Part shown: piece after piece, positions 1-46,604 of the stretch
Position numbering within the stretch: position 1 is the first letter of the stretch
How the letters are laid out: each line of letters begins with the position of its first letter
Source of the DNA: a virus
Lineage: Duplodnaviria > Heunggongvirae > Uroviricota > Caudoviricetes
Virus record (IMG/VR): IMGVR_UViG_2565956727_000002
Direction: 5' to 3' (one strand)
Length of the DNA stretch: 46,604 bases
The notes under the pieces: model-generated
Seen by the model: the letters and a program-made list of their open reading frames with translations, nothing else
The model's database searches: none
What the model was told of the DNA's origin: nothing
Position numbers and translations under genes: made by a program

Positions 1-1284
1 TTACAGACTTCTGGAAGGTTGCACAGCTCTTACAACACGCGGTTGATCTTCCGCAGCGTCTTCCAGCGCACTTAAATCACGGTCTTTCACTTCTGGCATT
101 TTCAGCGCAGAGATTAAACCAATCACTGAATATGCCATGATCATAATGGCGATCGGATACCAGGATTCCGTCATGGTGCAGAAAATACCCGCCAGGATAG
201 GACCAAAACCGGAAGCGATAAGACCACCAATTTCTTTAGAAATGGCCATCCGGGTAAAGCGGTTTTTACAGCCGAACATTTCTGCCATGGTAATGTTTTC
301 CAGAGCAAATAATCCCAGCACCGCACAGTTATGAATCACAATCAGTGCAACCATAATGGTGCTCGGGGCATAGCTTTTATCTACAATGATAGAAAGCATT
401 GGCCATGCCAGCACAATCGCGGAGGTATTCATAATAATATACGGGATCCGGCGACCAATTTTATCGGATAACCAACCAAGGAACGGAATGGTCATAAAGC
501 CGAGAATCGAACTAATCATCAATGCATCTGTTGGAATTGCTTTGTTAAACAATAACGTCTGCACTAAATAGCCTGCAAGGAAAGTCTGAATTAACCCGGA
601 GTTACCCGCCTGACCAAAACGCAGCCCTGTTGCCAGCCAGAAGGATTTGCTCTGGAACATGCTACCAGCAGGTGCAGGTTTTGCTGTGGGTTGGTTGCTG
701 TCATTAACCTTCTCAAAGACCGGGCTTTCTTTCAGATTCATACGTAACCAGATAGCAAAGACCATCACGACAACGCTCGCCAGGAACGGTATACGCCATC
801 CCCACGCCAGCAGTTCCTCTTTACTGAGAATGAAGAACATAAAGGCCCAGATTGCCGTTGCGCTCAAGGTTCCGCAGTTAGTTCCCATAGCTACAAATGA
901 GGAGATAATTCCGCGCTTACCTTTTGGTGCATATTCCGCCAGCATCGTACCGGCACCGGAAATTTCCGCACCTGCACCCAACCCCTGAATAATACGCAGC
1001 GTCACCAGCAAGATGGGGGCAAAAACACCAATCTGTGCATAGGTCGGTAACACACCAATTAAGGTGGTACAGATCCCCATCATGGTGATGGTAATAAAGA
1101 GCACTTTTTTACGCCCTATTCTGTCGCCCATTTTGCCGAAAATAAATGCTCCGACAATACGCGCCACATAACCTGCACCGTAGGTTCCCATTGCCAAAAT
1201 TAACGCCATTGCCGTTGATGATTCAGGAAAAAATATTTCATGAAACACTAACGCTGCGCCGAGCGAATATAACTGGAAATCCAT
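1..1284 (-). CDS. ydfJ: MFS family inner-membrane transporter (YdfJ-like); N-terminus appears short for an MFS protein, consistent with truncation by prophage insertion
   Basis: 427-aa ORF with multiple hydrophobic helices and the MFS loop motif G-x-x-GDRIGRKK near the N-terminus; recognised as YdfJ from memory of E. coli. Confidence 0.85.
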   Translation of the reverse strand: MDFQLYSLGAALVFHEIFFPESSTAMALILAMGTYGAGYVARIVGAFIFGKMGDRIGRKKVLFITITMMGICTTLIGVLPTYAQIGVFAPILLVTLRIIQGLGAGAEISGAGTMLAEYAPKGKRGIISSFVAMGTNCGTLSATAIWAFMFFILSKEELLAWGWRIPFLASVVVMVFAIWLRMNLKESPVFEKVNDSNQPTAKPAPAGSMFQSKSFWLATGLRFGQAGNSGLIQTFLAGYLVQTLLFNKAIPTDALMISSILGFMTIPFLGWLSDKIGRRIPYIIMNTSAIVLAWPMLSIIVDKSYAPSTIMVALIVIHNCAVLGLFALENITMAEMFGCKNRFTRMAISKEIGGLIASGFGPILAGIFCTMTESWYPIAIMIMAYSVIGLISALKMPEVKDRDLSALEDAAEDQPRVVRAVQPSRSL

Positions 1285-2069
1285 AATTCACAGGTGTTTT
1301 TTCCCATCCTGTGGTTTCCTTGGCGTTTTCTAGGTTTTTTCAGATAGTTGCATTTTTTAAAAAGCATCCTAAGTTCGATCTCAGTGTCTATCTGGGGCCT
1401 ATTTCTGTCCCATATATGCCCCAAAAAAACTCCCCAACAGATAAGTAGTTTTTTCATGGATTTATGCGTAAAATCAAGAACGGCTGGAAATCATTCAATA
1501 CTCACACTATCGAAAAATTTACCAGCCAACCGCAGCACGTTCTTGCATAAGGCGTGTCTGCGGTTTTTCAACTATTCAGATACATCACTCCCATCACATT
1601 CATTCCTCCGCATCAAAGGCATATAGGCTATATCACCTTGATATTTTTCTTTTTCAGATAAAAACTGTTATCTATGTATACTTTTAAACCCAATCCGTGT
1701 AGAGTCTCTGCATAAGATAGTTTGCAGTTGCCGCTTCAGCTTGCGCCATAAACCGCCTGATTTTTGCTGCCACCTGTTAGCATTCCTGTATACCTGAAAC
1801 GACAATGTTTATCTACGAACTTTAAGAACACCCAAGATAAAAATTGTCAACTATATCATATATAACACATTACTAATTCGAGGCTATATGAACAGCATAC
1901 TGATAATCACATCTCTCCTTATCATATTCAGCATTTTTAGTCATGCCCTAATAAAATTAGGGATTGGCATATCCAATAACCCAGACAAAACCGATGTATA
2001 AGTCAACATATCCTGAATCAGACATACAATATCGCAATGAAAATCAATAATATTTTAAGGAATATCTTC

Positions 2070-2303
2070 ATGAAATCAAAAGACACCCTAAAGTGGTTCC
2101 CTGCGCAGCTTCCTGAAGTAAGAATTATCCTAGGGGATGCTGTAGTGGAAGTAGCAAAACAGGGAAGACCTATCAATACCAGAACATTGCTTGATTACAT
2201 TGAAGGAAACATAAAGAAAAAATCATGGCTGGATAACAAAGAATTATTACAAACAGCGATATCAGTTCTTAAAGACAACCAAAATTTAAATGGTAAAATG
2301 TAA
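2070..2303 (+). CDS. ydfK: small cold-shock-induced protein YdfK/YnaE family
   Basis: ORF 2037..2303; internal ATG at 2070 preceded by AAGGAA gives a 77-aa product MKSKDTLKWFPAQLPEV... matching my recollection of YdfK. Confidence 0.75.
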   Translation: MKSKDTLKWFPAQLPEVRIILGDAVVEVAKQGRPINTRTLLDYIEGNIKKKSWLDNKELLQTAISVLKDNQNLNGKM

Positions 2304-2619
2304 TATAATAAACTTACTTTTTTATCATTTTTCCACTTTAACAACATTTTGCTCCACTTTTCCACGACCAAACAACTTGAAATCTGGTTAAAATAACACG
2401 CAACACTATTCTTCTTCCTTGAGTCCGCCCGGAACTCGAAAAACAAACCGAGTTAAAGCCATTTTTCACAAAATCGATTTTGGATCTCACCAAAATTACG
2501 GGGTTGCATACGCATTCGTTTATTTTCGAACGTGTACATACAAATATGCACAAAAATAATCATAATTATTTTCTGAGATGCATTATGATATGAACACCAA
2601 TTTCGTATAGAGTCTCACT

Positions 2620-3210
2620 ATGTCTCGAATTTTTGCTTACTGTCGGATATCAACGCTGGATCAGACCACCGAAAATCAACGCCGGGAAATCGAAAGTGCA
2701 GGTTTTAAAATCAAACCTCAGCAAATAATCGAAGAACACATTAGCGGCTCAGCAGCAACCAGTGAGCGTCCTGGTTTTAACCGGTTGCTTGCTCGCCTGA
2801 AATGTGGTGATCAATTGATTGTGACAAAACTGGATCGCCTTGGTTGTAATGCAATGGATATCAGGAAAACAGTGGAACAACTGACCGAAACAGGTATCAG
2901 AGTGCATTGCTTAGCATTGGGTGGCATTGACCTGACCAGTCCAACAGGAAAAATGATGATGCAAGTAATTTCAGCAGTCGCTGAATTTGAACGAGACCTT
3001 TTACTTGAACGCACTCATTCCGGGATAGTAAGAGCCCGCGGCGCAGGGAAACGTTTTGGTCGACCACCTGTGTTAAATGAAGAACAGAAACAGGTGGTAT
3101 TCGAACGAATTAAGTCAGGTGTAAGTATAAGTGCCATTGCCCGGGAATTCAAAACCTCGCGGCAAACCATTTTAAGAGCCAAAGCAAAACTTCAGACACC
3201 TGACATATAA
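2620..3210 (+). CDS. pin: serine recombinase, DNA invertase Pin/Gin/Hin family
   Basis: 196 aa; N-terminal catalytic motif YCRISTLDQ (active-site Ser), resolvase core and C-terminal HTH; typical size for Pin. Confidence 0.9.
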
Positions 3211-3481
3211 AAAATAATCTCGGTGTGAGATGCTTTACGTCTTCCAAGCCCCCTTCCTTGCCGTAAATGGAAAGATACATCTAATTATAGAATTTATATG
3301 TTTTACCCTACGGCAGTGCTGGCCATTCAATATCCGGTACTACTGATGTATTAACACGGTTCAGCAACACCCGATACTTTTTCCAGACTTCCAGCAACGA
3401 AGTTTCTTCCTCCGTTGCGATTTCCAGCTCAACAACAGTCTGAACGTACCAGGAACAGCCTCCTTCAGGGCTTGAAGGATA

Positions 3482-6400
3482 TCAATGTTCGCTTCCTGTT
3501 AACTGCCCGACAAGTGCAACCAGTTCGCTTACCTGATTTTCCAGAGTGCGGATCCGGGTGCCTGCTGTTGCCAGATTTTTACGTAGCGTTATGTTTTCCT
3601 CTTCCAGCGCGGTAACGCGACCATCTGTTTCACGGGCGACCTGAACAAGTAACCCCGTCACGGCGGCGTAGTCAACATTCAGATAACGTGTTTCTTCACG
3701 TAATTCATTGCCGTCAACCGTTGGTCCCTGCAACTCTTCACCGTAATGAGTAAACGATCCCACAGCTTCTGGTATCGCCTCCATTACTTCCTGTGCAATA
3801 ACGCCAGCATAAGGCATCCCGTTTTCCCTGAGCGTGTAGGTGTATCCGTTCATTTTACGGATTGCTTTCGTCGCGTCGCTGATAACGAGAATATCGTCTT
3901 TAAGGTCGCGGTCTGATGACTGATTCAGCGTTGTGCAATTAATAGCGCCATTTACATCAAACAACTGGCCTGCTGACGTTTTTTGCGCATAAAACAGATA
4001 CGCAGCAGACGTTCCAACCTCAAAAACGTTTTGTCGATCACTTGATCCCCATACTTTTGCGGCAAATGATAGTTCTGTATTACCTAAGTTCTGTAAAACA
4101 AAACGATTGCCAGTCCCTGTTTGTTTTGTAAGAGTTAAATCAACAGTTGAATTAACCTCATCCTTGTTGATAGTGAGCGCCTGCGCTTTAGCCCCGTTAA
4201 CAGCACCTGTTTTGAGTTGAACCGCGCCGTCATTACCATTTAACAGTATCTCAGCTCCGCTAAAGAAATTTTTTAGCGACAGCATCTTACTTACGCCGAC
4301 TGATGAACCCAACGCCCACGCGAGAGAATTACCGGTGCTATCAAACCCACGTACAAAGCAATCCATTTTGCTATAGTCTGACGTGCTTCCAAGGACATCA
4401 ATTCGCCCTCCGCCAGATTTTACCGGGTTAGATGTGGTTAATGACCTGACAGCAAGATCGGTAGATGAATTGAGATCGTCTACTGTTAGTAATTTCTTCC
4501 ATTCCTGCGTCGTTCCATTTTCAATTGTTCTTCCCCAAAAACCGGAATTGCGGCCTCCGAACTGCACAGCATAATTTTTACTAAATTGAACATGAATGCC
4601 GCCAAGAACCATAGAACCTGCCGGGCCGTTTGTACTGCCTGCAATTGGTATAAATTTATTAATGTTATCAGTATGCTGCGTGTTCCAGTCTCGTCCTGTT
4701 TTTGTAAGCAGTCCTAATGTCGTGTCGAGCGCTTCGGTTAAAGTAAGGTTTTTAAATTTAACTGCGCTACTTTCGCCAAGACTTAAGTTGTTTCGCGCAT
4801 CTTCTACTGTTGTCGCACCTGTACCTCCTTGCCCAACAGCTAATGGCAACCAGCCAGTGCCATTATGACAACCCCACAAACCAGATTTGGAAACCTGTAA
4901 GCGTGGTGCGCCTGAAGAATACGTAGAATATACGTAAGTTGTTTCTTTTCCCTCTTCAACCCTTTCTGTTGATACATCTCTCTTCCATTCAGACCAGGTA
5001 CCGCTTCCTCCTTCATATATTCGTCTATAAGTAATTCCCGGATTATTATAAGGGTAGTACACCTGAACGCAGGAAGAAGCAGTGTTGGCTCTCGTTTGGA
5101 GCACTATTAAAGCGCCCGCCAGACCGATTGGGTAATTTAATTCTTCTGTTGCGTAAGCGCTCGTTGGTTGTTGATAGAAACCAGAATATTCACCGGTAAG
5201 GGTGTTTAGGTCAGTATTAGCAAGGCCAGCTTTTTGCTCATACATTACCCGCAAGTTCGCACGTGCTTGCTCGATAGTTCTTCCACCAGTACCGCCCTGG
5301 GCTAAACCTAACGGAGACCATTGTCCAGAAGAAGAATCATAAACCCCCCAACTCCCGTTAGTATGGATTTCAAAGAAACGATCACCAGTTGGACCATACA
5401 TACGAGTTGTTGATTCATTTTGACCAAAGCGGCTTAATTCATCTCTGCGGGTATGACGTATCCATTGCGGGCCAGAACTTTGGCTGTAAATGTACGAATA
5501 CAATGATTTTGTATCTGAACCAACAAATAGACCGGAATATCTTTTTGTTGACACTTCTGATCTAACTATATAACCAGAAATAAGATTATCACCGGCACTA
5601 GACGCTACTGATGGATAACCTTTCGCTGAGATGTAAATCCTGACAAATCCAATATAACCTGATGGCTCAACAGAGATATCAGTGCAGGTCATGGCAACTT
5701 CACCAAGACCGATATTATCGCCAACAATTACTTGCGCCTGGTTGCGATAATTAAGTGCGTCCGCCGCAGATTTCGCCGCGTTTGTTTCACTGGATTTAGC
5801 ATTAGTTTCGCTGGCTTTAGCGTTGGTTTCGCTGCTCTTTGCTGCTGCCTCGCTATTTTTCGCGTTGGTTTCTGATTTTTTGGCTGCTGTCGCGGAGTTT
5901 GCTGATGCAGTTTGTGAGTCTGCTGCCGCCTGTGCGCTGTTATCCGCATTCGTCTCAGACGTTTTTGCGGCCTTCGCGGAATTTCCTGCCGCCGTTGCCG
6001 AGGAAGCTGCACTACTGGCACTTGATGATGCGTTCGTTTCTGATGATTTCGCTGCCTCTTTTGAGGCCGCCGCATCCCGGGCTGAGGTGGCAGCTTCTGA
6101 CGCTTTCGTGGTCGCGGTGGATGCAGAAGTGGCTGCAGATTTTTGTGACGCTGCAGCATTCGTTTCTGACGTTTTCGCCGCACCGGCACTGGTAGCCGCC
6201 GCGCTTTTTGAGGACTCTGCAGCGGCAGCACTTTTTGATGCTTCAGTAGCCTTTGTTGATGCCGTTCCTGCGCTGGAAGACGCTGACTGAGCCGACGTCG
6301 CGGCCTGCCCGGCTGATGTGCTGGCTGCACGTGCTGAGCCTGCAGCATCAGTCGCATGGGTTGCCGCCTCACGGGCTGATGTGCCGGCATCGCTGGCTGA

Positions 6401-6793
6401 CTTCTTCGCGGCTGCCGTGTCCTGTGCCACTGCGGACGCGTTACGCGCCACCTCTTCCACCATCAGTTCAAAGCGGCGCAGTGCCTCCGGACGGGCATCA
6501 TCCTCCGTCATGGCACCGAGAAAATCATTCAGCGTACCCGGTTGTGAGTCTTCATACACGGTGATGGTCCCGGCATGCGATGGCGGGAAGCCTTCCACCA
6601 TCAGAATAACGCTGTACTGACCGTACTCAACGTCCATGCTGTAACGCCCGGCTTCATCCGGATTTTCTGAGGCCACCGTGTTCACCACCACCGTGGTGCT
6701 GTTACGTTTTGCTTTCAGCTGGATTGTGCAGTTCTGTACCGGTTTACCTGCACCGTCTTTCAGTACACCTGAAATCTTTACTGCCATATTCAC
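3482..6793 (-). CDS. stf: side tail fibre protein (lambda Stf-like) with C-terminal intramolecular chaperone (peptidase S74-like) domain
   Basis: N-terminus MAVKISGVLKDGAGKPVQNCTIQLKA... is lambda Stf-like; long Ala/Ser/Thr-rich SETNA repeat region; C-terminal ~150 aa resembles the self-cleaving chaperone domain of endosialidase/T5 L-shaped fibre; true start probably at MAVK (6787). Confidence 0.85.
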   Translation of the reverse strand: MNMAVKISGVLKDGAGKPVQNCTIQLKAKRNSTTVVVNTVASENPDEAGRYSMDVEYGQYSVILMVEGFPPSHAGTITVYEDSQPGTLNDFLGAMTEDDARPEALRRFELMVEEVARNASAVAQDTAAAKKSASDAGTSAREAATHATDAAGSARAASTSAGQAATSAQSASSSAGTASTKATEASKSAAAAESSKSAAATSAGAAKTSETNAAASQKSAATSASTATTKASEAATSARDAAASKEAAKSSETNASSSASSAASSATAAGNSAKAAKTSETNADNSAQAAADSQTASANSATAAKKSETNAKNSEAAAKSSETNAKASETNAKSSETNAAKSAADALNYRNQAQVIVGDNIGLGEVAMTCTDISVEPSGYIGFVRIYISAKGYPSVASSAGDNLISGYIVRSEVSTKRYSGLFVGSDTKSLYSYIYSQSSGPQWIRHTRRDELSRFGQNESTTRMYGPTGDRFFEIHTNGSWGVYDSSSGQWSPLGLAQGGTGGRTIEQARANLRVMYEQKAGLANTDLNTLTGEYSGFYQQPTSAYATEELNYPIGLAGALIVLQTRANTASSCVQVYYPYNNPGITYRRIYEGGSGTWSEWKRDVSTERVEEGKETTYVYSTYSSGAPRLQVSKSGLWGCHNGTGWLPLAVGQGGTGATTVEDARNNLSLGESSAVKFKNLTLTEALDTTLGLLTKTGRDWNTQHTDNINKFIPIAGSTNGPAGSMVLGGIHVQFSKNYAVQFGGRNSGFWGRTIENGTTQEWKKLLTVDDLNSSTDLAVRSLTTSNPVKSGGGRIDVLGSTSDYSKMDCFVRGFDSTGNSLAWALGSSVGVSKMLSLKNFFSGAEILLNGNDGAVQLKTGAVNGAKAQALTINKDEVNSTVDLTLTKQTGTGNRFVLQNLGNTELSFAAKVWGSSDRQNVFEVGTSAAYLFYAQKTSAGQLFDVNGAINCTTLNQSSDRDLKDDILVISDATKAIRKMNGYTYTLRENGMPYAGVIAQEVMEAIPEAVGSFTHYGEELQGPTVDGNELREETRYLNVDYAAVTGLLVQVARETDGRVTALEEENITLRKNLATAGTRIRTLENQVSELVALVGQLTGSEH

Positions 6794-6798
6794 CCCAC

Positions 6799-6824
6799 AA
6801 AAAAGCCCGCCTGAACCGGCGGGC
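6799..6824 (-). terminator. putative rho-independent terminator downstream of lom
   Basis: GC-rich hairpin gcccgcc-tgaac-cggcgggc followed on the minus strand by a T-run. Confidence 0.5.
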
Positions 6825-6851
6825 TGTCATAACACTGTGTTACCTGGCTAA

Positions 6852-7451
6852 TCAGAATTTATAACCGACACCCACGATGAAACCGTCAGTGCGCCAGTCA
6901 CCACTGCCGGAGCCTTCATAAGCAATATCAATGGCCACGGATTCGGTCGGGTTAAACTGCACGCCAGCTCCCCACGCCAGAGACGTGTTGCTGTGGCGAG
7001 CGTCATCACTTCCGGTCAGCACGTCGTGCGTTTTCCCCTTGTTGTCAATTACGCGGAGATAATCCCCGGAGAAAGTCGACACACGGCTGTAAGCCACACC
7101 CGCCATCGCATACGCGCTGAACCATTCATTCACGCGCACAGACGGCCCCGCCATTACGCTGAACCAGCGGTTACGAACGGAATCTTCATGCCAGCGGGTA
7201 TCGCTGTAATGGGTCAGCTGGCGATTCTTGTCTCCTGCATAGCTGAATGACGTCACCAGCCCCAGCGTATCCGTAAACTCATAACGGTATTTCACGTTAA
7301 TCCCGTTCAGATCATCACTGCCGGGAACGTTGGTCCGGGCATGAAGATACCCCGCGCTCAGCGTGGACTGATGTTCAGACGCCCATGCAGGCGCACCGGA
7401 TACGGCCAGACAAATGGCTGCGGACAAAATGGCGGCACAAACTTTACGCAT
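6852..7451 (-). CDS. lom: outer-membrane beta-barrel protein Lom (Ail/Lom family)
   Basis: 199 aa with signal peptide, alternating beta-strand pattern and C-terminal aromatic residue (...GVGYKF); position between J and stf as in lambda. Confidence 0.9.
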   Translation of the reverse strand: MRKVCAAILSAAICLAVSGAPAWASEHQSTLSAGYLHARTNVPGSDDLNGINVKYRYEFTDTLGLVTSFSYAGDKNRQLTHYSDTRWHEDSVRNRWFSVMAGPSVRVNEWFSAYAMAGVAYSRVSTFSGDYLRVIDNKGKTHDVLTGSDDARHSNTSLAWGAGVQFNPTESVAIDIAYEGSGSGDWRTDGFIVGVGYKF

Positions 7452-7481
7452 AATTACCTCTCGCTTTTCTGCAATAAAAAA

Positions 7482-7505
7482 GGCGTCATTCCTGACGCCA
7501 TTTAT
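7482..7505 (-). terminator. putative rho-independent terminator downstream of J
   Basis: hairpin ggcgtca-ttcc-tgacgcc followed on the minus strand by TTTTTTATT. Confidence 0.45.
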
Positions 7506-7521
7506 TGGGGTTATAAATATT

Positions 7522-10500
7522 TCAACGAATACTGATGCCGGAAGCCGCTTTTTTGGTCACAATCACCGTACAGTCGGTGATATTGCCTGCCCCCTGATTG
7601 CCTTTCTGGAAAATCTTAAACTCCAGAGTGACGCTACCACCACCACTAGGCATATCAATAACTGCACTGTAACTACCGGGAATGGCCCCTTTAGTTTCTC
7701 TGGATGCGATTAATACGCCGTTTTTGCGAACTTCAAAACCATAACCCGTGTATCGCGTGCCTCCTGGGTTATTTCCGCTCCCCGGATCGTCATACGCTAT
7801 ACCGTTAAAAATAATGGGCGGAATAATAATCTGGCGGTCAAAGTTATGATCATCGCTGATGGTGACTGTAACCGTACCGTCTGGTGTTTCCGTGTTACCC
7901 CACGTACCGACTTTTTTCGGGAAGGCTTTTGATACAGCTTTAACGAAATCCCCTCTGACCTGGGTCGCCTCCAGCATGCCCTTAATCGTACAGTTCTGGT
8001 TAATCGTGACATTGTTGAGCGTTCCTGAGTTCGCATTCACACTGCCACTGATATCCGCATTTTTAGCGGTCAGCTTTCCGTCTGATGTCAGGGAAAATAC
8101 CGGAGGACTGCCACCACTGGTAATGGTGGGGGCCGTCAGGCGCTTCAGGAACACGTCGTTCATGAATATCTGATTGCCCTGCGCCACAAACATCGGCGTT
8201 TCATTCCCGTTTGCCGGGTCAATAAACGCGATACGGTTAGCGGCAACCAGAAACTGGCTCAGCTTGCCTTCCTCCGTGTCCTCCATGCTGAGGCCAATAC
8301 CCGCGACATAATGTTTGCCGTCTTTGGTCTGCTCAATTTTGACGCCCCACATGGCATTCCATTTATCGTTAGCGTCCTTCCACTCTTTCGAAAACTCATC
8401 CAGTCTGCTGGCGTTATCCTCCGTCAGCTCGACTTTTTCCAGCAGCTCCTTGCCGAGATGGGATTCGGTTATCTTGCCTTTGAAAAAATCCAGGTAACCT
8501 TCCGCATCATCGCTCGCCCGACCGACGGCCTCCACGAATGCCGATTTGCCAACGGTGTTCACACTGCGGATATAAAAGTAATAATCATGGCCCGGTTTGA
8601 TATTGATACTGGCGGCTATCCAGTACAGCCCCGTGCCAAGGTAGCGGGCTGTGGTTTCAACCTGCCTGATATCGGTAATCCGCGTTTCCGAGAACCAGAA
8701 CTCAAACTGTACCGTCGGATCATAAACCGCAAGATGCGGCGTGGCGGTTATCTGAAAATAGCCCGGCGTCAGCTCAATCCGCGACGGCGCTGCCGGTGCG
8801 GCAATCCGGAACGATACCGACGCCGGATCGCCCTGCTGCCCCCAGGCATTTGCCGCCCGGACTGTCAGCCTGTAGTTTCCCAACGCCAGTTGCGTGAAGC
8901 GGTATGTGGTTTCCGTCGTCCGGGCCGTGCTGACCAGCCGCTCACTGCCGTCATCCGCTGCCACGGTCAGGCGAAGCATAAAGCTCACGCCCTTCACCAC
9001 CTTCGGCGTGTCCCAGCGGGCCAGTACCTGATACTCCCCGCTGTCTGCGGTGACTTCGGCAGTCAGGTGCTGCACCGCTGGCGGCGTGACACCATTCACC
9101 GTGCCGCTCTGGTCGCCGTCAAAGTGCGCCCCGTTATCCACGATGGCCTCTTTTTCCGGTACATGCTGCACGGCGGTGATGGCATACGTGCCGTCGTCGT
9201 TCTCACGGATACTCACGCAGCGGAACAGGCGCTGGCGCAGCGTCGGCAGCTTCAGCCCCCACACGCTGTATCCGGCAACGCCGTCAGGAACACGGCTCAC
9301 TTTTACCTTCACGCCGTCGGTGACGGACTGGACCTCCACGCTGACCGGATTGCCACTTCCGTCAACCAGGCTTATCAGCGTGGTACCGGAGGATGGCAGA
9401 GTGATTTCACGGTCGAGCGTCAGCGTCCGGGTCTGGCTGTTTACCGCCAGCACGCGCCCGCCGATGCTGATACCGGCATAGTCATCATCACAGATTTCAA
9501 TAACATCGCCCGGCACATGGCGAAGCCCTTCTGCGCCCACGCTGAAGTCCACGGTCTGCGTTTCCAGCAGTTCTGTTTTAATCAGCCACAGCCCGGCGCG
9601 ATGTGCCTGCCCCCGGCTGGTACAGCCAAAGGCATCCATCTTCGTGACGTTACGACCGTAACGGGCAATGGCCTGCGTGTCCTCCACAAGCTCTGTCGCC
9701 GTCTCCCAGCCGTTATTCGGGTCAATCCAGTTCACCTCAACGGCATTATGGCGGTCCTTCAGGGCGCTGAAGCTGTAGCGGAACGGCGCGCCATCATCCG
9801 GCATCACCACATTACTGCGGTTATAGGTCCACACCTTATCTGATGGTCGGTCCTGCACGAACGTCAGCGTCTGCCCGTTCCATACCGGCATACAGCGCAT
9901 CGCCGAGCAGAAATCACTGAGCACATCCCACGCCTTGCGCTGTGTGGTCAGGCACGCATTACAGGTGATGCGCGGCTCCGTGCCGCCAAAGCCGTCCGGC
10001 ACTGACTGGTCGCAGTACTGGCCGATGACATACAGCGCCCATTTGTCCACATCCGCCGCACCAAGACGTTTCCCCATGCCGTAGCGCGGGTGGGTCAGCA
10101 TATCCCACAGACACCAGGCCATGTTGTTGCTGTATGCTGGTTTTAACGTTCCGTCCCAGATACCGCTGTATTGTCGCGTCTGCGGGTTATAGTTCGACGG
10201 CACCTGCAGAATGCGCCCGCGAAGATGATAATTACGACTCACCTGCTGGCTGCCGAACTGCTCCGAGTCCACCTGTACGGCGACCAGTGCAGTGTTCGGG
10301 TAGCACTGTTTCACATCGATGATTTCGGTGTATGACGACCAGAGCGTTTTGTTCTGCAGCTGGTCTGTAGTACTGTCCGGTGTCATCCTGCGCATCCGGA
10401 TATTGAACGGGCGCGGCGGCAGGTTATCCACCACCACCGAGGCCAGATACTGCGAGGTGGTTTTGCCCTTAATGGTGATGTCTTTTTCCGTCACCCAGCC

Positions 10501-10935
10501 ACCGTTACGCTGTATCTGAACCAGCAGGCGGACTTCCGACGGATTCCTGTCTCCCTTTGAGGTGGTTTCCACCAGTGCCTGTACACCGAAGGTAAAGCGC
10601 AGACGGTCGATGTTTGCCGACGTGATGGTCCGGGTGATCGGCGTGTCATATTTCACTTCCGTACCCAGCACAGTCTCGGAGCCGGAGGATTCAAACCCCT
10701 CCGGCGGTGACTGCTCCTGCTCACCTGCCCGGAACACCACCGTGACGCCGGAGATGTTGGTATTCCCCTCATTGTCCAGCACCGGCGTACTGTTCAGCAG
10801 CACGCTTTTTAATCCATCCACCGGACCTTCAACCGGCCCTTCACTGATGGCATCGATCACACTCAGCAGTTGCGTGGACTTCAGGTTGTCCTTCGCTTCG
10901 CGCGGGGTATGCCCCTTACTGCTGCCTTTACCCAT
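7522..10935 (-). CDS. J: tail tip host-specificity protein J (central tail fibre)
   Basis: 1137 aa, lambda J-like throughout (fibronectin-like repeats, C-terminal receptor-binding region); gene order I-J-lom. Confidence 0.95.
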
Positions 10936-10995
10936 TCCTCACGCTCCATAAACGACAAAACCTCCCGCAGGCGGTTTCACATAAAACATTTTGCA

Positions 10996-11667
10996 TCAGC
11001 GACCAATCACCACAACCTGACCACCATCCCCTTCGTCTGCCGTGCTGATCTCCTGAGAAACCACGCGTGACCCCACGCGCATTTCACCGTACAGAACAGG
11101 CAGAACATTGCCCTGGGCAACCATGTTATCCAGTGATGAAAAATAGGTGTTCTGCTTACCGTTATCCGTGCTGGTCGCTGTGGGCGTCCGGGCTTTCGGT
11201 GCCAGCATCTGCGCCACACCACCGAGCACCATACTGGCACCGAGAGAAAACAGGATGCCGGTCATACCACCGGCCCCAATGGCTGCCCCCCATGCTGTAA
11301 GGGTGGCTCCGGCGGTAAAGAATGATCCGGCAATGGCGGCTGCTCCCAGGACAATCTGGAATACACCACCTGACTTGGCCCCGGCGACTCTGGGAACAAT
11401 ATGAATCACAGCGCCATCAGGCAGAGTCTCATGTAACTGCGCCGTTAATCCGGACGTGCTGACATCCTGCCCGGCAATGCGTACCTGATACCAGCCGTCG
11501 CTCAGTTTCTGACGAAACGCCGGGAGCTGTGTGGCCAGTGCGCGGATGGCTTCAGCCCCCGTTTTCACACGAAGGTCGATGCGGCGGCCAAATCGTTGCA
11601 AATCCCCGTAAAGGCAGATGCGCGCCATGACCGGTGACGCCAGAGGGAGTGTGTGCGTCGCTGCCAT
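10996..11667 (-). CDS. I: tail tip assembly protein I
   Basis: 223 aa with N-terminal ubiquitin-like region and Gly/Ala-rich hydrophobic C-terminus; overlaps K by about 100 nt as in lambda. Confidence 0.9.
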   Translation of the reverse strand: MAATHTLPLASPVMARICLYGDLQRFGRRIDLRVKTGAEAIRALATQLPAFRQKLSDGWYQVRIAGQDVSTSGLTAQLHETLPDGAVIHIVPRVAGAKSGGVFQIVLGAAAIAGSFFTAGATLTAWGAAIGAGGMTGILFSLGASMVLGGVAQMLAPKARTPTATSTDNGKQNTYFSSLDNMVAQGNVLPVLYGEMRVGSRVVSQEISTADEGDGGQVVVIGR

Positions 11668-12308
11668 TTGTCGGTATACCTCTCTCGTTTGCTCAGTTGT
11701 TCAGGAATATGGTGCAGCAGCTCGCCATCACCACAGTAAATGGCGGCATGATTCGGCACCGATGAACCAAAACAGCACAGCAGCACATCGCCCGGTTGTG
11801 CTGATGACAACGGCACCTGATACAGCCCTGTGGCCTCCAGATTATCCAGATAGAGATTCTGACCGTGACGCCACCAGTCATCCCCGCGATGAAAATCCGG
11901 CATCTCAATCCCCGCCAGATGATAAGCATCCCGGAACAGCGTGTAACAGTCCGTCACCCCGTGCTCAAAGCGCCGCCCGGTGAGATGCGGCACACAGCGG
12001 AACTTGTGAATCGCCCCCCGGCAGACCAGCCACCACGGCAAATCACTCTGCACCTGCAGCCGCCGGTCAGCCTCACTCAGCCAGGGCAGACCACCGGGAT
12101 GACTGTGGACCAGTGCCACAATCTCACCCTGCATCTCTGCCTGCAGCCAGTCCTCCGGAGCCATCCGGAAATAATCCTCCGGCTCACCGGAAATATTCAC
12201 GCAGGGAAAATATCTTTCCCCCTCCGGCGCTCTCACCACGAAGCCGCACGACTCCGCTGGCGCACATCGCCGGGCGTGCGCCAGAATCGCTGATTCTGTC
12301 TCTGTCAT
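11565..12308 (-). CDS. K: tail tip assembly protein K (MPN/JAMM + NlpC/P60 domains)
   Basis: JAMM-like motif HSHPGG...SEAD followed by an NlpC/P60-like Cys/His region; ATG at 12308 lies 4 nt after the L stop; the classical 199-aa start would be the internal Met at 12164. Confidence 0.8.
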   Translation of the reverse strand: MTETESAILAHARRCAPAESCGFVVRAPEGERYFPCVNISGEPEDYFRMAPEDWLQAEMQGEIVALVHSHPGGLPWLSEADRRLQVQSDLPWWLVCRGAIHKFRCVPHLTGRRFEHGVTDCYTLFRDAYHLAGIEMPDFHRGDDWWRHGQNLYLDNLEATGLYQVPLSSAQPGDVLLCCFGSSVPNHAAIYCGDGELLHHIPEQLSKRERYTDKWQRRTHSLWRHRSWRASAFTGICNDLAAASTFV

Positions 12309-12312
12309 GGGA

Positions 12313-13011
12313 TTACTGCGAAAGTTTGTTAATGGAAAGGAAGCCGCCAAAGTTGCCGACGTTATTGCGAAACTTACAGCCGCTCAGGCATTTGCTGCAT
12401 TTATCCTTCGTGATATCGGAGGTCGGCTGGTCATATTCATCCGCGACCGCCGGACCGTGATAACCGCACTCATCACCGCGATAGGTCCAGGTGCAGGTAT
12501 TAGCCAGCATGATGCGCCCCGGAAAAACAGCGCCGTCCGTTTCCGTCGGCGTGGACAGTACAAAAGAGGCACTCACCGCGCTCAGTTCGCTGCACTGCTC
12601 GATGCGCCAGCGGCTGATCACCTCCTGCTCCGGATCGGCGTCACTGTTTCCGTTGACGAAGTTCACCGCATCCAGAAAACGGGCGTAAACCTTACGCCGG
12701 ACCACCGTTCCTCCGACCAGACTCTGCAGGTCTTCCGCCATCCCGGTGACCATGCCGTGCAGGTTAGAAACCGTCAGTGTCGGACGGGCAGCACTGCCTT
12801 TGCCGTTCAGTTCAAATCCCGTCCCCTGAATGGGATACGCCTGATACTGTCGCCTCTGCCAGGTGACCGGCTCACCTTTATCGTTCTGCTCATTACAGAA
12901 AAAATAACGTTCTCCACCGACCACTGTCAGATCGATTTCCCAGAGCACCACCTGGGCTGACTGAGTGAGGCGTGTCGTCTCATGATGTGTTTCCTGTGGA
13001 ATATCCTGCAT
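12313..13011 (-). CDS. L: minor tail protein L
   Basis: 232 aa with C-terminal Cys cluster (CSKCLSGC); lambda L-like. Confidence 0.9.
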   Translation of the reverse strand: MQDIPQETHHETTRLTQSAQVVLWEIDLTVVGGERYFFCNEQNDKGEPVTWQRRQYQAYPIQGTGFELNGKGSAARPTLTVSNLHGMVTGMAEDLQSLVGGTVVRRKVYARFLDAVNFVNGNSDADPEQEVISRWRIEQCSELSAVSASFVLSTPTETDGAVFPGRIMLANTCTWTYRGDECGYHGPAVADEYDQPTSDITKDKCSKCLSGCKFRNNVGNFGGFLSINKLSQ

Positions 13012-13020
13012 CAGAGACTC

Positions 13021-13350
13021 CTATGCCACGACCTGTTCAAAATCTGCCGTTATGGTTACCCACAACGCCCCCACGCTTGCCGACCATTTACGACAAACCA
13101 CCCTGATCGGCTTCCAGTCATAAGGTGGCGTCCACTGAAATGCGCGGACGCCACCGTGCCGTTCCAGAAAGGCTTTTAAAGATGGGTGTTCACATTTACG
13201 AACACGTATCGTCACGCTGTAAATCGACAACTGGTTATTCAGTCCCGCCGCACGACGCTGTTCATAACCATCGCCCAGCTTCACTGTCACCACTTTCGGC
13301 TCTGATACCACATTCATATCCGGGCGCACTTTCCAGTGAAACGTCTCCAT
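13021..13350 (-). CDS. M: minor tail protein M
   Basis: 109 aa, lambda M-like, directly downstream of the tape measure gene. Confidence 0.9.
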   Translation of the reverse strand: METFHWKVRPDMNVVSEPKVVTVKLGDGYEQRRAAGLNNQLSIYSVTIRVRKCEHPSLKAFLERHGGVRAFQWTPPYDWKPIRVVCRKWSASVGALWVTITADFEQVVA

Positions 13351-16300
13351 TACCGATATGCTCCACTTAACCGACCACCATCACGGGCCTGCTGTTGCAT
13401 AAAGTCCGCTGCCGCTTTTTTCCCAAGGTCATAAACCACCTTCAGGGCAGCCGGACCTATCTGCCCGTTCGTGCCATCGTTATTGATCTCGATGTTGTAC
13501 TGCGGGGCAAACATCGCCATACCTGAACCACCAATATCCGCCACAACCCCCAGCTTACCGTCAGCACCACGACGCAGTGGCAGAATGGCTTCAGGTCCAG
13601 CTTCCCCCATCACACCCGCGCCTTTTGCAAAAGCAAAAAACGTCGGACGGTTAACCACCGTGCCACTGTAACGACTCAAATCAGCAGACTGATAAATCCC
13701 CCCATTGGCATTCAGGGAAAGGCTGCTGAGATCAAATCCCAGTACACTGCCAATCCCTTTTATCGATTTCATCATGGTTGCCTGCGCCAGGATTTTCGCC
13801 ATATCTGACAGCACCGAAGAGGTGAAGGATTTGAAGTTGAGTTTGCCGGTAGTGACAAAAGTTGCCAGGCCATTTCCCATGTTGCTGAAGGCTGATGAGA
13901 ACACCTGTTCTGCTGTTCCTGCCGTATTGTCTGCATCCACGGTAAAATCCTGAAATGCACGCAGGACTCCGTTTTTCCAGTTACCCTGCACAACTTCAAG
14001 CTGTTGCCAGTAACGGCGATTCTCATTCAGTTGTCGGTTCAGGCTCTCCGTCAGCGCCTGCTCGGCCTTTCTGTAGTCATCCGTGTTATATGTCCCTTTC
14101 TGCTCACTATCCCGCCTCAACTGCTCCAGCTGTTGCTGGTATTTCTGGCGAAGACTCAGTTGTACCTGATATCGCTGCCGCTGCTGATCACCCATACCCA
14201 CCGTGGCGATATCCAGGTCATGTTGCTGACGCTGAGCGCGCTCTTCTTCAGCCAGTTGACTGGTCAGCTGAATTGTTTTTTTCTTCAGATCGTTGAGTGC
14301 CGTTTGTTTCTGAAGCTCCTGCTGTTTTACATCCAGCAGCGTCAGTGCCTGAATCAGTTCATCTTTACGGGCCAGCACACTCTTTTCATCTGCCGTCAGT
14401 TTTTTCCCGTCCAGATCGCTGATGCGCTGCTGCAGAGCCAGAAGCTGTTTATGCGCTTCTGTCATCTTTTCAGTGGCAATGCCTGCTGACTGTCTTGCAG
14501 CAGCAATCTGTCCTTCCACCTGTGCCTGTTGCTGACTGTACTGCAGCAATAACCGGGTGGCCTCATCATTACGGGTTTCGCGTGTTTTTTTCTTACCGGA
14601 TGCCAGGGCTTTCTCGTAACGTTCATTTTCACGTTGTATCGCCGCATCCCTGACAGCCTGGTCGGCGTACTGCATGGCATTAATACGCGCAATTTCACGC
14701 TGATGTCGTGCTGCTTCCGTTTCATTCATCCGGTTCAGTGCAGCATTTTCAGCATTACGTCGTTTCTGTTGCTCCTGATAATTCCGCTCTGCCTGCTCTT
14801 TTGCATCCTGCAAATCCTTCTGGCGTTTTTTCTCCTGAAGATCGTTAAGACGCTGCTGATCGTATTCAACCTGAGAAGATGATGCCGTCCAGGGGAGTCT
14901 TTTCGCCCGCGACACTTTCTCCTGTAAAGCGGTAATCTGTTCATCCAGCGAGTCTTCACGACCAATATTCATGGCCGCATCCCAGAAACGACTCCACAAA
15001 TCAGACAGATACTTCAGCGTACTGCCAAGCGCATTGAGGTTATTATCAATATCCGCAGTACGCCGACCGGTTTCCTCTGCCAGTGCAGACATGGCTATCC
15101 GTGCAGCATCACTGGACCGTCCCTGATCCCCAAGGACACGTATCTGCTCAAGCTGAGTGGCAGTAAGAAAATGCAGCTCATTGTCCAGAGCCTTCGCGGC
15201 ATTTACAGGATCATCCTTCAGCCGCTTAAACTGATTTATGGTATCGCTGACCGACTGGCCAACCGATCGCTCCATCTGTGCGGCAGCTCTCGCCACCATA
15301 CCGATATCGTTTCCACGAAATGCACCACTCCCCACCACCTGCGCCAACGCACCGGCTGCAGCATGTTGCGTGATACCATTCCCGGAAATAGCACGACTGA
15401 GCGTCCACAGCTGCCCGGCAGTGACTCCGGCATAATGCCCCGTCAGCGACAACTGGCGGTTAAATTCTTCCCCCTCCTTCTGACCGTCATACCAGGCTTT
15501 ACCCAGACCATAGACGGCCGCGGCAATACCGCCAATAACCCCGCCAAGCATCATGCCTTTCGGTGACATCAGTGTGTCTATCCATCCGGCACGGTTAGCC
15601 AGCGTTATCCCGGATCCCCTCAGCGCCCCTAAATTGCCGCGGGCCAGTTCACCTATCAGAACGCCTATCTCCTGGCGGGCTGCTGCACTTTTCAGACCCA
15701 GCGAATGCGTGGCTTTTCCTGCCTGCTCCATTTTGCGGATATACACTTCTGCAGCACTGCTTACCCCCAGCTGGGCTGCCTTGGCACGAAGCAACTCAGA
15801 AGATGAAAGATTCTGGCGGGTTGCCTGCTCTTTAAGCTGACGGATAAACGCCACTTTCTGTCGGGTAGCCTCTTCCTCAGCCTGTGTAAGAACACGGGTT
15901 TTCGCAGTAACCTCAGAAATCAGCGCCAGATAATCCTGCTGACCAATCCCGCCACTGTTTCTGGCCTGTCGGATCTGCTGCTGAATACGCTGTAATTCCT
16001 GCAGCCCCGCACTGGCCTGTTTCACACTGTCAATCTGACGATAAAACGCAGCAGCCGCTTTATCCTGAGCCTCCGCCAGAGCCATGGCCTGCGCCTGTTC
16101 CTCGCGCATTTTCTGGCTCAGCGCCTCCATGCGCTGGCGGGTTTTCTCCACCTCGCGGGCCATGCGTTCATGAGCCTGTGCGTTCTTCTCCACCGTCTGC
16201 GCATGGACGGATGCGGCTGTTGCAGCCGAAGAAGCCGCCTGCGTTGTCTGCCGGGCGGCCTGAGTCTGACGCTCCATAAAACGCTGCATACGGGCAGAAG

Positions 16301-16415
16301 ACCGTTCTGCATCGCTGGCTGCACCATTCAGAAGGTTTTTGATACGGGGAATTTCATTTTTAAACTCTGCCGCATCAATCCCCAAATCAATGACCAGGTT
16401 GGCTATCTGGTCCAT
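13350..16415 (-). CDS. H: tail tape measure protein (H-like)
   Basis: About 1020 aa, coiled-coil-rich; N-terminus MDQIANLVIDLGIDAAEF and C-terminus ...NNDGTNGQIGPAALK... resemble lambda H; start taken at internal ATG 16415. Confidence 0.9.
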   Translation of the reverse strand: MDQIANLVIDLGIDAAEFKNEIPRIKNLLNGAASDAERSSARMQRFMERQTQAARQTTQAASSAATAASVHAQTVEKNAQAHERMAREVEKTRQRMEALSQKMREEQAQAMALAEAQDKAAAAFYRQIDSVKQASAGLQELQRIQQQIRQARNSGGIGQQDYLALISEVTAKTRVLTQAEEEATRQKVAFIRQLKEQATRQNLSSSELLRAKAAQLGVSSAAEVYIRKMEQAGKATHSLGLKSAAARQEIGVLIGELARGNLGALRGSGITLANRAGWIDTLMSPKGMMLGGVIGGIAAAVYGLGKAWYDGQKEGEEFNRQLSLTGHYAGVTAGQLWTLSRAISGNGITQHAAAGALAQVVGSGAFRGNDIGMVARAAAQMERSVGQSVSDTINQFKRLKDDPVNAAKALDNELHFLTATQLEQIRVLGDQGRSSDAARIAMSALAEETGRRTADIDNNLNALGSTLKYLSDLWSRFWDAAMNIGREDSLDEQITALQEKVSRAKRLPWTASSSQVEYDQQRLNDLQEKKRQKDLQDAKEQAERNYQEQQKRRNAENAALNRMNETEAARHQREIARINAMQYADQAVRDAAIQRENERYEKALASGKKKTRETRNDEATRLLLQYSQQQAQVEGQIAAARQSAGIATEKMTEAHKQLLALQQRISDLDGKKLTADEKSVLARKDELIQALTLLDVKQQELQKQTALNDLKKKTIQLTSQLAEEERAQRQQHDLDIATVGMGDQQRQRYQVQLSLRQKYQQQLEQLRRDSEQKGTYNTDDYRKAEQALTESLNRQLNENRRYWQQLEVVQGNWKNGVLRAFQDFTVDADNTAGTAEQVFSSAFSNMGNGLATFVTTGKLNFKSFTSSVLSDMAKILAQATMMKSIKGIGSVLGFDLSSLSLNANGGIYQSADLSRYSGTVVNRPTFFAFAKGAGVMGEAGPEAILPLRRGADGKLGVVADIGGSGMAMFAPQYNIEINNDGTNGQIGPAALKVVYDLGKKAAADFMQQQARDGGRLSGAYR

Positions 16416-16724
16416 AACGCACACCTCCGGAAATACCTTCCCCAAGATGCATCAGTTCTTCGTCCGTTCGCTCCGGTATCCCGTTCTCTTCCGGTAAAAG
16501 GCTGAAATCAGCCACCGCAGCATCACTGCTGCCGGACACCATTCTCACGATCAATGCCTTCAGCGAGGCAAACTGCGCATCCATCCACACATCACTGAAG
16601 CTCTGCATCCGGAAATAATCGCCCCACTCACCAAGCTCAGTGGCCGACATTTCCGACAGCATCCGCCGCCAGTCTGCCCGCCTGAACTCCCGGGCAAGCC
16701 GCATGACAAACTGCATTTCCCGCG
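16387..16724 (-). CDS. T: T-frame segment of the tail assembly chaperone G-T (-1 frameshift extension of G)
   Basis: ORF in the -1 frame relative to G, open upstream of its first Met through the end of G; conserved G/T arrangement between V and H. Confidence 0.7.
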
Positions 16725-17114
16725 TCAGGACTTTTCCGGCGTCAGCACCTCATGCTCCAAATCCCCGGCATTCTCAATGGCTCCCATACCGCTCAGCGAC
16801 AGAACCATCTCCGCCCCCGCTCCCAGGGCATCATACGACCATGTTGTAATAACGGATGCGCAAAGCGTCTCAACATCCTGAGACTGTTCCGCATTCCACA
16901 GTGAGCGGGAAACCAGCCAGGCATTGATATCCATCCCCATCCGTAGAAAAGCAATCTGTCGTTCAGCCTCCGGCAGTTCTCCCTCTTCGGCATCAAACTT
17001 TGCCGTTCGCTGCTGAACAAACGCCAGATATTCAATTCTCTGCAGCCCGGACAGCTCACTGAGCACCACGGACTGCTTTTCATAATTAAACGTGCCCTGT
17101 TTCAGAAACATCAT
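16725..17114 (-). CDS. G: tail assembly chaperone G
   Basis: About 130 aa starting MMFLKQGTF..., preceded by GGTGGAG Shine-Dalgarno; lambda G-like. Confidence 0.85.
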   Translation of the reverse strand: MMFLKQGTFNYEKQSVVLSELSGLQRIEYLAFVQQRTAKFDAEEGELPEAERQIAFLRMGMDINAWLVSRSLWNAEQSQDVETLCASVITTWSYDALGAGAEMVLSLSGMGAIENAGDLEHEVLTPEKS

Positions 17115-17171
17115 GTTCTCCACCTGCAAAAAAGCCCCGGATAACCGGGGCAAATGATGAGTATCGTCCTG

Positions 17172-17915
17172 TTAACCTGCGGCGCTGACAGCCACCGTAG
17201 CCACTGCCACAAAATCGCCGTCAGAAGTCATGCCCACAATGCTGACACTGCCCTGCTTCACGCCTTTCACCGTGGCCACAAGCCCGTTCAGGGTCACCGT
17301 GGCAGTCTGTGGTTCTGTCGAATGCACACTGATCGCTTTGTCACTGGCTCCGTCAGGTTTTACTGTAAAGGTCAGCGTGGTGGTTGCTCCCACTTTTACA
17401 CTGGCAGATGCCGGTGCCACCGTCAGCCCGGTAACGCCCACGATTTCAGTGCCTTCCTCTGCCAGATACGGACGCCCCACACCGCTGATTTTCACTGTGC
17501 GGGTCATCACGTCTTTTGAGGCAATGGTTTTACCCAGTGAACTCAGCCAGCCACGGAAAACATCAACAGTACCGTTGGGATATTTGATACGAAAAGCGCA
17601 GACTTCACCGGAGTCGAACAACTGAACCAGTTTTTTCTGCCCGCTGTCCCCCGGACGCCAGGCCAGCGTCGCCGAAGTATCACCGACTGATTTCTGCCCC
17701 TGGGTTGTCGTTTTCCAGTCTGCATCTTCATCATCGAGATAAGTGTCATCTTCTGCATCAGCGGTCATTTCGCCAGGTTGCAGATCCTTCACCATCGCAA
17801 GACGCAGCCAGTCAGTGTCCGATAAAGGGTTCGCAAACGCATCGCCCTTGCCGGTATACATCCAGAACGTCGTTCCCGCACCTTTCGTTTTTGCCAGTGG
17901 ATTTGGTGTGGTCAT
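17172..17915 (-). CDS. V: major tail tube protein V with C-terminal Ig-like (Big_2) domain
   Basis: Start ATG 17915 preceded by AAGGAGG; MTTPNPLAKTKGAGTTFW... lambda V-like; Ig-like C-terminal domain. Confidence 0.9.
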   Translation of the reverse strand: MTTPNPLAKTKGAGTTFWMYTGKGDAFANPLSDTDWLRLAMVKDLQPGEMTADAEDDTYLDDEDADWKTTTQGQKSVGDTSATLAWRPGDSGQKKLVQLFDSGEVCAFRIKYPNGTVDVFRGWLSSLGKTIASKDVMTRTVKISGVGRPYLAEEGTEIVGVTGLTVAPASASVKVGATTTLTFTVKPDGASDKAISVHSTEPQTATVTLNGLVATVKGVKQGSVSIVGMTSDGDFVAVATVAVSAAG

Positions 17916-17925
17916 TACCACCTCC

Positions 17926-18327
17926 TTAATTCGTGTACGTGATCTGGTACGTGATTTCCGCCATCGCCCAGGTGGCCATCTCATTATCACGTTGATAGTT
18001 AAAACCGAGTGGGATCAGGGTGTCGATGAGTCCGGAAAGTGCTGGTACATCATTCAGGGCCGGGAAAATGGTGCTCTCCATCCACATATCCAGCTCTGAA
18101 TCCGGTGCCTGTGCCCGGATGAAGACAGCAATATGCAGAACAGCCTGCCAGTCATCTTCATCCGTCATTTTTCCGGTGTACTGAGCATCACTCAGCCACA
18201 CCGCCACGGCAGGCAGTTCCTGCGCATCAACAAATGCCGGAAGCCCGTCAAAAAACGTGGCGCTGTCTCCACACTGTTCCCGAAGGCGTGCCAGTACGAC
18301 CTGGCGGATTTGTGTATGTCGGTTCAT
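17926..18327 (-). CDS. U: tail terminator protein U
   Basis: lambda U-like (…ATFFDG…PAVAVWL…); start ATG overlaps the Z stop (ATGA) as in lambda. Confidence 0.9.
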   Translation of the reverse strand: MNRHTQIRQVVLARLREQCGDSATFFDGLPAFVDAQELPAVAVWLSDAQYTGKMTDEDDWQAVLHIAVFIRAQAPDSELDMWMESTIFPALNDVPALSGLIDTLIPLGFNYQRDNEMATWAMAEITYQITYTN

Positions 18328-18902
18328 CGGGTCAGCCATAACCTCAGTTGTTGTTTCAGTGCATACCCCAGCTGTTTCGGCATTTCCGCAGCAATGATGC
18401 GGTCGCGGGCATCTTCAAATGTCTGTGTCAGCGGTCCGGACAGCGGGATTTTCACCACATCAATGGGGTAACGATTTTTGCCATCAATACGCCGCATCAC
18501 ATGCCAGCGACCATTCGCCAGTTGCTGAATAAACGCATCCCGGAAAAGATATTTACCCACCTTCAGCACACTGCCACGGTACTGCAGTTTTCCACCACGC
18601 CGGGCCAGTCTGACCCGGGCTGTCCCCAGCTTAATGGCAGGCAGATTGCCCCGGTTAACGCGGATCCTGGCCGTCATTTTTCCTGACGGACTGGCTTTAA
18701 ACACCCGGACACGCTGACGTACCAGTTTCAGGGGGATCCCTTTCACCTGGTTATCTCCCGCAACGGTATTCCCGGCAACCTGCCGGGTGGCAACCGAGAC
18801 CGCTTTCTGTGCCACACGGTTTATCGCCCATGCGCTGGCCTGTGGCACCATACGGGTATCAAGGCTGTTCAGATTGCGGATGGCATTCTCAAGCCCCTTC
18901 AT
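18324..18902 (-). CDS. Z: tail completion protein Z
   Basis: 192 aa, lambda Z-like, in the conserved position upstream of U. Confidence 0.9.
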   Translation of the reverse strand: MKGLENAIRNLNSLDTRMVPQASAWAINRVAQKAVSVATRQVAGNTVAGDNQVKGIPLKLVRQRVRVFKASPSGKMTARIRVNRGNLPAIKLGTARVRLARRGGKLQYRGSVLKVGKYLFRDAFIQQLANGRWHVMRRIDGKNRYPIDVVKIPLSGPLTQTFEDARDRIIAAEMPKQLGYALKQQLRLWLTR

Positions 18903-18913
18903 CCCACACCTCT

Positions 18914-19189
18914 TTACTCAATAAAGATCATTGGCTTACCGTTAAAGCGTTCATGCCGTGTGACCGTCCATTGTTGTCCGTCATAAACAACGCGATCACC
19001 GCGCCGTGGGCGGTATCCCGAAGAAAACACCACCAGAGAGACCGCAGGTCCGGACAGAGCATTCAGCTCTGCCAGTGTTTCTCCCGGGATCACAGTCATA
19101 TCGACATCATTAATCGAGGCTGTCTTTCCCATCTTTCTGACCGTGATAGCATCCATACGCGCTGCCAGCCGGGAAAAGGGATCAGACAT
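18914..19189 (-). CDS. head-tail joining protein (FII-like)
   Basis: 91 aa, position between head genes and Z; ...RRGDRVVYDGQQWTV... resembles the FII head-tail connector family. Confidence 0.6.
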   Translation of the reverse strand: MSDPFSRLAARMDAITVRKMGKTASINDVDMTVIPGETLAELNALSGPAVSLVVFSSGYRPRRGDRVVYDGQQWTVTRHERFNGKPMIFIE

Positions 19190-19505
19190 TGAGTTTTACC
19201 GGCACTTCTTCTGCACTGGTTCCGGCATCTGCCCAGACAACCCCGACCAGCGGATCAGAGCCGCTGTTAGTCAGCTGAATTTTTCCGGACTTCAGATAAA
19301 CCTTCTTACCCGTTTTCATGTCATCCGTTTTCAGCTTAGGCAGCATAAACACACCTTCGGTCATGCCGTCGCCTGTTTCACCCTGTGGAATATCGGTCAG
19401 CGCCACCGCAAAAACATCGCCCACCTGCACCAGATCTCCGCTGCTGATGGCTGCACTGGCAACAATCGCCACCGTTTTTCCTTCTTCTACAAAATTCTTT
19501 GCCAT
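19182..19505 (-). CDS. small head-associated protein (DUF2190-like, putative head decoration/connector)
   Basis: About 107 aa starting MAKNFVEEGKTV...; Gly-rich beta protein immediately downstream of the capsid gene, as seen in many HK97-type head modules. Confidence 0.5.
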   Translation of the reverse strand: MAKNFVEEGKTVAIVASAAISSGDLVQVGDVFAVALTDIPQGETGDGMTEGVFMLPKLKTDDMKTGKKVYLKSGKIQLTNSGSDPLVGVVWADAGTSAEEVPVKLNV

Positions 19506-19591
19506 AACTGTCTCCGCACAGCCCCGTTCAAGGGCTGATTTCAGGTACAAAAAAAGCCCTTACGGGCCATCAGAGTTGTTGTCTGCGACGT

Positions 19592-21550
19592 TTACGCCGT
19601 ACATTTCACCAGACCGCGGTGATCAACTGGCGCGACACCGGCGTCAATACGCACTTTCGTTGTCACGCCATCCACACTGAAGCCCTCCATCTGATCAATA
19701 TATGGCGTATCCACACCGTTGAGATAAGCCACTTCAATCGTATCGGAGCCTTTTGACGCAGCCAGGTAGAAGGTGGTCTGGCTGTTATCATCAAGACGAG
19801 GCTCTGCAATAACGGTCGCAAAATCTTTCACCGGGTTAATAATACCGGCGTTAATGTCAGCCCCCTTGACACTTGAGGAGCGAATGACCTGGTTAGCAAC
19901 AGACTCCATCGCCGTCGGTACCAGTACGAACGCAGGACGAATATTCAGATGACGCTCCCCCTCTTTCTGAACGCGCATCAACTGGCGGGCTTTATCCAGC
20001 GATGCCACGTCCATTGCAGCGCTCTCCAGTACGTTTGCATGTTTCGCTTTATCGAACAGACTTACATTATCTGTGGAGATTTTCGGGTTAGACGTCAGAA
20101 TGGCATAAACCAGATCGGCAATAGTGGATTTCGCCGCACGGCCCAGTTTCATCGGGACATCGGTCAGCATATTCAGATCATCATTGATAATGGCCTGACG
20201 GGTGATACTGAACAGCTCGCCATAGGTCGCCAGTGCAATAGTGGCCTGTTTATCTCCGGTGGTGACGTATTTATATTCCGCCCCTTCACGCACCTGACGC
20301 AGAGCACTGAAGCCCCCCATACCCACACGATGGGCAATTTTAAAATCAGACAACTGACCTTTCCGCGTCCACTGTTCATAGGTTTCAGGGGCATCTTCCC
20401 AGCCCTGCAGAATGGCTTTGTTCGCAACATCCAGCAGAATATTACCGAAGTCAGACGTACTGTGTGTGAACGCCGCACCGACCATCTGCATCGGGTTATA
20501 ACCGGAAACCCCAATACCCCGTTCAGTTAGTGACATACGGGCATATTCACGCAGGGTCATCCCGTTGTAGACATTATCACGTTCGGTTTTTTCAAATCCG
20601 GCACGCGCCATCAGCGCCTGGCGAATCCCGTCCCCCACAAAATTACCGTTACCGGCATAAATATGAGCCGGGGTATTTTTATTGGATGGCGTGGACTCGC
20701 GCCCCATCTCGTTCAACAGCTTTTCACGGGCCTGCTCCAGCGAACATTCAGGATCGGCAAGACACTGAGCCTGCAGCGTCTGATAACGCCCGCCAAACAT
20801 GGCAAACAGATCACTAATACCGTTTACACGCGCTTTTTGCTCTGCCAGTACCTGCGCACGGATGCTGTTTTCATCCACCACGGGTGCTGCTGCCTGCACT
20901 GGCGTCCGGGAGGCTTCAGATTCATTATCCTGTACGCGTGGAGCACTGTTGCGTGGCGGAGTAATCATGTTTCGAATGGATTCCGGCATCTTTTTAAATT
21001 CCTCTGTACGTTTTGACTGAATACATGCCATTGCCTTAACGGCTGGCGTTACCTGATCAGCAAATCCATGTGCCAGACATTCGGCACCGGACATCCAGGT
21101 CTCATCCGCCAGCATGGCAGCAATTTCATCGGTGGTTTTCCCGGTTTTCTGTGCATAAGCGGGTAACAGAACCGCCTCAACTTTATCGAGCAGGTCGGCA
21201 TAGGTGCGCATGTCCTCCGCATCACCGCCCGTAAAGCCAAATGGTTTATGAATCATCATGAAGGTGTTTTCCGGCATAATGACCGGGTTTCCTACCATCG
21301 CAATGACCGACGCCATTGACGCCGCCACACCGTCGACATAAACGGTAATGGACGCACCATGTGTTTTCAGCGCATTAAAAATGGCGATGCCTTCAAAGAC
21401 ATCGCCACCCGGTGAATTAATATGGAGATTAATGTGGGTGATATCGCCCAGTGCATTCAGATCACTGATAAACTGCTTCGCTGTAACACCCCAGAAACCA
21501 ATCTCGTCATAAATATAAATATCCGCGTCACTCTGGTGACCAGCCTGCAT
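19592..21550 (-). CDS. prohead protease (ClpP/S14-like) fused to major capsid protein (HK97 fold)
   Basis: N-terminal ClpP-like region (…INSPGGDVFEGIAIFNALK…MMIHKP…) followed by a long capsid-like C-terminal domain; start ATG 21550 just inside the portal 3' end. Confidence 0.85.
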   Translation of the reverse strand: MQAGHQSDADIYIYDEIGFWGVTAKQFISDLNALGDITHINLHINSPGGDVFEGIAIFNALKTHGASITVYVDGVAASMASVIAMVGNPVIMPENTFMMIHKPFGFTGGDAEDMRTYADLLDKVEAVLLPAYAQKTGKTTDEIAAMLADETWMSGAECLAHGFADQVTPAVKAMACIQSKRTEEFKKMPESIRNMITPPRNSAPRVQDNESEASRTPVQAAAPVVDENSIRAQVLAEQKARVNGISDLFAMFGGRYQTLQAQCLADPECSLEQAREKLLNEMGRESTPSNKNTPAHIYAGNGNFVGDGIRQALMARAGFEKTERDNVYNGMTLREYARMSLTERGIGVSGYNPMQMVGAAFTHSTSDFGNILLDVANKAILQGWEDAPETYEQWTRKGQLSDFKIAHRVGMGGFSALRQVREGAEYKYVTTGDKQATIALATYGELFSITRQAIINDDLNMLTDVPMKLGRAAKSTIADLVYAILTSNPKISTDNVSLFDKAKHANVLESAAMDVASLDKARQLMRVQKEGERHLNIRPAFVLVPTAMESVANQVIRSSSVKGADINAGIINPVKDFATVIAEPRLDDNSQTTFYLAASKGSDTIEVAYLNGVDTPYIDQMEGFSVDGVTTKVRIDAGVAPVDHRGLVKCTA

Positions 21551-21563
21551 CCTGAACCAGGAA

Positions 21564-23072
21564 TTATTCTTCGGACTGGTCGTCGGTGTGCTGCGGCTCC
21601 TGTCGTTTCGTTGCGGCACTACTGCCTCCTTTATCACTGGCCGGATCGGTATCAAATACCAGATCCAGCTTGCGGTTTTCATCAATTTCGGCCTTGCGCC
21701 GACGTTTGACATCATCCGGATTACGACCACCAGCACGTACCCAGTCTGATTCTGTCGCCGCTCCACCACGAATCTGGATTTTCCAGGCCTCAGCCTCCTT
21801 AACAGGGTCAATCCACGGCATCACTGGTCCGGAATACACCGCGGTATACAGTGAAGAACGGTCAAGATCGCGGGGTAGCCTGATAACACCGGATGCCACA
21901 GCCTGTTTCAGCCATGCACGATACATCGGGCGGGTGACGGCACCAATAAACCAGTCCTGCAGGATCAGGTAGCCATCAGTGGATTCAACCAGCTCCTGAC
22001 GCTGGGCGCTGTAAGTGCCGTTATAGTTGCGCGCTGTACTGGAAAAACTCAGACGACTGCCCGCCGCCACGGCACGCAACTGACCATTACGAAAAGTTTC
22101 AAGGTTAGGATTGGGGCGATCCGACTTCACCATTCCGATTTCTTCGCCGGGTTTCAGATCGTCGTAAATAATGCCCGGCTGAATGGTAAGCTCACGTTCA
22201 TTCTCCTTTCTGCCATTACCATCCGGTTCATAGCTCTGCCCGTCGCCTTTCCGGATGTACATCCCCAGAGCAGCGGCGATCCTTGCTGCAGTCAGCTCAG
22301 AATCTTCATATTCTTTCAGGGCACTGAGGCGGATCAGCACACCGGACAACAAAGACGTCCCGCGCATCTGGTGCAGACGGCGAACAAATTTAAGATGCAG
22401 CATTCGCTCTGCATCCACTTCTTTGGTTTCCATCTGCCGTCCGGATACGGGACGGCTTTTATACACCAGATATTTTTCGGGACGCCCCCAGTCATCAACA
22501 AACACGCCCTGATTCAGCCTGTTGCTCTCATCACTGGTCATGGGAATAAAGTCCGGCTCGAGCGCCTCCAGCCAGAAATGAACACCGGCAGAAGGCGCCA
22601 GGCTGTTTATGCGCCCGGAAACCATCTGGGCAAACACCTCACCATCGCGCAGCCAGGTACGAAGCATCAGACGTTCCAGCATCGGACGGGTAAACTGCCC
22701 GGTGACTTCCGGGCTGACAGACCATTCACTCCATCGGGTGCGAATCTCCGCAGCCAGGTCACGGGCAATGGCCCCATTGCGTAATACCGGATGTGGCTCG
22801 ACAATAATCCCGTTTTTCCCCACCACCCGTTCTTCCAGCTTGTCAAATACACCAATAACCAGATCGTGGTTGTTATCAAGGTAACGGGCCTGCTCACGTA
22901 ACGACACGGCCCCGTACTGGCTTAACTGGTCGGCAGTTCGGTTCTCCCGTCGGGCTTTGTGTGTCCGCGTCGTTTTTACGGCCTCATAAGCCTGGATCAC
23001 CGCACGGGAACGCAGCCTTGCCGCTTTCCATCCTGGTGAAAAAACGCCAATCACATCATCAAGAATTGCCAT
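21564..23072 (-). CDS. B: portal protein (lambda B-like)
   Basis: About 500 aa downstream of TerL; start ATG 23072 overlaps the stop of the upstream small gene (ATGA). Confidence 0.9.
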   Translation of the reverse strand: MAILDDVIGVFSPGWKAARLRSRAVIQAYEAVKTTRTHKARRENRTADQLSQYGAVSLREQARYLDNNHDLVIGVFDKLEERVVGKNGIIVEPHPVLRNGAIARDLAAEIRTRWSEWSVSPEVTGQFTRPMLERLMLRTWLRDGEVFAQMVSGRINSLAPSAGVHFWLEALEPDFIPMTSDESNRLNQGVFVDDWGRPEKYLVYKSRPVSGRQMETKEVDAERMLHLKFVRRLHQMRGTSLLSGVLIRLSALKEYEDSELTAARIAAALGMYIRKGDGQSYEPDGNGRKENERELTIQPGIIYDDLKPGEEIGMVKSDRPNPNLETFRNGQLRAVAAGSRLSFSSTARNYNGTYSAQRQELVESTDGYLILQDWFIGAVTRPMYRAWLKQAVASGVIRLPRDLDRSSLYTAVYSGPVMPWIDPVKEAEAWKIQIRGGAATESDWVRAGGRNPDDVKRRRKAEIDENRKLDLVFDTDPASDKGGSSAATKRQEPQHTDDQSEE

Positions 23073-23284
23073 CAGAACCTCGCCAGCCGGTACCCGGGAT
23101 GCCCCCGTCGTCGTGTAATCAGAGCCGCAAGGCGGCGCTCCCACTCCTGCCGTCCCTGCCGGATCTCAGATAAGTTTTCCATGGTCATCTGCTGACCATT
23201 AAAGGTGACGGATTTTCCGTCCAGCACCGCCATTTCAGCTTCCGTATAACGCTGAATCATGGCTTCGATATCATTCTGGTTCAT
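23072..23284 (-). CDS. W: head-tail joining / head completion protein (W-like)
   Basis: About 70 aa between TerL and portal; C-terminus ...RRRGHPGYRLARF resembles lambda W; ATG overlaps the TerL stop. Confidence 0.7.
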   Translation of the reverse strand: MNQNDIEAMIQRYTEAEMAVLDGKSVTFNGQQMTMENLSEIRQGRQEWERRLAALITRRRGHPGYRLARF

Positions 23285-25380
23285 AACCATCCTCCGGAAG
23301 TCAGCCAGGGGTTAACATCGTCAGTTACTGTTTTCTTCCGTTTTTGTTTTTTAACAGGCGTGGATACCGGTTCCGGTGAGGATGACGGTTCGGTACTGTC
23401 CTGGACACACTCCAGCCAGGTCTCCCGGCTCGCCCACTCCGGTGCATCCGGCCAGCGGATCTTTTCGTATCCATGCAGAATGACCAGAGCCTCGGCATAC
23501 ACCATCAGGTCAAAAGCTTCGTTGGCACCGCGACCCGGCTTACTCCATTTCCCGTCACTGCTCCGCTCTTCATACGTCAGTTCGTCGTAAAACCAGCTCC
23601 CCAGCCAGTCAGGGAAATGCACATAGCCTGGACCTGGCGAGTCACGCCATAACGCGTTATTCACCCGGTCTTTCAGGGCATCCGTCTGAAGAAGCCAGAG
23701 CGGCACATCACCTGCGGCCTGCGCCCGGCGGCCCGTTCGTCCGGTGTTATCAGGGAATGTACGGCTGATCAGTTTTGCGCGCCGGATGCTGTCACCCTTA
23801 AACAGGTAAATACGTTTACCAAGGCCATCACGACGGCAACGACGCCAGAATTTATAGGCATTATCAGTGACCCCGTCTTCACCGCCGGAGTCCACCGCCA
23901 TAGCCATCAGTCGCATTTGTTGAGAAGGATCGGAGGCCAGCGGCCAGCTTTTATGAAAAACATCCGTCAGCAGGACATCCCAGTCTTCCGGATAGCTGGC
24001 CGGATCAATTCGCTGGCTCTCCCCGTCGCAGTCACTGCGCAATGACTGCGTGATGTTGTAACGATCAATAATCCAGCGTTCGCCACGACTGCCATAGCCC
24101 GTTACCTGAACCACAAAACGGCGATGACGTCCCGCCTGCACATCCACTGTCGCCACAAGGAAATTAACGCCATCCGGCACACTGCGGGAAGGAACTAGCT
24201 CTGCCCGCTGCTCAAGCAGTTCACTTTTTCGTTGCTCCATGCTGGCACGAGGAAGATAAGGCAATCCCCAGTCGGTGTTGATAACCGCCCTGAGTGTTTC
24301 TTCGCTTCCTGTCGCTTCATACTCCTGTTCTGCAGTCAGTAATTTGTAAACCAGTTGCGCCCAGGTCTGATACGCAGCAGCTGGCCCTTCCATCCAGAAA
24401 CTGGCGATACGGGAGCGGCGCGGTTCACCGGAAACGTTGCCGTTACGATCAATGACCTGACCTTCACGCAACCAGACTCCTGCACTATTGAGCTCACGCT
24501 TTTTCTCCGCAGTGATAATGCCGCTGCAGTGCGGGCAAAGTAGATACGCCGCCTCACTGGCTTTAAAGGGATCCGGTTCATTACGGTAGCCGGTCATGGC
24601 ATCCATGGCTGGCTGAAAATATTCACCGCAGTGCGGACATGACCAGTACCAGCGGCGGCGGTCACCACGATTGTAAAGGGAAAGAATACCAGTCGTCGGT
24701 GGCGCTTCATGAGGCGACTTACGTCGCCATTTGCTGTCGCAGATGTCACGTCCCGGCGAGCTCTCCACCAGAGTCATCCCGGCGGACATAAATGTGGTGG
24801 TACGTTTTGAGGCCAGGGAGAAACCATCACCCTCGCTGTCGATATTCTCCGGAAAACGGTCGTAATCGGTTAAGGCGACAAACCGGTAATCCGACGACGA
24901 CATAATGTTGACCGAGGGCCAACCAATTTTAAGGAACGAGCCATCCCTGAACGTCTTATCATGGACATTATTGTCGTTACGACGTGGACTCATTCTTTTC
25001 TTTACCGCCGCACTGCTTCTGAACGTTCTGTCGAGGCGCTTTTTAGAATGCTCGCGGGCCTTATCTTCGGTCATCTGCACAACGAGCATGTCCGAAGGAT
25101 CGCAAACGATGGTATAGACAATCCATCCATCGATCAGACCAATGGTCTTCCCTGTTCGCGCAGGACCAACAAAAATCACCGCATCGTATTCACGCGATGC
25201 CAGGCAGTTCATGGGCTCAATGATGTAGGGTGTCAGTTCAGGATCCCATGGCACCGAGTTACCAGCCCCCTTGGGAACACGCATGAATTTTTTAACAGCC
25301 TCCGAAATCGGCATGCGACGTGGTGGGGAAAATCCTGCCGATATGTCCCTTCCCAAATTTCGGGCTGATGAAAAACCCAT
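23281..25380 (-). CDS. A: terminase large subunit (lambda A-like)
   Basis: 699 aa; ATPase region (…VGPARTGKT…) and CPHCGE zinc-ribbon-like motif as in lambda gpA. Confidence 0.95.
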   Translation of the reverse strand: MGFSSARNLGRDISAGFSPPRRMPISEAVKKFMRVPKGAGNSVPWDPELTPYIIEPMNCLASREYDAVIFVGPARTGKTIGLIDGWIVYTIVCDPSDMLVVQMTEDKAREHSKKRLDRTFRSSAAVKKRMSPRRNDNNVHDKTFRDGSFLKIGWPSVNIMSSSDYRFVALTDYDRFPENIDSEGDGFSLASKRTTTFMSAGMTLVESSPGRDICDSKWRRKSPHEAPPTTGILSLYNRGDRRRWYWSCPHCGEYFQPAMDAMTGYRNEPDPFKASEAAYLLCPHCSGIITAEKKRELNSAGVWLREGQVIDRNGNVSGEPRRSRIASFWMEGPAAAYQTWAQLVYKLLTAEQEYEATGSEETLRAVINTDWGLPYLPRASMEQRKSELLEQRAELVPSRSVPDGVNFLVATVDVQAGRHRRFVVQVTGYGSRGERWIIDRYNITQSLRSDCDGESQRIDPASYPEDWDVLLTDVFHKSWPLASDPSQQMRLMAMAVDSGGEDGVTDNAYKFWRRCRRDGLGKRIYLFKGDSIRRAKLISRTFPDNTGRTGRRAQAAGDVPLWLLQTDALKDRVNNALWRDSPGPGYVHFPDWLGSWFYDELTYEERSSDGKWSKPGRGANEAFDLMVYAEALVILHGYEKIRWPDAPEWASRETWLECVQDSTEPSSSPEPVSTPVKKQKRKKTVTDDVNPWLTSGGWL

Positions 25381-25388
25381 TATTCCTC

Positions 25389-25916
25389 CTAGAGACTCTC
25401 TCCTTCCTCATCAGGAATTAATTCAGCAGCACAAGCCTCGTAGGATTTTTCCTGAAGAGTGTATCGCAGGTCATCAATGGCCTGCTGTACAACGCCGACG
25501 GCCTGAGGAGTCAGGGCGCAATCGCGTTCAAGAACATCCGGAATTGTCTCCAGAACCTGGACGACAGCCTTTCTCATGGACGAATAGACGATGACTACTT
25601 CATCAACGGGGATGAGTTTTCGCTGCTCCTTTTCCAGCTTGATCCTTTCATTTTCAGATTGGTACCAGTCCTTTCTCTCTTTCGGCTCCATACGGGATGG
25701 ATCATGAACAGAGTCTGCTGCCTCATGCTTCACACTAAACAGGGCTGGCCCGACATGCTGCAGGGCGTAAACGGGGTTCCCCCTGATAGTCGCAGCCACA
25801 GGAGTGTTGGCCGCGAGGAGCCGTTTTTTTACTGTGTCCCGGTGAAGCCCAAAGGCCTCAGCGATTTTAAAAACACTCCAGTAATAAGCATCACCGATCC
25901 CGCTCACATTTGACAT
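25389..25916 (-). CDS. nu1: terminase small subunit (Nu1-like)
   Basis: N-terminal winged-HTH-like region directly upstream of TerL; start at ATG 25916 (GGAG about 8 nt upstream); ORF track extends to 25946. Confidence 0.8.
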   Translation of the reverse strand: MSNVSGIGDAYYWSVFKIAEAFGLHRDTVKKRLLAANTPVAATIRGNPVYALQHVGPALFSVKHEAADSVHDPSRMEPKERKDWYQSENERIKLEKEQRKLIPVDEVVIVYSSMRKAVVQVLETIPDVLERDCALTPQAVGVVQQAIDDLRYTLQEKSYEACAAELIPDEEGESL

Positions 25917-26059
25917 AAGCAACTCCATCTGGCAGGTGAAAATCATGTTTATTTATATATTTCAATTAATTGCAAACTGGTCTAATGACAGGGAGAAAAA
26001 AATATTGTACAGGTGAAAAGAGAAATAACTTTTAATTATCAATAAATTACCAAACATGC

Positions 26060-26170
26060 TGCCGCCGCCATGGAAATGCAAAAACTAGCCTTTTTCCGCG
26101 ACGCTCCCGCCCCGTGGCAGGGGCCCCCACCGGGAGGACCCGACAGCCTGACAGCCTGACAGCCGTGATG
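26060..26170. promoter_or_regulatory. candidate cos / terminase recognition region
   Basis: Short GC-rich island directly upstream of the small terminase gene with a hairpin (gcccc-gtggca-ggggc) and three tandem gacagcc(t/g) octamers at 26142..26165. Confidence 0.3.
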
Positions 26171-26300
26171 AGCATCTGATACAGCGCTTTACATAATGGC
26201 ATAGGAATAATTCAGAAGGACATCACAGCATGCCCACACAAATTAGTGTGAGTGTCCTGTTTCTTCCTACGCACAGGACTGACGAGCATGAGGGGAAAAT

Positions 26301-26468
26301 ATGCGAACCATAAATGCCTCATCTTCAGCAATGCAACCGGCATCCGAACAGGACGATATTGTAAATTCACCTAATTACGAGGACATTGCAGTAGTTGAAT
26401 TGCAGCTCTGTATTAGCCTGACAGTGACAGAATGCGATATTGACTCTGTCACAGGTGAAATAGTTTGA
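26301..26468 (+). CDS. hypothetical small protein (about 55 aa), not in the ORF track
   Basis: ATG preceded by GAGGGG; MRTINASSSAMQPASEQDD...; contains an 8-bp inverted repeat near its 3' end. Confidence 0.3.
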   Translation: MRTINASSSAMQPASEQDDIVNSPNYEDIAVVELQLCISLTVTECDIDSVTGEIV

Positions 26469-26488
26469 ATGATTAGCAGTTATGGTGC

Positions 26489-26695
26489 TCAGTCAACCAC
26501 CAGGGAATAATCCTTCGAATTCTTATCGTGCTTCACCAACGCTGCCTCAATTGCCCTGAATGCTTCCAGAGACACCTGATGTTCTATACATGCAATTACA
26601 ACATCCGGGTAACTCATAGAAATGGTGCTATTAAGCATATTTTTTACACGAATCAGATCCAACGAGAGTTCATCAGCAGATTGTTCTTTATTCAT
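26489..26695 (-). CDS. hypothetical small protein (68 aa)
   Basis: ORF of 68 aa in the moron region between the cos region and gnsB; no recognisable motif. Confidence 0.4.
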
Positions 26696-26980
26696 TTTGT
26701 CGCTCCATGCGTTTGCTCGTCATCTAGCGGTTAAAATATTACTTCAAATCTTACTGCATAAAAGAGGAAAAGTATGAAAGTTTGAGTACATCGACCTTAC
26801 ATACATCTGTCGGTTGCATATCCCTCCTGGATGCCAGCAAGGCTCAATTTTGTTACGCAATCAACACTATTCATCAAAAACAGGCTTAATATTTGACATA
26901 AATCATCAACAAAACACAAAGAGGTCAGACCAGATTGAAACAATAAACACGATAATGCTAACTACGCGCCATCGTATCAC

Positions 26981-27328
26981 ATGGAAGGTTTACCAATGGC
27001 TCAGGTTGCCATTTTTAAAGAAATATTCGATCAAGTGCGTAAAGATTTAAACTGTGAATTATTTTATTCTGAGCTAAAACGTCACAATGTCTCACTTTAT
27101 ATTTACTATTTAGCCACAGATAATATTCACATTGTGTTAGAAAACGACAACATAGTGTTAGTAAAAGGACTCAAAAAGGTTGTAAATGTTAAATTCTCCA
27201 GAAACAAACATCTTATAGAGACCTCCTATAATAAGTTGAAATCAAAAGAAATCACATTTCAACAATACAGGGAAAATCTTGCTAAAGCAGGAGTTTTCCG
27301 ATGGGTTACAAATATCCAGGAACACTAA
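26981..27328 (+). CDS. DUF1398-like phage protein (YdfO/YbcV-like)
   Basis: About 110 aa; C-terminal ...[19 protein letters not shown]... recalls the DUF1398 family found in this position of lambdoid prophages. Confidence 0.45.
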
Positions 27329-27557
27329 AGATATTACTATGCCTTTGATAACTCATTACTATTTACTGAAAGCATCCAGAAAACTACACAGATCTTACCA
27401 CGCTAAACCATAACGTCCGGCTTCTCTCACTCCTGAGCCGGACTGCATTGGTTTAATAAAAACCATCAACAATTGTGATTTAGATATTCGGAACCATTCA
27501 AATATAACAAAACCCCGTAAAAACGAGGTTTATGGATAAATTTTATTATTGAATACA

Positions 27558-27734
27558 TCAGATTAAATTAATCTTGACATCATAGCTTTCAAGACCCGTC
27601 ATTTTTTCCCGTGCGGTAAACTGAATACTGGTAACTTCTTTCCCGGTCTTTTTCTTAAGTTCAATAATTTTTTTTGTTATATATTCAGAAATATCTGCTT
27701 CTGCTTTTGTTTTTAAGTTTTCAATATTCATCAT
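27558..27734 (-). CDS. gnsB: GnsA/GnsB family protein
   Basis: 58-aa ORF found by manual translation (below the ORF-track cutoff): MMNIENLKTKAEADISEYITKKIIELKKKTGKEVTSIQFTAREKMTGLESYDVKINLI, closely resembling GnsB. Confidence 0.8.
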   Translation of the reverse strand: MMNIENLKTKAEADISEYITKKIIELKKKTGKEVTSIQFTAREKMTGLESYDVKINLI

Positions 27735-27902
27735 TTCCTCTTTTAGTCTGTTATGACTTTCCAGTTACACAGTAAGTCGATTATATGGTGCAAACGTGTA
27801 AAAGATAAGATGAAACATCGCAATAATCAACATACGATAGTCTAAATTTTACACAAACAGACAAAGAGAATTTTCCTGAATTATCAATACAATAGCATCA
27901 AA

Positions 27903-28133
27903 TCAACTCAAGAGCCTTATTGCTGCTTCCAGAATTTCTTCTGAAGTAACATGTCGATCCGCGGCTACATAAATGACTTTATGATCTCCGGTCAGAGATG
28001 GAAACCCTGCGGCCATTACAGTAAGGTGTGTTTTTTCGCCATTTGGATATTCACGCATGATGGTGTTAACTCCAGTCATCGCTGGCACTACCACTGCTGG
28101 TTCAGAGTTAAAAAAAACTATGATTTTTTTCAT
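27903..28133 (-). CDS. hypothetical protein (about 76 aa)
   Basis: ORF starting MKKIIVFFNSEPAVVV...; no recognisable catalytic motif. Confidence 0.4.
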   Translation of the reverse strand: MKKIIVFFNSEPAVVVPAMTGVNTIMREYPNGEKTHLTVMAAGFPSLTGDHKVIYVAADRHVTSEEILEAAIRLLS

Positions 28134-28404
28134 GATGTTACCGTAGTATGTGAGTATCCATCGAATAGATACCAAGCAAAAAAGCTCCCGAAGGAGCCTT
28201 CATTTTCACTTTTTTAAATCCAACGACAGACGGCTGGCATTTAAGTATTGTGAAATATTATCAAATGTAATCATCATTGATTTACAAAAGATACATTTTG
28301 CCCCGAAAGGATTCATGTCAGAAACATCAAAAGATGATGTTCTATACTGGGAACCATGACAACACGGGCATCTAAAGTGAATATGGTTTGTAATATTGTC
28401 TACC

Positions 28405-28617
28405 TCAAAGCGCCACTACATGAACAGCGGCAGGACCTTTAGGTCCGTTCTCAATACCAAATTCAACTTCCTGATTCTCAGTTAATGTTTTGAAATCGTT
28501 GCTCTGAATTGCTGAGAAATGGACAAACACATCTTTGCTGCCATCTTTCGGCGTGATGAAACCAAAACCTTTTTCAGGGTTAAACCATTTCACTAAACCA
28601 GTCATTTTGTTAGACAT
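28405..28617 (-). CDS. cspI: cold shock protein CspI
   Basis: 70 aa with CspA-family RNP motifs (KGFGFI, VFVHF); sequence matches CspI as I recall it. Confidence 0.95.
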
Positions 28618-28979
28618 AATTATTACCTTTTGAAGAAATTAGCCCTTGGGCAGAATGGTCCGAAAAAAAATATCAGAGAGAAAAACCAACAAGGAAATCT
28701 CAAGAGGTACAAATAATAAAATTATAACAATGACTGCTTCAGATAAATTTGTAACAAACCAGAACACCATTAACGCATGATTAACCACCCATAGCAAGGA
28801 TTACTTTTGTAAAGAAAAACACAGCAATGAAAGAATAGCTTTATTTATTAATAAAACGTGTCATTCTGATTAAGACCTTTTATCTTACCCTTAAGATTTC
28901 AGGAATTTTGGCTCATGGAAGAGTCCTTTTTATTTAAATTTTACATTCCGCGATGTAAATGTTCCGATTTAATATTACC

Positions 28980-30003
<1,024 letters not shown>

Positions 30004-30007
<4 letters not shown>

Positions 30008-30315
30008 ATATATTTATGATGAGGACGCTCGTGCTTATTGGCAGGATTTTCAATCTTAAAGGAGTACTGATGCTGCAGATAAGACTCAACTTTTTCTGAC
30101 AATTTTTCTGCTACTTCCAGGAAGACTTGCCGGACGCTCCTTCTGGCTGCTGCCTCATAAAACTCCAGCGCAGCTCCTTCAACACGGTCCATGGCGACAT
30201 CCAGGTCAAAAATTTCACCGTCAAAGCGTTCCTTGTCCTGTAAGGCTACAGTTACCGTAACTTTATTCTCAAAATTACGGACTCCTTTCACAACCAGTTC
30301 ATAGTCTTGAGTCAT
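30004..30315 (-). CDS. DUF1327-like protein (YdfR-like) in the lysis cassette
   Basis: 103 aa between holin and endolysin; stop overlaps the endolysin start. Confidence 0.55.
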
Positions 30316-30319
30316 TGGA

Positions 30320-30535
30320 TTACTCTCCTCTCGCAGCCTTACGCCTGTCTTCTTTAATCTTGAAATAAAGATTTGTCAGATACGTCAGCAGGCCAAAAAC
30401 CAGGCTACCCAGCACACCGATTGCAGCCCACTGTGACGGAGTTACTTTATCGAGTAACTGCAATGCCCAGAAACCAGCATTACCCGCCGATGTGCCATAG
30501 GCAACACCTGTTGTTAACTTATCCATTGATTTCAT
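30320..30535 (-). CDS. pinholin, phage 21 S21 type, with dual-start motif
   Basis: [26 protein letters not shown]...[15 protein letters not shown]; two closely spaced Met codons (MKSM) typical of antiholin/holin dual start; two TM domains. Confidence 0.85.
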
Positions 30536-30754
30536 ATCCTCACCCCGATGTACACGGATGGTGCAATATGTTTGAAAAGATCGGAGTCTACGGGGTAGTT
30601 TTGACAGCACACGTTGTTCTCAACGGCGCTAAAAAAACATACACATTAAAAATGTGGGTAATTATTTTGAAAGAAAGTCATATATAAAATAATAATACGA
30701 GAAATGTTTTCATATTTAGTGTACTGTATACGGCCATTTATACAGGAAAAGCCT

Positions 30755-30925
30755 ATGTCAGAACGTAAAAACTCAAAATCACGCCGTAATTATCTCGTTA
30801 AATGTTCCTGCCCAAACTGCACCCAAGAGTCAGAACACAGTTTTTCAAGAGTACAAAAAGGTGCCCTTTTGATCTGCCCTCATTGCAACAAAGTATTCCA
30901 GACAAATCTTAAAGCTGTAGCCTGA
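30755..30925 (+). CDS. small zinc-ribbon protein
   Basis: About 56 aa with CxxC...CxxC (CSCPNC...CPHC); ATG 30755 with an upstream purine-rich stretch. Confidence 0.5.
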   Translation: MSERKNSKSRRNYLVKCSCPNCTQESEHSFSRVQKGALLICPHCNKVFQTNLKAVA

Positions 30926-31288
30926 TTGATTTTATTAGTAACAAGTATTTTTTATATTTTAATAATATATTTAAAGCAGATAATAAAAAACCCGCCTGAG
31001 CGGGTTTGAGATTGTGGTGCTTTTTGTGGGAGTCATCCACTTACGCACTTTGTTTTGCCATGCCAGCAGTTAGCTTCTGCTGTAAAACTATTCATGCAGC
31101 AAACCTGCACTTCACCACAATGGTTAGCATACTTTTCCTGATTAAGATTTTGCCAAATATGCTAGCCATTGTTTCATGTATTGGACCTCCTTACTTTTTA
31201 TTAAAGAGATCCAATATTCACTACTCTGTCCGTATCTCTACTCAGGCATCAGCCTTCTTCGTTATCGTATACAGACGAGCGATGAATT

Positions 31289-31504
31289 TTAATCAGTAAT
31301 GATGACATTTGCTGCTGCAGGACCTTTAGCACCACTCTCTATAGAGAAGGTAACCTTTTGACCTTCAAATAAGGTTCGATAATTATCATTCTGAATCGCA
31401 GAAAAATGCACAAACACATCTTTACTACCATCAACAGGAGAAATAAAGCCGAAACCTTTATCAGCGTTAAACCATTTTACTAAACCAGTCATTTTATTTG
31501 ACAT
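31289..31504 (-). CDS. cspB: cold shock protein CspB
   Basis: 71 aa with CspA-family motifs ([17 protein letters not shown]). Confidence 0.9.
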
Positions 31505-31804
31505 TCTACATTCCTTAACTTGAGCCTTTCGGCATAAATGGTTTGCATAACAGAAACGACTTCGTACTTAATTGGAGAGACTCAAAGAAGGAATAAGTGA
31601 ATAACACCTGAAATGAGAACTGCTTTAGTAAACTACTTCGTATATCGTCTGTTCTTCAAACCGACGCAATCATTAACGCATAGTTGAACATATGAAGCAA
31701 TGTTTATTTTAGACATCCAGCCATCTTCAACCCCATCAAAAAACTATAGCTTTCTTCAGGAACGTGTGTATAGTGCGCCAAGTTATCAGTATTAAGGAAT
31801 TTTT

Positions 31805-32017
31805 TTGTCCCGTAAAATGACAGGAATTGTCAAAACCTTTGACGGCAAAAGCGGCAAGGGTCTTATCACCCCATCCGATGGTCGTATCGATGTCCAGCTT
31901 CATGTTTCAGCGCTCAATCTCCGCGATGCAGAAGAAATTACCACCGGATTACGCGTGGAATTTTGCCGGATAAATGGTCTGCGTGGCCCTTCAGCTGCCA
32001 ATGTTTACCTTTCATGA
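31805..32017 (+). CDS. cspF: cold shock-like protein CspF
   Basis: 70 aa cold-shock-domain paralogue ([23 protein letters not shown]...); start is a TTG at 31805 or the ATG at 31817. Confidence 0.85.
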
Positions 32018-32309
32018 GCTATATTAAAGCTTTAATTTCAGGCCCCATCGGATCACACATGGAGAGTTTTTATGAATAACCCCGTCTGTCTTGATGACTG
32101 GTTGATTGGCTTTAAAAGCTTATGCTGTACTTTGGCCGTAATAGCTCTGCTAATAATATAATAAGCAGACTCATTGTGTTTAGGGACATTGTACTGGAAG
32201 AAAACATTTTAAACATCAGGCAAATAACCAAGTCACCAGCTAAATAATAAGTTAACAGACATGAGTCCCGGGATGAGATTCAACATTACCATTGCCCCAT
32301 TTAAAGCAC

Positions 32310-32345
32310 AAAACCCGCTCATCAGCGGGTTTTCTACTTTTTCTT
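32310..32345. terminator. bidirectional rho-independent terminator; candidate tR' downstream of Q
   Basis: hairpin aaacccgc-tcatca-gcgggttt flanked by T-runs on both strands, about 100 nt downstream of the Q stop. Confidence 0.5.
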
Positions 32346-32438
32346 AACGTCGGGTATACAAAGCCCATCGTTGAAAAAATTTTATCCATATTTTTTGAAA
32401 AATGCAAACATCATGTCGCCATCTTCAGCAAAAATCAT

Positions 32439-33191
32439 TTATCTCGTCACCTTCCTCAATTGCGCTTCCGCGTATGCTTCTTCCTGCCAGCACTTTGTTA
32501 CCAGTTTACCAATGACGTCCGCATACCCCTTATACCACTGATAATCGGTCAGGTCTGGTACCAGCTTCTGGACATGACGTCGTGCCAGCGTGGTCGGTAA
32601 ACGACTAAACCGGTTTCCATTACAACGCCCACAAATCTTATATACCGGTACGCCATGAAACCGGGTTCTTTTTTCATCCAGAACAATCCCTTTACCCTTA
32701 CACCCTCTGCACGCTGTGCTGACTTCGCCCTTACCATGGCAATGCTGACATAGTTCCTTCACCCATTCTTCCTTGATTACAGATTCCCCGCGTCTGTAGT
32801 GTTTCACCACTTCGCGCAATACATTATAAAATCCCGTACCTGAACAATGCTCACAGCGAGCCTTACTTGCCGCAGACCTGGAGTAATCAGCAAAGGCAAA
32901 ACTCACGAGGTAAGGAATAATCTGTAACCGGATTTCTTCACTCAATTTGTTCAATGTCGGGTTATCCAGTGCCATCGCGTAATTTAGCAGGCCTTCAATC
33001 GCAAACTGAGGGTCCTGAACACCAACTTTTGCCAGAAATAAGGCCAACCCAAGTGGTGCTTTCGACTGCACCATCCCCTGCGCTGCCATTACATCCGTAA
33101 TTGTTAAACAACCGGTGCCTGTCGCTGGAGCGTCATCGCTCAATTTTGGAGATTTTGGGGAGTAATATTTTGGTAAGGCTTCAAGGTTCAT
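32439..33191 (-). CDS. quuQ: late-gene antitermination protein Q (QuuQ/phage-21-type)
   Basis: About 250 aa with CxxC...CxxC zinc-binding motifs (CEHCSGTG...CQHCHGKG...CRGCKGKG); position upstream of the lysis genes. Confidence 0.8.
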   Translation of the reverse strand: MNLEALPKYYSPKSPKLSDDAPATGTGCLTITDVMAAQGMVQSKAPLGLALFLAKVGVQDPQFAIEGLLNYAMALDNPTLNKLSEEIRLQIIPYLVSFAFADYSRSAASKARCEHCSGTGFYNVLREVVKHYRRGESVIKEEWVKELCQHCHGKGEVSTACRGCKGKGIVLDEKRTRFHGVPVYKICGRCNGNRFSRLPTTLARRHVQKLVPDLTDYQWYKGYADVIGKLVTKCWQEEAYAEAQLRKVTR

Positions 33192-33261
33192 GCTCGTTCT
33201 CCACTTACGCCAGTACGCCAATTGCCAGCGCGCGATCGATAAAACGAAATATCAGCTCCAG

Positions 33262-34293
33262 TTAGGAGCCATACTTCTCTTCAAATGCCACTGTATCCGT
33301 ATGCAGCTCGTTGTGATGCTTTCTGCACAAAGGCAACACAAAGAGATCATGTGCTTTTGTTCCCATTCCGCCCTGCCCGTGACCAATCAGATGATGCGGA
33401 TCGTCGGCTGGCATACCGCAGCAAGCACACGGCTGTGTCTTAACCCAACGTGTGTATTTCTCCTTAACCCAGCGGCGACGTTTAGGCAGCTTCATGAAAG
33501 ATTCCGGAGACTCTGGATCAACGGTGATGCTTACCACCGTCTTTTCCTGTGGTGTTTTTTGTTGCTGGTGGGCGTAAGGCAACGGTGCAAGATTTTTTGT
33601 GCGTTGTTTCAATATGCTGGTGGCGGTCTGCTCTCCCGGTACGATGTCGCTTTCGCGGTACACCGAGCAGATTTTTTCCGCTGGTAATCCCAGCGAACGA
33701 CGCGATACAGCCTCAGGTAGTGCATCCACCACCTGATTGCAGACCGCCCACCAGGATAATTCAGCCAAAGATAATTCCCGCTCCTGCGTACCGCTTATTG
33801 CGTGACGGATGACGTCAATCACCCATGCTGTCAGATTTTGTTGAGCAAGCAGCTCCAGTGATTCCGATGTCTGGTCACGCAGTTGGTTGTCGCAGTGCCA
33901 ACACAACACCATTGCGCCGGTACCATAACGGTGAATGACTGTTTCAGAGTGATGGTAATCGCCATTAGGCCACTGGCAGGATGTAACATGACGTAATAGC
34001 CAGTCAGACAATGCGCCAACACCGCCAGCAGCACGAATCACCCGTTCGTTACTAAAAAACGGCAGCAATGTTTTGTCTTCCGCCAGCGGCTGGCGAACGG
34101 CAGGAACGACTCCGGATGGCAGATTACGCATGCTTTTTGGTTCCGGTTCCACCAGCACTCGAGGATTATGAAATATCTGTATGGATTCACGGCCCGGCTT
34201 AAGGACCACCAGCCCAAGCTCAGGCACCAGAACAGGTCTAAGTAATACCCGCACGTTACCTCCAGATCCGTTGCTGGAAAGTGCGGGACGCAC
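33262..34293 (-). CDS. DUF968 family protein with C-terminal HNH-like motif (YdfU-like)
   Basis: 343 aa; C-terminal ...CACCGMPADDPHHLIGHG...CRKHHNELH... HNH-like zinc-finger nuclease motif. Confidence 0.75.
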   Translation of the reverse strand: MRPALSSNGSGGNVRVLLRPVLVPELGLVVLKPGRESIQIFHNPRVLVEPEPKSMRNLPSGVVPAVRQPLAEDKTLLPFFSNERVIRAAGGVGALSDWLLRHVTSCQWPNGDYHHSETVIHRYGTGAMVLCWHCDNQLRDQTSESLELLAQQNLTAWVIDVIRHAISGTQERELSLAELSWWAVCNQVVDALPEAVSRRSLGLPAEKICSVYRESDIVPGEQTATSILKQRTKNLAPLPYAHQQQKTPQEKTVVSITVDPESPESFMKLPKRRRWVKEKYTRWVKTQPCACCGMPADDPHHLIGHGQGGMGTKAHDLFVLPLCRKHHNELHTDTVAFEEKYGS

Positions 34294-34534
34294 GTGGTGG
34301 GCGTTCGGAGTAAGGCAATCTGACTGAGATTATCCAGTGACGGTAGTCGAGGCTAAGGGCTTTCTTAACCTCGTATCCGCGCCTGCGGTAACACTGAATT
34401 ATCCATTCAGCCTGCTCTTCAGTGCATGGAGGGTGTTGGAACCATTCAGACTTGAATGCGTGAGAATACCGCTCGTGCGTGCAGACAAGAACGGGCGAAT
34501 TATCAGAATTGTAATATTTTACGTTGCGTGCCAT
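34256..34534 (-). CDS. hypothetical protein (92 aa)
   Basis: ORF with several Cys/His residues; overlaps the 5' end of the DUF968 ORF. Confidence 0.4.
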   Translation of the reverse strand: MARNVKYYNSDNSPVLVCTHERYSHAFKSEWFQHPPCTEEQAEWIIQCYRRRGYEVKKALSLDYRHWIISVRLPYSERPPRASRTFQQRIWR

Positions 34535-34600
34535 CGGTTTTCTCCGGTGGCACGGTGTTACTCAGCGGGAGTTCAGCCCCGCGCAAGATTGTAGATGAGT

Positions 34601-34852
34601 TTATTCTTCTGCAAAAGCTGAAAAGCCTGCTTTTATTCCGATCTCTTTCAGTGCCTGTAATGAAGTGACAAACTCACCTTCGCGCAAGATAAATCCGTCT
34701 GTCACTCGACCATCCACAAAATTAATTAACGCAGCCCCATTCTTTCGCAAACACATAATGCGGTAATGACTAACAAGATTTCCATTTTCAACGCACACAG
34801 CATAGAGGCCATCTTCACAAAAAATTTTACGCAGTTCTTCGATGTTCATCAT
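34601..34852 (-). CDS. hypothetical protein (83 aa), possibly Rem-like
   Basis: 83-aa ORF upstream of the hok locus, same size and position as rem in the K-12 Qin prophage; sequence identity not verified. Confidence 0.4.
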   Translation of the reverse strand: MMNIEELRKIFCEDGLYAVCVENGNLVSHYRIMCLRKNGAALINFVDGRVTDGFILREGEFVTSLQALKEIGIKAGFSAFAEE

Positions 34853-34964
34853 CAGAATCCTTCCGGATAATTAGCTCTCCCCTTTAAGGGACCATCCCTC
34901 TTATCCCTGCGCGCTACTTAAGTATTTTTGATTCTATTCCGGCACCGTCCAGAACTTCAAACGC

Positions 34965-34999
34965 GTTGAAAATAAAAACAAAAACCCGCCGAAGCGGGT
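34965..34999 (-). terminator. rho-independent terminator downstream of hok
   Basis: hairpin cccgc-cgaa-gcggg followed on the minus strand by TTTTTGTTTTTATTTT. Confidence 0.6.
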
Positions 35000-35068
35000 T
35001 AAGTGCGGGTGCGTTGAGGATGCCTGACACATCAGAGGTGGCGAGGGATTTCTCCCTCGCCGGGTCTC

Positions 35069-35224
35069 TTACTCCTCAGGTTCGTAAGCTGTGAAGACAG
35101 CGACCTCCGTCTGGCCGGTTCGGATTCGTACCTCGCAGAGGTCTTTCCTCGTTACCAGTGCCGTCACTATGACGGTTAAACAGATGACGATCAGGGCGAT
35201 TAACATCGCCTTTTGCTGCTTCAT
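35069..35224 (-). CDS. hokD: Hok-family membrane toxin (HokD/RelF)
   Basis: 51 aa MKQQKAMLIALIVICLTVIVTALVTRKDLCEVRIRTGQTEVAVFTAYEPEE, a canonical Hok toxin. Confidence 0.9.
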   Translation of the reverse strand: MKQQKAMLIALIVICLTVIVTALVTRKDLCEVRIRTGQTEVAVFTAYEPEE

Positions 35225-35281
35225 AGCCTGCTTCTCCTTGCCTTCCGGCACGTAAGAGGCTAACCTACATGTGTCTAGCAT
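35069..35281 (-). CDS. mokD: Mok-like in-frame N-terminally extended reading frame for hok translation control
   Basis: 70-aa ORF including the hok frame with a 19-aa N-terminal extension, as for mokC/hokC. Confidence 0.5.
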   Translation of the reverse strand: MLDTCRLASYVPEGKEKQAMKQQKAMLIALIVICLTVIVTALVTRKDLCEVRIRTGQTEVAVFTAYEPEE

Positions 35282-35420
35282 GAAATTGGCCTCAGATTAA
35301 TGTTAAGCGTCTTGCAGGACGCGTAATGTTAACTGGGGCTTTTCTCTATCTGCCTTTGGTGTTCATGCCCGAGGCAGATAGCCTCAAGCACCCGCAGCCA
35401 TTCTACTTAACTACCTTTAC
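35282..35420. promoter_or_regulatory. hok mRNA leader / putative Sok-like antisense RNA region
   Basis: Non-coding region upstream of mok/hok with an extended inverted repeat (tatctgcc...ggcagata); by analogy with hok/sok loci. Confidence 0.35.
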
Positions 35421-35876
35421 CTCGCCAATATGAAATCAGTCAGAAAGGCGATCCATAAGAACAATAGCAAGACAATAAATCGCCATTACAGCCGTAATAG
35501 CCAGCGCACATTTGAGAACCAGCACCACAACCTCCTGTATTGGACGTACACCAGTCCTGATAAATATGAGGCTGTCTCGTCCGTGATTCAATACAACTAT
35601 TGGGTATGGTTTCTCTGATTTTTCTGTGGAAATGGAGCTCAACCACTAGTCACCACCAGCACTTCTTTTAATACGCAAAGTCCGACGCAAGCCAACAGGT
35701 TCAATTTCATATATATGAATTTTAAGCAGTATTCACCTACACGATTATTAGCAATTTCCTGAATATATGATGGAGTGTCTTGACGATTTTAGACCAGAAA
35801 CGCCCTCCACGTATTTCTGAGCGTACGCAACATATGTTATGGCAAATGCGAGCATATGGTAGAGTCAAATAAGTAA

Positions 35877-35898
35877 GAGCCACCCGCAGGTGGCTCTT
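35877..35898 (-). terminator. putative terminator just downstream of the AIPR-like gene
   Basis: hairpin agagccacc-cgca-ggtggctct 5 nt after the stop codon, followed by T-rich sequence. Confidence 0.45.
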
Positions 35899-35902
35899 AC
35901 TT

Positions 35903-37678
35903 TTACTCTTGCAATTCGATGATCTGCTCTTTACCTAGTAGATGATTAATAATATTTAATACTTTTTCTCTGTTCTGGAAGAATCTTGCTATATAACTAT
36001 TGGGGAAGACTTCCTGTATGTGATTATAAGTATCAGAAGCCAGCTCTATACATTCCTCCAGTGAAACGTTTCGGCTATAAGAGAAGATGTGATTCTCCAC
36101 AGAGGAAACTTCTATTTTATTCATGAGTATGGATATTAAAACATAATTTCCATGAATCATTATTTGATGAATCTGCTTCTGATTTTCCATATCTACTGAT
36201 AGTAGTTTAACTATACTTTCTTGCAATATATCATTTGCTAATCTATAAGCATTTACTTTATTTATTATATCCAAACCGGTAGGACCATTTTCAGCTGGGA
36301 ATACTTTTTCATAAAGACCTCCCCAGCTTTCAAAAAAACGTCCTCTATTTAGTTTTAAGGAAGATATCAATGTTTCATCTTTAGAGGCACACACTAATGC
36401 GTTTAAAGCATCATCAATATCAATGGTATTACCACCTGTCTGGCTGGAGTCTTCTTGCCTGAGTAGTTTGTAGCTATATCCGCCAATAAAGTTTATTTCT
36501 CTTTGTATTCTTTGTTGCTCGGGCCTCTGTGATGAGAAATCTCTTCCAGTAACCCTGTTTTGTGTATTGTTGAATTTAGTGACAGAGGTTAAAAAATCTT
36601 CTTTTGCTGCACTGATAAATCTAATGCTCACCTTGATTAGATCTTTTTTTTCTTCGGGTAAAGAGTTGAACACTTCACCAATAGTGCTTACAGTTTGAGC
36701 TCCATTTATTATACTCAGACTTTTAAAACTAAATAGCCCGTACTTCCTGCTTGTACTTAAGTTGATCATGCTTTCTTCTACATCACTATATACAGCAGTT
36801 ATCCCATTGTTATAGTACCAAAAATTCTCCGGCTTTTCACTTAATGTTTTCTTTATCCCAGAGTTTATGGATGAATTACCGAGGACACTTCTTATATTTT
36901 TCTCGAACAGAGAGTACTTGTACTTTTCCCACCAGTCGTATAGGATCCTTGCGGATATTGTTCCGTATATTGCTTTATAAGGTTCTGCTATCTCTCCATA
37001 ACTTTCAAGGTGAACATTGCTAACATTTATAGATTTTGATCGATCATTAGAAAGACCATCCATTATCACTTGTATACCTGCCGGCTCGAATAGCACTGAA
37101 TACTCATCTCTATTCTCTATATCTTTAAATAATAGAGACCGATTCTGAACCTTTTCCCAAAACTCTATGTCTGATTTTACTTCCTCGCTTGGCTCATGAA
37201 CCCCTGTATATATAAATACACATATACATTTATATGTAAATCCTGAGATTGCTTCAATTATGGAGTCTTTGTTTCTTAAAAACCTTTCGTTAAATGTTGT
37301 AAAGTCGCTGGCTATTACTTTTGCGCATGCGTCTTTGAATCTTCCGAATTCTCTTGTGGTTATAGAACCGTCGCCATTTTTAATATATTTTGACTGAACT
37401 ATTACTATCTTTCTCGAATTTTTATTAACATAAACTGCATCTATCCCGCCATCATCTTTTCCATCGCAGACAGCATTAGCAGCTAACTCAGGGTCTGGTT
37501 CATCACCATACAAGCTGATTGCATGCGCAGCTACACAGCGTGTAATTAGAGTTTCTTTCCTATGCTCTCCTACGGAATTAATATCTTTCATATCAATAAA
37601 AGTTCCGTATATAGACTCTAATTGATTAGTTATGCGTACTAAACCTGCTGTTTGCGTGGCTTTGTCGTACTGGGACAT
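35903..37678 (-). CDS. putative abortive-infection / anti-phage defence protein, AIPR-like, with N-terminal PD-(D/E)xK-like nuclease motif
   Basis: 591 aa in a markedly AT-rich segment; N-terminal DGGIDAVYV...IVIVQSKY nuclease-like motif; central NGAQT motif characteristic of AIPR proteins; own terminator and about 290 bp upstream non-coding region. Confidence 0.6.
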   Translation of the reverse strand: MSQYDKATQTAGLVRITNQLESIYGTFIDMKDINSVGEHRKETLITRCVAAHAISLYGDEPDPELAANAVCDGKDDGGIDAVYVNKNSRKIVIVQSKYIKNGDGSITTREFGRFKDACAKVIASDFTTFNERFLRNKDSIIEAISGFTYKCICVFIYTGVHEPSEEVKSDIEFWEKVQNRSLLFKDIENRDEYSVLFEPAGIQVIMDGLSNDRSKSINVSNVHLESYGEIAEPYKAIYGTISARILYDWWEKYKYSLFEKNIRSVLGNSSINSGIKKTLSEKPENFWYYNNGITAVYSDVEESMINLSTSRKYGLFSFKSLSIINGAQTVSTIGEVFNSLPEEKKDLIKVSIRFISAAKEDFLTSVTKFNNTQNRVTGRDFSSQRPEQQRIQREINFIGGYSYKLLRQEDSSQTGGNTIDIDDALNALVCASKDETLISSLKLNRGRFFESWGGLYEKVFPAENGPTGLDIINKVNAYRLANDILQESIVKLLSVDMENQKQIHQIMIHGNYVLISILMNKIEVSSVENHIFSYSRNVSLEECIELASDTYNHIQEVFPNSYIARFFQNREKVLNIINHLLGKEQIIELQE

Positions 37679-37969
37679 CCTTTGCGCTCCTGAACATGTA
37701 ACAAAATATGATTCGCATTATAAGATTTTTTTAATGTTTAGCCGAAGAGTTTTTTGCATGAGTTATGACATAAGTTTAGTTCGTAGTTCTGCGATATAGT
37801 TTTCTCCTGAAAACAAAAAACATCTGGGGCATGAGGTGAGCTCCGAAAGTTGGACATCTCAACGATTATGTCAAGAGCGTCTACTGGGACGTGGTCTGTG
37901 TAAACGGTCACTCCTAGTACAAAGCAGACAACAATGCCAGTTTTAATCTAATCCTATACAACAGAAATG

Positions 37970-38425
37970 TCATTTCACATTTGAACTAATGCACTTTAAT
38001 ATCGTTACTTCAAAATGCTGAACATTTCCCTGATAAAACGCCAGTATGCGTTGCATCACTTCGCTCTTCCGGCACTCGCGACAGATTATGTTTAGACGAC
38101 TGTCGTAGCGACGTATTTCTCCGTCAGGTAATGACCAGATAAGGTCCGGATCAACCACAGCAGGTTTCTTCACCTTTGCCCTCGAGAGTTTTTTGCGGGC
38201 GTTTTGCCAGTCCTTACGCGCCTGTTCAGACGGGAATAACCCGTAACCAGAGCTGTATACATCGCCACTGGCAACCAGCTCTCTGGCCAGAACGCTCATC
38301 AGATATCTTGTTGCCCCAGTTTTAGTTTCCAGTTGTCGTAACGTCTCGCGCCCACTCTGGCGTACGAGTTCCACCACCTGCCCTTTAATTTTTTCCCGCT
38401 CTTCTTGTGTAAAAACTTTTGCCAC
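37970..38425 (-). CDS. hypothetical protein (151 aa)
   Basis: ORF between the replication initiator and the AIPR-like gene; basic, CxxC pair (CRECRK); function unknown. Confidence 0.45.
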   Translation of the reverse strand: MAKVFTQEEREKIKGQVVELVRQSGRETLRQLETKTGATRYLMSVLARELVASGDVYSSGYGLFPSEQARKDWQNARKKLSRAKVKKPAVVDPDLIWSLPDGEIRRYDSRLNIICRECRKSEVMQRILAFYQGNVQHFEVTILKCISSNVK

Positions 38426-38465
38426 AAGTCCTCCTGAACATTACTTTATGCCCTAAAATCAACAC

Positions 38466-39485
38466 TTATCCCCTGAAACCAGGCGGAATTTCTGTATCCG
38501 GTTCAGAAATATGATTCACACAACGCTGTACAGGTGAACGTCCCAGGCGGATGACCAGTTCGTCCCATTTTTCGCGGAGTTTTGACGGGCTCATGATGTT
38601 TTTTACCCAGAATTGATCTCGCTGTACCCGACCAAACATTTCGCAAATTTGTCTGTGGCTTCTGCCATCCAGCATCCGCATTGTGCGCACGTCATTGGCC
38701 CAGGCTGTCCAGTTAGGCTCTTTTGGTCGCATGATCTCTCCATCGTCGCTGGCAGCCTGTTCGTAAAGGTTCACGATCCGCCCCCAAATCCACTGCGCAC
38801 ACGCCAAATCCTCCCTGCTACCCCACTGGCGTTTTTTCGCACTAAACACAACCGCGTCGGGGTTCCGGGTTAAAAAATCCTGTTCAGCGGTCTGCGGGTC
38901 CGGTTGCGAAGCTTCCGGACGAAAAGTGTTTTTATTCTCTGTAGTAATCTCTGTTGTATTCTCTGTAAGATCATCAGGCCATTTTGACCCGATGACATTG
39001 GGTCGTTTTGAACCAATGGAGCGTTTCGTTTTGACCTCTTCCATCGTGTCATTTTGACCTGATGGAGCGGCGCATTTTAAACCGATGGATTCGCTCAATT
39101 TGCCACCATCTAAAAGCTCGCTCCCGTAGTTGATCGTGTAGAAATTGGTCATATCGCGCTTTGATTTATTGAGCTTTTCACAACGCAAAAGCCCCAGCGT
39201 TTTCAGACTTGCAAACGCGCGCTTTAACGTTGACTCTGACCAGAATGGGAACTGTTCCAGCCATTGTTCCGTTGTGTTGTAAATCCAGCGAACACCATCA
39301 CATTCCATGCCGGAATTGGTATCTCTCAACCAGTAATGCAACTGCTGCAACACAATGGCTTCATTTAAGCCAATCTTCATCGCAAGCTGTGTGTTTATAA
39401 CCAGTGGGCGTTCAGCAAAAAGAAGGCTCATAATTCCATCCAGCTTTTTGTTGGTATTGCTGTCGATACGCAAGTTTGAAAGCAA
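38466..39485 (-). CDS. putative phage replication initiation protein (O-like / YdaU-like)
   Basis: 339 aa; N-terminal winged-helix-like region, acidic linker and conserved C-terminal domain; position downstream of the cro/cII-equivalent genes. Confidence 0.55.
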   Translation of the reverse strand: MLSNLRIDSNTNKKLDGIMSLLFAERPLVINTQLAMKIGLNEAIVLQQLHYWLRDTNSGMECDGVRWIYNTTEQWLEQFPFWSESTLKRAFASLKTLGLLRCEKLNKSKRDMTNFYTINYGSELLDGGKLSESIGLKCAAPSGQNDTMEEVKTKRSIGSKRPNVIGSKWPDDLTENTTEITTENKNTFRPEASQPDPQTAEQDFLTRNPDAVVFSAKKRQWGSREDLACAQWIWGRIVNLYEQAASDDGEIMRPKEPNWTAWANDVRTMRMLDGRSHRQICEMFGRVQRDQFWVKNIMSPSKLREKWDELVIRLGRSPVQRCVNHISEPDTEIPPGFRG

Positions 39486-39933
39486 TTGCTTTTTCTATAA
39501 GTTCGTCAGTTTCACGATCCACTACGGCAGGATCAGCAAAAAGCAGTCCGGACTCCACCACATCGCCATATTCTTTGTTTAACCCGGCGATCATGTACGT
39601 GATGCTTTTTCCGTCACTAATTTCACGATACAACCTGAAATCATTAATCCGAATAGCCTCCATAATTGCAGGCACTAGCGCCGTGAACTTTTCACGCTTA
39701 TCCCTGGTGTCGATAACCTTCCAGCGTTCGAATATCTTCACTCGATTAACGCCAAGTGCTCGCTGATCAACCGCGCCACCTTCATCTGTGACACGCTGAA
39801 CATCGATGTTCGGGCGCTCTTTCAAAGCCCAGAATGCTTCAGTGATTAATATCGTCGCCTGCTCCTGTGTCATTCCTGGTCGACATATCCAGGCATCCAG
39901 AGCCTCACGAGCCTGTTCAGGAGTGATTTTCAT
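39412..39933 (-). CDS. YdaT-like protein (cII-position regulator / putative toxin family)
   Basis: 173 aa immediately after the cro-like dicC gene; architecture and the ...FERWKVIDTRDKREKFTALVPAIMEAI... segment recall Rac YdaT. Confidence 0.55.
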   Translation of the reverse strand: MKITPEQAREALDAWICRPGMTQEQATILITEAFWALKERPNIDVQRVTDEGGAVDQRALGVNRVKIFERWKVIDTRDKREKFTALVPAIMEAIRINDFRLYREISDGKSITYMIAGLNKEYGDVVESGLLFADPAVVDRETDELIEKAIAFKLAYRQQYQQKAGWNYEPSFC

Positions 39934-40147
39934 TGTTCAACCGCCCCGCCCGCTTCGTCTTACGATATTCATCATAAACTTTGGGATCATACTGAAGCTC
40001 CCCGCCAGATGCCTCCTGTAGACGCATCGCGCGACCTTCGGGAACTAAATCCCCTTTCCAGCTATAAAGCGAAGCCAAACGAATACCTGCTGCTTGTGCA
40101 AGTTTTGTTTTTGAACCGAAATACAAAAGAGCGTCAGTTTTAAGCAT
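39917..40147 (-). CDS. dicC: Cro-like transcriptional regulator DicC
   Basis: 76 aa divergent from dicA; matches DicC as I recall it. Confidence 0.85.
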   Translation of the reverse strand: MLKTDALLYFGSKTKLAQAAGIRLASLYSWKGDLVPEGRAMRLQEASGGELQYDPKVYDEYRKTKRAGRLNNENHS

Positions 40148-40161
40148 TTAAAACACCTTTA

Positions 40162-40228
40162 TTGTTAGTCATAACTAACAAGATAGATGTTAACAAAAAC
40201 ATAGTCAATACGATTTAGCATTAGCTAA
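40162..40228. promoter_or_regulatory. dicA-dicC divergent promoter/operator region with two palindromic operators
   Basis: Near-perfect palindromes TTGTTAGTCATAACTAACAA (40162..40181) and TTAGCATTAGCTAA (40215..40228) in the 83-bp intergenic region. Confidence 0.6.
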
Positions 40229-40230
40229 CT

Positions 40231-40638
40231 ATGGAAACAAAAAATTTAACTATCGGCGAACGCATCAGGTATCGTCGGAAAAACCTCAAACACACCCAAA
40301 GGTCTCTTGCTAAAGCCCTGAAAATCTCCCATGTGTCTGTATCACAATGGGAACGGGGTGATAGTGAACCTACAGGGAAGAACCTTTTTGCCCTCAGCAA
40401 AGTATTGCAATGCTCACCAACATGGATTCTATTTGGCGATGAAGACAAGCAACCAACACCACCTGTTGAGAAGCCAGTTGCCTTATCCCCCAAAGAACTA
40501 GAGCTCCTTGAGCTGTTTAATGCACTGCCAGAATCAGAACAGGATACCCAGCTCGCCGAAATGCGAGCTCGAGTAAAAAACTTCAATAAACTCTTTGAAG
40601 AATTACTAAAAGCCCGTCAGCGGACAAATAAAAGATAA
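40231..40638 (+). CDS. dicA: HTH-XRE repressor DicA
   Basis: 135 aa with N-terminal XRE-type HTH (…TQRSLAKALKISHVSVSQWERG…). Confidence 0.9.
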   Translation: METKNLTIGERIRYRRKNLKHTQRSLAKALKISHVSVSQWERGDSEPTGKNLFALSKVLQCSPTWILFGDEDKQPTPPVEKPVALSPKELELLELFNALPESEQDTQLAEMRARVKNFNKLFEELLKARQRTNKR

Positions 40639-40804
40639 CATCATCAATGAGTTATCTTTTACCACATCAATTATGTTAGCTATAGCATACAAAATCACTT
40701 GACCGATATGTTAGTCATGGCTAATCTTGTTTGCATCAACACACCGCACGGTGTTCTCAGCAAACAGTTCCGCTACCCCAGCGTTAAGGGGAAATGATGT
40801 CAGC

Positions 40805-40960
40805 ATGGATACTATCGATCTTGGCAACAACGAATCTCTGGTGTACGGCGTGTTTCCAAACCAGGACGGCACGTTCACCGCAATGACGTATACCAAAAGC
40901 AAAACGTTTAAAACCGAAAATGGTGCCCGTCGCTGGCTGGAAAGAAACTCAGGTGAGTGA
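40805..40960 (+). CDS. ydfA: small protein YdfA
   Basis: 51-aa product MDTIDLGNNESLVYGVFPNQDGTFTAM... from internal ATG 40805. Confidence 0.75.
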   Translation: MDTIDLGNNESLVYGVFPNQDGTFTAMTYTKSKTFKTENGARRWLERNSGE

Positions 40961-40961
40961 T

Positions 40962-41537
40962 ATGGATTTCGACACAATCATGGAAAAGGCTTACGAAGAA
41001 TACTTCGAAGGCCTTGCCGAAGGCGAAGAAGCTCTCAGCTTCAGTGAGTTTAAACAGGCACTCAGAATAAGAATGTGCTCTCACAATGACGCGGAGCACA
41101 AATATGAGAAGCAAAATCAGACCGCAGAAAATTTTGTTCTGGAACCCGGAGAAACGCTTTTCAAAATTCCCGTTACGTGCCCCATTTGCGGTTTTACATC
41201 AGAAGAACTTGACGACTCCTGTAACAATCAGGAAACAACCAAGTATGTCGAAGATGATACCGAGTGCGCACGAAGAACGATTATATCCACGAGTCCAAAC
41301 TCCAGGACCAATAAATCTCACTTTGAGAGGGTGATTAATCCACTCCCCCAAACCAATAAAAAAGATGCCGGAGGACAAAAAACCCAATGGAACAACGGGA
41401 TATCTGTCAAAAAAAGACGTTCCATTAAAGACAAACAACGCAGCGCCAACAACTGTAAGCGCTTTATACCAGTAATCAATTTTCATGTTCTTAAGCGGAT
41501 TTATTGGTGGTTGCGACATTGCTTAATGAATCCTTAA
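40962..41537 (+). CDS. YdfB/YdfC-like protein, here a single uninterrupted reading frame (about 191 aa)
   Basis: ATG 40962 with AGGTGAG upstream, overlapping the ydfA stop; contains CPICG zinc-ribbon-like motif; continuous frame where I recall two short ORFs in K-12. Confidence 0.6.
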   Translation: MDFDTIMEKAYEEYFEGLAEGEEALSFSEFKQALRIRMCSHNDAEHKYEKQNQTAENFVLEPGETLFKIPVTCPICGFTSEELDDSCNNQETTKYVEDDTECARRTIISTSPNSRTNKSHFERVINPLPQTNKKDAGGQKTQWNNGISVKKRRSIKDKQRSANNCKRFIPVINFHVLKRIYWWLRHCLMNP

Positions 41538-41796
41538 AACTGTGGTGATTTTAAGGATACCACCTCGCCTGACGTGGTTAAAAGCAGGCACACAACACGA
41601 AAGCGCACGGCGAAGTTCGTCTCACTGTACGGTGTCGTTAAATTTAATTCGACCGTGCGCTTCCGGTTGTGGCACCCCGCAAAATGGCGCGGCGGTAAGT
41701 ATGGCGGGGTTATTCCTTCCCCGTTGAGGACACCGAGTTGTCAGGTTGACCATACGCTTAAGTGACAACCCCGCTGCAACGCCCTCTGTTATCAAT

Positions 41797-41855
41797 TTTC
41801 TGGTGAAGTTTGGCGGTATCAGTTTTACTCCGTGACTGCTCTGCCGCCGTTTTTA
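41797..41855 (+). ncRNA. dicF: DicF small regulatory RNA
   Basis: Sequence TTTCTGGTGAAGTTTGGCGGTATCAGTTTTACTCCGTGACTGCTCTGCCGCC followed by a T-run, matching DicF as I recall it; terminator stem ggcgg/ccgcc. Confidence 0.8.
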
Positions 41856-42023
41856 AAGTGAATTTTGTGATGCGGTGAATGCGGCTAAGCGCACGCGGAA
41901 CAGTTAAAACCAAAAACAGTGTTATGGGTGGATTCTCTGTATCCGACGTTAATTGTTAACTGGTTAACGTCACCTGGAGGCACCAGGCACTGCATCACAA
42001 AATTCATTGTTGAGGACGCGATA

Positions 42024-42212
42024 ATGAAAACGTTATTACCAAACGTTAATACGTCTGAAGGTTGTTTTGAAATTGGTGTCACTATCAGTAACCCTGTATT
42101 TACTGAAGATGCCATTAACAAGAGAAAACAAGAACGGGAGCTATTAAATAAAATATGCATTGTTTCAATGCTGGCTCGTTTACGTCTGATGCCAAAAGGA
42201 TGTGCACAATGA
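42024..42212 (+). CDS. dicB: cell-division inhibitor DicB
   Basis: 62-aa product MKTLLPNVNTSEGCFEIGVTISNPVF... from internal ATG 42024 with GAGGA upstream. Confidence 0.9.
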   Translation: MKTLLPNVNTSEGCFEIGVTISNPVFTEDAINKRKQERELLNKICIVSMLARLRLMPKGCAQ

Positions 42213-42400
42213 ATTCAGCATTTGCGCTTGTTCTGACAGTTTTTCTTGTTTCCGGAGTGCCAGTTGATATTGCAGTCAGTGTTCACAGGACAATGCAGGA
42301 GTGTATGACTGCAGCAACCGAACAGAAAATTCCCGGTAACTGTTACCCGGTCGATAAAGTTATTCACCAGGATAATATCGAAATCCCGGCAGGTCTTTAA
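42209..42400 (+). CDS. ydfD: small membrane protein YdfD (lysis-associated)
   Basis: 63 aa MNSAFALVLTVFLVSGVPVD... with N-terminal TM helix; ATG overlaps the dicB stop (ATGA). Confidence 0.8.
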   Translation: MNSAFALVLTVFLVSGVPVDIAVSVHRTMQECMTAATEQKIPGNCYPVDKVIHQDNIEIPAGL

Positions 42401-42493
42401 AACAGTTCCGTAATAAATATCCGGTTTCATTCTTATATGCCAGCAATGGCAGGGATTTGTTCATCCTTAAATCTGTCATGAGGTTAAAACAAA

Positions 42494-44965
42494 ATGAGTA
42501 AAGTCTTTATTTGCGCCGCTATTCCTGACGAACTGGCAACAAGGGAAGAAGGCGCTGTGGCTGTAGCCACAGCCATTGAAGCTGGCGACGAACGCCGTGC
42601 TCGAGCAAAATTTCACTGGCAATTCCTGGAACATTATCCGGCTGCTCAGGACTGCGCTTATAAATTTATTGTCTGCGAGGATAAACCTGGCATACCCCGC
42701 CCTGCCCTCGATTCATGGGATGCTGAATATATGCAGGAAAACCGCTGGGATGAGGAGTCTGCTTCTTTTGTCCCGGTTGAGACTGAATCCGATCCGATGA
42801 ACGTCACTTTTGACAAGCTGGCCCCTGAAGTACAGAACGCTGTCATGGTTAAGTTCGACACATGTGAAAACATCACCGTTGATATGGTTATTAGCGCACA
42901 GGAATTGTTGCAGGAAGACATGGCAACATTCGACGGACATATCGTTGAAGCGTTGATGAAAATGCCAGAAGTTAACGCCATGTATCCGGAGCTTAAGTTG
43001 CACGCCATTGGGTGGGTTAAGCATAAATGTATTCCTGGTGCTAAATGGCCCGAAATTCAGGCAGAGATGCGCATCTGGAAAAAACGTCGCGAAGGTGAAC
43101 GCAAGGAAACCGGAAAATACACGTCTGTTGTTGATCTCGCCCGCGCCAGAGCCAATCAACAGTACACTGAAAATTCAACAGGAAAAATCAGCCCGGTCAT
43201 TGCTGCCATTCATCGCGAATACAAGCAGACATGGAAAACACTGGATGACGAACTGGCCTACGCTCTCTGGCCTGGTGATGTGGATGCCGGAAACATTGAC
43301 GGCAGCATCCATCGCTGGGCAAAAAAAGAAGTTATCGACAACGACCGCGAAGACTGGAAGCGTATCTCGGCATCAATGCGCAAACAGCCTGATGCCCTTC
43401 GCTACGACCGCCAAACTATTTTTGGCCTTGTCCGTGAGCGTCCGATCGACATTCACAAAGATCCCGTAGCACTGAACAAATATATCTGCGAATACCTGAC
43501 GACAAAGGGCGTGTTTGAGAATGAAGAAACAGACCTGGGCACTGTTGATGTTCTCCAGTCATCAGAAACACAAACTGATGCAGTGGAAACTGAGGTATCT
43601 GATATCCCAAAAAATGAAACCGCGCCGGAAGCTGAACCATCTGTAGAGCGTGAGGGGCCGTTCTATTTCCTCTTCGCAGATAAGGACGGAGAAAAATACG
43701 GTCGCGCAAACAAACTTTCTGGTCTGGATAAGGCACTGGCTGCTGGCGCCACTGAAATCACAAAAGAAGAATATTTTGCCCGAAAAAATGGCACATACAC
43801 GGGCTTACCGCAAAATGTAGATACCGCTGAAGATTCAGAACAACCAGAGCCGATAAAAGTTACCGCTGACGAAGTAAACAAAATTATGCAGGCAGCCAAT
43901 ATCAGCCAGCCTGACGCCGATAAGTTGCTTGCTGCATCACGTGGTGAATTTGTTGAAGGGATTAGTGACCCGAATGATCCGAAATGGGTTAAGGAGATCC
44001 AGACCCGCGATTCTGTGAACCAGAACCAGCATGAATCGGAACGGAACTACCAAAAAGCGGAACAAAACAGTCCAAATGCGTTACAAAACGAGCCAGAAAC
44101 GAAACAGCCTGAACCAGTGGCGCAACAGGAAGTGGAAAAAGTCTGCACCGCCTGCGGTCAGACCGGCGGCGGCAACTGCCCTGATTGTGGCGCGGTGATG
44201 GGCGACGCAACATACCAAGAAACATTCGATGAAGAGTATCAGGTTGAAGTTCAGGAAGATGATCCGGAGGAAATGGAAGGCGCTGAACATCCACACAAGG
44301 AGAACACTGGCGGCAATCAGCATCACAATAGCGATAATGAAACTGGCGAGACGGCAGATCACCCAATTAAGGTGAACGGTCATCACGAAATCACATCCAC
44401 CAGCAGGACGTGTGACCATCTAATGATCGACCTTGAAACCATGGGAAAAAATCCTGATGCCCCGATCATCTCAATAGGTGCAATATTTTTCGATCCGCAA
44501 ACCGGAGATATGGGACCGGAATTTAGTAAGACTATCGATCTGGAAACTGCTGGCGGAGTCATTGATCGGGACACCATTAAATGGTGGCTTAAGCAATCAC
44601 GCGAAGCGCAATCTGCCATTATGACCGATGAAATCCCGTTAGATGATGCACTGTTACAATTGCGGGAATTTATCGACGAAAACTCCGGTGAATTTTTTGT
44701 TCAGGTTTGGGGAAATGGAGCCAACTTCGACAACACGATTTTGCGCCGTTCATACGAACGGCAGGGGATCCCCTGCCCGTGGCGTTACTGCAACGATCGC
44801 GATGTACGCACAATCGTTGAGCTGGGGAAAGCCATAGACTTCGATGCCAGAACGGCTATTCCATTCGAAGGTGAGCGCCATAATGCACTTGATGACGCCC
44901 GTTACCAGGCAAAATACGTTTCAGTTATCTGGCAAAAACTGATCCCGAGTCAGGCTGATTCTTAA
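42494..44965 (+). CDS. large prophage exonuclease (YdfE-like) with C-terminal DEDDh 3'-5' exonuclease domain and central zinc ribbon
   Basis: 823 aa; acidic central region, CTACG...CPDCG zinc ribbon, C-terminal DnaQ-like motifs (…MIDLET…, …GNGANFD…, …HNALDDA…). Confidence 0.75.
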   Translation: MSKVFICAAIPDELATREEGAVAVATAIEAGDERRARAKFHWQFLEHYPAAQDCAYKFIVCEDKPGIPRPALDSWDAEYMQENRWDEESASFVPVETESDPMNVTFDKLAPEVQNAVMVKFDTCENITVDMVISAQELLQEDMATFDGHIVEALMKMPEVNAMYPELKLHAIGWVKHKCIPGAKWPEIQAEMRIWKKRREGERKETGKYTSVVDLARARANQQYTENSTGKISPVIAAIHREYKQTWKTLDDELAYALWPGDVDAGNIDGSIHRWAKKEVIDNDREDWKRISASMRKQPDALRYDRQTIFGLVRERPIDIHKDPVALNKYICEYLTTKGVFENEETDLGTVDVLQSSETQTDAVETEVSDIPKNETAPEAEPSVEREGPFYFLFADKDGEKYGRANKLSGLDKALAAGATEITKEEYFARKNGTYTGLPQNVDTAEDSEQPEPIKVTADEVNKIMQAANISQPDADKLLAASRGEFVEGISDPNDPKWVKEIQTRDSVNQNQHESERNYQKAEQNSPNALQNEPETKQPEPVAQQEVEKVCTACGQTGGGNCPDCGAVMGDATYQETFDEEYQVEVQEDDPEEMEGAEHPHKENTGGNQHHNSDNETGETADHPIKVNGHHEITSTSRTCDHLMIDLETMGKNPDAPIISIGAIFFDPQTGDMGPEFSKTIDLETAGGVIDRDTIKWWLKQSREAQSAIMTDEIPLDDALLQLREFIDENSGEFFVQVWGNGANFDNTILRRSYERQGIPCPWRYCNDRDVRTIVELGKAIDFDARTAIPFEGERHNALDDARYQAKYVSVIWQKLIPSQADS

Positions 44966-45037
44966 TGTTCAACTGTCGCCGGTTGTGACTGGTATTCTGC
45001 AACCGGCGCTCGTCTGATGTAAGAGATAAAGAAATCG

Positions 45038-45289
45038 ATGAGCGAAGTAATCATGATTGTCTCTCCCGGCAAATGGGTATCCGAAGAGCAGTTAATTGCG
45101 CTGAAAGGAATAAAAAAAGGTACGTTAAAAAAGGCCCGGGAAAAATCGTTTATGGAAGGAAGGGAATATAAGCATGTCGCTCATGACGGTAGGCCATGGG
45201 ATAACAGTCCATGCTTTTACAACCTGGAAGAAATTGATCGCTGGATTGAGCGCCAGGCATCAGCGAGACCAAGACGTCATCTTACTTGA
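45038..45289 (+). CDS. xis: putative excisionase / small DNA-binding protein
   Basis: 83-aa basic protein immediately upstream of the integrase. Confidence 0.55.
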   Translation: MSEVIMIVSPGKWVSEEQLIALKGIKKGTLKKAREKSFMEGREYKHVAHDGRPWDNSPCFYNLEEIDRWIERQASARPRRHLT

Positions 45290-45308
45290 CTAAAAGCCAC
45301 ACTAACTA

Positions 45309-46604
45309 ATGAGAGAAGTTGAAATGAAATATCCGACAGGCGTGGAAAACCATGGAGGGAAATTACGTATCTGGTTTGTTTATAAAGGCGTAAGAGTCAG
45401 GGAAAATCTGGGGGTTCCTGACACAGCAAAAAACAGGCGCGTTGCAGGTGAACTACGCTCCTCTGTTTGTTACGCAATAAAAACTGGTGTTTTCGACTAT
45501 GCAAAACAGTTTCCCTCCTCACGCAATCTGGAAAAATTTGGTGAGGCCCGACAAGATTTAACCATAAAAGAACTGGCTGAAAAATTTCTGGCACTGAAAG
45601 AAACTGAAGTCGCCAAAACATCACTCAACACATACCGTGCCGTCATCAAAAATATCCTGAGCATAATCGGTGAAAAAAATCTTGCCTCATCGATTAATAA
45701 AGAAAAATTACTGGAGGTTCGTAAAGAGCTACTGACTGGATACCAGATCCCCAAAAGTAACTATATTGTTACACAACCAGGGAGATCGGCTGTAACTGTA
45801 AATAATTACATGACAAATCTTAACGCCGTGTTCCAGTTTGGTGTTGATAACGGTTACCTGGCAGATAATCCGTTTAAGGGGATCTCGCCATTAAAGGAAT
45901 CAAGAACCATTCCGGATCCTCTTTCGCGGGAGGAATTTATCCGTCTTATCGATGCGTGCAGAAATCAGCAAGCAAAAAATTTATGGTGTGTTTCTGTTTA
46001 TACTGGCGTTCGCCCTGGTGAGCTGTGTGCACTTGGATGGGAGGACATAGATCTGAAAAATGGAACAATGATGATCAGGAGAAATTTAGCAAAAGACCGT
46101 TTCACGGTACCAAAAACACAGGCGGGAACCAATCGGGTCATTCATCTTATTAAGCCAGCAATCGACGCTCTCCGGAGTCAGATGACATTAACGAGACTGA
46201 GCAAAGAGCATATCATTGATGTTCACCTCAGAGAGTATGGCAGAACAGAAAAACAAAAATGCACCTTTGTTTTTCAACCTGAAGTGTCAGCGAGAGTAAA
46301 AAATTATGGTGACCATTTTACCGTTGACTCAATAAGGCAGATGTGGGACGCAGCGATAAAACGTGCCGGACTCCGCCATCGAAAATCATATCAGTCGAGA
46401 CATACTTATGCCTGCTGGTCGCTGACAGCTGGTGCTAACCCGGCATTTATAGCAAACCAGATGGGCCATGCAGATGCGCAAATGGTATTTCAGGTATACG
46501 GAAAATGGATGTCTGAAAACAATAATGCACAGGTAGCTTTGTTAAATACACAGTTAAGCGAGTTTGCCCCAACCATGCCCCATAACGAATCAATGAAAAA
46601 TTAA
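45309..46604 (+). CDS. int: tyrosine site-specific integrase (lambda Int family)
   Basis: 431 aa; catalytic region with R...HxxR...Y pattern (…GVRPGEL…, …SRHTYA…, …VFQVYGKW…); stop codon is the last codon of the window. Confidence 0.9.
   Translation: MREVEMKYPTGVENHGGKLRIWFVYKGVRVRENLGVPDTAKNRRVAGELRSSVCYAIKTGVFDYAKQFPSSRNLEKFGEARQDLTIKELAEKFLALKETEVAKTSLNTYRAVIKNILSIIGEKNLASSINKEKLLEVRKELLTGYQIPKSNYIVTQPGRSAVTVNNYMTNLNAVFQFGVDNGYLADNPFKGISPLKESRTIPDPLSREEFIRLIDACRNQQAKNLWCVSVYTGVRPGELCALGWEDIDLKNGTMMIRRNLAKDRFTVPKTQAGTNRVIHLIKPAIDALRSQMTLTRLSKEHIIDVHLREYGRTEKQKCTFVFQPEVSARVKNYGDHFTVDSIRQMWDAAIKRAGLRHRKSYQSRHTYACWSLTAGANPAFIANQMGHADAQMVFQVYGKWMSENNNAQVALLNTQLSEFAPTMPHNESMKN

Follow-up and report, generated by a model that had tools for sequence, protein, structure and literature searches.

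Gin (phage Mu), Cin (phage P1), Hin (Salmonella), and PinE (prophage e14) are DNA invertases of a common fold class and size, and the genes for Gin, Cin, and PinE adjoin phage tail-fibre genes. These functionally interchangeable enzymes have high mutual identity, and a further hallmark of the family is a Fis-dependent recombinational enhancer in or close to the 5' part of the invertase gene. E. coli K-12 has two further proteins of this fold class and size, PinR (prophage Rac) and PinQ (prophage Qin), whose genes follow the order stf-tfa-pin with no second tail-fibre cassette, as does the related gene in the sequenced lambdoid phage Turner. Overproduction of K-12 PinQ is reported to raise inversion of the 1797-bp P segment of e14 from ~30% to ~88% (Kirigo et al. 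2025, PMC12529663).

The DNA analyzed here (46,604 nucleotides, hereafter the window) is a full-length lambdoid prophage at the Qin site. Strain FREC5 is collinear with the whole window over 46.6 kb, without gaps and at 99.85% identity. The Qin prophage of K-12, which carries pinQ, occupies the same chromosomal site at ydfJ but is truncated. The genes and coding features of the region are as follows.

1..1284, minus strand: ydfJ, truncated host gene for an MFS transporter (Pfam MFS_1; annotated by PGAP in FREC5 as "ydfJ, incomplete, missing N-terminus").
1888..2001, plus strand: ynfT, small protein of the YnaM/YnfT family (FREC5 and K-12 annotation transferred by coordinates; translation).
2070..2303, plus strand: ydfK/ynaE-type cold-shock protein gene, immediately 5' of pin, a placement shared with K-12 Qin and Rac.
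2620..3210, plus strand: pin, small serine recombinase of 196 amino acids (open reading frame, Pfam, match to K-12 PinR).
2845..2847, plus strand: codon 76 of pin, TGT (Cys), aligned with the catalytic Arg71 of Tn3/gamma-delta resolvase and with the Arg of Gin.
3211..3307, strandless: spacer of 97 bp from the pin stop to the tfa stop, equal in length to the pinR-tfaR spacer of K-12.
3308..3433, minus strand: 126-bp tfa 3' remnant of TfaR/TfaQ type, the last 41 codons and stop (translation aligned to TfaR; PGAP pseudogene in FREC5).
3482..6793, minus strand: stf, a single side tail-fibre gene in fixed orientation, 1103 amino acids (open reading frame, Pfam).
3761..3916, minus strand: Peptidase_S74 intramolecular chaperone domain, Stf residues 960–1011 (Pfam PF13884, E 8.2e-12; coordinates from the open reading frame).
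6852..7451, minus strand: lom, Ail/Lom outer membrane protein, as context (Pfam).
7522..10935, minus strand: intact gene for tip attachment protein J, as context (Pfam; FREC5 annotation).

On the pin side, the boundary between host and prophage is marked by the truncated ydfJ, and ynfT is a member of a conserved ynfT-ydfK-pin end module. An earlier note on this DNA, made from the sequence alone, had pin followed by a 271-bp non-coding gap and then by the 3' end of one fixed stf with a built-in chaperone. The open reading frames reproduce this layout, and the Peptidase_S74 match accounts for the chaperone. The gap (3211..3481) has the length given, but it is not wholly non-coding, since its minus strand encodes the tfa remnant.

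The tail-fibre content near pin amounts to one stf and this remnant, with no alternative C-termini or assembly cassette. Stf has a phage_tail_N domain at residues 3–136 (Pfam), and PGAP places its start in FREC5 at window position 6787. The gene is a mosaic, with a 5' part common to lambdoid stf genes and a 3' 1.2 kb that is mEp460-like. Phage mEp460 is 94.4% identical to the window at 3322..4699 and 95.6% at 5720..7995, and Turner is 95.9% identical at 5946..7536. The tfa remnant has homology both to Turner tfa and to the sequence that follows stf in mEp460. K-12 Rac and Qin keep tfa, whereas here it is reduced to the remnant, because the adjoining stf end has its own S74 chaperone domain. 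An Rfam IS009 match (3342..3542, minus strand) below the family threshold overlaps the remnant. We did not accept it as an sRNA gene, as it is sub-threshold and is strongest exactly where the tfa coding remnant lies.

Pin is identical, residue for residue, to K-12 PinR (WP_000086527.1) and differs from K-12 PinQ at two residues. With >98% identity to both, a ynfT/ynaM-ydfK/ynaE-pin-tfa context, and a location at the prophage end, Pin is a PinR/PinQ-type orphan small serine recombinase, encoded in the conserved ynfT-ydfK-pin module that terminates Rac/Qin-like lambdoid prophages. The K-12 pinR and pinQ genes have the same neighbours (ynfT/ynaM, ydfK/ynaE, tfa 3' end) and the same 97-bp spacer between pin and tfa, and the two proteins also carry Cys76. 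A pin gene beside a fixed lambdoid stf is the ordinary, well-known Rac/Qin arrangement. Of 5,426 complete genomes of E. coli, 2,579 have a match covering at least 80% of 2300..3700; among the matches listed, all contain the recombinase, tfa, and ydfK, and they are single collinear pieces. No alternative tail-fibre cassette lies beside pin in any relative examined. In the earlier note the partner cassette appeared to be missing, and pin was suggested to be orphaned, to act on a degenerate site, or to act in trans. There is indeed no cassette in cis, but the idea that one was lost does not stand, as the lineage is normally stf-tfa-pin without one; because the gap carries the tfa 3' remnant, only tfa is missing.

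The domain architecture of Pin consists of an N-terminal resolvase domain (PF00239, E 2.5e-36) and a C-terminal HTH_7 (PF02796, E 3.8e-11), a combination common to invertases and resolvases that therefore does not discriminate between them. Among solved structures, Gin scores highest (105 bits), followed by gamma-delta resolvase (83 bits). A search of NCBIfam yielded only far sub-threshold matches (Mpi, XisF, and CcrB) and hence no curated family placement. Databases label the protein "DNA invertase". Pin resembles the invertases in fold class, size, and the proximity of its gene to tail-fibre genes, but is only 39% identical to PinE and so lacks the close relationship seen among the interchangeable invertases. 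The orientation also differs, as pinE diverges from the P segment and pin converges on stf/tfa. Unlike Gin, Pin lacks the arginine aligned with Arg71 of Tn3 resolvase.

The closest relatives of Pin are instead encoded beside Tn3-family transposase genes (78–86% identity over full length), and Pin falls in a clade with these tnpA-adjacent genes. Proteins at this level of identity occur on 1,671 plasmid records, and at three loci the neighbouring genes encode DUF4158 and DDE_Tnp_Tn3 domains. Among these relatives is the resolvase of ISYps3 from Yersinia plasmid pGDT4, a Tn3-like transposon with transposase and resolvase (PMC3297565); further TnpR-type relatives are found on IncF plasmids of Escherichia and Klebsiella. 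The Tn3-type TnpR proteins have a helix-turn-helix region nearly identical to that of Pin. They differ from it in having Arg at residue 76 and tnpA as neighbour, whereas pin encodes Cys76 and has tail-fibre neighbours and no transposase. DNA similarity to Tn3-type elements is confined to 2536-2540..3249. No transposase remnant was found in the window by tblastn with two TnpA sequences (best E 0.52), and the limited extent of homology likewise suggests that pin is not carried by a transposon (tnpA plus terminal inverted repeats). Our literature search found no link of pinR or pinQ to resolvases or TnpR.

Just 5' of the genes of these relatives, a three-part res-like array is conserved at six loci, from Escherichia to Methylobacterium, with half-sites at about -115/-98, -75/-52, and -34/-21 from the ATG. 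Our res model is composed of these six loci, its sites being assigned by sequence pattern alone; in it, site I has the form TGTCCGAAACCG-NN-CGGTTTCGGACA. Upstream of pin, degenerate half-site matches occur in the same register with a 2-bp offset (-96, -50, and -19), within the following features.

2507..2532, plus strand: decayed remnant of site I, the presumed crossover site (26 bp, CATACGCATTCGTTTATTTTCGAACG; alignment and site-I matrix).
2547..2578, plus strand: decayed remnant of site II (32 bp), TGCACAAAA-N14-TTTCTGAGA as compared with TGTCCGAAA-N14-TTTCGGACA (alignment).
2584..2609, plus strand: possible pin promoter -10 (TATGAT, as compared with TATAAT in homologues), and, after it, the half-site of site III, TTTCGTATA, at 2601..2609 (alignment).

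On the site-I matrix the window copy scores -0.9 bits, as compared with 32.6–37.0 bits for the six intact sites, and its gene-proximal 9-bp half-site TTTCGAACG matches at 7/9 positions, in register. The site II remnant has mismatches at 5 of its 18 half-site positions. The -10 is a possible assignment made from its conserved position, and it is absent from the list of a consensus promoter scan. The promoter-proximal array and possible -10 have 82% identity to a Tn3-type element, but the presumed crossover site is not kept, and no intact res (site I and accessory sites) lies directly 5' of pin. Scored with the relatives' site model, the two pix sites reach -13.1 and -5.4 bits, far from the values of real sites. 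The decayed res-like array, the relationships described above, and the convergence of pin on stf/tfa all go against the premise of the earlier note, that Pin is a Pin/Gin-type invertase.

The window was also searched for sites at which Pin could act in cis. No segment is bordered by two inverted 26-bp sites of invertase type (12-2-12, ...AAACC NN GGTTT...). When up to 2 mismatches are allowed, the core AAACCNNGGTTT matches the window 15 times, as compared with 25 expected by chance, and the sole match in 2300..7000 is AAAGTAAGGTTT at 4740..4751, with 2 mismatches. We then scored 26-mers with a matrix combining known invertase sites, the pix sites being read from sequence and the gix and hix sites entered in their presumed form. 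The best 26-mer scores 13.0 bits in the whole window and 7.4 bits in 2300..7000, as compared with 28.5–31.9 bits for real sites and a shuffled-sequence maximum averaging 12.4 +/- 2.1 bits. By core motif and matrix, the 46.6-kb window contains no gix/pix-like crossover site or half-site remnant. A core with 1 mismatch at 27520 is poorly flanked (11.0 bits), and two stretches that look gix-like by eye, TTCCTGT near the stf stop (~3495) and AAACCGAG at ~2446, have no score in the matrix scan. No pair of inverted repeats in 1200..8000 stands out near pin, the best there being 71–89% complementary over 18–28 nt and mostly within coding sequence. When scanned for an intact Tn3-type site I that might be a target in cis, the window yielded at best 12.0 bits, which is within chance. 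The earlier note saw no obvious invertible cassette and proposed looking for pairs of inverted gix/pix-like sites in 2300..7000; the search returned no such pair, and its observation is borne out. Because this prophage is without a crossover site of either invertase (gix/pix) or resolvase type, the stf gene beside pin is not under the control of Pin.

Six residues are key to catalysis in Tn3 resolvase (Y6, R8, S10, D36, R68, and R71). Pin keeps Y7, R9, S11, and R73 of this set, has E39 at the D36 position, as do ten other aligned members of the PinQ/TnpR family, and departs from the full set at the R71 position with C76. Tn3-type homologues have a CGT or CGC (Arg) codon at this position. Among the best 120 cluster representatives, residue 76 is Arg in 114 and Cys in 5, and all five of the latter come from E. 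coli prophage-type clusters. Cys76 is common to two prophage lineages whose proteins diverge by 15% of residues. In Tn3 resolvase, R71A and R71K abolish recombination and slow strand cleavage ~1000-fold (PMC2794168), and by analogy Cys76 would be expected to lower catalysis strongly. The pin open reading frame is intact in thousands of genomes, and its dN/dS is 0.35 relative to the other Cys76 lineage (one sequence pair) and 0.15 relative to Tn3-type tnpR, which argues for a retained function and not plain decay.

We consider it probable (roughly 80%) that Pin is an orphan PinR/PinQ-type recombinase that does not control stf, its lineage most likely stemming from a Tn3 fragment, with site I decayed, Cys at residue 76, and tfa displaced. 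Given no segment to flip, resolvase-like relatives, and a changed catalytic arginine, the tail-fibre gene is fixed, and the decayed array with its destroyed presumed crossover site, together with Cys76, makes it most likely that Pin flips nothing in cis. The most likely origin would be capture of a Tn3-family transposon fragment (part of res and tnpR) beside stf-tfa, the move of the gene from transposon to prophage being suggested by sequence relationships. The presumed crossover site would afterwards have decayed, the promoter-proximal binding sites being partly kept, and the catalytic arginine would have been replaced by Cys76. An S74-bearing stf 3' end probably took the place of the former stf terminus and of most of tfa by recombining within the conserved 3' end of tfa, which left the 271-bp gap. 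We infer that Pin may bind the retained half-sites and repress its own promoter. A fuller proposal, which we advance tentatively and at clearly less than even odds, is that PinQ/PinR are captured Tn3-family resolvases that lost the crossover site and catalytic arginine (R76C) and were kept as DNA-binding proteins. Inversion in e14 would then be indirect, via PinE, or due to weak residual activity, and the real role could lie in autoregulation or in interfering with Tn3-type transposons or plasmids that arrive with a matching res.

Some alternatives concern what Pin does now. In Tn3-family elements, TnpR bound at res represses tnpA and tnpR. Pin might likewise be a domesticated DNA-binding regulator, acting on its own promoter via the site II/III remnants and maybe on the res of Tn3-type transposons or plasmids that enter the cell, where it would repress tnpA/tnpR or disturb the resolution of cointegrates, or on host genes. 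We regard this as possible, if on the unlikely side. The conserved helix-turn-helix region, the preservation of the promoter-proximal array and possible -10 but not of the presumed crossover site, a dN/dS below 1, and the occurrence of Cys76 in two diverged lineages are consistent with such a role, and a preprint abstract reporting repression of antioxidant genes by PinR lends weak support (10.1101/2022.03.29.486199). Against it, each retained half-site has 2–3 mismatches, a single sequence pair underlies the dN/dS of 0.35, and the published PinQ phenotype is ascribed to DNA inversion.

Pin could also invert a tail-fibre segment of another prophage (e14 P or similar), producing chimeric Stf proteins that block adsorption of phage T2, as reported for K-12 PinQ, which would be compatible with the lack of a function in cis. 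The suggestion of action in trans, made in the earlier note, has published support for K-12 PinQ (PMC12529663). In that paper the effect of PinQ overproduction is reported to be abolished by deletion of stfP, stfE, or e14, pinQ deletion to lower survival after T2 infection, and pinQ/pinR to be induced 14-fold by T2 infection. As overproduced PinQ is reported to drive P-segment inversion despite Cys76, Pin, nearly identical to it, may keep useful activity in trans. However, the same paper reports the P segment to be locked in a pinE single mutant despite the presence of pinQ and pinR, which indicates that PinE is needed at native expression levels, and the passages of it that were searched describe no catalytic-serine mutant of PinQ. 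The Cys at the Arg71 position and a helix-turn-helix near-identical to that of Tn3-type relatives, whose site model rejects pix, also weigh against this reading, and any target in trans would lie outside the window. The e14 P segment with pinE is found, to 80% or more, in no more than 170 of the 5,426 genomes, as compared with 2,579 for the pin module, so an e14 target cannot explain the retention of pin across E. coli. We judge inversion in trans to be unlikely as the function of Pin.

The model initially put forward, a Gin/Pin-type invertase whose former stf'/tfa' cassette was lost by deletion, is very improbable. It is favoured by the proximity of pin to tail-fibre genes, as for gin, cin, and pinE, by Gin as best solved-structure match, and by the database name; it is disfavoured by the low identity to PinE relative to Tn3-type proteins, the absence of any gix/pix-like remnant, the order stf-tfa-pin without a second cassette in all relatives examined, the opposite orientation of pinE, and the alignment of the upstream region with a Tn3-type res-like array. 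A working switch in the window that uses crossover sites unlike any known type has nothing positive in its favour beyond the fact that site searches find only what they model, and is extremely improbable given the lack of notable inverted repeats around any segment near pin, the collinearity of FREC5 and, among those listed, of the E. coli matches, and a BLAST of whole Qin and Rac by the authors of PMC12529663 that, as they state, detected inversions only in e14.

Rac and Qin normally have an invertase-like gene next to a lambdoid tail-fibre gene of fixed orientation, and no story of a missing cassette is needed for this locus. PinQ and PinR have been named and modelled as Gin-type invertases, and the phage-defence mechanism proposed in 2025 rests on that reading. 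The resolvase relatives, a predicted DNA specificity unlike that for pix, and the absence of the crucial Tn3 arginine appear to be in tension with it. Whether PinQ and PinR are truly catalytic bears on that mechanism and would strengthen or revise it, and would help explain why roughly half of the complete genomes of E. coli retain the gene.

The window aligns with the E. coli strain FREC5 end to end, without gaps across all 46,604 bases, at 99.85% identity. Its FREC5 counterpart is bounded by the truncated host gene ydfJ on one side and by a prophage integrase adjoining rspB on the other, so the window is a full-length lambdoid prophage at the site of the Qin remnant in K-12. It carries integrase, excisionase, dicA/dicB/dicC, replication, lysis, head, and tail genes, and toward its ydfJ end the order is J, lom, stf, then pin, ydfK, and ynfT. 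Of the 69 differences from FREC5, 58 crowd into a 2.2-kb part of J, the tip attachment gene (window 7765..9985), a pattern suggestive of a recombination patch; the J ORF of the window is intact at 1137 codons and has an internal stop in FREC5 according to PGAP. An AIPR-family (abortive-infection-related) gene at ~35903..37678 (-), located between the replication genes and hokD (annotation transferred from FREC5), is possibly defence cargo unrelated to pin.

The earlier note described pin, then a gap, then the 3' end of a self-chaperoning stf gene. This layout is correct, and the gap measures 271 bp; it was called non-coding, but contains a remnant of tfa.

Features of the pin-stf junction
2620..3210, + strand: pin, small serine recombinase of 196 residues (Resolvase and HTH_7 domains)
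3308..3433, - strand: tfa remnant, the last 41 residues (by translation) of a TfaR/TfaQ-type tail-fibre assembly protein
3482..6793, - strand: stf, a side tail fibre of 1103 residues with a prophage tail-fibre N-terminal domain and a Peptidase_S74 intramolecular chaperone domain (residues 960-1011)

The FREC5 stretch equal to the remnant is annotated by PGAP as an N-terminally truncated tfa pseudogene, and the pin and tfa stops are 97 bp apart, as in K-12 Rac. Two phage homologies overlap at 3322..3444, in the conserved 3' end of tfa. One, with phage Turner, spans window 1512..3444 at 98.4% identity; the Turner gene order is a ydfK-like gene, invertase, complete tfa, and stf. The other, with phage mEp460, spans window 3322..4699 at 94.4% identity; mEp460 is without pin, and its stf has the S74-type end seen here, with the same tfa remnant behind it. 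The simplest reading of these alignments is that the gap originated by exchange of the stf 3' end within the tfa 3' end. Recombination inside this conserved segment would have swapped in a Tfa-independent stf 3' end and deleted the first ~150 codons of tfa. The gene absent at the locus is tfa, not an alternative invertible cassette.

Turner has a second copy of the tfa 3' end (L001 70..164; 85% identical), in direct orientation ~2.7 kb from the real tfa and within a gene annotated as hypothetical; the 3' ends of tfa look like recombination scars dispersed through this part of the genome. Rfam family IS009 (RF02111) matches window 3342..3542 (-) over its full model length (E 4e-20), with 88.5 bits, below the gathering score of 117. 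Because the best-matching half falls on the tfa coding remnant, what IS009 models may in part be tfa 3' remnants lying downstream of tail-fibre genes in prophages, and not an sRNA.

Pin of the window is identical to K-12 PinR (WP_000086527.1) and differs by two residues from K-12 PinQ. Of 5,426 complete E. coli genomes, 2,579 match window 2300..3700 over at least 80% of its length, and all those listed at this coverage have the recombinase, tfa, and ydfK. The stf-tfa-pin order without a second cassette is found in K-12 Rac, K-12 Qin, and sequenced lambdoid phages including Turner, Kati, PhiR42_1, and 2H10. The locus is thus a tfa-less variant of the very common, long-annotated PinQ/PinR locus, an arrangement already known. 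Here pin is convergent with stf/tfa, whereas pinE of e14 is divergent from the invertible P segment.

No gix/pix-like crossover site was found in the window, the 2300..7000 region included. The invertase core AAACCNNGGTTT, with at most two mismatches, has 15 matches in the window versus 25 expected by chance, and only one within 2300..7000, at 4740 with two mismatches. On a PWM built from e14 pix sites read from K-12, plus gix and hix sequences, genuine sites reach 28.5-31.9 bits, as against 13.0 for the best 26-mer of the window and 7.4 for the best in 2300..7000 (shuffled sequence, 12.4 +/- 2.1). A general inverted-repeat search yielded nothing notable. What survives of the earlier interpretation is an orphaned pin with nothing flipped in cis and possible action in trans; its premise of a missing cassette was wrong. 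The arrangement is that of the known PinQ/PinR locus.

The closest relatives of pin are Tn3-family resolvases. Pin is 39% identical to PinE, and its best matches among solved structures are Gin (105 bits) and gamma-delta resolvase (83 bits). A protein search recovered a large family whose members share 78-86% identity with Pin, and 1,671 plasmid records carry such genes. In both plasmid records inspected from E. coli and Klebsiella, the Pin-family gene is divergent from a Tn3-family transposase gene (DUF4158 and DDE_Tnp_Tn3), which is frameshifted or truncated in each. In Yersinia pGDT4, it comes after the transposase gene of ISYps3, published as a Tn3-like transposon that encodes both a transposase and a resolvase (PMC3297565).

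A conserved half-site pattern, TGTCCGAAA and its complement TTTCGGACA, lies within the 115 bp before the ATG in six loci with Tn3-type resolvase genes (L008 4886..5000 and equivalent positions in L009, L010, L011, L012, and L013), ranging from Escherichia/Enterobacterales to Methylobacterium (where identity to the query P0014 is 64%).

Res-like array of the six loci, relative to the ATG
about -115 to -90: 26-bp palindromic site, TGTCCGAAACCG-NN-CGGTTTCGGACA
about -75 to -44: 32-bp site
about -34 and -21: two half-sites around a TATAAT box

In the Tn3 family, res comprises a crossover site and accessory sites that overlap the resolvase promoter. From the pattern and this general layout, the three-part array is a predicted res site. 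It lies upstream of a widespread plasmid/Tn3-family resolvase clade, and no description of such an array of TGTCCGAAA units was found in the literature searched.

DNA homology of the window to Tn3-type elements is confined to 2536-2540 to 3249, and no transposase remnant occurs within the window. The sequence upstream of pin aligns in register with the array, and pin appears to retain a fossil res.

Putative res remnants upstream of pin
2507..2532: CATACGCATTCGTTTATTTTCGAACG, site I remnant, at the expected place of site I
2547..2578: TGCACAAAA-N14-TTTCTGAGA, putative site II remnant, 5 mismatches in 18 half-site positions
2584: TATGAT, at the position of the -10 box
2601..2609: TTTCGTATA, putative site III half-site, from the in-register alignment

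On the site-I model, the site I remnant scores -0.9 bits versus 32.6-37.0 for the six intact sites, and pix and gix sites score -13 to -5. No further site-I-like sequence was found in a scan of the whole window (best 12.0 versus 9.9 +/- 2.8 for shuffled sequence). Pin and its Tn3-type relatives have almost the same helix-turn-helix region, from which we infer that they share DNA specificity. An AT-rich stretch of ~200 bp (2304..2500) separates ydfK from the res fossil; it is near-identical in K-12 Rac, K-12 Qin, and Turner, contains short direct repeats (TTTTCCACTTT ... CCACTTTTCCAC), and has no Rfam match.

The motif LDRLGR of Gin and gamma-delta resolvase reads LDRLGC in alignments of Pin, with codon 76 being TGT versus CGT or CGC in Tn3-type homologues; Cys is found in K-12 PinQ as well. 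This position corresponds to Arg71 of Tn3 resolvase, in which replacement by Ala or Lys (R71A, R71K) eliminates recombination and makes single-strand cleavage ~1000-fold slower, with DNA binding still possible (PMC2794168). Pin lacks this catalytic arginine. Among the best 120 cluster representatives, 114 have Arg and five Cys; the five comprise the PinQ/PinR clusters together with another E. coli lineage, P0009 (85% identical), whose gene likewise adjoins tfa. Single pairwise comparisons give a dN/dS of 0.35 for the two Cys76 lineages and of 0.15 for pin of the window against the Tn3-type tnpR of L008, so the gene is probably not freely decaying.

Arg76 occurs in some prophage copies, such as P0008 of the E. 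coli prophage locus L015. Chimeric pin genes are found there (L015 4919..5630, chromosomal, in prophage context; proteins P0004-P0008), with the promoter-proximal region and most of the gene 95.9% identical over 712 bp to a plasmid Tn3-type tnpR (L015/P0008), a YnaE-type gene upstream, and tfa downstream. A tnpR-like core within prophage-like flanks points to gene conversion of prophage pin by resolvase genes from plasmids, an event that would have restored Arg76; by its identity to the plasmid gene, the P0008 copy is probably one such product.

Action in trans is possible, and agrees with Kirigo et al. 2025 (PMC12529663), who report that inversion of the e14 P segment climbs from about 30% to 88% when K-12 PinQ is overproduced, that T2 adsorption is then blocked through the chimeric StfE2, and that PinR is equivalent to PinQ. 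In the same source, the P segment is locked in a pinE single mutant although pinQ and pinR are intact, and the passages searched contain no catalytic-residue analysis of PinQ. In view of these points, of Cys76, and of a predicted DNA specificity that does not fit pix, we regard direct catalysis at pix by PinQ as not yet secure. An enzyme weakened 1000-fold could still be active under strong overproduction. The e14 P segment cannot be the general reason for retention of pin, since it and pinE are at least 80% present in only 170 of the 5,426 genomes versus 2,579 for the pin module.

As first stated, the orphan-pin finding is of little consequence. The resolvase kinship, the putative fossil res, and the missing catalytic arginine provide a testable lead on the true role of PinQ/PinR.

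Follow-up and report, generated by a model that had tools for sequence, protein, structure and literature searches.

Among described side tail fibres, gpStf of lambda (Ur-lambda, orf-401 + orf-314) is encoded after J and lom, and its residues 102-393 have been modelled, partly on the basis of AlphaFold3, as a coiled coil in the proximal part of a trimeric fibre in which cryo-EM resolves a trimeric bundle (PMC12617516). The distal part of gpStf is a T4 gp37-like domain that needs a separate Tfa chaperone (orf-194), and the protein is without a tandem KxSETNA expansion and without an S74 domain. In related phages the chaperone is either intramolecular or a separate Tfa (bioRxiv 10.1101/2024.09.12.612763). 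The Stf proteins of the lambdoid phages mEp460 (JQ182728) and Ayreon (MF807953) are built from a PF08400 N-terminus, a heptad array, a variable middle and a tip followed by an S74 domain, and tfa is absent downstream of both genes. C-terminal S74 domains with an S-D-x-x-x-K motif, in which beta hairpins precede a long C-terminal helix, are also found in endoNF (3GW6), T5 pb1, S16 gp37 (6F45) and MyRF (7DC3). The catalytic dyads of endoNF and MyRF are S911/K916 and S587/K592, cleavage occurs N-terminal to the Ser, and a C-terminal triple coiled coil drives trimerisation (PMC8326128).

We analysed a stretch of viral DNA of 46,604 nucleotides (the window), in which an ORF of 1103 aa, counted from GTG 6793, follows J and lom in the lambda order and is flanked by pinQ, ydfK and ydfJ (Table 1). 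By homology and gene order, this ORF is a lambda-type side tail fibre gene (stf) in a Qin-like prophage, at the ydfJ/pinQ locus of E. coli, and the earlier description of the product as Stf-like was borne out both by its N-terminus and by its position in the lambdoid tail cluster. The true start is probably ATG 6787 (1101 aa, MAVKISG...), because GGGGTGA precedes this codon and GTG 6793 falls within that Shine-Dalgarno sequence. The stf DNA is a 100% match to E. coli FREC5 (WP_023277779.1), an identical protein is present in RefSeq, at least 80% of the gene is held by 116 complete genomes, and all 30 records among the matches listed have full coverage at 99% identity or more. The reading frame of J is intact within the window. 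FREC5 carries an internal stop in the adjacent J gene, by which some stf copies are judged to reside in decaying prophages, and the relative H3 has an IS1 inserted inside stf. An NCBIfam search gave no match for the fibre protein or the tfa stub. The gene and its architecture are already known from the RefSeq entry, from sequenced phages and from the name 'prophage tail fiber N-terminal domain and S74 family ...' that NCBI gives to products of this architecture.

Table 1. Coordinates of the features of the side tail fibre locus in the window.
Feature	Position	Strand	Remarks
pinQ serine invertase	2620..3210	+	Pfam Resolvase + HTH_7; annotated pinQ; convergent with stf
tfa 3' remnant (tail fibre assembly gene)	3308..3433	-	last ~45 codons
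stf ORF	3482..6793	-	stop at 3482-3484; listed start GTG 6793
Peptidase_S74 intramolecular chaperone domain, aa 960-1103	3485..3916	-	144 aa; Pfam, profiles, fold
Long C-terminal helix, aa 1042-1100	3494..3670	-	model helix 362-420, 59 residues
SDRDLK motif	3899..3916	-	Ser960 putative nucleophile, Lys965 putative general base
Distal beta-rich shaft and putative receptor-binding tip, aa 676-959	3917..4768	-	AlphaFold, mEp460, phrog_6578
Knob module 2, aa 517-675	4769..5245	-	similar to R-type pyocin fibre knob
Knob module 1, aa 361-516	5246..5713	-	ends in GGTG..AR.NL motif
Heptad array, aa 116-346	5756..6448	-	33 uninterrupted heptads; consensus x-x-S-(A/E)-x-x-A
Three tandem 21-nt units	5777..5839	-	KSSETNA-KASETNA-KSSETNA; only truly tandem DNA repeat
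Overlapping ORFs	5728..6620 (span)	+ and -	5823-6290 +, 5839-6195 +, 6253-6564 +, 6318-6620 +, 5728-6390 -; judged spurious
N-terminal collar-binding domain, aa 3-96	6506..6787	-	phmmer 9e7m, PF08400
Terminator-like hairpin	6804..6825	-	between lom and stf; equivalent annotated in mEp460 and Ayreon
lom	6852-7451	-	
J	7522-10935	-	

The proximal part of the fibre closely resembles gpStf. Pfam placed phage_tail_N (PF08400) at aa 3-136 (E 1.7e-71), and phmmer aligned the N-terminal domain with the lambda Stf collar domain structure 9e7m (E 4.4e-52; identity above 90%), the domain by which the fibre attaches to the tail tip. Over its first 848 nt the gene is 88% identical to lambda DNA, and both proteins contain the heptad array, in which SETNA units coincide at three positions. 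Unlike gpStf, the protein of the window continues with two knobs, a tip of beta structure and an S74 domain, and tfa downstream is reduced to a stub. Since the gp37-like distal domain and the separate downstream Tfa are both missing, the fibre represents a variant of the lambda architecture, as in mEp460 and Ayreon. The tip and S74 domain together are 89% identical to those of mEp460 and 78% identical to those of Ayreon; the Stf of mEp460 differs from that of the window by 236 aa in place of the second knob (1202 vs 1103 aa in total), and that of Ayreon diverges from aa ~333 (1252 vs 1103 aa).

The earlier note had proposed that the C-terminus resembles the S74 chaperone, and the profile searches, the dyad, its conservation and the fold all agree with that assignment. 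Pfam Peptidase_S74 (PF13884) matched aa 960-1011 with 45.7 bits against a cutoff of 22, phmmer aligned the C-terminus with phage S16 gp37, SSDRxxK included, and a search with a profile of homologues recovered 6f45 (E 1e-14) and MyRF 7dc3 (E 1e-5). Matches to N-termini of phage depolymerases in the same profile search were rejected, as they came from N-terminal extensions of other members of the alignment and not from the window protein. Ser960 and Lys965 have the same i/i+5 spacing as the endoNF and MyRF dyads, and across 63 diverse homologues, the most distant at 25% identity, the Lys and Asp of the motif (K285, D281) never vary, while its Ser (S280) is conserved in at least 90%. The predicted scissile bond is Ser959|Ser960, which would make Ser960 the first residue of the released domain. 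The AlphaFold model of the C-terminal part had a pLDDT of 82.6 (monomer), and its top Foldseek matches were 3GW6 (endoNF) and 7DC3 (MyRF), with probabilities of 0.96-1.0; TM-scores against the solved chaperone domains were low (0.14-0.20 by query length and 0.22-0.52 by target length), the model being a monomer of an intertwined trimer. The fold comprises beta hairpins and the C-terminal helix, which has a pLDDT of at least 90 over most of its length and may, by analogy with MyRF and endoNF, be a trimerising coiled coil. In the window it is a lambda-type side fibre that carries the domain, and not an endosialidase, a T5 L-shaped fibre or a eukaryotic transcription factor.

From these likenesses, the S74 domain probably cleaves itself off. 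We considered whether it could instead be retained as a non-cleaving module for trimerisation and folding, or whether the whole gene could be a decaying remnant of a cryptic prophage that makes no functional fibre. Qin-type prophages are often defective, the J stop of FREC5 and the IS1 in H3 point the same way, and endoNF cleavage also needs upstream residues such as Arg897 (PMC8326128). However, the ORF is unbroken over 1103 codons next to an intact J, distant homologues retain the Ser, Asp and Lys of the motif, mEp460 and Ayreon, which form plaques, share the C-terminal module at 78-89% identity, and the gene occurs in the 116 complete genomes mentioned above, at full length and near identity in the 30 records listed. 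We therefore regard retention without cleavage, or decay of the gene, as improbable.

At the position of the tfa remnant, FREC5 has a PGAP pseudogene 'missing N-terminus', and in comparisons with tail-fibre-assembly PHROGs the remnant aligns only to their C-terminal ends. Folding of the fibre would thus presumably be independent of Tfa. Lambda can form plaques without side fibres (PMC12617516), and that the tfa-less phages mEp460 and Ayreon are viable is therefore no proof that their fibres assemble and fold. A gix/hix-like core (AAACCNNGGTTT, 1 mismatch) was sought near stf and pinQ and not found there, and the inverted repeats detected were short and imperfect. We rejected an active invertible tail-fibre switch for want of this crossover core near either gene, and pinQ is, for the same reason, apparently orphaned.

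Between rod and chaperone, the two knob modules form an internal duplication (33% identity, E 9e-11). The assignment follows from the similarity of aa 531-675 to the R1 pyocin fibre knob 6cl5 (phmmer E 2.4e-6; GGxGAxTxxxARxN motif included), a likeness to the R-type pyocin knobs (6CL5/6CL6) at the level of sequence only, and NCBI names the product of relatives 'pyocin knob domain-containing S74 family peptidase'. Knob module 1 was modelled with a pLDDT of about 64-89; the structure prediction for aa 347-690 reached a pLDDT of 56, and a PDB fold search with this poor model returned only low-TM matches to beta-propellers and lectins. In the distal shaft and tip, residues 35-267 of the AlphaFold model are all beta strands. 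This region matches phrog_6578 and is 89% identical to the C-terminal part of mEp460 Stf; after the predicted cleavage, aa 959 would be the mature C-terminus.

The proximal repeat region had been described in the earlier note as a low-complexity array of K(S/T)SETNA units at about 5760..6460. Its extent was almost exact and it is Ala/Ser/Thr-rich, but it proved to be a strictly phased heptad array and not generic low-complexity sequence, in which K(S/T)SETNA is one heptad variant. Over 231 residues there are zero phase breaks, with Ser in 28 and Ala in 31 of the 33 units, and the conserved Ser and Ala positions show a 3/4 spacing. The seven KxSETNA units, with SETNA at aa 209, 251, 279, 307, 321, 328 and 335 (window 5777..6169), are separated by exact multiples of 7 residues, and, relative to shuffles that preserve composition, residue autocorrelation reached z of ~10 at lags of 7, 14 and 28. 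Ala, Ser and Thr make up 70% of the array, the GC content is 58%, and there are no large hydrophobic core residues. Similar Ala/Ser/Asn/Glu-rich repeats, e.g. ...NSASAAHQSEVNAENSATASANSA, occur in residues 172-269 of the T7 tail fibre gp17, the alpha-helical coiled-coil rod of that protein; the similarity is weak (E 0.005), and that segment is much shorter and follows a different N-terminal adaptor. In phmmer searches, KxSExNA heptads were also found in one phage depolymerase with weak similarity, and a match to the RNA polymerase II CTD heptads was rejected as a heptad/low-complexity artefact.

The array is a homologue of the coiled coil in the proximal part of lambda gpStf, and on this basis we infer that aa 116-346 form an alpha-helical coiled-coil rod of three chains, ~34 nm long. 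For a parallel trimeric coiled coil, Ala and Ser are unusually small core residues. Improbable too is the reading that the stretch is a disordered linker or a non-helical fibre whose periodicity arose by repeat expansion: it would suit the Ala/Ser/Thr content, the missing large hydrophobic residues and the artefactual alignment with the disordered polymerase CTD, but it is opposed by the unbroken phase with conserved positions 3/4 apart, by the clearly placed array indels of relatives, which are multiples of 7, by the rigid proximal rod with a trimeric bundle that the homologous lambda segment forms (PMC12617516), and by a DNA that is merely 61-85% repetitive against a perfect phase in the protein, which argues for selection on structure and not for recent expansion.

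At the nucleotide level the repetition that had been expected is present, but modest. TRF reported a single tandem repeat in the array, a 21-nt unit repeated 2.4 times at 5784..5834, so that the array is not a classical DNA tandem repeat and an analysis of heptads at the protein level was needed. Dispersed repeat families of 21-41 nt and 61-85% identity have spacings that are all multiples of 21, and at lags of 21 and 84 nucleotide autocorrelation reached z of 6.6-7.0 against codon shuffles. Length variation, which the earlier note had foreseen as probably recombinational, was seen when relatives were compared: near-identical proteins with the same flanks differ by whole units, with in-frame deletions of 7, 14 and 98 aa, whose junctions lie at a shared TCAGCCCG and within KxSETNA units, and the three tandem 21-nt units are the site of the 7- and 14-aa deletions. 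Across the family, heptad number ranges from 16 to 46, on a scoring rule that gives the window array 31 heptads. Such variants are rare among close relatives, since most clusters share the heptad count of the window and length-variant clusters hold 1-3 members, and some could be repeat assembly errors.

Five ORFs of at least 100 aa overlap the array, four antisense and one in another sense frame. We rejected them as real genes, as they track stop-codon depletion in the skewed, GC-rich array: over 230 codons, one alternative sense frame is free of stops and one antisense frame contains 1, compared with 34-66 stops per 756 codons in the alternative frames of the remainder of the gene. The earlier suspicion that they are spurious was therefore justified. 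The annotated orf206b of lambda occupies the equivalent position and is the same artefact; stop-codon depletion thus accounts for the spurious ORFs of gene callers at both places.

Together, these results make it highly probable that stf encodes a modular side fibre composed of a collar domain, a heptad coiled-coil rod, two knobs, a beta tip and a self-cleaving S74 chaperone, that Tfa is dispensable and its gene decayed, and that the array DNA serves as a recombination substrate. Three chains would plug into the tail-tip collar through their lambda-type N-terminal domains, and the phased heptads, with small Ala/Ser at two core positions, would form a thin trimeric rod whose length would set the reach of the fibre. 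The duplicated knobs would be followed by the beta-rich shaft and the tip, by which a surface receptor is presumably bound. The terminal helix of the S74 domain would trimerise and template the folding of the upstream beta-structure, after which the Ser960/Lys965 dyad would cut before Ser960 and release the 144-aa chaperone. With folding help built in, a separate Tfa chaperone would be dispensable, and tfa has decayed to its 3' stub beside the apparently orphaned invertase.

As the protein is a RefSeq entry and the design is present in mEp460 and Ayreon, the discovery value of the gene itself is small. The SETNA heptads, as in-phase junction points, and the Tfa-free tip would be usable for chimeric lambda side fibres and for retargeting of host range. 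The array DNA is matched in 4703 of 5426 complete E. coli genomes, most at 90% identity or more, its homology to other stf alleles stops at SETNA units, and it is present in a median of 2 and a maximum of 10 copies per genome; several copies per genome suggest a reason for the many partial sequences among deposited stf proteins. Recombination of lambda with Rac and Qin via stf/tfa homology occurs at ~2e-6 (PMC3945230). Conservation of heptad DNA across the stf genes of E. coli may permit the in-phase loss or gain of units by slippage or short-homology recombination, and also let prophages and phages trade their distal receptor-binding modules by homologous exchange. Because the array DNA is at least 90% identical in most E. 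coli genomes and homology ends at SETNA heptads, we tentatively suggest that, besides coding for a rod, the heptad DNA could be maintained as a shared homology arm, through which lambdoid phages and prophages might swap distal modules in phase, including Tfa-dependent for self-chaperoning tips and vice versa, and that gain or loss of whole heptads might match fibre reach to how thick the surface glycan layer of the host is.

A lambda-like prophage with an intact J gene, inserted at the Qin locus of E. coli (ydfJ/ydfK/pinQ), makes up the window, and an integrase lies at the opposite end from stf, the side tail fibre gene. Its stf ORF is 100% identical to that of E. coli strain FREC5, of which the source of the window is a close relative; the FREC5 copy is annotated as a "prophage tail fiber N-terminal domain-containing protein" (WP_023277779.1) and has host specificity protein J, Ail/Lom, a tfa pseudogene, pinQ, ydfK, and ydfJ as neighbours. 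Because a terminator hairpin and then GGGGTGAAT-ATG lie upstream of stf, the true start is almost certainly ATG 6787 (MAVKISG, as in lambda), and the listed GTG start at 6793 falls within the Shine-Dalgarno GGGGTGA; both candidate starts lie in window 6787-6797. Residue numbers follow the listed ORF; subtracting 2 gives the ATG numbering. The gene belongs to well-known families; NCBI annotation already has a name for its architecture, which sequenced phages also carry. Elsewhere inside the prophage we observed a likely defence gene whose 591-aa product carries an AIPR (abortive infection phage resistance) domain, and near the integrase end a gene for an 823-aa protein with a C-terminal Rv2179c-like 3'-5' exoribonuclease domain and no Pfam match in its N-terminal 640 aa.

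Positions of the features discussed (window coordinates unless another record is named)
Feature	Residues	Position	Strand	Remark
stf ORF		3482..6793	(-)	3312 nt
Heptad array	116-346	5756..6448	(-)	33 consecutive heptads, zero phase breaks
Knob modules	361-516, 517-675	4769-5713	(-)	internal duplication
tfa stub		3308-3433	(-)	directly past stf stop
pinQ serine invertase		2620..3210	(+)	convergent with stf, adjoins tfa 3' stub
AIPR-domain protein gene		35903-37678	(-)	
823-aa protein gene		42494-44965	(+)	
Lambda orf206b		L006 (lambda locus) 3004-3624; J02459 20147..20767	complement	GenBank annotation
Reverse transcriptase + TIR gene		L004 (locus of the P0079 relative) 5821-7449	(-)	

The earlier note's observations on stf were confirmed and its interpretation was supported with refinements, the first of which concerns the repeat unit. 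Its coordinates (5760..6460) and its K(S/T)SETNA motif held, but the unit itself is a heptad, x-x-S-(A/E)-x-x-A. SETNA occurs seven times (aa 209, 251, 279, 307, 321, 328, and 335) at spacings of 42, 28, 28, 14, 7, and 7, every one a multiple of seven. The third position of the heptad is Ser in 28 of 33 units, the fourth Ala or Glu in 28/33, and the seventh Ala in 31/33; residue identity autocorrelation reached ~0.40-0.48 at lags 7 to 42 compared to 0.21 in shuffles (z 7-11). Repetition at the DNA level is modest: nucleotide autocorrelation at lags 21 and 84 gave z 6.6-7.0 against codon shuffles, TRF detected a 21-nt unit in just 2.4 copies (5784..5834), and a repeat search found families of 21-41 nt with 61-85% identity at spacings of 21, 42, 63, 84, 126, 210, and 231 nt. 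Given the unbroken phase, these results therefore indicate that the heptad register is maintained by the protein and not by recent DNA duplication. Across window 3482-6448 GC content shifts sharply within the gene, from 58% in the array to 45% in its distal two thirds, which would fit horizontal acquisition of the distal module.

Overlapping the array are five ORFs of 100-220 aa, four of them antisense and one in another sense frame. Over 230 codons within the array, stops number 0 in one alternative sense frame, and 1 and 5 in two antisense frames, compared to 34-66 stops per 756 codons in alternative frames elsewhere in stf; this scarcity bears out the proposal that the array is the source of spurious antisense ORFs. 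The same compositional artefact persists in the GenBank record of lambda as orf206b, which runs antisense to orf-401 (aa 166-373) inside the heptad array.

Lambda Stf (orf-401) has the same array, with ~34 heptads and SETNA at the same three proximal positions, and over the first 848 nt it shares 88% DNA identity with the window. In Ur-lambda, cryo-EM/cryo-ET distinguished a collar domain (residues 1-91), a linker, a hinge, and a distal domain among the parts of gpStf (PMC12617516). The conserved Ala and Ser positions of the heptads are 3 and 4 residues apart, as in coiled-coil cores; repeat sequences weakly similar to the array occur in T7 gp17 (residues 172-269) and in the N-terminal region of a phage depolymerase, and behind the anchor of DT57C LtfA there is likewise a coiled coil of three helices (PMC10713586). 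From these comparisons we infer that the array would form a trimeric alpha-helical rod of ~34 nm (231 residues x ~0.15 nm).

Distal to the array, two duplicated modules (33% identity, E 9e-11) each terminate in a GGTG..AR.NL motif, and the knob of the R1 pyocin fibre (6cl5) aligns with the second at E 2.4e-6. The knob module was seen solely in E. coli fibres (44 database clusters), and the knob region gave a poor overall structure prediction with an uninformative fold search. Phage mEp460 (JQ182728) lacks the second module and has another insert, of 236 aa, at that position. The following aa 676-959, an all-beta shaft and tip in the predicted model, share 89% identity with the C-terminal part of Stf from mEp460 and 78% with its counterpart in Ayreon (MF807953).

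The C-terminus was suspected to resemble the S74 intramolecular chaperone, and a Pfam search matched Peptidase_S74 at aa 960-1011 with 45.7 bits (cutoff 22). Using phmmer, aa 939-1011 aligned to phage S16 gp37, including ...SSDRxxK..., and in S960-D-R-D-L-K965 the Ser and Lys are spaced as in the catalytic dyads of endoNF (S911/K916) and MyRF (S587/K592). Across 63 aligned homologues (down to 25% identity) the Asp and Lys of this motif are invariant and the Ser is at least 90% conserved; the profile from this alignment matched 6f45 (E 1e-14) and the MyRF ICA domain (E 1e-5). In the AlphaFold model (mean pLDDT 82.6), beta hairpins precede a 59-residue terminal helix, and the model's best PDB matches were the endoNF intramolecular chaperone 3GW6 and MyRF 7DC3 (probability 0.96-1.0), with TM by target only up to 0.52 because an intertwined trimer was modelled as a monomer. 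As MyRF is cleaved between P586 and S587, directly ahead of the Ser (PMC8326128), the mature fibre is predicted to end at Ser959, releasing a 144-aa chaperone.

Similarity of the open stretch past the stf stop to tail-fibre-assembly families is confined to their last ~45 positions, and PGAP calls the stretch a tfa pseudogene without its N-terminus; it looks like a relic of a Tfa-dependent fibre tip, superseded by the S74-type module. The neighbouring pinQ is apparently orphaned, and no gix/hix-like core was recognisable as a crossover site near it. Among closely related phages, use of an intramolecular chaperone or else of a separate Tfa is known (bioRxiv 10.1101/2024.09.12.612763), and the isolated phages mEp460 and Ayreon share this fibre design and lack tfa. 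The stub and these phages support the suggestion that a separate Tfa would be unnecessary, although phage viability does not prove Tfa-free assembly since side fibres are not required for lambda plaque formation (PMC12617516).

We scored single-register heptad runs in 120 cluster representatives sharing the N-terminal domain, and these spanned 16 to 46 units, the window lineage having 31 by this scoring. The expected recombinational length variation was evident as clean in-frame deletions within the array, with flanks as in the window, of 7 aa (homologues P0023 and P0025), 14 aa (P0024), and 98 aa (P0079, P0080, and P0081). Junctions mapped on the DNA of two variants fell inside repeat units: a 294-nt deletion joined window ~6380 to ~6085 at a common TCAGCCCG, both ends lying in direct-repeat copies 294 nt apart, and a 42-nt deletion lay inside tandem KxSETNA units. 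Such variants are rare (clusters of 1-3 members), which calls for some caution over assembly errors. Many database homologues (P0001-P0240) are "partial" proteins, possibly because array and S74 modules recur in several prophages per genome and break short-read assemblies. Just downstream of stf in the P0079 relative lies a reverse transcriptase and TIR domain gene, a candidate defence cargo.

Array DNA matched 4703/5426 complete E. coli genomes at a median of 2 places per genome, stfR of the Rac prophage included. Megablast matches to other stf genes of E. coli, among them stfR, typically stop at query nt 552-555 or 687, that is, at window about 5946-5949 (where the third KTSETNA heptad ends) and about 5814 (inside tandem KxSETNA units), which therefore places the mosaic joints at SETNA units. 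Lambda recombines experimentally with Rac and Qin via stf/tfa homology at about 2e-6 (PMC3945230). Together, the deletions, the homology ends, and this recombination indicate that repeat units are lost at the array and that it also acts as a joint at which modules are exchanged. What is left of mild interest is that a strictly phased heptad array acts both as a joint for in-frame recombination and as a putative rod of variable length.

What the first reader, a model, noticed from the sequence alone, without database searches (positions are those of the whole stretch)
16387..17114. G/T tail chaperone pair in the conserved -1 frameshift configuration with a non-canonical slip site
The T frame is in the -1 frame relative to G and stays open back through the last codons of G, the arrangement required for the programmed G-T fusion. 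The mRNA at the end of G reads CCG GAA AAG UCC UGA, so the A-rich stretch GGAAAAG is present instead of lambda's GGGAAAG; the A-site Lys codon can re-pair in the -1 frame but the P-site re-pairing is imperfect.
Basis: partly seen in the sequence, partly recalled or inferred. Interest (0 to 1): 0.4.

Follow-up and report, generated by a model that had tools for sequence, protein, structure and literature searches.

The report
Lambda-type G/G-T tail chaperone frameshift site
This is the ordinary tail-assembly chaperone gene pair of a lambda-like E. coli phage, where a few ribosomes slip back one base to fuse two proteins; its slip signal GGAAAAG breaks the textbook rule but is the commonest form in this gene family and is already annotated in phage N15.

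Summary
On the minus strand, G (17114..16725, Pfam Phage_TAC_2) is followed by T (Pfam Phage_tail_T). T lies in the -1 frame and is open from 16749 to 16387. The mRNA reads CCG GAA AAG UCC UGA. The heptamer G_GAA_AAG (16737..16731) sits exactly where lambda has G_GGA_AAG, and differs by one base.

In 23 divergent enterobacterial lineages, the site reads GGAAAAG in 17, GGGAAAG in 3, GGGAAAA in 1 and GGCAAAA in 2. The flanks vary freely. The first G lies at a four-fold degenerate position and is invariant. In one lineage, stop codons confine any -1 shift to UCA CUG GAA AAG. I found no conserved downstream RNA structure.

The best mechanism is a tandem -1 slip. tRNA-Lys moves from AAG to AAA. tRNA-Glu moves from GAA to GGA with a middle-position U•G pair, which is that tRNA's documented best near-cognate pairing.

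It is not new. The N15 GenBank record marks GGAAAAG as its slippery sequence, and Gifsy-2 has the identical junction annotated as a frameshift hybrid. The module occurs in about a third of complete E. coli genomes.

One open point remains. G_GAA_AAG served as the poorly slipping control in an in vitro study, and I found no measurement of its efficiency in vivo.

The parts
16725..17114 (-). Gene G, the tail assembly chaperone. It encodes 129 aa from ATG 17114, or 128 aa from ATG 17111, which is the start PGAP uses. The stop is TGA at 16727-16725.
   Evidence: ORF list, sequence, Pfam Phage_TAC_2 1.8e-39, 33% identity to lambda G, RefSeq annotation 'phage tail assembly chaperone G'.
16731..16737 (-). 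Slip heptamer G_GAA_AAG. In the 0 frame it reads ..CCG GAA AAG; in the -1 frame it reads GGA AAA G.
   Evidence: Sequence. It sits at the position homologous to lambda G_GGA_AAG. It is invariant in 17 of 23 divergent lineages. The same string is annotated as the slippery sequence in N15.
16728..16749 (-). The G/T overlap, the only stretch where a -1 shift can join G to T. It is bounded upstream by the -1 frame TGA at 16752-16750 and downstream by the G stop at 16727-16725.
   Evidence: Direct reading and frame walk (4 open -1 codons before the heptamer, 1 codon between AAG and the stop).
16387..16731 (-). The T segment read after the slip: 114 aa starting VLTREMQFVMRLAREF..., ending at TGA 16389-16387. 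The predicted G-T fusion is 242 aa, with junction ...EVLTPEK|VLTREMQ...
   Evidence: Pfam Phage_tail_T 5.1e-15, 38% identity to lambda T, alignment A1.
16714..16716 (-). ATG that databases use as an independent T start. It is probably not the route of T expression.
   Evidence: Annotated as a separate CDS in mEp460, HannyBb and RefSeq. This Met is absent from most homologues, including Gifsy-2, phi80, N15 and lambda. The nearest G-rich stretch ends 2 nt before the ATG.
16746..16751 (-). SD-like GAGGUG, 8 nt upstream of the heptamer. It is a possible local stimulator but is not conserved.
   Evidence: Sequence. It varies to GAGGCG within the same clade and is absent in other lineages.
17128..17151 (-). 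Terminator-like hairpin with a T-run, between the V stop and the G start.
   Evidence: Scan. A terminator is annotated at the same place in mEp460, Ayreon and N15.
17172..17915 (-). Gene V, the major tail tube protein, directly upstream.
   Evidence: Pfam Phage_TTP_12 1.5e-66 plus Big_2, RefSeq CDS.
13350..16415 (-). Gene H, the tape measure protein. Its ATG at 16415 overlaps the end of T.
   Evidence: Pfam TMP_2, TMP_4 and Tape_meas_lam_C, RefSeq CDS start.

Best explanation
This is the lambda-type tail assembly chaperone pair of an mEp460/cdtI-like lambdoid E. coli phage. Most ribosomes translate G and stop at 16725. A small fraction slip back one base on G_GAA_AAG (16737..16731) and read on into T. 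That makes a G-T fusion of about 242 aa with the junction ...TPEK-VLTRE....

By homology with lambda, G and the G part of G-T coat the tape measure protein H. The T part recruits the tail tube protein V. The slip rate sets the G to G-T ratio.

The proposed slip is tandem. tRNA-Lys moves from AAG to AAA. This is a favourable change and is the core of bacterial -1 sites. tRNA-Glu (anticodon mnm5s2U-U-C) moves from GAA to GGA, keeping C36-G1 and U34-A3 and forming a U35•G2 pair in the middle. No conserved RNA structure helps.

Shown here: gene identities, frame arrangement, homology of the site, and its conservation. Inferred: that the fusion is made, its amount, and the two-tRNA mechanism.
For: Gene identities and order V-G-T-H come from Pfam and from similarity to lambda G and T.

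The heptamer is at lambda's exact position and differs by one base.

I surveyed 23 lineages whose T proteins are under 80% identical. GGAAAAG occurs in 17, GGGAAAG in 3, GGGAAAA followed by UAG in 1, and GGCAAAA followed by UAG in 2. The seven columns are the only fully conserved block until the LAREF..DWR protein motif.

The first G is the third base of a variable 0-frame codon (CCG, CUG, GCG, GUG). It is G in 21 of 21 four-fold degenerate cases, against 30-54% G in the same genes. That gives P of about 1e-9 if the lineages were independent. Only a P-site tRNA re-pairing to GGA reads that base.

The Lys codon is AAG in 20 of 23 lineages, against 28% background use.

In L139, stops confine the shift to UCA CUG GAA AAG UAG.

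Related phages carry canonical sites at the same spot: A_AAA_AAG in VT1-Sakai and C_CCA_AAA in Vibrio HY01.

A T-protein tree shows GGAAAAG spread across the whole group, with other forms nested in at least three places.

N15's record labels GGAAAAG as the slippery sequence. Gifsy-2 has the identical CCG GAA AAG UCC UGA and is annotated as a frameshift hybrid.

GGA is a documented misreading hotspot for E. coli tRNA-Glu, through U•G at the middle position (PMC4878615 and PMC3866648).

In the dnaX context, a single G•U mismatch introduced by the shift costs about 5 kJ/mol and still leaves substantial frameshifting (PMC6787027).
Against: No protein or reporter data exist for this phage.

In a purified E. 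coli system, AUG GAA AAG gave mainly 0-frame product. Its authors called it unfavourable for slippage, in contrast to G_GGA_AAG (PMC6924986).

I found no conserved stimulatory structure (z = -1.28, consensus -3.39 kcal/mol). I found no conserved SD-like element either. The efficiency may therefore be well below lambda's few percent.

The lineages share ancestry, so the probabilities above overstate independence. The survey was also seeded with two T-protein peptide patterns, so it samples only part of the family.

The GGCAAAA lineages cannot re-pair a P-site tRNA well, yet they keep GG. Something other than P-site pairing may therefore contribute to GG conservation.
Confidence: 0.82

Rival explanations
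1. The fusion is made by a single-tRNA slip. Only tRNA-Lys slides from AAG to AAA, as at A_AAG tetramers or NNA_AAG hexamers. The GAA codon matters only through the wobble behaviour of its tRNA, not through re-pairing to GGA.
For: A_AAG is by far the best -1 tetramer in E. coli, reaching 5.6% with a pseudoknot (PMC4066793). Natural sites A_CGA_AAG and G_CGA_AAG work without P-site re-pairing, and the 5' codon modulates efficiency (PMC5009743). The GGCAAAA-UAG lineages in this family can only use a tRNA-Lys slip.
Against: The first G of the heptamer is invariant at a four-fold degenerate site in 21 of 21 cases. A one-tRNA slip does not read that base. Tetramers need a strong stimulator to reach percent levels, and none is conserved here.
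Confidence: 0.22
2. T is translated on its own from ATG 16716, as databases annotate it, and there is no programmed frameshift.
For: An ATG lies 9 nt after the G stop. mEp460, HannyBb and RefSeq annotate a separate 109-aa T.
Against: The ATG is not conserved. Gifsy-2, phi80, N15, lambda and most prophage lineages have no Met there. There is no well-spaced Shine-Dalgarno sequence. What is conserved is the -1 overlap with the heptamer. From my own knowledge of Levin, Hendrix and Casjens 1993, which I could not read here, T in lambda is made only as G-T.
Confidence: 0.05
3. RNA polymerase slippage on the A run, not ribosome slippage, produces the shifted message.
For: The site contains an A4 run.
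Against: Four A's are far shorter than the homopolymer runs I know to support productive transcriptional slippage. This rests on my own knowledge and was not checked here. It would also not explain selection for the flanking GG and the terminal G.
Confidence: 0.02

Closest known systems
Bacteriophage lambda G / G-T programmed -1 frameshift at G_GGA_AAG
   Same: It has the same two Pfam families, the same V-G-T-H gene order and the same -1 overlap. The slip site is at the identical position relative to the T domain (K-V-x-x-x-E-[LM]-x-F). No conserved downstream structure was found.
   Different: The third base of the heptamer is A instead of G. The 0-frame codon is therefore Glu GAA, not Gly GGA, and P-site re-pairing needs a middle U•G pair. 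G stops 1 codon after AAG rather than 5. G is 33% identical to lambda's and T is 38% identical.
Phage N15 genes 14/15, whose GenBank record marks GGAAAAG as 'slippery sequence for -1 translational frameshift'
   Same: It has the same heptamer at the same position in a homologous G/T pair. It also has a terminator-like stem-loop between the major tail gene and G.
   Different: The preceding codon is GCG rather than CCG. G continues 5 codons past AAG. The T proteins fall in a different branch of the tree.
Salmonella prophage Gifsy-2, STM1039 / STM1041.1n, annotated 'part of G+G' frameshift hybrid protein'
   Same: The junction is identical, ACG CCG GAA AAG UCC UGA, and it is the closest named relative outside the mEp460/cdtI group, with 53% T identity.
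   Different: It has a different host and a diverged protein sequence. Nothing differs at the site itself.
A_AAG and NNA_AAG single-slip sites (IS1222 G_CGA_AAG, Bacillus cdd A_CGA_AAG)
   Same: They share the A_AAG core read by the single E. coli tRNA-Lys, with a 5' codon that is not a perfect re-pairing partner.
   Different: Here the 5' codon can re-pair near-cognately (GAA to GGA), and the base it would read is under selection. The known single-slip sites use stimulators, and none is conserved here.

Membership tests
Lambda-type G / G-T tail assembly chaperone frameshift module | The upstream ORF is a gpG-family chaperone. | tested here: met
   Pfam PF06894 Phage_TAC_2, 1.8e-39, well above the cutoff. 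BLASTP to lambda G gives 4e-16.
Lambda-type G / G-T tail assembly chaperone frameshift module | The downstream ORF is a gpT-family domain, lies in the -1 frame and overlaps the 3' end of G. | tested here: met
   Pfam PF06223 Phage_tail_T, 5.1e-15. BLASTP to lambda T gives 5e-27. The frame was read directly.
Lambda-type G / G-T tail assembly chaperone frameshift module | The pair is located between the major tail tube gene and the tape measure gene. | tested here: met
   V (Phage_TTP_12) lies upstream and H (TMP_2, Tape_meas_lam_C) lies downstream.
Lambda-type G / G-T tail assembly chaperone frameshift module | A canonical X_XXY_YYZ slippery heptamer lies in the overlap. | tested here: not met
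   The only candidate is G_GAA_AAG, which fails the XXX rule at position 3. It occupies the homologous position and is conserved.
Lambda-type G / G-T tail assembly chaperone frameshift module | A G-T fusion protein is produced at a low, fixed ratio to G and is required for tail assembly. | not testable with these tools
   This needs a reporter assay, western blot or mass spectrometry, plus genetics.
GGAAAAG subclass of G/T slip sites (N15, phi80, Gifsy-2, mEp043) | GGAAAAG lies at the position aligned with lambda's GGGAAAG, with GAA AAG in the G frame. | tested here: met
   Anchored comparison.
dnaX / IS-type stimulated -1 frameshift cassette | A conserved downstream hairpin or pseudoknot, or an upstream SD-like stimulator. 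| tested here: not met
   The local fold has z = -1.28. The consensus structure over 17 lineages is -3.39 kcal/mol with essentially no covariation term. GAGGUG upstream is not conserved.

The most novel reading that the evidence does not exclude
GGAAAAG, not lambda's GGGAAAG, may be the prevailing and perhaps ancestral slip site of the enterobacterial lambda-type G/T family. It may work in vivo at a useful level without any RNA stimulator, because tRNA-Glu tolerates a Watson-Crick-like U•G pair at the middle position when it re-pairs to GGA. If so, the bacterial heptamer rule X_XXZ_ZZN should be widened to admit this near-cognate class. The sequence used as a non-slippery control in vitro would then be a naturally selected recoding signal. 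Genome screens limited to canonical heptamers would miss it.
Probability: 0.45. Interest if true: 0.4.

Novelty: already known. Interest (0 to 1): 0.2.

Why it matters
For this window it matters little. The locus is a standard, widespread prophage tail module. The frameshift, including this exact heptamer, was recognised by annotators of N15 and Gifsy-2.

Two practical points follow. First, current annotation splits G and T into separate genes. I saw this in RefSeq/PGAP and in the mEp460, Ayreon and HannyBb records. The G-T fusion is therefore missing from protein databases for a module present in 1,840 of 5,426 complete E. coli genomes. Second, the family offers a natural series at one fixed position: GGAAAAG, GGGAAAG, GGGAAAA, AAAAAAG, CCCAAAA and GGCAAAA. 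That series could calibrate how much P-site mispairing a stimulator-free bacterial -1 site tolerates. In vitro work treated G_GAA_AAG as poorly slippery, so that question is open.

Tried and rejected
Downstream stimulator. Folding 91 nt and 181 nt around the site gave z-scores of -1.28 and -0.77. RNAalifold over 17 GGAAAAG lineages gave -3.39 kcal/mol with no useful covariation. I rejected this.

Upstream SD-like GAGGUG (16751-16746). It varies within the clade and is absent elsewhere, so it is not a conserved element.

Motif over-representation. GGAAAAG occurs 15 times against about 8 expected, with 2 of 100 shuffles reaching 15. This is uninformative.

Another slip site elsewhere in G. This is impossible, because the -1 frame is closed by TGA at 16752-16750.

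Independent T start. The ATG is not conserved.

Literature. Full-text searches for GGAAAAG or 'GAA AAG' together with slippery, phage or frameshifting returned only the in vitro EF-G study and an unrelated plant virus paper. Xu, Hendrix and Duda 2004 and Licznar et al. 2003 are not held. I therefore could not check whether they list or measure this heptamer. One search failed on syntax and one returned nothing.

The first viral-contig scan returned only near-identical copies. The diversity came from genome contigs.

Full report
WHAT IS THERE

The genes lie on the minus strand. G runs from ATG 17114 (a second ATG is at 17111) to TGA 16727-16725. Its last codons are ACG CCG GAA AAG UCC UGA.

A second frame starts one base 5' of the G frame, so it is the -1 frame. 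It is open from 16749, just after a TGA at 16752-16750, down to TGA 16389-16387. It overlaps the last 22 nt of G.

Pfam assigns G to Phage_TAC_2, the lambda gpG family (1.8e-39). It assigns the -1 frame product to Phage_tail_T (5.1e-15). The neighbours are a lambda-type tail tube protein upstream and a tape measure protein downstream.

IDENTITY OF THE WINDOW

The 901 bases around the site are 100% identical to Escherichia phage phi458. They are 97-99% identical to Ayreon, mEp460, cdtI and Tritos. A 24-kb stretch matches the same group of lambdoid phages.

The same G/T module, at 95% identity or more, is in 1,840 of 5,426 complete E. coli genomes.

None of the records I opened joins G and T. 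All of them annotate T as a separate CDS. This holds for Ayreon, HannyBb, mEp460 and a RefSeq chromosome.

HOMOLOGY OF THE SITE WITH LAMBDA

Lambda reads GCG GGA AAG UGU in the G frame and GGG AAA GUG UUC GAC GGU GAG CUG AGU UUU in the T frame. This phage reads CCG GAA AAG UCC in the G frame and GGA AAA GUC CUG ACG CGG GAA AUG CAG UUU in the T frame.

The T-frame proteins align without gaps from the heptamer onward: GKVFDGELSF in lambda against GKVLTREMQF here. The two heptamers therefore occupy the same position and differ by one base, GGGAAAG against GGAAAAG.

COMPARATIVE TEST

I searched one genome per species for relatives of the T-frame protein and anchored every locus on the start of the match. 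After clustering at under 80% T identity, 23 lineages remained.

| Heptamer | Lineages |
|---|---|
| GGAAAAG | 17 |
| GGGAAAG | 3 |
| GGGAAAA followed by UAG | 1 |
| GGCAAAA followed by UAG | 2 |

Several observations bear on selection:
- **Conservation block.** The seven columns are the only fully or nearly invariant block until the LAREF..DWR protein motif about 40 nt downstream. The neighbouring bases vary freely.
- **Distance to the G stop.** The G frame ends 0, 1 or 5 codons after AAG, so distance to the stop is not the conserved feature.
- **First G.** It is the third base of a 0-frame codon whose amino acid varies (Pro, Leu, Ala, Val). It is G in all 21 four-fold degenerate cases. Those codon families end in G only 30-54% of the time in the same genes. 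That gives about 1e-9 if the lineages were independent, which they are not fully.
- **Lys codon.** It is AAG in 20 of 23 lineages, against 28% background use.
- **A bounded window.** In L139 the -1 frame opens two codons before the heptamer and G stops right after it. The shift must therefore happen within UCA CUG GAA AAG.

Named phages fit the same picture:

| Phage | Site at the homologous position |
|---|---|
| phi80, mEp043 | GCG GAA AAG |
| Gifsy-2 | CCG GAA AAG UCC UGA, identical to the window |
| VT1-Sakai | A_AAA_AAG |
| Vibrio phage HY01 | C_CCA_AAA |
| An Stx2a phage | G_GGA_AAG |

A neighbour-joining tree of T proteins places GGAAAAG throughout the enterobacterial group. The other forms are nested in at least three separate places. 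Lambda's canonical site therefore looks like the minority form in its own family. This holds within the limits of a survey seeded by two peptide patterns.

MECHANISM

The established model for lambda comes from the review PMC5009743. G and the G part of G-T bind the tape measure protein. The T part binds the tail tube protein. The roughly 30:1 ratio set by the frameshift is critical for tail assembly.

For this site, tRNA-Lys can move from AAG to AAA, which is the core of bacterial -1 sites. tRNA-Glu would move from GAA to GGA with a U•G pair at the middle position. That particular pairing is a documented error hotspot for E. coli tRNA-Glu, both in vitro and in vivo. In the dnaX context, a single G•U mismatch created by the shift costs about 5 kJ/mol and leaves substantial frameshifting.

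Selection on the first G, which only a re-pairing P-site tRNA would read, favours a two-tRNA slip over a tRNA-Lys-only slip. The sequence cannot settle this, and the GGCAAAA-UAG lineages show that a tRNA-Lys-only route exists in the family.

I found no conserved downstream structure. The SD-like GAGGUG 8 nt upstream is not conserved.

COUNTER-EVIDENCE

Peng et al. 2019 (PMC6924986) used AUG GAA AAG as the sequence 'unfavorable for slippage' and obtained mainly 0-frame product. G_GGA_AAG slipped readily in the same system. The efficiency of the natural site may therefore be lower than lambda's. I found no in vivo measurement of it.

IS IT NEW?

No. The N15 GenBank record carries a misc_feature 'slippery sequence for -1 translational frameshift' whose seven bases are GGAAAAG, at the homologous position. 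Gifsy-2 has the identical junction, and its T homologue is annotated as 'part of G+G' frameshift hybrid protein'. The PRFect paper also lists non-XXXYYYZ motif classes, including one named 'twofour', among tail chaperone frameshift sites.

Systematic E. coli work on frameshift motifs considered only Z_ZZN and X_XXZ_ZZN patterns, so this class fell outside its genomic screen.

VERDICT

The finding is real and correctly interpreted, but it is an ordinary and already recognised feature. Its small residual interest has two parts. The site is missing from routine annotation. The in vivo efficiency of a heptamer that in vitro work treats as poorly slippery appears unmeasured, although it is the commonest form in this gene family.

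Noticed in passing
window 17128..17151 (-): A strong terminator-like hairpin (GCCCCGG-TTAT-CCGGGGC followed by T6) sits between the stop of the major tail gene V (17172) and the start of G (17114). A terminator is annotated at the same place in mEp460, Ayreon and N15. It could lower transcription of G, T and H relative to V.
   Followed up: partly
window 16738..16751 (-), and the same offsets in L090-L143: In the G frame, the codon five codons before GAA is GAN (Glu or Asp) in 22 of 23 lineages. The base just before the heptamer is always a pyrimidine. This gives a C-terminal peptide pattern E-x-x-x-[PLAV]-[EG]-K. I did not determine whether this reflects protein function, an E-site effect or a nascent-peptide effect.
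   Followed up: no
L091 and L093 (1501..1510), L123: Three prophage lineages have a Lys AAA codon directly followed by UAG: CUG GCA AAA UAG (L091, L093) or AUG GGA AAA UAG (L123). In the GGCAAAA pair the upstream tRNA cannot re-pair. This suggests a stop-codon-assisted tRNA-Lys-only slip in part of the family.
   Followed up: partly
window 16387..16716 (-), and RefSeq locus L160: RefSeq/PGAP and several phage records annotate T as a free-standing 109-aa protein from ATG 16716, with no ribosomal-slippage join. The G-T fusion is therefore absent from protein databases for a module found in about a third of complete E. coli genomes.
   Followed up: yes
window 16387..16415 (-): The tape measure gene H starts at ATG 16415, preceded by GGAGGUG. 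It overlaps the last 29 nt of T, which suggests translational coupling of H to the rare ribosomes that reach the end of T, or independent initiation inside T.
   Followed up: no
window 19592..21811 (-): This 739-aa ORF lies where related phages annotate a protease/scaffold protein and a major capsid protein. It looks like a single fused head protease-scaffold-capsid gene.
   Followed up: no
L124-L138, L144-L148 (genome-contig hits): Sequences essentially identical to lambda G/T turn up in assemblies of unrelated organisms, including Kitasatospora, Oceanobacillus, Leeuwenhoekiella and Enterococcus. They are mostly on short, low-coverage contigs and are almost certainly lambda DNA contamination from sequencing libraries.
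   Followed up: no

Follow-up and report, generated by a model that had tools for sequence, protein, structure and literature searches.

The closest described counterpart of the gene analyzed here is the "tripartite capsid gene" of the Salmonella phage Gifsy-2 (Effantin et al. 2010, Virology 402:355, as cited in PMC12315714), whose capsid is listed as T=7 (PMC8814770). In phage HK97, the capsid precursor carries its own scaffold, which is removed inside the procapsid by a phage protease, gp4, encoded by a separate gene and belonging to another family; the head genes run in the order portal, protease, capsid, with a terminator after gp5, and the shell is a covalent chainmail that uses no decoration protein. 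Phage lambda instead has a separate S49 peptidase, C, with the scaffold Nu3 nested in-frame within it, followed by the decoration gene D and then by the capsid gene E. The Gifsy-2 gene product reportedly combines a ClpP-like N-terminus, a central domain of ~200 residues with a possible scaffolding role and a C-terminal capsid protein, and Gifsy-2 capsids are said to have been modelled with HK97 gp5 and lambda gpD. Beyond annotation strings, we found no other description of a protease-capsid fusion in the literature.

Here, we analyzed a stretch of 46,604 nt (the window) that, judging from its sequence matches, is an essentially complete lambdoid E. coli prophage of the mEp460/cdtI/Ayreon/Tritos type: its head region is 98-99% identical to phages of this type and the remainder of the window matches the same group. 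The original prediction for this window was that one polypeptide, encoded at 19592-21550, joins a prohead protease to the major capsid protein, that no separate scaffold, protease or decoration gene lies between portal and capsid, and that the capsid precursor processes itself.

A single gene encodes a ClpP-like protease and a major capsid protein

The open reading frame lies on the minus strand with its stop end at 19592 and encodes 652 aa if read from ATG 21550; residues are numbered throughout from this ATG. From N- to C-terminus, the polypeptide comprises a ClpP-like serine protease, a poorly conserved linker region that includes three helices and, last, a major capsid domain, laid out as follows.

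19592..21619 (-): protease-scaffold-capsid fusion gene, 675 aa and 73.5 kDa from GTG 21619 (preferred reading, see below)
21041..21550 (-): ClpP-like (peptidase S14 fold) prohead protease domain, aa 1-170
21317-21319, 21248-21250 and 21101-21103 (-): catalytic codons for Ser78, His101 and Glu150, respectively
20873..21040 (-): variable linker, aa 171-226, gap-rich and poorly conserved
20696..20872 (-): three-helix module, aa 227-285, moderately conserved
20651..20695 (-): gap-rich, low-confidence junction, aa 286-300, where pLDDT dips to 52-75
19592..20650 (-): major capsid protein domain, aa 301-652, with the stop codon

HMM-based domain annotation matched protease and capsid profiles on this one polypeptide: Pfam CLP_protease (PF00574) at aa 23-168 (E 4e-36) and Pfam Phage_capsid_4 (PF25209) at aa 354-649 (E 2e-54), the capsid domain also giving a weak Pfam match to Mu gpT (PF10124). 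PHROG 133 ("head maturation protease") matched the protein from end to end. The NCBIfam model NF045540 (scaf_prot_MCP1, [quoted passage not shown]) scored 985 bits against a cutoff of 475, with aa 9-651 aligned to positions 2-651 of the 652 in the model, showing that the gene is a member of this family. With both Pfam domains and this full-length match in hand, a single-polypeptide fusion of protease and capsid protein is established far beyond chance.

A second family of prohead protease/major capsid fusions, NF045541 (scaf_prot_MCP2), matched aa 200-649 (19592-20950 in the window) on model positions 173-630, but its 402 bits are below the cutoff of 525: the linker and the capsid part are shared and the N-terminal protease part is unmatched, so that the gene is not a member. 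This pattern of matches suggests that the same scaffold-capsid module may have been joined to different proteases. The protease domain itself scored 215.8 bits against a cutoff of 120 for NF045542 ("head maturation protease, ClpP-related"), whereas all NCBIfam/TIGRFAM models of cellular ClpP stayed far under their cutoffs (for example, 59.7 bits against 308.6 for TIGR00493), indicating that it belongs with the phage prohead proteases, sharing the ClpP fold without being a ClpP.

Structure prediction agreed with this division. An AlphaFold model built from 96 diverse homologues reached a mean pLDDT of 89.2 (a model from 15 sequences of at least 76% identity, with a pLDDT of 34.5, was discarded in its favor). 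Two domains are modelled with high confidence, a compact alpha/beta domain at aa 1-170 and a large domain at aa 301-652 with a long spine-like helix at 459-487. Between them, aa 201-222 of the linker are predicted to be disordered (pLDDT <50) and three helices (227-250, 257-265 and 271-285) have a pLDDT of 92-97. The protease domain has the ClpP/crotonase fold, and the PDB fold lists were filled by ClpP and crotonase matches; the capsid fold is assigned from PF25209, from weak sequence matches to the solved Mu-gpT-type capsid proteins 8rkx and 8rkc, and from the BFVD library of viral models, in which separate parts of our model matched ClpP-like proteases and major capsid proteins of phages (TMt 0.67-0.81 for the latter). 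Profile and predicted fold alike identify the C-terminal domain as a major capsid protein of the HK97 fold.

Across 129 fusion proteins, column conservation was high in the protease and capsid parts and low, with many gaps, at aa 171-300, which is consistent with a fast-evolving internal scaffold or spacer. By analogy with the HK97 delta domain, the three-helix module is a candidate internal scaffold, and scaffold function is probably supplied by this module together with the linker. Conservation in the junction at aa 286-300 is 0.2-0.29 with 22-37% gaps, and release of the capsid domain by a maturation cut would most likely take place in this region. We also considered, near codon 186, a slippery run of A that would yield a frameshifted protease-only product, and dropped the idea: the sequence there is GAATTTAAAAAGATG, with no run of seven A and no in-frame canonical heptamer.

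An upstream GTG is the more likely start codon

The portal gene lies immediately upstream of the fusion gene, with nothing encoded between the portal end at 21564 and the fusion gene, and its 3' end contains a candidate ribosome-binding site for a start codon other than ATG 21550.

21564..23072 (-): lambda-family portal gene (PF05136, E 9e-82; coordinates mapped from the Ayreon annotation)
21625..21630 (-): perfect Shine-Dalgarno sequence AGGAGG, 5 nt before GTG 21619 and within the 3' end of the portal gene

GTG 21619 is located 69 nt (23 codons) upstream of ATG 21550, which has only "ttcagg" directly abutting it upstream. Large RefSeq/PGAP clusters (P0003, P0005, P0007 and P0008) have a length of 675 aa, and an N-terminal motif common to diverse homologues, approximately (K/N)xW[YF]x[IM](K/Q)A, spans the "M1" of the window (NSWFRMQAG). 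Moreover, the Gifsy-2 protein has an Ile at the position of this M1, and no start codon was found between the portal stop and the protease domain in Gifsy-2. Altogether, these four observations favor the upstream start. The gene therefore more likely runs from 19592 to 21619, with a GTG start, 675 aa and an overlap of 56 nt with the end of the portal gene; of the predicted extent, the stop end at 19592 stands and the start moves upstream. Most phage GenBank records use ATG 21550 (652 aa) and probably begin the gene 23 codons too late. The N-terminal motif (21535-21571 on the minus strand) precedes the ClpP-like domain in many fusions that are only 35-55% identical, and could be an oligomerisation or targeting element.

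Conservation points to a Ser-His-Glu triad in the protease domain

HMMER and BLASTP alignments to an E. coli ClpP sequence in which the triad residues had been verified placed Ser78 (GVAASMA) and His101 (MMIHKP) opposite the nucleophile Ser111 and the general base His136, and Glu150 (LADETWMS) in the column of Asp185. Among 129 diverse fusion homologues, Ser78 is kept in all 129 and His101 in 128, and position 150 is acidic in 122 (Glu in 109, Asp in 13). In the 96-sequence alignment, Ser78 and His101 are invariant, as are Gly48 and Gly49 of the oxyanion-region motif NSPGG. On these alignments, the triad would be best described as Ser-His-Glu, that is, Ser/His/acid, a conservative change from Ser/His/Asp. 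Of the expected catalytic arrangement, the serine and the histidine were recovered, with an acidic Glu where the aspartate was expected; the N-terminal region does not lack a catalytic arrangement, which would have counted against the prediction. The residue before Glu150 is an Asp here and a Lys in Gifsy-2.

The fusion gene is widespread and alternative readings are improbable

At the DNA level, the fusion gene shares 99% identity with phages Ayreon, mEp460 and cdtI. Of 5426 complete E. coli genomes, 2125 (~40%) contain a megablast match to it, which places it among the most common prophage capsid genes of this species, and several complete genomes carry a 100%-identical copy of the 1959-bp frame, annotated as [quoted passage not shown]. 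Among 1.84 billion cluster representatives, 6767 proteins matched at E<=1e-30, and most of the best 150 of these span the full fusion, with lengths of 640-750 aa and identities of 36-60%. These E. coli copies and full-length cluster representatives show that the fusion is an old, widespread architecture. They are also what decides against the view that a frameshift, an assembly error or the decay of a prophage artificially joined two separate genes. Such joining does occur in databases, where some entries are obvious chimeras with terminase, portal or tail domains (P0006, P0033 and P0061), but an intact frame that recurs without change in complete genomes, that is present in the plaque-forming phages Ayreon, mEp460 and Tritos and whose full-length architecture is kept by more than 100 cluster representatives refutes an artefactual origin.

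Two other readings accept the fusion and concern its products or its activity. Since a Glu replaces the canonical Asp of the ClpP triad, the N-terminal domain could be catalytically inactive and serve only as a scaffold or core, with a host protease doing the processing. However, Ser78 and His101 are invariant or nearly so in homologues down to 34% identity, position 150 stays acidic in nearly all sequences and NSPGG is conserved; such conservation of an active site is not expected of an inactive protease domain, and we regard this reading as very improbable. Somewhat less improbable, yet still unlikely, is that internal initiation produces a protease-less scaffold-capsid protein, so that only a minority of subunits carry the protease, as with lambda C and Nu3, where in-frame nesting provides a precedent. 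The candidate start, Met188, is invariant among close relatives and has a GAGGAA ~9 nt upstream, with a moderate anti-Shine-Dalgarno pairing energy of -6.0 kcal/mol. Nevertheless, this Shine-Dalgarno sequence is weak and its spacing long, the linker holds no stronger internal initiation site, the linker region has many gaps and little conservation in the wider family, and we know of no experimental hint of internal initiation.

The head module resembles that of Gifsy-2 and differs from those of HK97 and lambda

The Gifsy-2 protein STM1034.3n is an ortholog of the fusion protein, with 70% identity from end to end (652 aa) and the same order of ClpP-like protease, central region of ~130-200 residues and capsid domain. 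The order of the surrounding genes is also shared: terminase, W-like adaptor, portal, fusion gene, a 107-aa decoration gene, an FII-like gene and tail genes. As here, the Gifsy-2 fusion gene overlaps the 3' end of the portal gene, and the decoration protein in the window is 60% identical to STM1034. The two systems differ in their host, which is E. coli here and not Salmonella, and most of all in the central linker, the most divergent part of the protein. Downstream of the fusion gene, the window contains the following features.

19548..19568 (-): terminator-like hairpin GGCCCGTAAGGGC with TTTTTTT after it, immediately downstream of the capsid stop codon
19182..19505 (-): head decoration (cement) gene of 107 aa, its ATG preceded by GGAGA

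A terminator is annotated at the position equivalent to the hairpin in phage Ayreon, and the hairpin, located between the capsid and decoration genes, may lower expression downstream of the capsid gene. The decoration protein was identified by Pfam Phage_cement_2 (PF09956, E 2e-20) and PHROG 122 ("head decoration", E 5e-47); it has no sequence similarity to lambda gpD by BLASTP (E 0.75), and a PDB sequence search gave nothing significant. Thus, the prediction that no decoration gene lies between portal and capsid was correct, but one is found just downstream of the capsid gene.

With HK97, the locus shares the order portal, protease, capsid and the terminator after the capsid gene, as well as a precursor with an apparently built-in scaffold. 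It differs in that the HK97 protease gp4 is a separate gene of another family and in that a cement protein gene is present here, and no sequence similarity between the fusion protein and HK97 gp4 or gp5 was detected. With lambda, it shares a portal of the lambda family, a W-like adaptor, lambda-like tail genes and a decoration protein that, like gpD, presumably stabilises the shell after its expansion; the decoration gene, however, follows the capsid gene, whereas that of lambda precedes it. The window was searched by tblastn for the lambda proteins (C, Nu3, D and E), for the HK97 proteins (gp4 and gp5) and for the fusion protein split into its three parts; no match to a lambda protein was better than E 0.4, and the only protease, scaffold or capsid gene returned from the whole 46,604 nt was the fusion gene. 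The proposals that no separate scaffold or protease gene lies between portal and capsid and that the layout departs from the C/Nu3/D/E organization of lambda therefore both hold.

Proposed assembly and processing

Very probably, this is a capsid gene of the mEp460/cdtI/Gifsy-2 type, whose product would be a ~73-kDa self-processing precursor of a T=7 procapsid. By analogy with Gifsy-2, HK97 and lambda, several hundred copies of the precursor would assemble together with the portal into a T=7 procapsid, their protease and scaffold parts facing the interior. The protease domains, concentrated there, would then cleave the precursor around the boundary between scaffold and capsid (~aa 286-300) and degrade the parts N-terminal to it. 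Finally, as DNA is packaged, the shell would expand and would be bound and stabilised by the 107-aa decoration protein in the form of trimers. The autoprocessing put forward in the original prediction fits this scheme, and we infer it, together with the T number, from Gifsy-2. What is taken here as the Gifsy-2 cleavage site and as the identity of its virion decoration protein follows papers that cite the 2010 study.

Canonical ClpP needs heptameric rings for its activity. Two points count against the proposed scheme, namely the Glu in place of the ClpP Asp and the presumed tethering of the protease domains to hexamers and pentamers, as opposed to the heptamers that ClpP needs. It is conceivable, but rather doubtful, that the ~415 tethered ClpP-like domains form no canonical heptameric rings and are activated, with a Ser-His-Glu triad, in another oligomeric arrangement that the hexamer/pentamer lattice of the procapsid imposes. 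As a related possibility, a minor internal-initiation product could tune the ratio of protease to capsid protein.

Annotation of the fusion gene and its neighbors

The architecture is already known: NCBI has named the family, phages with near-identical sequences are on record, and the Gifsy-2 ortholog has been studied experimentally. Since it was characterized in that phage in 2010, its occurrence here carries little weight as a discovery, and the practical use of our analysis lies in the corrected start codon, the Ser-His-Glu triad and the mislabelled phage records. In such records, the labels of the fusion gene vary between "protease", "protease/scaffold", "Nu3", "preconnector protease C" and "major head protein"; many use only one of the first four, so that these phages seem to lack a capsid gene. 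Several database proteins that combine it with domains of terminase, portal or tail proteins (P0036 in addition to the three chimeras above) probably result from frameshift or assembly errors.

No tRNA genes were found in the window. Its structural block (~6-26 kb) has a GC content of 52-58%, against 36-48% elsewhere in the window, a mosaic typical of lambdoid prophages. The decoration gene is followed by a gene of 91 aa (18914-19189 on the minus strand) that matched the Pfam family "Gifsy-2" (PF13856), described as "ATP-binding sugar transporter from pro-phage". This protein also gave a weak match to lambda FII-like head-tail attachment proteins and is classed by PHROGs as a minor tail protein, and the wording of the Pfam entry looks misapplied to a head-tail joining protein.

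Follow-up and report, generated by a model that had tools for sequence, protein, structure and literature searches.

A probable lambda-like cohesive-end site upstream of a DUF1441-type small terminase gene in a common Escherichia coli prophage

The window, that is, the whole 46.6-kb stretch of viral DNA analysed here, encodes its terminase on the minus strand, and the region under study is to be read as the reverse complement. The small terminase gene, terS (25389..25916, minus strand), codes for a 175-aa protein of the DUF1441/PHROG 141 family. In Pfam the protein matched DUF1441 (E = 4.6e-44) and not Phage_Nu1, and among the PHROG families it matched phrog_141, 'terminase small subunit' (E = 1.8e-64), with PHROG 57 as a weak match. 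BLASTP comparison with lambda Nu1 gave nothing significant (E = 4.6), the helix-turn-helix-like N-terminus of TerS produced a non-significant local match to the helix-turn-helix region of Nu1 (E = 5.7), and no significant homology was found between the TerS sequence and solved structures. Judged by its sequence, the window TerS is not a Nu1-family protein. The large terminase gene, terL (23281..25380, minus strand), encodes a 699-aa large terminase of the lambda gpA type (ATPase and endonuclease), with full-length matches to both GpA_ATPase (E = 4.2e-80) and GpA_nuclease (E = 8.2e-86) of Pfam; TerL is predicted to be the enzyme that nicks cosN. Downstream on the same strand, and close to terS and terL, are a gene for a head-tail adaptor and a portal gene of the lambda family.

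Upstream of terS lies a GC-rich island, with a GC content of 0.75 at 26090-26149, 0.62-0.68 in the neighbouring 60-nt windows and 0.23-0.37 at 25910-26089. An earlier note on this DNA had pointed out the island and proposed a candidate cos upstream of terS; the first observation was reproduced, and the proposal is supported by a lambda-like cosQ/cosN alignment together with the gene context. From 26164 downwards the minus strand carries, in this order, GGCTGTCA GGCTGTCA GGCTGTC, GGGTCCT, CCCGGTGGGGGCCCCTGCCACG, GGGCGGGAGCGT and CGCGGAAAAAGGCTAGTTTTTG, followed by an AT-rich 150 bp and then the start of terS. The segment 26141..26079 of this strand, which reads ...GGCTGTC-GGGTCCT-CCCGGTGGGGGCCCCTGCCACG/GGGCGGGAGCGT/CGCGGAAAAAGGCTAG, aligns almost base for base with the cosQ, spacer, cosN and I2 of lambda. 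The nick positions, the polarity of the overhang and the roles of the subsites given below are all assigned by homology with lambda and are to be read as predictions.

By homology with lambda bp 48473-48479, GGGTCCT (26135..26141, minus strand) corresponds to cosQ, the packaging-termination signal, a role known from lambda genetics (PMC4669245). It is separated from the first predicted nick by a 22-nt spacer, CCCGGTGGGGGCCCCTGCCACG (26113..26134, minus strand), to which the variable 5′ arm and the loop of the 'hairpin' discussed below belong. The putative cohesive end, GGGCGGGAGCGT (26101..26112, minus strand), would be a 12-nt 5′ overhang, the top-strand (minus-strand) nick being predicted between 26113 and 26112 and the bottom-strand (plus-strand) nick between 26101 and 26100. 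CG flanks both nick positions (CACG/GGGC and GCGT/CGCG), and CG pairs flanking the nicks are conserved in lambda-like cos sites (PMC4669245). Between cosN and cosB there is a conserved I2-like segment, CGCGGAAAAAGGCTAGTTTTTG (26079..26100, minus strand), which is common to phages of at least four cosB/TerS types and aligns with CGCGGGTTTTCGCTATTTATG of lambda; I2 is a conserved segment of lambda-like phages with a part in termination (PMC4669245). A single match to GGGTCCT-N18-24-CGGGGCGG is present in the window, against 0/100 shuffles with a match. A literature search for the exact 12-mer GGGCGGGAGCGT retrieved an unrelated match only.

For comparison, the joined ends of the lambda reference (NC_001416) were set beside the window. 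At the joined ends lambda reads ACGGGTCCTTTCCGGTGATCCGACAGGTTACG/GGGCGGCGACCT/CGCGGGTTTTCGC and the window TCGGGTCCTCCCGGTGGGGGCCCCTGCCACG/GGGCGGGAGCGT/CGCGGAAAAAGGC. The earlier note had seen no likeness to lambda cosN, yet cosQ is identical (7/7), the bases ...ACG/GGGCGG are the same in both, and the lambda end GGGCGGCGACCT and the window end GGGCGGGAGCGT agree at 8 of 12 positions, including all six of the left half. The four differences fall at bp 7, 8, 9 and 11. According to the Feiss laboratory, the bp 7-12 half of the cosN end is the part that varies naturally in lambda-like phages, the end of Gifsy-1, for example, differing from that of lambda at bp 8, 9 and 11 (PMC4669245). The subsites follow one another in the same order and at the same spacing in lambda and in the window, with a cosQ-to-nick spacer of 23 nt in the former and 22 nt in the latter, where CGCGG comes after the second nick. 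Both have an IHF site between cosN and terS, and terS starts at bp 191 from the left end in lambda and at bp 197 in the window, with alternative ATGs at 25928 and 25946. The likeness extends to the gpA-type large terminase and the lambda-family portal. The small terminases, by contrast, belong to different families, Nu1 in lambda and DUF1441/PHROG 141 in the window, and the window lacks any lambda R sequence: its candidate R elements (TTTTCACCTG twice, in direct orientation) are unlike R3>, R2<, R1> of lambda. The two also differ in what precedes cosQ, namely, the palindrome TGATAATCATTATCA in lambda and an octamer array in the window. This palindrome or a near copy of it is found directly before cosQ in lambda (right end, ~48445-48465), mEp043 and VT1-Sakai, and the cdtI-type right arm retains just part of it (GGTGATAATCACTCTCA). 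The palindrome resembles the Fur-box consensus.

The sample of relatives was built from loci whose TerS shares at least 99% identity with the window TerS, 80 of them from IMG/VR and one a GTDB contig. Upstream sequence was available in 80 of these 81 loci, all 80 of them with the cosQ-cosN core, which together with the window makes 81 cos sites. Both cosQ and the whole cosQ-cosN-I2 core are kept in 81/81 sites, the latter also across at least four TerS/cosB types, while the cosQ-to-nick spacing is 22 nt in 78 and the end sequence is GGGCGGGAGCGT in 80. Many E. coli chromosomes contain the exact 441-bp region (100% identity), and the cos region finds a match, at least in part, in 2,114 of 5,426 complete E. 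coli genomes; the sole feature annotated under the match, among the RefSeq records listed, is the neighbouring gene for a 'DUF1441 family protein'. A contig search added two loci only, one of them from a mislabelled MAG. The latter, JAGZPX010000007.1 (22.9 kb, labelled as a Veillonella parvula MAG), has a TerS 100% identical to that of the window and the same cos, and is almost certainly a mis-binned Escherichia prophage contig.

A BLAST search of phage records revealed that the records of cdtI (AB285204/NC_009514) and Tritos (OV696610) both begin at the base homologous to window position 26112. Over the 12 kb of the left arm, from terS to the tail genes, the window is 98.6-98.7% identical to these two phages; their cosN, I2, cosB and terS have essentially the same sequence as in the window (98-99% DNA identity), and the window TerS is 99.4% identical to the TerS of either. 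Tritos, a plaque-forming isolate that makes virions, is prophage 3 of E. coli LF82 (PMC9928086). It shares the right arm of the window, with all three octamers present: the linear record ends with ...CTGCCACG, or, in a longer form, ...GGCTGTCAGGCTGTCAGGCTGTCGGGTCCTCCCGGTGGGGGCCCCTGCCACG, and over the 56 bases between the start of the first octamer and the nick this right end equals the window, with a single difference further upstream. cdtI, on the other hand, has another right arm (...ATAATCACTCTCATTTTGGC-GGGTCCT) without octamers and differs from the window otherwise by a few point substitutions; it also has no hairpin, because its spacer carries the TGGCC allele.

Homology may itself have determined where the cdtI and Tritos records were opened. 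In the LLS record, the homologous 12 bases are annotated as a 5′ cohesive end, which its authors state to be inferred and not mapped (PMC12315714). The record of Hafnia phage yong2 (MZ516527) opens at bp 13, just past the 12-nt end. More generally, records of related phages open inconsistently around the same cos: among mEp460_4F5 (LR595868), yong2 and mEp460 (JQ182728), one starts 5 nt ahead of the nick with 3 nt of the end missing, another at bp 13, and a third over 100 bp beyond cos. The start of a record is therefore no reliable guide to the physical ends.

Cos sites of the Gifsy-type, mEp043, LLS and mEp460 phages share the cosQ-cosN-I2 core of the window, and their ends vary just in bp 7-12, that of LLS being GGGCGGCGCGCT. 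These phages also have an IHF-like TTGAT core in cosB and a TerS of the same family as that of the window, at 35-42% identity. Their cosB and candidate R motifs, however, differ from those of the window (TCATCACCAC in mEp460/569R4, TCAYCATCAT in mEp043), which implies different packaging specificities, and the R3>, R2<, R1> arrangement is clearer in them than it is in the window. The ~63-bp cosQ-cosN-I2 core (26079-26141) is the only sequence common to otherwise unrelated right arms and cosB/terS modules, and it looks like a recombination joint for module exchange among lambdoid phages. A peculiar arrangement was observed in Ayreon (MF807953, ~1100-1260), where the right arm is normal up to ...CTGCCACGGGG, ~170 bp replace the rest of cosN, and the sequence then resumes with GGAAAAAGGCTAG. 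The ~170-bp stretch, which includes a sequence that translates into a peptide resembling a TerS C-terminus (ETLPDILERDCGLQPAAVSRVQ) and is annotated as 'putative late gene regulator', looks like an artefact of gap filling or assembly at the cohesive ends rather than biology.

The AT-rich sequence between cosN and terS (25929-26100) is our candidate for the real cosB. Four elements can be distinguished in it. A GC-rich block, CATGGCGGCGGCAGCATG (26055..26072, minus strand; bp 41-58 from the left end), lies at the position of R3, which in lambda occupies bp 50-65 (PMC9026076), and may be a TerS site. The block is unchanged in 71/81 relatives and matches in position GCTGTCAGCAGCAGGTG of Providencia phage PSTCR8lys, the TerS of which has a DNA-binding domain closely similar to that of the window TerS. 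The IHF consensus TATCAATAAATTA (26037..26049, plus strand; bp 64-76 from the left end) would be the equivalent of I1; it is the sole exact match to WATCAANNNNTTR in the 46.6-kb window and is invariant in all 81 sites, and a TTGAT core is found at the position of the IHF site in most other cosB types. Next, TTTTCACCTGTACA (26006..26019, minus strand), located at the position of TTGAGGTGACAG in PSTCR8lys, is a putative TerS site in the R2 position. It has natural variants, CAGCTG in 11 and TACCTG in 9 of the 81 sites, and is therefore not tightly constrained. Finally, TTTTCACCTGCCAG (25929..25942, minus strand), just upstream of the terS ribosome-binding site, may be an R1-like site; it is unchanged in 76/81, and its PSTCR8lys homologue, TTTTCACCTGACAG, lies at the same bp 171-184. 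The last two elements are linked by the 10-mer TTTTCACCTG, of which the window contains exactly two copies (26010-26019 and 25933-25942) where 0.14 are expected.

Further support for these candidates comes from PSTCR8lys and a Trabulsiella prophage, which have the N-terminal HTH region of TerS in common with the window (TerS ~55% identical). Repeated elements are found in them at the same distances from the end, namely, at bp ~45-60, 96-107, 120-132 and 171-184. These positions are suggestive: they favour the candidate sites without defining the recognition sequence. When the window cosB was searched for a lambda-style arrangement of R3, inverted R2 and R1, there was no convincing inverted copy besides the two direct TTTTCACCTG and the GC-rich block, and a repeat search for the same sites yielded AT-rich, low-information pairs only. 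A description of the cosB sequences recognised by DUF1441-type TerS was not found in the literature searched. The cosB part of our model is consequently a proposal built on position, the IHF site and the two 10-mers. In the Trabulsiella guamensis contig (~640-810), cosB contains an apparent tandem duplication of a whole unit (CATGGGACACC..-AACTTATTGA..-TTTGAGGTGGG), so that two R3-I1-R2-like modules would stand ahead of terS.

The tandem octamers (GGCTGTCA GGCTGTCA GGCTGTC; 26142..26164, minus strand) abut cosQ on the side away from terS. The three direct octamers described in the earlier note were recovered by Tandem Repeats Finder at 26142-26164 (period 8, 2.9 copies, 100% match). No other perfect array of at least 2.8 copies with a period of 6-12 exists in the 46.6-kb window, and 2/200 dinucleotide shuffles contain one; the repeat is therefore real and non-random. 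Among the 81 cos sites with the same TerS, 10, the window being one of them, have three copies, 53 have two and 18 have none. Two-copy sites are usually imperfect (GGTTGTCAGGCTGTC or AGCTGTCAGGCTGAC), and the 18 sites without octamers have quite different right arms, such as that of the cdtI type (...ATAATCACTCTCATTTTGGC-GGGTCCT). The octamer-bearing arm recurs beside the mEp460, 569R4 and PhiR40_1 types of TerS/cosB, with TerS ~41% identical. In this arm, small conserved ORFs lie between the lysis genes and cos, in the window at 26301-26468 (plus strand), 26489-26695 (minus strand) and 26981-27328 (plus strand); they correspond to phrog_4035 (55 aa, on the strand opposite to the late genes), phrog_657 and a DUF1398 protein, the latter two named YbcW and YbcV, respectively, in the Tritos record. 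The phrog_4035/phrog_657/DUF1398 module accompanies the octamer-type right arm.

Direct repeats in this position had been taken in the earlier note for what is expected of TerS-binding elements. The octamers are actually located beyond cosQ and not between cosN and terS, where cosB lies; they are missing from 18/81 sites with the same TerS, including that of cdtI, and are present beside a TerS of ~41% identity that goes with a different cosB. Taking the 81 sites and the other types together, the presence of octamers is neither required by the window TerS nor does it track TerS specificity. A coding role was considered and rejected: steps of 8 nt in copy number would shift the frame of any ORF, and the 51-aa ORF that runs across the repeat (26047-26202) has no match among PHROG families. 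The simplest account of the octamers is replication slippage from two to three copies within the last 30-52 bp of the packaged chromosome.

Other readings of the repeats and of the site as a whole have to be weighed against this account. The octamers could be an accessory element next to cosQ, which binds TerS or enhances termination and thereby tunes the efficiency or processivity of packaging; we regard this as improbable. The array does directly abut the cosQ GGGTCCT, and TGTCAGGCTG is constant among octamer-bearing arms, but the copy number varies between two and three, the units are imperfect in most carriers, and in 18/81 sites (22%) with TerS at least 99% identical, the sequenced cdtI among them, there is no array at all. 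The octamer also holds CTGTCAGG, which recurs in the R-like elements CTGTCAGGTGAAAA, GCTGTCACCTC and GCTGTCAGCAG of PSTCR8lys, a phage whose TerS has a recognition helix (NRGTVKKRL) nearly identical to that of the window TerS (HRDTVKKRL), and CTGTCA is present once in the window cosB (25986-25991). This shared 8-mer, however, was found post hoc, with a rough chance expectation of ~0.05-0.6 depending on the comparison, and TerS types whose candidate R motifs are quite different (TCATCACCAC, TTCGACATC) occur next to the octamer arm as well. Such an accessory element would be comparable to R4 of lambda, an extra Nu1-binding sequence that has been reported to the left of cosN and is non-essential. 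It is likewise unlikely that the octamers are contacted by the DUF1441 TerS or by the translocating terminase, with the 0-, 2- and 3-copy alleles as functional variants instead of products of neutral slippage; if this unlikely proposal were true, octamer alleles would tune the termination or processivity of packaging.

The hairpin reported in the earlier note is in part real: the inverted repeat gcccc (26109-26113)-gtggca-ggggc (26120-26124) exists, forming a potential G+C stem of 5 bp with a 6-nt loop, but a functional structure is not borne out. We consider it extremely unlikely that the repeat acts as a hairpin or cruciform, for instance, as a structure recognised by terminase or as a transcription terminator for the late lysis region. 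The predicted fold of the 86-nt region is no more stable than that of shuffled sequence (MFE of -11.1 kcal/mol; mean of the shuffles, -12.8; z = +0.80; 157/200 dinucleotide shuffles at least as stable), and an Rfam scan of 25700-26600 at E ≤ 1 returned no match. The search of 26000-26300 for promoters and terminators found neither, the sole promoter-like match of the region being at 26469-26496, and no T-run follows the stem. By analogy with lambda, late transcription would also have to pass through cos on its way to terS, which speaks against a terminator. The inverted repeat spans the top-strand nick; its 3′ arm, GGGGC, consists of the last base before the nick and bp 1-4 of the cohesive end and is fixed because it is part of cosN. 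The 5′ arm, GCCCC, is retained in just 18/81 relatives, the alleles of the others including TGGCC, GTCCC and GGCCC, and no compensatory change accompanies them. The hairpin arises by coincidence, the invariant CG/GGGC pairing with one allele of a variable spacer. A more general doubt concerns the activity of the site, which might be a relic, either an uncut cos-like sequence in a defective prophage or one in a phage that packages by the headful (pac) mechanism. Many lambdoid prophages of E. coli are defective, and the window itself holds no proof of activity. This interpretation is nevertheless very unlikely: terS, terL and the portal gene are all of full length, as are their domain matches, the left arm shares 98.6-98.7% identity with cdtI and Tritos, and the window does not differ from Tritos, which produces virions and plaques, either in the cos core or in the right-end sequence that runs from the first octamer up to the nick.

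Taken together, these results indicate that the region is very probably a lambda-like cohesive-end site of a prophage, with the minus-strand order cosQ-cosN-I2-cosB-terS and with the octamers as a non-essential slippage repeat outside cosQ. Several features of a lambda-like cos in the usage of the Feiss laboratory (PMC4669245) are found in the window: likeness to cosN, a 7-bp cosQ at a lambda-like spacing, CG at the nicks, I2, and IHF in cosB. For the three related R sequences of a complex cosB, with R2 inverted relative to R3 and R1, the window offers as candidates the two direct TTTTCACCTG copies and the block at the R3 position. By analogy with lambda, packaging would be initiated by assembly of the DUF1441-type TerS on the AT-rich cosB (~25929-26072), aided by IHF bending at 26037-26049. 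TerS bound to cosB would position the gpA-type TerL for two nicks 12 bp apart in cosN, and nicking would give a left genome end with the 5′ overhang GGGCGGGAGCGT (26112..26101). The GC-rich island would correspond to the conserved cosQ-cosN-I2 core, and the octamers to an 8-bp slippage expansion that adjoins cosQ on its outer side, at the very right end of the packaged chromosome, and is presumably not needed for packaging.

The site belongs to an already known and very common kind of cos, as in cdtI and Tritos, and reveals no new mechanism. Its value lies in annotation, as it provides the probable genome ends for a prophage type whose cos region has at least a partial match in ~2,100 of 5,426 complete E. 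coli genomes, and in the conserved cosQ-cosN-I2 core as a junction at which different right arms and cosB/terS modules are joined.

Follow-up and report, generated by a model that had tools for sequence, protein, structure and literature searches.

Known genes, a probable chance reading frame and three putative expression units at the accessory right end of a Qin/Tritos-type lambdoid prophage

Genes and signals between the lysis cassette and cos

The 46,604 nucleotides analysed here (hereafter the window) make up a complete Qin/Tritos-like lambdoid prophage. Positions 26000-28700 are 100% identical to the annotated E. coli FREC5, and positions 26113-28700 are 99.7% identical to Tritos, a phage of E. 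coli LF82 that is induced spontaneously and for which RNA-seq has provided a catalogue of morons (PMC9928086). The segment of interest, 26200-28400, is supported as the accessory part between the lysis cassette (Rz) and cos. Its composition deviates from that of the phage backbone, with a GC content of 0.32-0.39 across 26501-29000 versus 0.50-0.62 in the structural genes, in line with the AT-rich spacers described in the initial annotation, and its gene content is mosaic among relatives: the csp-gnsB cassette is missing in lambda and DLP12, and ybcW is missing in K-12 Qin. The genes and signals found, with coordinates and strand, are as follows.

26098-26165, no strand: cos region, rich in G+C; at 26112/26113 the two ends of the linear Tritos record meet
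26301-26468, + strand: 55-aa open reading frame, most likely a chance frame across a mosaic junction
26489-26695, - strand (that of the late transcript): ybcW, 68 aa, WP_001031431.1 (RefSeq CDS; phrog_657, E 5e-47)
26919-26935, no strand: PdhR box AAGAGGTCAGACCAGAT, in the 300-nt divergent ybcW/DUF1398 intergenic region
26996-27406, + strand: DUF1398 gene (ybcV/ydfO family), a pseudogene (RefSeq "internal stop"; translation)
27404-27455, + strand: strong hairpin just past the normal DUF1398 stop codon (MFE -21.9 kcal/mol, z = -5.99, 0 of 200 shuffles as stable)
27510-27531, - strand: predicted intrinsic terminator downstream of gnsB, a 9-bp stem followed by a T-rich tail (fold)
27558-27731, - strand: gnsB, 57 aa (RefSeq; PF08178, E 3.3e-35, cut-off 27 bits)
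27780-27785, - strand: perfect TATAAT, candidate -10 element of gnsB, read from the sequence, with a weak -35, TTATCT
27903-28133, - strand: ynfN, full-length 76-aa allele from ATG, 90 aa from an upstream TTG (RefSeq; phrog_3425, E 7e-54)
28138-28203, - strand: ynfR, 21 aa, containing a terminator-like hairpin (RefSeq; translation)
28178-28198, - strand: that hairpin, GGCUCC-UUCG-GGAGCU plus a U run; it begins 7 nt past the ynfQ stop codon
28206-28394, - strand: ynfQ, 62 aa, with an ATT start and a CxxC...CxxC pattern (RefSeq; translation; UniProt YNFQ_ECOLI cluster)
28378-28763, - strand: cspA-type thermoregulatory leader plus cspI coding region (Rfam RF01766, 112.8 bits versus a gathering score of 78, E 3e-28)
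28405-28617, - strand: cspI (RefSeq; PF00313, E 1.6e-31)

The position of cos was located by comparison with the Tritos record. The match to Tritos stops at query position 114, which is the end of that record, and Tritos TerS begins at record base 197, which puts record base 1 at window position 26112; cos is thus placed, provisionally, at the point where the record ends meet. Within the G+C-rich region around this point, GACAGCCT occurs in about three copies at 26142-26164.

The initial annotation described this region as a string of small unknown morons, and much of its inventory was correct: open reading frames of exactly 55, 68 and 76 aa exist at 26301-26468 (+), 26489-26695 (-) and 27903-28133 (-), and hairpins lie at 27531-27510 (-), 27404-27455 and 28198-28178 (-). 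It also named gnsB-like and DUF1398-like genes, and both are present (PF08178 and PF07166), but it overlooked that the latter is a pseudogene, and it missed ynfQ and ynfR altogether. The three small frames were said to carry no recognisable motifs. Pfam, NCBIfam and PADLOC scans of them indeed gave nothing significant, but all three match PHROG families (phrog_4035, phrog_657 and phrog_3425 for 55, 68 and 76 aa, respectively; E 1e-41 to 7e-54). Two of the supposed unknowns are YbcW/lambdap79 (68 aa) and YnfN (76 aa); none of the three is a new discovery, and the genes are already annotated in RefSeq.

Searches for further signals added little. A permissive Rfam scan of 25900-28900 returned the cspA leader as its sole match, and a repeat search yielded short pairs at chance level only. 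A consensus promoter scan found 6 sites versus 11.4 expected from shuffled sequence, none of them for gnsB or ybcW, and lent individual promoters no support. Signals that might serve single genes are the terminators after gnsB and the DUF1398 gene, the cspI leader, the TATAAT before gnsB and the PdhR box.

The 55-aa frame and the divergent ybcW/DUF1398 pair

The 55-aa frame is most likely spurious: comparison with related loci suggests a chance frame that runs across the boundary between packaging module and accessory segment. Homology to lambda and DLP12 begins only at about 26343, within the frame, and in those phages the corresponding stretch has in-frame stops and lies downstream of the ylcI stop codon. 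All 31 lambda/DLP12-type loci are non-coding here, and the first 14 codons have no homologue in them. The initial annotation had made conservation in related prophages a test of its small genes, and this frame fails it: no more than 45 of 85 related loci have an intact copy, compared with 83 of 86 for the neighbouring ybcW, and in 9 of 54 close relatives it is frameshifted or has lost its ATG. Neither RefSeq (PGAP) nor the authors of the Tritos record annotated it. That it instead encodes a genuine small protein specific to the lineage of Tritos-type phages is improbable on this evidence, even though a reasonable Shine-Dalgarno-like GAGGGG stands 5 nt before the ATG, the frame is called as a gene in many genomes and constitutes phrog_4035, and the few substitutions among intact copies are mostly synonymous. 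The frame ends 20 nt from ybcW, and there is no spacer between them of the kind that was claimed to surround each small frame; the same is true of ynfN, which follows ynfR by 4 nt.

YbcW is 91% identical to lambdap79 over 68 aa (6 of 68 residues differ) and to DLP12 YbcW. The name is taken from the Tritos record and one NCBI/UniRef entry, whereas the RefSeq label for the exact protein is "hypothetical". Its gene is on the late strand, flanked by the DUF1398 gene and cos, a layout shared with lambda (bor, lambdap78, lambdap79) and DLP12 (borD, ybcV, ybcW, ylcI), both of which have a divergent DUF1398/ybcW pair by cos, with proteins 91-93% identical and in the same orientation to late transcription as in the window. 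These two phages differ from the window phage in carrying bor where the latter has the csp-gnsB cassette, and ylcI (DUF3950) between ybcW and cos, where the window has the probable chance frame. According to a 2026 preprint, lambdap79 is the trigger of the Vulcan NADase (NIR-NADase) defence system, a role shown for the lambda protein only. The predicted structure of YbcW (three helices, with a mediocre pLDDT of 70.9) gave no structural match, and an exhaustive HMMER search recovered close relatives and fragments only, with no remote family. A word-index search with YbcW was swamped by ENA contigs of about 3.5 kb carrying error-ridden copies.

The DUF1398 gene, which is antisense to late transcription, has a matching domain (PF07166, E 2.4e-36; PDB 2HH8 YdfO, E 1e-51) but is interrupted in the window by a nonsense mutation, CAA to TAA at 27326-27328, which converts Gln111 of a normally 136-aa protein into a stop codon. 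Comparison with a near-identical strain shows only two differences, this C-to-T change at 27326 being one of them; the gene is intact in Tritos, unlike the window copy, and in 76 of 78 full-length relatives. Between it and ybcW lies AAGAGGTCAGACCAGAT, the exact reverse complement of the DLP12 ybcV-ybcW PdhR site (PMC7660256), which occurs once in the window, with none expected by chance, and is exact in 80 of 89 related loci; DLP12 thus has the same box as the window, whereas lambda has no exact match. The DLP12 site has been experimentally mapped, and in a pdhR mutant the level of both DLP12 mRNAs drops about 10-fold (PMC7660256). PdhR may therefore control ybcW and the DUF1398 gene in this phage as well, as judged from the identity of the site. 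We propose that the divergent pair around the PdhR box would constitute one expression unit, in which the DUF1398 member has been inactivated by the nonsense mutation.

gnsB and the cspI-ynfQ-ynfR-ynfN cluster

GnsB matches the sequence of the solved GnsA structure (PDB 4XO2, E 5e-20), and overexpression of gnsB reportedly increases unsaturated fatty acids and restores low-temperature growth. In samples of the LF82 lysogen, gnsB RNA exceeded that of ynfN, the gene just upstream, 4- to 60-fold (PMC9928086), and the perfect TATAAT may mark a separate gnsB promoter. A second expression unit would thus consist of gnsB with its own promoter and terminator, and its product would move membrane lipids towards unsaturated fatty acids.

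The remaining genes of the late strand are packed closely, with gaps of 10 nt between cspI and ynfQ, 2 nt between ynfQ and ynfR, and 4 nt between ynfR and ynfN, all too short to hold separate signals for ynfQ, ynfR or ynfN. Homologues of ynfN were found at 49 species loci in more than 15 Enterobacteriaceae genera, at 36-100% identity; a same-strand csp gene lies upstream in 40 of the 49, with ynfQ/ymcF in between in 38, and the csp-ynfQ-ynfN cluster also occurs outside recognisable prophage context. Published data show co-regulation. AZT induces cspI 6.5-, ynfQ 5.9- and ynfN 5.8-fold, with SspA dependence of 38-, 42- and 51-fold, respectively, and the profiles of cspI and ynfN match across growth phases. 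From gene spacing, cross-genus synteny and this co-regulation, ynfN is the distal gene of a cspI-ynfQ-ynfR-ynfN cluster, which is probably organised as an operon. CspI is reported to be induced on temperature downshift (Wang et al. 1999, as cited elsewhere), and YnfR-SPA accumulates after cold shock (PMC6001520).

The ynfN frame itself has all 76 residues conserved from M1 in the alignment and a pN/pS of 0.22 against phage HannyBb. The confidently predicted fold of YnfN, five strands and a helix, matches no solved structure: its AlphaFold model (pLDDT 87.9) gave no PDB match (best E 0.3), a PDB sequence search with a YnfN profile returned nothing, and a comparison with a viral structure library gave no match, the best E of 0.015 being to uncharacterised proteins.

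Two K-12 loci are informative for this cluster. The Qin prophage (ynfO-ydfO-gnsB-ynfN-ynfR-ynfQ-cspI) shares the gene order of this segment and is nearly identical in DNA from gnsB to cspI, but it has ynfO (DUF3950) in place of ybcW, and its ynfN, having lost 1 nt from the T8 run (28117-28110 in the window), is frameshifted and annotated as 51 aa. The chromosomal cspG-ymcF-ymcE-gnsA locus is a paralogous cassette, with a csp gene, an ATT-start CxxC protein 10 nt on, a hairpin with a T run directly past the stop codon of that protein, and a gns gene last; the ATT start of ynfQ is kept in its paralogue ymcF. It differs in its middle gene, ymcE, which is unrelated to ynfN, and in the lack of the 171-nt spacer before the gns gene. 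What corresponds to a short ymcE stretch over the hairpin is ynfR (KAPSGAFLLG versus RLPRGAFFIS). Paralogy of YnfN with YmcE and of YnfQ with YnfU is unsupported, as neither pair shows similarity.

The comparison with cspG also bears on whether gnsB and ynfN might form a toxin-antitoxin pair, as proposed for GnsA-YmcE. PF08178 is named "GnsA/GnsB toxin" in Pfam, and ynfN occupies the ymcE position upstream of the gns gene and is of equal length. This arrangement is nevertheless highly improbable for the present locus: YnfN and YmcE could not be aligned and a YmcE homologue is absent here, the two genes are 171 nt apart with gnsB RNA far above that of ynfN, in other genera a gns gene usually does not accompany ynfN, and a frameshifted ynfN stands beside an intact gnsB in K-12 and in 6 of 50 viral loci.

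The hairpin inside ynfR suggests how the cluster may be regulated. It folds at -14.9 kcal/mol, though with a z of only -2.4, and is short, with 5-6 strong pairs. A hairpin with a T run stands at the equivalent place after ymcF in the K-12 cspG locus, and hairpins with different stem sequences precede ynfN in Citrobacter, Raoultella and Klebsiella, a likeness that is qualitative, as the stems were misaligned by MAFFT. About half of the distant genera have no obvious hairpin before ynfN. In LF82 grown in LB, cspI RNA was about 19-fold more abundant than ynfN RNA (955 versus 51 normalised reads; PMC9928086), an excess that partial termination would give. Attenuation at this hairpin is therefore plausible. 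We propose a further expression unit, in which cspI-ynfQ-ynfR-ynfN would be driven by the cspI promoter and the cspA-type temperature-sensing leader; the hairpin in ynfR probably ends most transcripts, and ynfN would be expressed from read-through. Csp proteins are known antiterminators, and their RNA-melting activity may aid read-through in the cold; alternatively, ribosomes on ynfQ/ynfR may do so. Instead of depending on read-through, ynfN could be transcribed from its own weak promoter lying within ynfQ/ynfR. Extended to the family, the tentative idea would be that csp-ynfQ-(hairpin/ynfR)-ynfN is a conserved, self-gated cold-response cassette of Enterobacteriaceae, in which Csp or the ribosomes on ynfQ/ynfR suppress a terminator in a 21-codon frame and so switch on YnfN as an effector of cold or stationary-phase adaptation; we regard this broader proposal as possible rather than probable.

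Expression in the lysogen and readings of the whole region

Transcription of these genes can be judged from published RNA-seq of the LF82(Tritos) lysogen (PMC9928086). In addition to the cspI and ynfN values given above, normalised reads in LB were 274 for gnsB and 32 for ybcW, compared with 9, near background, for the DUF1398 gene and 8-14 for Rz and terminase, which were silent. Expression was thus high for cspI and gnsB and moderate for ynfN, and several accessory genes, cspI, gnsB and ybcW among them, were transcribed in the uninduced lysogen beside silent flanking lysis and terminase genes. In LF82, ybcW was also up in macrophages (log2FC 4.94, about 30-fold; PMC9928086). The operon boundaries proposed here are suggested by spacing, synteny and bulk RNA-seq of this 99.7%-identical prophage.

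These data can be set against the original proposal of a string of separate morons, each with promoter and terminator, in which the three small frames are uncharacterised lysogenic-conversion genes. The AT-rich composition, the terminators after gnsB and the DUF1398 gene, and the lysogenic expression of gnsB, cspI and ybcW beside silent lysis and terminase genes all speak for that proposal. We consider it unlikely as a whole, since ynfN lies 4 nt from ynfR in a csp-ynfQ-ynfN cluster conserved across genera, the 55-aa frame is not conserved, and the 68- and 76-aa frames are already named, studied genes. The designation as a moron region is broadly right, the segment being accessory, mosaic and deviant in composition, but it does not hold three unknown, independently expressed genes; ynfN in particular is no independent unit, being distal in the csp cluster.

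A different emphasis would be that the late-strand genes from cspI to ybcW serve mainly lytic growth of the phage, via a Q-antiterminated late transcript crossing cos to the head genes. cspI, ynfQ/ynfR/ynfN, gnsB and ybcW all share their strand with the lysis and packaging genes, and therefore expression during lytic growth is also expected. Csp RNA chaperones might, for example, help late expression in the cold, and YbcW might act during infection. Vulcan senses lambdap79 during lytic lambda-vir infection (2026 preprint), and lambdap79, a dispensable gene, was scored as "essential" by CRISPRi, which is what blocking late transcription would be expected to produce. However, neither lambdap78 nor lambdap79 is essential, deletion of lambdap79 lets lambda escape Vulcan with no evident cost (2026 preprint), uninduced lysogens express cspI, gnsB and ybcW, and the csp-ynfQ-ynfN cluster is also found outside any recognisable prophage context. 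A mainly lytic role is accordingly a minority possibility, and one that can coexist with lysogenic expression.

The reading that we favour, with a probability of about 0.78, is that the segment 26200-28400, when extended to 28763, forms the right-hand accessory end of a lambdoid prophage of the Qin/Tritos type, composed of known genes and one spurious frame and organised in three expression units. Little of this is new, as RefSeq annotation and Tritos lysogen transcriptomes have been published and the lambda homologue of the 68-aa frame has been named as a defence trigger. The value lies in corrections: removal of the 55-aa frame, addition of the small genes ynfQ and ynfR, recognition that the DUF1398 gene is inactive here, and a reading of ynfN as part of a probable csp operon instead of a free-standing moron. 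YnfN and YbcW are widely distributed, and the conserved csp-ynfQ-hairpin-ynfN layout leads to a simple, testable regulatory hypothesis.

Gene content and prophage context

The stretch from cos to cspI is correctly described as an accessory moron region. Its three small ORFs, which the initial annotation called unknown and independently expressed, are all present at the sizes stated, and the segment is AT-rich (GC 0.32-0.39 vs 0.50-0.62), but the known small-protein genes ynfQ and ynfR had been overlooked. The DUF1398-like gene is truncated by a C>T change at 27326 that converts Gln111 to a stop codon; it is intact in 76 of 78 full-length relatives.

Gene content of 26200-28763
26301-26468, plus strand: 55-aa ORF, unannotated
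26489-26695, minus strand: 68-aa CDS (YbcW)
26996-27406, plus strand: DUF1398 CDS, flagged "internal stop"
27558-27731, minus strand: gnsB
27903-28133, minus strand: ynfN, 76 aa
28138-28203, minus strand: ynfR, 21 aa
28206-28394, minus strand: ynfQ, 62 aa, ATT start
28405-28617, minus strand: cspI with a cspA-type thermoregulatory leader (Rfam RF01766, 112.8 bits)

According to RefSeq annotation, the whole 46.6 kb is a complete lambdoid prophage with ydfJ as its insertion site, in the order integrase, dicB/dicA immunity region, Q (ydfT), lysis genes, accessory segment, terminase, head and tail, with the late genes on the minus strand. The 2.7 kb around the three-ORF region (26200-28400) is 100% identical to the E. 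coli FREC5 chromosome; of 5,426 complete E. coli genomes, 440 cover at least 80% of this segment and 3,408 contain some part of it. Among sequenced phages, Escherichia phage Tritos (prophage 3 in the adherent-invasive strain LF82) matches 26113-28700 at 99.7% identity. Both ends of the linear Tritos record meet at 26112/26113, which places cos where it had been assumed. An almost threefold repeat of GACAGCCT (26142-26164) lies 30 nt from this meeting point, and could belong to the terminase recognition site as a cosB-like element. At about 4740-4810 of viral contigs L007-L056, the same accessory segment with cos-proximal DNA is joined to two small-terminase types, with 99% or about 42% identity to the DUF1441 protein of the window, so recombination takes place just beyond cos. 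The annotation lists the host-specificity (J) tail gene (7522-10935, minus strand) as a pseudogene carrying an internal stop; this and the nonsense mutation in the DUF1398 gene suggest that the prophage copy is decaying and may make no infectious particles, unlike the 99.7%-identical Tritos.

A probable chance frame beside a YbcW homologue

The 55-aa ORF was annotated neither by PGAP nor by the Tritos authors. In a set of 80 viral contigs retrieved via the neighboring 68-aa protein, plus reference loci, it was intact in only 45 of 85 loci, in contrast to the adjoining 68-aa gene (83 of 86). In nine close relatives the frame is shifted or the ATG is missing, and in-frame stops interrupt it in all 31 lambda/DLP12-type loci. 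Only from about 26343 onward, within the ORF, is the sequence homologous to lambda and DLP12; the space upstream is occupied there by ylcI (DUF3950), whose stop codon directly precedes the sequence shared with the window. Given the patchy conservation and the homology that begins inside it, the 55-aa ORF is most likely no gene, but a chance open frame spanning a recombination junction. The PHROG family that exists for it reflects only the repeated prediction of one ORF by gene callers.

The 68-aa ORF, with 91% identity to lambda lambdap79 and DLP12 YbcW, is by sequence a YbcW/lambdap79 homologue. As in those phages, it lies beside cos on the late-transcript strand and diverges from the DUF1398 gene (lambdap78, ybcV). 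The 300-nt divergent intergenic region holds AAGAGGTCAGACCAGAT (26919-26935). Its reverse complement is identical to the PdhR site that was mapped in the ybcV-ybcW interval of DLP12; loss of pdhR reportedly lowered both of these mRNAs about 10-fold (PMC7660256). Of the 89 loci compared, 80 carry this PdhR box without a mismatch. A September 2026 preprint reported that lambda-vir evades the Vulcan NIR-NADase defence system by losing lambdap79 via recombination with K-12 Qin, and that co-expression of lambdap79 and Vulcan is toxic, identifying lambdap79 as the Vulcan trigger. We found ybcW to be absent from K-12 Qin, which fits the reported deletion. The YbcW family is narrow: an exhaustive HMMER search returned only close relatives, and a three-helix model of the protein (pLDDT 70.9) had no counterpart among solved structures. 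ENA contigs about 3.5 kb long contributed more than 2,000 clusters of protein matches to 26492-26695, made up of near-identical YbcW/lambdap79 variants full of errors; these probably derive from lambda-based sequencing control DNA, and make the family look more diverse than it is.

Published LF82 RNA-seq values have to be read with care, as product labels for this stretch are off by one gene in Table 1 and Table S1 (Tritos sheet) of PMC9928086. The entry "LF82_0907, YnfN, 27-fold" is gnsB by coordinates (1610202-1610375) and by its 174-nt length, and is named GnsB in Table S4; the row labelled YbcV is ybcW. We therefore assigned values by coordinates and lengths, compared with the Tritos record. 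On this basis, ybcW RNA is low in LB but about 30-fold higher in DMEM and macrophages (log2FC 4.94), and RNA of the DUF1398 gene remains close to background (PMC9928086).

The cold-shock cluster cspI-ynfQ-ynfR-ynfN and gnsB

Sequence comparison identifies the 76-aa ORF as full-length YnfN, whose gene stands last in a conserved cold-shock cluster. Conservation in the family alignment begins at Met1. K-12 ynfN has T7 instead of T8 (window 28117-28110, codons 6-8), and this 1-nt deletion and the resulting frameshift explain its 51-aa annotation. The identical N-terminal loss in 6 of 50 viral loci and one GTDB E. coli genome indicates that the T8 homopolymer is a recurrent mutation site. The pN/pS of ynfN against phage HannyBb was 0.22. 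When one genome per species was scanned, homologues (36-100% identity) occurred at 49 loci in more than 15 Enterobacteriaceae genera, with a csp gene upstream on the same strand in 40 and a ynfQ/ymcF homologue in between in 38, frequently in surroundings where no phage genes were seen. YnfN is predicted with confidence (pLDDT 87.9) to consist of five strands followed by a C-terminal helix, and this structure had no match in the PDB or a viral structure library.

With gaps of only 10, 2 and 4 nt between cspI, ynfQ, ynfR and ynfN, the last three genes lack space for individual signals. Directly after the ynfQ stop codon, within ynfR, lies the hairpin GGCUCC-UUCG-GGAGCU with a trailing U run (28198-28178). 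An equivalent hairpin and T run follow ymcF in the paralogous K-12 cspG-ymcF-ymcE-gnsA locus, and others precede ynfN in Citrobacter, Raoultella and Klebsiella, with differing stem sequences. YnfR (MKAPSGAFLLG...; 28138-28203) corresponds to the part of YmcE (..RLPRGAFFIS..) encoded across this conserved hairpin (K-12 ymcE, 1848-2078 of that locus, L087); ynfR thus looks like a retained 5' piece of a ymcE-like ORF, the remainder having been replaced by ynfN.

YnfR-SPA was seen upon cold shock (PMC6001520), cspI, ynfQ and ynfN react alike to AZT and to SspA loss (PMC11228462), and the growth-phase profiles of cspI and ynfN are equal (PMC7406224), with cspI RNA about 19-fold higher than ynfN RNA in the LF82 lysogen (PMC9928086). 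These data are consistent with transcription of the cluster as a single cold-shock unit in which termination is partial. Csp proteins are antiterminators and melt hairpins in RNA, so that melting of the ynfR hairpin, a candidate Csp- or ribosome-controlled attenuator, could plausibly cause cold-dependent read-through into ynfN.

The next gene, gnsB, probably has its own promoter, since its RNA in LF82 exceeds that of ynfN, directly upstream, 4- to 60-fold in the same samples (PMC9928086), and a perfect TATAAT (27785-27780) lies 49 nt ahead of its ATG, with a good terminator downstream. GnsB overexpression was reported to increase unsaturated fatty acids and to rescue low-temperature growth defects, making gnsB a functional companion of the csp genes.

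Accessory elements and assessment

Further stress-related accessory elements of the prophage are a second cspA-type leader (for cspB), cspF, hokD/sok, DicF RNA and ydfK, a cold-shock gene close to the tail end (31273-31665 and 35219-35393, minus strand; 41798-41849, plus strand; about 2070-2303); cold-shock genes are thereby spread over at least three sites within one prophage. A gene for an AIPR-family (abortive-infection-type) protein (35903-37678, minus strand), flanked by the replication genes and hokD, is likely an anti-phage defence moron.

The conservation and transcription checks proposed in the initial annotation have largely been carried out by others: the genes are conserved, and are transcribed in a lysogen. 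Its claim of three unknown genes, each expressed independently, is not borne out: they resolve into one probably spurious frame, YbcW/lambdap79 and YnfN, and the region contains only known kinds of element.

What the first reader, a model, noticed from the sequence alone, without database searches (positions are those of the whole stretch)
34965..35420. mok/hok toxin locus retained while the neighbouring relBE position is replaced
A canonical 51-aa Hok toxin with an in-frame Mok-like extension, an upstream leader with long inverted repeats (candidate Sok antisense and fold-back elements) and a strong terminator is present. In the K-12 arrangement as I recall it, relE-relB lie immediately upstream of hokD; here that position is occupied by non-coding sequence and the AIPR-like cassette.
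Basis: partly seen in the sequence, partly recalled or inferred. Interest (0 to 1): 0.4.

Follow-up and report, generated by a model that had tools for sequence, protein, structure and literature searches.

The report
Intact prophage hok/sok toxin locus
This is an ordinary, complete copy of the well-known hok/sok toxin-antitoxin module inside a Qin-like prophage; it differs from E. coli K-12 because K-12's copy was invaded by a relBE-carrying transposon and then partly deleted, not because relBE was lost here.

Summary
Window 35428..34976 (minus strand) carries a complete hokD-type hok/mok/sok module: promoter, a 5' leader matching Rfam RF01794 (117 bits against a cut-off of 59), an in-frame 70-codon mok, a 51-aa Hok identical to K-12 HokD, a 5'-3' fold-back (tac/fbi) pairing, a terminator, and an R1-like antisense Sok gene on the plus strand. 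No relB or relE is present anywhere in the window.

The interpretation has the polarity wrong. K-12 homology breaks 14 nt upstream of the hok ATG (35238/35239) and resumes at 39654. K-12's relBE is cargo of a 3.3-kb IS1202-family (ISEsa1-like) transposon carrying transposase-flxA-ydfV-relB-relE. This element inserts into the hok ribosome-binding region and duplicates the 15 bp GGAGAAGCAGGCTAT. K-12 then lost the hok leader, the cargo slot, two replication-module genes and most of the transposase; ydfW is the remnant. The window has one copy of the target and no transposon ends, so it is the un-invaded allele.

The AIPR cassette (35697..37965) sits in a separate variable cargo slot.

The intact leader occurs in 4245 of 5426 complete E. 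coli genomes, so the locus is ordinary. The transposon's apparent targeting of hok genes, seen outside the window, looks undescribed and merits follow-up.

The parts
35400..35428 (-). hok/mok promoter-like site: TTGGCG (35428..35423), 17-nt spacer, TAGAAT (35405..35400); predicted start at G 35393
   Evidence: 9 of 12 consensus matches. The first base of the Rfam leader model aligns at 35393.
34976..35393 (-). Predicted full-length hok mRNA, about 418 nt
   Evidence: Fold of -180.1 kcal/mol, z = -9.04, 5' and 3' ends paired. Bounded by the promoter and terminator.
35219..35393 (-). hok mRNA 5' leader (tac stem, upstream complementary box, Sok target hairpins, mok start region, hok SD)
   Evidence: Rfam RF01794, 117.1 bits against 59, model positions 1-157 of 157. 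Aligns element by element with an R1-type IncFII hok locus.
35382..35393 (-). tac element GGGUGCUUGAGG at the 5' end of the mRNA
   Evidence: Pairs with 35019..35007 in the minimum-free-energy fold. Duplex of -19.8 kcal/mol against -11.2 for shuffled partners. Covaries across genera.
35335..35341 (-). Upstream complementary box AAGCCCC, the alternative partner of tac in the Rfam consensus structure
   Evidence: Consensus-structure line of the alignment; columns 53-59 are invariant or nearly so in 38 homologues.
35069..35281 (-). mok reading frame (70 codons, in frame with hok); SD GAGG at 35293..35290, ATG at 35281
   Evidence: GAGG and ATG columns are invariant or nearly so. In-frame 19-codon extension kept in 26 of the 37 related hok loci checked.
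35069..35224 (-). hok toxin gene, 51 aa, identical to K-12 HokD; SD GGAG at 35237..35234
   Evidence: PF01848, 81.6 bits.
35223..35237 (-). GGAGAAGCAGGCTAT: the 15 bp duplicated when the relBE transposon inserts; present once here, so this is the empty target site
   Evidence: single exact match. (the same 15-mer flanks the element in filled loci). (no transposon ends in the window).
35238..35266 (+). Candidate Sok promoter: TTGCCT (35238..35243), 17-nt spacer, TAACCT (35261..35266)
   Evidence: Aligns column for column with the hexamers I take, from memory, to be the R1-type Sok promoter, TTGCGC-17-TATCCT. The -35 complement is invariant in 38 homologues. It did not pass the simple consensus scan, because the -10 matches only 3 of 6.
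35273..35348 (+). Predicted Sok antisense RNA (about 75 nt): single-stranded 5' tail complementary to the mok start region, long hairpin 35288..35340, then UUUUCUCU
   Evidence: Fold of -30.5 kcal/mol, z = -4.2. Position inferred from the R1 alignment. Not shown to be transcribed.
35040..35061 (-). 3' UTR stem-loop GGCGAGGGA-GAAA-UCCCUCGCC, the likely 3' end of the processed, active mRNA
   Evidence: repeat I6, 9 of 9 complementary. Conserved with compensatory changes (columns 341-367). Its role is inferred from the R1 model (PMC9841398).
35007..35019 (-). fbi element CCUCAACGCACCC, the fold-back partner of tac
34976..35000 (-). Intrinsic terminator: stem-loop 35000..34983 and T run
35239..39653 (.). 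Segment present here and replaced in K-12 by relE-relB-ydfV-flxA-ydfW: hok leader and sok, spacer, AIPR cassette, DUF977 gene, 339-aa replication-module gene, and the 3' part of the YdaT-family gene
   Evidence: blastn of K-12 locus L001 against the window. Annotation of K-12 and of strains with the window's arrangement.
35697..37965 (.). Variable cargo cassette (36% G+C) holding the AIPR/AbiU-like gene 35903..37678 (minus strand) and a bidirectional terminator at 35871..35902. It is a neighbour of the hok module, not part of it.
   Evidence: Boundaries. Pfam AIPR 115.7 bits. PADLOC AbiU 82.9 bits. Terminator.

Best explanation
The interval is a structurally complete hokD-type hok/mok/sok type I toxin-antitoxin module in the early region of a Qin-like lambdoid prophage, between the replication genes and rem/ydfU/Q.

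**How it most likely works (mechanism inferred from the plasmid R1 paradigm):**
1. A constitutive promoter (35428..35400) makes a stable mRNA of about 418 nt.
2. Its 5' end (tac) pairs with its 3' end (fbi). This closed form can neither be translated nor bound by Sok.
3. Slow 3' trimming back to the stem-loop at 35061..35040 removes fbi. The leader then refolds (tac with the upstream complementary box) and exposes the mok ribosome-binding site.
4. Translation of mok, here an in-frame extension of hok, allows Hok to be made.
5. The short, unstable Sok RNA, transcribed from the plus strand (about 35273..35348), pairs with the mok start region of the trimmed mRNA and triggers its destruction.
6. 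Hok, a small membrane toxin, therefore appears only when Sok stops being replenished, for example after loss of the element or a shut-off of host transcription.

**Relation to K-12:** this locus is the un-invaded allele. In K-12 and about a fifth of E. coli genomes, a 3.3-kb IS1202-family transposon carrying flxA-ydfV-relBE inserted in the 15 bp between the conserved GGCAA and the G of the hok ATG. That uncoupled hok from its promoter, mok and sok. Later deletions produced the K-12 'relBEF' arrangement.

**Shown:** sequence, family membership, conserved and covarying RNA pairings, the empty-site versus filled-site relationship.
**Inferred:** transcription, processing, Sok action and toxicity in this strain.
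For: **Identity**
- Hok is identical to K-12 HokD; PF01848 at 81.6 bits.
- Rfam RF01794 at 117 bits over the whole model.
- Promoter and terminator are in the expected places.
- Element-by-element alignment with an R1-type IncFII hok locus.

**RNA structure**
- The full-length RNA closes 5' on 3', z = -9.0.
- In 38 hok mRNAs from Escherichia, Kluyvera, Citrobacter, Pseudocitrobacter, Photorhabdus, Pantoea, Erwinia and Kalamiella, the tac-fbi duplex is kept at -17 to -26 kcal/mol, against about -9 to -12 for shuffled partners.
- Compensatory changes occur at tac positions 4, 10, 11 and 12.
- RNAalifold predicts the closing helix without being told; pair 4-402 counts are UA 24, CG 11, UG 2, CA 1, and 17 of 63 pairs show double changes.
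- The candidate Sok RNA folds as a 5' tail plus terminator hairpin, z = -4.2.

**Commonness**
- The leader is present in 4245 of 5426 complete E. coli genomes and in 102 phage records, including mEp460 and Stx phages annotated MokW/HokD.

**Empty site**
- K-12 breakpoints.
- Transposon ends, transposase and 15-bp duplication.
- The leader is retained left of the element in most copies.
- The window has no transposon ends and a single target copy.

**Literature**
- K-12 hokD is described as inactivated by genetic rearrangement (Pedersen & Gerdes 1999, as cited in PMC12214031 and PMC7232551).
- HokD is toxic when expressed (bioRxiv 10.1101/2025.08.07.668861).
- The R1 mechanism is reviewed in PMC9841398.
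Against: - There are no expression data. Neither the hok mRNA nor Sok is shown to be made in this strain.
- The candidate Sok -10 (TAACCT) matches the consensus at only 3 of 6 positions and fell below the scan's threshold, so Sok output could differ from R1.
- The minimum-free-energy fold of a 3'-trimmed RNA did not reproduce the tac/upstream-box stem that the Rfam consensus contains. The trimming point is only guessed.
- The chromosomal hok loci tested experimentally (hokA, hokB, hokC) did not mediate post-segregational killing (Pedersen & Gerdes 1999, as summarised in bioRxiv 10.1101/2025.08.07.668861). Structural integrity therefore does not prove activity.
- The ends of the 38 aligned mRNAs were picked with motifs that fix five of the first six tac-fbi pairs. 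Only pair 4 and pairs 7-12 are independent evidence.
Confidence: 0.9

Rival explanations
1. One reading: relBE was the ancestral neighbour of hokD, and here it was replaced by non-coding sequence plus the AIPR cassette while hok was kept.
For: K-12 and 1166 of 5426 E. coli genomes have relE directly upstream of hokD. The AIPR arrangement is rare, in 37 of 5426 genomes.
Against: - In K-12 the relBE side of the junction ends at a transposon inverted repeat, and hok lacks its promoter, tac, mok start and sok.
- Filled loci keep the whole leader to the left of the element, with a 15-bp duplication.
- K-12 ydfW and ydfX are gene fragments.
- The intact leader is the majority state (4245 genomes) and occurs in other genera.
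- The AIPR cassette's own boundaries (35697, 37965) do not coincide with the K-12 breakpoints.
Confidence: 0.03
2. The locus is structurally intact but functionally silent: a conserved passenger of lambdoid prophages whose toxin is never released, as reported for the chromosomal hok loci that were tested.
For: hokA, hokB and hokC loci did not give post-segregational killing or rifampicin-induced killing (summarised in bioRxiv 10.1101/2025.08.07.668861). The Sok -10 here is weak by consensus. HokD carries Tyr rather than Cys at codon 46, and hokD mRNA is edited there at only about 6% (PMC12214031).
Against: Every regulatory element is conserved, with compensatory base changes across genera. That pattern indicates continuing selection on the RNA switch. 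The locus is also kept in functional temperate phages.
Confidence: 0.3
3. The structured sequences flanking hok are unrelated small-RNA genes or chance hairpins rather than hok/sok regulatory elements. Weak Rfam matches to IsrK, rsmX and a snoRNA fall in this interval.
For: Sub-threshold Rfam hits: isrK 25.6 bits (cut-off 50) and rsmX 20.3 bits (cut-off 56), both at about 34979..35066; ceN48 23.2 bits (cut-off 70) at 35282..35380.
Against: All are far below their gathering scores and overlap parts of the hok mRNA that RF01794 and the tac/fbi analysis explain much better.
Confidence: 0.02

Closest known systems
hok/mok/sok (parB) of plasmid R1, the archetype of the family
   Same: Same gene order and the same regulatory elements in the same positions: tac, upstream complementary box, mok SD and ATG, hok SD, fbi, 3' stem-loop, antisense Sok promoter hexamers with 17-nt spacing, and Sok terminator hairpin (Rfam match; mechanism in PMC9841398).
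   Different: - The Hok protein belongs to a different lineage (HokD type; the DNA aligns only in conserved blocks).
- mok is in frame with hok here, whereas in R1 it is out of frame (from my own reading of the R1 sequence).
- The Sok target hairpin is 16-18 nt longer.
- The Sok -10 is TAACCT instead of TATCCT.
- The host replicon is a prophage, not a plasmid.
hokD-type loci of lambdoid phages and prophages (annotated MokW/HokW or HokD in mEp460, Stx-converting phages, Rac-like elements)
   Same: 93-99% DNA identity over the whole 455-bp module, and the same position between the replication module and rem/Q. This is the group the locus belongs to.
   Different: Nothing of substance. Only the neighbouring cargo cassette differs: AIPR here, PD-T7-1 in mEp460.
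K-12 relBEF operon (relB-relE-hokD)
   Same: Identical Hok protein, hok SD, 3' UTR, fbi and terminator; 99.3% DNA identity from 14 nt upstream of the ATG onwards.
   Different: K-12 lacks the hok promoter, tac, upstream complementary box, mok start and sok. There hok is read through from the relBE promoter (PMC3598666). K-12 carries the right-hand 2.07 kb of the IS1202-family transposon in place of 4.4 kb present here.
hokC/mokC/sokC (gef) chromosomal locus
   Same: Same architecture, including the in-frame 19-codon Mok extension (loci L014-L021).
   Different: 82% Hok identity, a shorter Sok-target hairpin, and a chromosomal rather than prophage context.

Membership tests
[quoted passage not shown] | Small (about 50 aa) Hok/Gef membrane toxin | tested here: met
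   PF01848 at 81.6 bits, cut-off 22. 100% identical to K-12 HokD.
[quoted passage not shown] | Structured 5' leader of the hok mRNA (tac stem, Sok target, mok start region) | tested here: met
   Rfam RF01794 covariance model, 117.1 bits against a gathering score of 59, full length.
[quoted passage not shown] | Overlapping mok frame, with its own SD, that starts upstream of hok | tested here: met
   GAGG at 35293..35290, ATG at 35281, open through hok. Conserved in homologues.
[quoted passage not shown] | Long-range fold-back pairing of the mRNA 5' end (tac) with its 3' end (fbi) | tested here: met
   Present in the minimum-free-energy fold. Duplex energies against shuffles. Compensatory changes at positions 4, 10, 11 and 12. 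Predicted independently by RNAalifold.
[quoted passage not shown] | Antisense Sok gene: promoter inside the hok SD / mok region, short RNA ending in a terminator hairpin | tested here: inconclusive
   The hexamers align with the hexamers I take, from memory, to be the R1 Sok promoter, and the hairpin plus U run is present. The -10 matches only 3 of 6 and the consensus scan missed it. Transcription is not testable here.
[quoted passage not shown] | Sok-dependent repression, 3' processing and killing on Sok decay | not testable with these tools
   Needs northern or RNA-seq analysis and rifampicin or promoter-knockout assays.
relBE type II toxin-antitoxin system | RelB antitoxin and RelE toxin genes in or next to the interval | tested here: not met
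   tblastn of K-12 RelB and RelE against the whole window gives a best E of 1.7. The ORFs in 35430..35646 have no Pfam match.
IS1202-family (ISEsa1-like) relBE transposon insertion (the K-12 state) | Terminal inverted repeats TGTTAACACC... / ...GCGTTGACA and a duplicated 15-bp target flanking the element | tested here: not met
   Neither end is found with up to 3 mismatches. The 15-mer occurs once. The window holds the empty site.
AIPR / AbiU-like abortive-infection proteins (neighbouring gene 35903..37678) | AIPR domain | tested here: met
   PF10592 at 115.7 bits, cut-off 25. PADLOC AbiU 82.9 bits. RefSeq names the same protein 'AIPR family protein'. Defence activity was not tested.

The most novel reading that the evidence does not exclude
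The classical relB-relE-hokD ('relBEF') arrangement of E. coli K-12 is the scar of a 3.3-kb IS1202-family (ISEsa1-like) transporter insertion sequence. The element carries flxA, ydfV and relBE.

It inserts in one orientation, with a 15-bp duplication, into the 15 bp that follow the conserved GCCGNAAGGCAA motif, that is from the SD to the AT of the start codon. It does this in hok genes of several unrelated lineages:
- prophage hokD, IncF hok (two loci) and IncI pnd, where both ends were seen;
- four more lineages, including a Kluyvera chromosomal hok, where only the right end was seen.

A type II toxin-antitoxin-carrying transposon would thus specifically disarm and capture type I toxin genes. 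The window shows its un-invaded target.

The published IS1202-family surveys report no target-site duplication for ISEsa1, and no target preference for the long-duplication or no-duplication subgroups (PMC10132070; bioRxiv 10.1101/2022.12.17.520857). I found no paper describing this element. ISfinder and TnCentral could not be consulted.
Probability: 0.65. Interest if true: 0.6.

Novelty: already known. Interest (0 to 1): 0.3.

Why it matters
The locus itself needs no further attention. It is a standard hokD-type hok/mok/sok module that RefSeq already annotates as hokD, and it is present in most E. coli genomes and in many temperate phages.

Its value is as a reference allele. It shows what the K-12 hokD locus looked like before it was rearranged, which fixes the direction of the change.

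That comparison led to a concrete and testable account of where the textbook relBEF operon came from: a transposon that carries relBE and lands in the ribosome-binding region of hok genes. If the targeting is real, three things follow:
- It gives the first target preference for this branch of the IS1202 family.
- It explains why near-identical relBE DNA sits next to different hok genes on hundreds of enterobacterial plasmids.
- It is an example of one addiction module spreading by disabling another.

It also marks the interval between the DUF977 gene and the hok promoter as a cargo-swapping slot. In different prophages the slot holds AIPR/AbiU-like, PD-T7-1, DUF4209 or QueH genes.

Tried and rejected
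1. **Hidden relB/relE in 35282..35902.** tblastn and Pfam were both negative.
2. **Weak Rfam hits** (isrK, rsmX, ceN48, and a plus-strand 'sok' hit of 20 bits). All are far below threshold and are explained by the hok mRNA itself.
3. **Consensus promoter scan for Sok.** It found nothing on the plus strand. The promoter call therefore rests on alignment with an R1-type locus, not on the scan.
4. **Fold of a 3'-trimmed mRNA**. It did not give the expected tac/upstream-box stem, so I do not claim the active conformation from energy minimisation.
5. **Microhomology explanation for the K-12 relE-hok junction.** My first idea was illegitimate recombination at the microhomology AGGAG, or gene conversion between hok paralogues. 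I dropped it once the fixed right end, the inverted repeats, the transposase and lineage-specific duplications on both sides were seen.
6. **Chimeric metagenome assemblies.** I worried that the diverse junctions were artefacts. The same structures occur in complete RefSeq chromosomes and plasmids.
7. **The 2.8-kb 'insert' left of the element in L064.** I first took it for an IS. It is prophage DNA (YdaT 3' part, replication gene, truncated DUF977) followed by the element's own left end and transposase, both deleted in K-12.
8. **Literature searches** for the transposon (IS1202/ISNCY with hok or relBE; ISEsa1; ydfW/intK/flxA). No description was found.
Full report
**1. What is in the interval**

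Reading the minus strand gives, in order:
- a promoter-like site, TTGGCG-17-TAGAAT, at 35428..35400;
- a 169-nt leader starting at G 35393;
- a ribosome-binding site (GAGG, 35293..35290) and the ATG at 35281 of a 70-codon frame that runs in frame into hok;
- the hok SD (GGAG, 35237..35234) and the 51-codon hok ORF, 35224..35069;
- a perfect 9-bp stem-loop at 35061..35040;
- the sequence CCUCAACGCACCC at 35019..35007;
- a terminator at 35000..34983 followed by a T run.

Hok is 100% identical to K-12 HokD and matches Pfam HOK_GEF at 81.6 bits. The leader 35393..35219 matches Rfam RF01794 over the whole model at 117.1 bits, against a gathering score of 59. Although that family is called 'sok antitoxin', its model lies on the hok-mRNA strand and ends at the hok AUG.

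Only the -35 hexamer falls outside them.

**2. Evidence that the RNA elements are real**

The predicted 418-nt transcript folds at -180 kcal/mol (z = -9.0), with its first 12 nt paired to 35019..35007. This is the tac/fbi fold-back of the hok family.

I fetched 53 Hok-encoding loci from one genome per species. From these I extracted 37 further mRNAs with recognisable ends, from Escherichia, Kluyvera, Citrobacter, Pseudocitrobacter, Photorhabdus, Pantoea, Erwinia and Kalamiella.
- In every one the two ends can pair, at -17 to -26 kcal/mol, against about -9 to -12 for shuffled 3' partners.
- Among 20 distinct tac/fbi combinations, tac position 4 is U-A in 11, C-G in 6 and U-G in 2. Position 12 is G-C in 12 and A-U in 7. 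Position 11 includes one A-U.
- RNAalifold, given only the alignment, predicts the closing helix. It finds 17 of 63 pairs with changes on both sides.
- Caveat: I chose the mRNA ends with motifs that fix pairs 1-3, 5 and 6. Only pair 4 and pairs 7-12 are independent evidence.

The in-frame 19-codon Mok extension is kept in 26 of the 37 related loci. It is therefore typical of chromosomal and prophage hok loci rather than an oddity.

**3. The antisense gene**

Aligned with an R1-type IncFII hok locus, the plus strand carries TTGCCT (35238..35243), a 17-nt spacer and TAACCT (35261..35266). The R1-type sequence has TTGCGC, 17 nt and TATCCT at the same columns. That these R1 hexamers are the Sok promoter is from my memory of the R1 system, not from a tool result or a paper read here.

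An RNA starting about 35273 would have:
- a single-stranded 5' tail complementary to the mok start region;
- a long hairpin at 35288..35340;
- a UUUUCUCU tail (z = -4.2).

This is the Sok architecture. However, the -10 matches the consensus at only 3 of 6 positions, and the simple scan did not report it. I call the Sok gene likely, not shown.

**4. How common it is**

- The 182-nt leader segment that K-12 lacks is present at 80% coverage or more in 4245 of 5426 complete E. coli genomes. The median is two copies per genome and the maximum is ten.
- The whole module is in 102 phage records at 90-99% identity. These include mEp460 and Stx-converting phages, where it is annotated MokW or HokD.
- The window as a whole is a Qin-like lambdoid prophage. 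It has rzpQ-rrrQ-ydfR-essD, cspB and cspF, Q, ydfU and rem on one side. On the other side are dicC and dicA, DicF (41798..41849) and an integrase gene.
- The exact hok-plus-AIPR arrangement occurs in 37 genomes, among them ETEC E24377A.

**5. Comparison with K-12**

K-12 does have relE-relB directly upstream of hokD. The window and K-12 are 99.3% identical from 28860 to 35238. They then diverge, and are homologous again from 39654 to 41062. The left breakpoint lies 14 nt upstream of the hok ATG.

K-12 therefore keeps the hok SD, coding sequence, fbi and terminator. It has lost the promoter, tac, the upstream complementary box, the mok start and sok. This agrees with the published statement that K-12 hokD was inactivated by a genetic rearrangement (Pedersen & Gerdes 1999, as cited in PMC12214031 and PMC7232551).

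At the right breakpoint, K-12 ydfX is annotated as a pseudogene lacking its C-terminus. The window has the full 173-codon YdaT-family gene at 39412..39933. No RelB, RelE, YdfV or FlxA homologue exists anywhere in the window.

**6. Where K-12's relBE came from**

In the genome survey, a Kluyvera contig (L027) had near-identical relBE fused at the same nucleotide to a different hok lineage. I therefore searched metagenome and viral contigs for a 22-mer from the relE-hok spacer.

*A fixed right end.* The sequence to the right of ...CTTTGCGTTGACA varies. It is hokD in most loci, at least five other hok lineages in others, several non-hok sequences, and secondary IS insertions. The boundary itself is fixed.

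*The element.* A 278-kb E. coli contig (L064) shows the full structure:
- It runs from TGTTAACACCAAGCTGTAATGTCCCC to ...GGTGACACTTCTGCTTTGCGTTGACA. These are imperfect terminal inverted repeats, 20 of 26 matching, with TGT...ACA ends.
- It is 3.27-3.30 kb long.
- It encodes a 446-aa transposase, followed by flxA, ydfV, relB and relE.

*The transposase.*
- It matches NCBIfam NF033594 (ISNCY family) at 463 bits, against a cut-off of 250.
- It has HTH and rve_3 domains.
- RefSeq names it 'IS1202-like element ISEsa1 family transposase'.
- K-12 ydfW is its last 49 codons.

*The duplication.*
- Fifty-one of the 52 locus copies in which both ends were found are flanked by direct repeats.
- For hokD the repeat is GGAGAAGCAGGCTAT, running from the hok SD to the AT of the start codon.
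- The complete hok leader survives to the left of the element in about 60 of about 85 copies.
- In 13 copies the leader is cut back to 27 nt and joined to the DUF977 gene at the shared 10-mer GTGCCGGAAG.

*The series.* The states form a sequence:
- empty site (this window);
- insertion with duplication;
- deletion of the leader;
- the K-12 deletion from ydfX into the transposase.

The window has neither inverted repeat, even allowing 3 mismatches, and exactly one copy of the 15-mer at 35237..35223.

*Counts.* Among complete E. coli genomes, 1166 have the relE-hokD junction and 788 have the left end plus the 5' part of the transposase gene.

**7. Apparent targeting of hok genes (outside the window)**

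Both ends, with lineage-specific duplications, are seen in four independent hok loci:

| Target | Locus | Duplicated sequence |
|---|---|---|
| Prophage hokD | many | GGAGAAGCAGGCTAT |
| IncF hok | L219 | GGAGAAGAAGGCCA(T) |
| IncF hok | L097 | GGAGAAGAAGGCC[G/A]T |
| IncI pnd-type hok on a Salmonella plasmid | L220 | TGGAGGGGCTATGAT |

- In each case the duplication begins directly after the conserved GCCGNAAGGCAA, and relE points towards hok.
- Four further hok lineages show the same right junction (L083, L093, L102, L027; L067, with one more variant junction, may be a fifth).
- Two contigs of one genome carry reciprocally exchanged flanks (L176/L215 and L194). This indicates two copies that recombined.
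- One non-hok insertion has only a 6-bp repeat (L149). Four other right flanks are not hok (L076, L092, L096 and the L066/L099 pair), and a sixth (L222) lies in a truncated copy among other IS.
- K-12-type relBE DNA (99% identical or more) is on 784 PLSDB plasmids of Klebsiella, Enterobacter, Escherichia, Citrobacter, Salmonella and other genera.

The two surveys of the IS1202 family list ISEsa1 (1609 bp) as having no detectable duplication. They report no target preference outside the dif-targeting subgroup (PMC10132070; bioRxiv 10.1101/2022.12.17.520857). I found no paper describing this relBE-carrying element, and I could not consult ISfinder.

I regard the transposon and its duplication as shown. 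The target specificity is strongly suggested. The novelty is probable but unverified.

**8. The AIPR cassette**

The gene at 35903..37678 (minus strand) has an AIPR domain (115.7 bits) and matches PADLOC AbiU. It lies in a 2.27-kb block of 36% G+C, 35697..37965, whose boundaries are defined by comparison with other prophages.

The same slot, between the DUF977 gene and the hok promoter, holds different cargo elsewhere:
- a DUF4209 gene in strain BLSE177;
- PD-T7-1 in phage mEp460;
- QueH in an ST131 strain;
- other genes in further strains.

It is a cargo-swapping slot that is independent of the relBE event. A recent survey found hok enriched in prophages but not near defence systems overall (bioRxiv 10.1101/2025.08.07.668861).

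**9. Verdict**

The locus is a known, common and structurally complete hok/mok/sok module, and its mechanism is inferred from the R1 paradigm.

The locus itself deserves a low score. The transposon story that the comparison uncovered is the part worth pursuing.

Noticed in passing
Outside the window: L064 7941..11260; L219, L220, L097, L167 and about 80 other loci; K-12 L001 6380..8447: A 3.3-kb ISEsa1-like IS1202-family transporter IS carries transposase, flxA, ydfV, relB and relE. Its inverted repeats match at 20 of 26 positions. It is flanked by a 15-bp duplication of the hok SD-to-AT segment in at least four independent hok loci (prophage hokD, two IncF hok, IncI pnd). K-12 relBE-ydfV-flxA-ydfW is its remnant.
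   Followed up: partly
window 35697..37965: A low-G+C (36%) cargo cassette with an AIPR/AbiU-like gene. The same slot between the DUF977 gene and the hok promoter holds PD-T7-1 (phage mEp460), DUF4209, QueH or other genes in related prophages.
   Followed up: partly
window 35429..35696: A conserved spacer shared by hundreds of genomes up to 35696. It contains an unannotated 68-codon ORF (35642..35436, minus strand) with a hydrophobic C-terminal half and no Pfam match. A terminator-like hairpin (35501..35482, minus strand) lies just upstream of the hok promoter and might insulate hok from upstream transcription.
   Followed up: no
window 35219..35393 (Rfam RF01794): The Rfam family named 'sok antitoxin' matches the hok-mRNA strand and ends at the hok AUG. 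It therefore models the hok leader rather than the antisense Sok RNA. Strand calls based on it would place Sok on the wrong strand.
   Followed up: partly
window 35087..35089 (hok codon 46, TAC) and neighbours: The motif UACGAA at Tyr46 is invariant in all 38 aligned hok mRNAs from several genera. This is the site where A-to-I editing to Cys was reported for hokD, hokC and hokE (PMC12214031).
   Followed up: no
L027 (Kluyvera sp. CHPC 1.2972), L048 (Citrobacter youngae): In Kluyvera, relBE with spacer DNA near-identical to K-12's is joined to a chromosomal hok of a different lineage, at the same position as in K-12 but with 3 nt missing. The orthologous Citrobacter locus has an intact leader.
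   Followed up: partly
L176/L215 and L194 (two contigs of genome 2534681836): The left and right flanks of two transposon copies (hokD-type and pnd-type) are exchanged reciprocally. This implies recombination between two copies in one genome, and shows how copies can lose matching duplications.
   Followed up: no
L149; L076, L092, L096, L066/L099, L222: The transposon's right end also abuts non-hok DNA in a few loci. One of them (L149) has both ends, with only a 6-bp repeat (CGCCTT). This is unlike the 15-bp repeat at hok sites and is unexplained.
   Followed up: no
L045 (Photorhabdus khanii): Here a hok gene has its leader replaced by unrelated sequence immediately 5' of GGCAAGGAG. This is another rearrangement ending at the same spot but without the relBE element.
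   Followed up: no
window 41798..41849 (+), 31273..31665 (-), 28378..28763 (-): DicF sRNA (70.2 bits) and two cspA-type thermoregulator leaders (158.8 and 112.8 bits; the first sits upstream of cspB). This is as expected for a Qin-like prophage.
   Followed up: no
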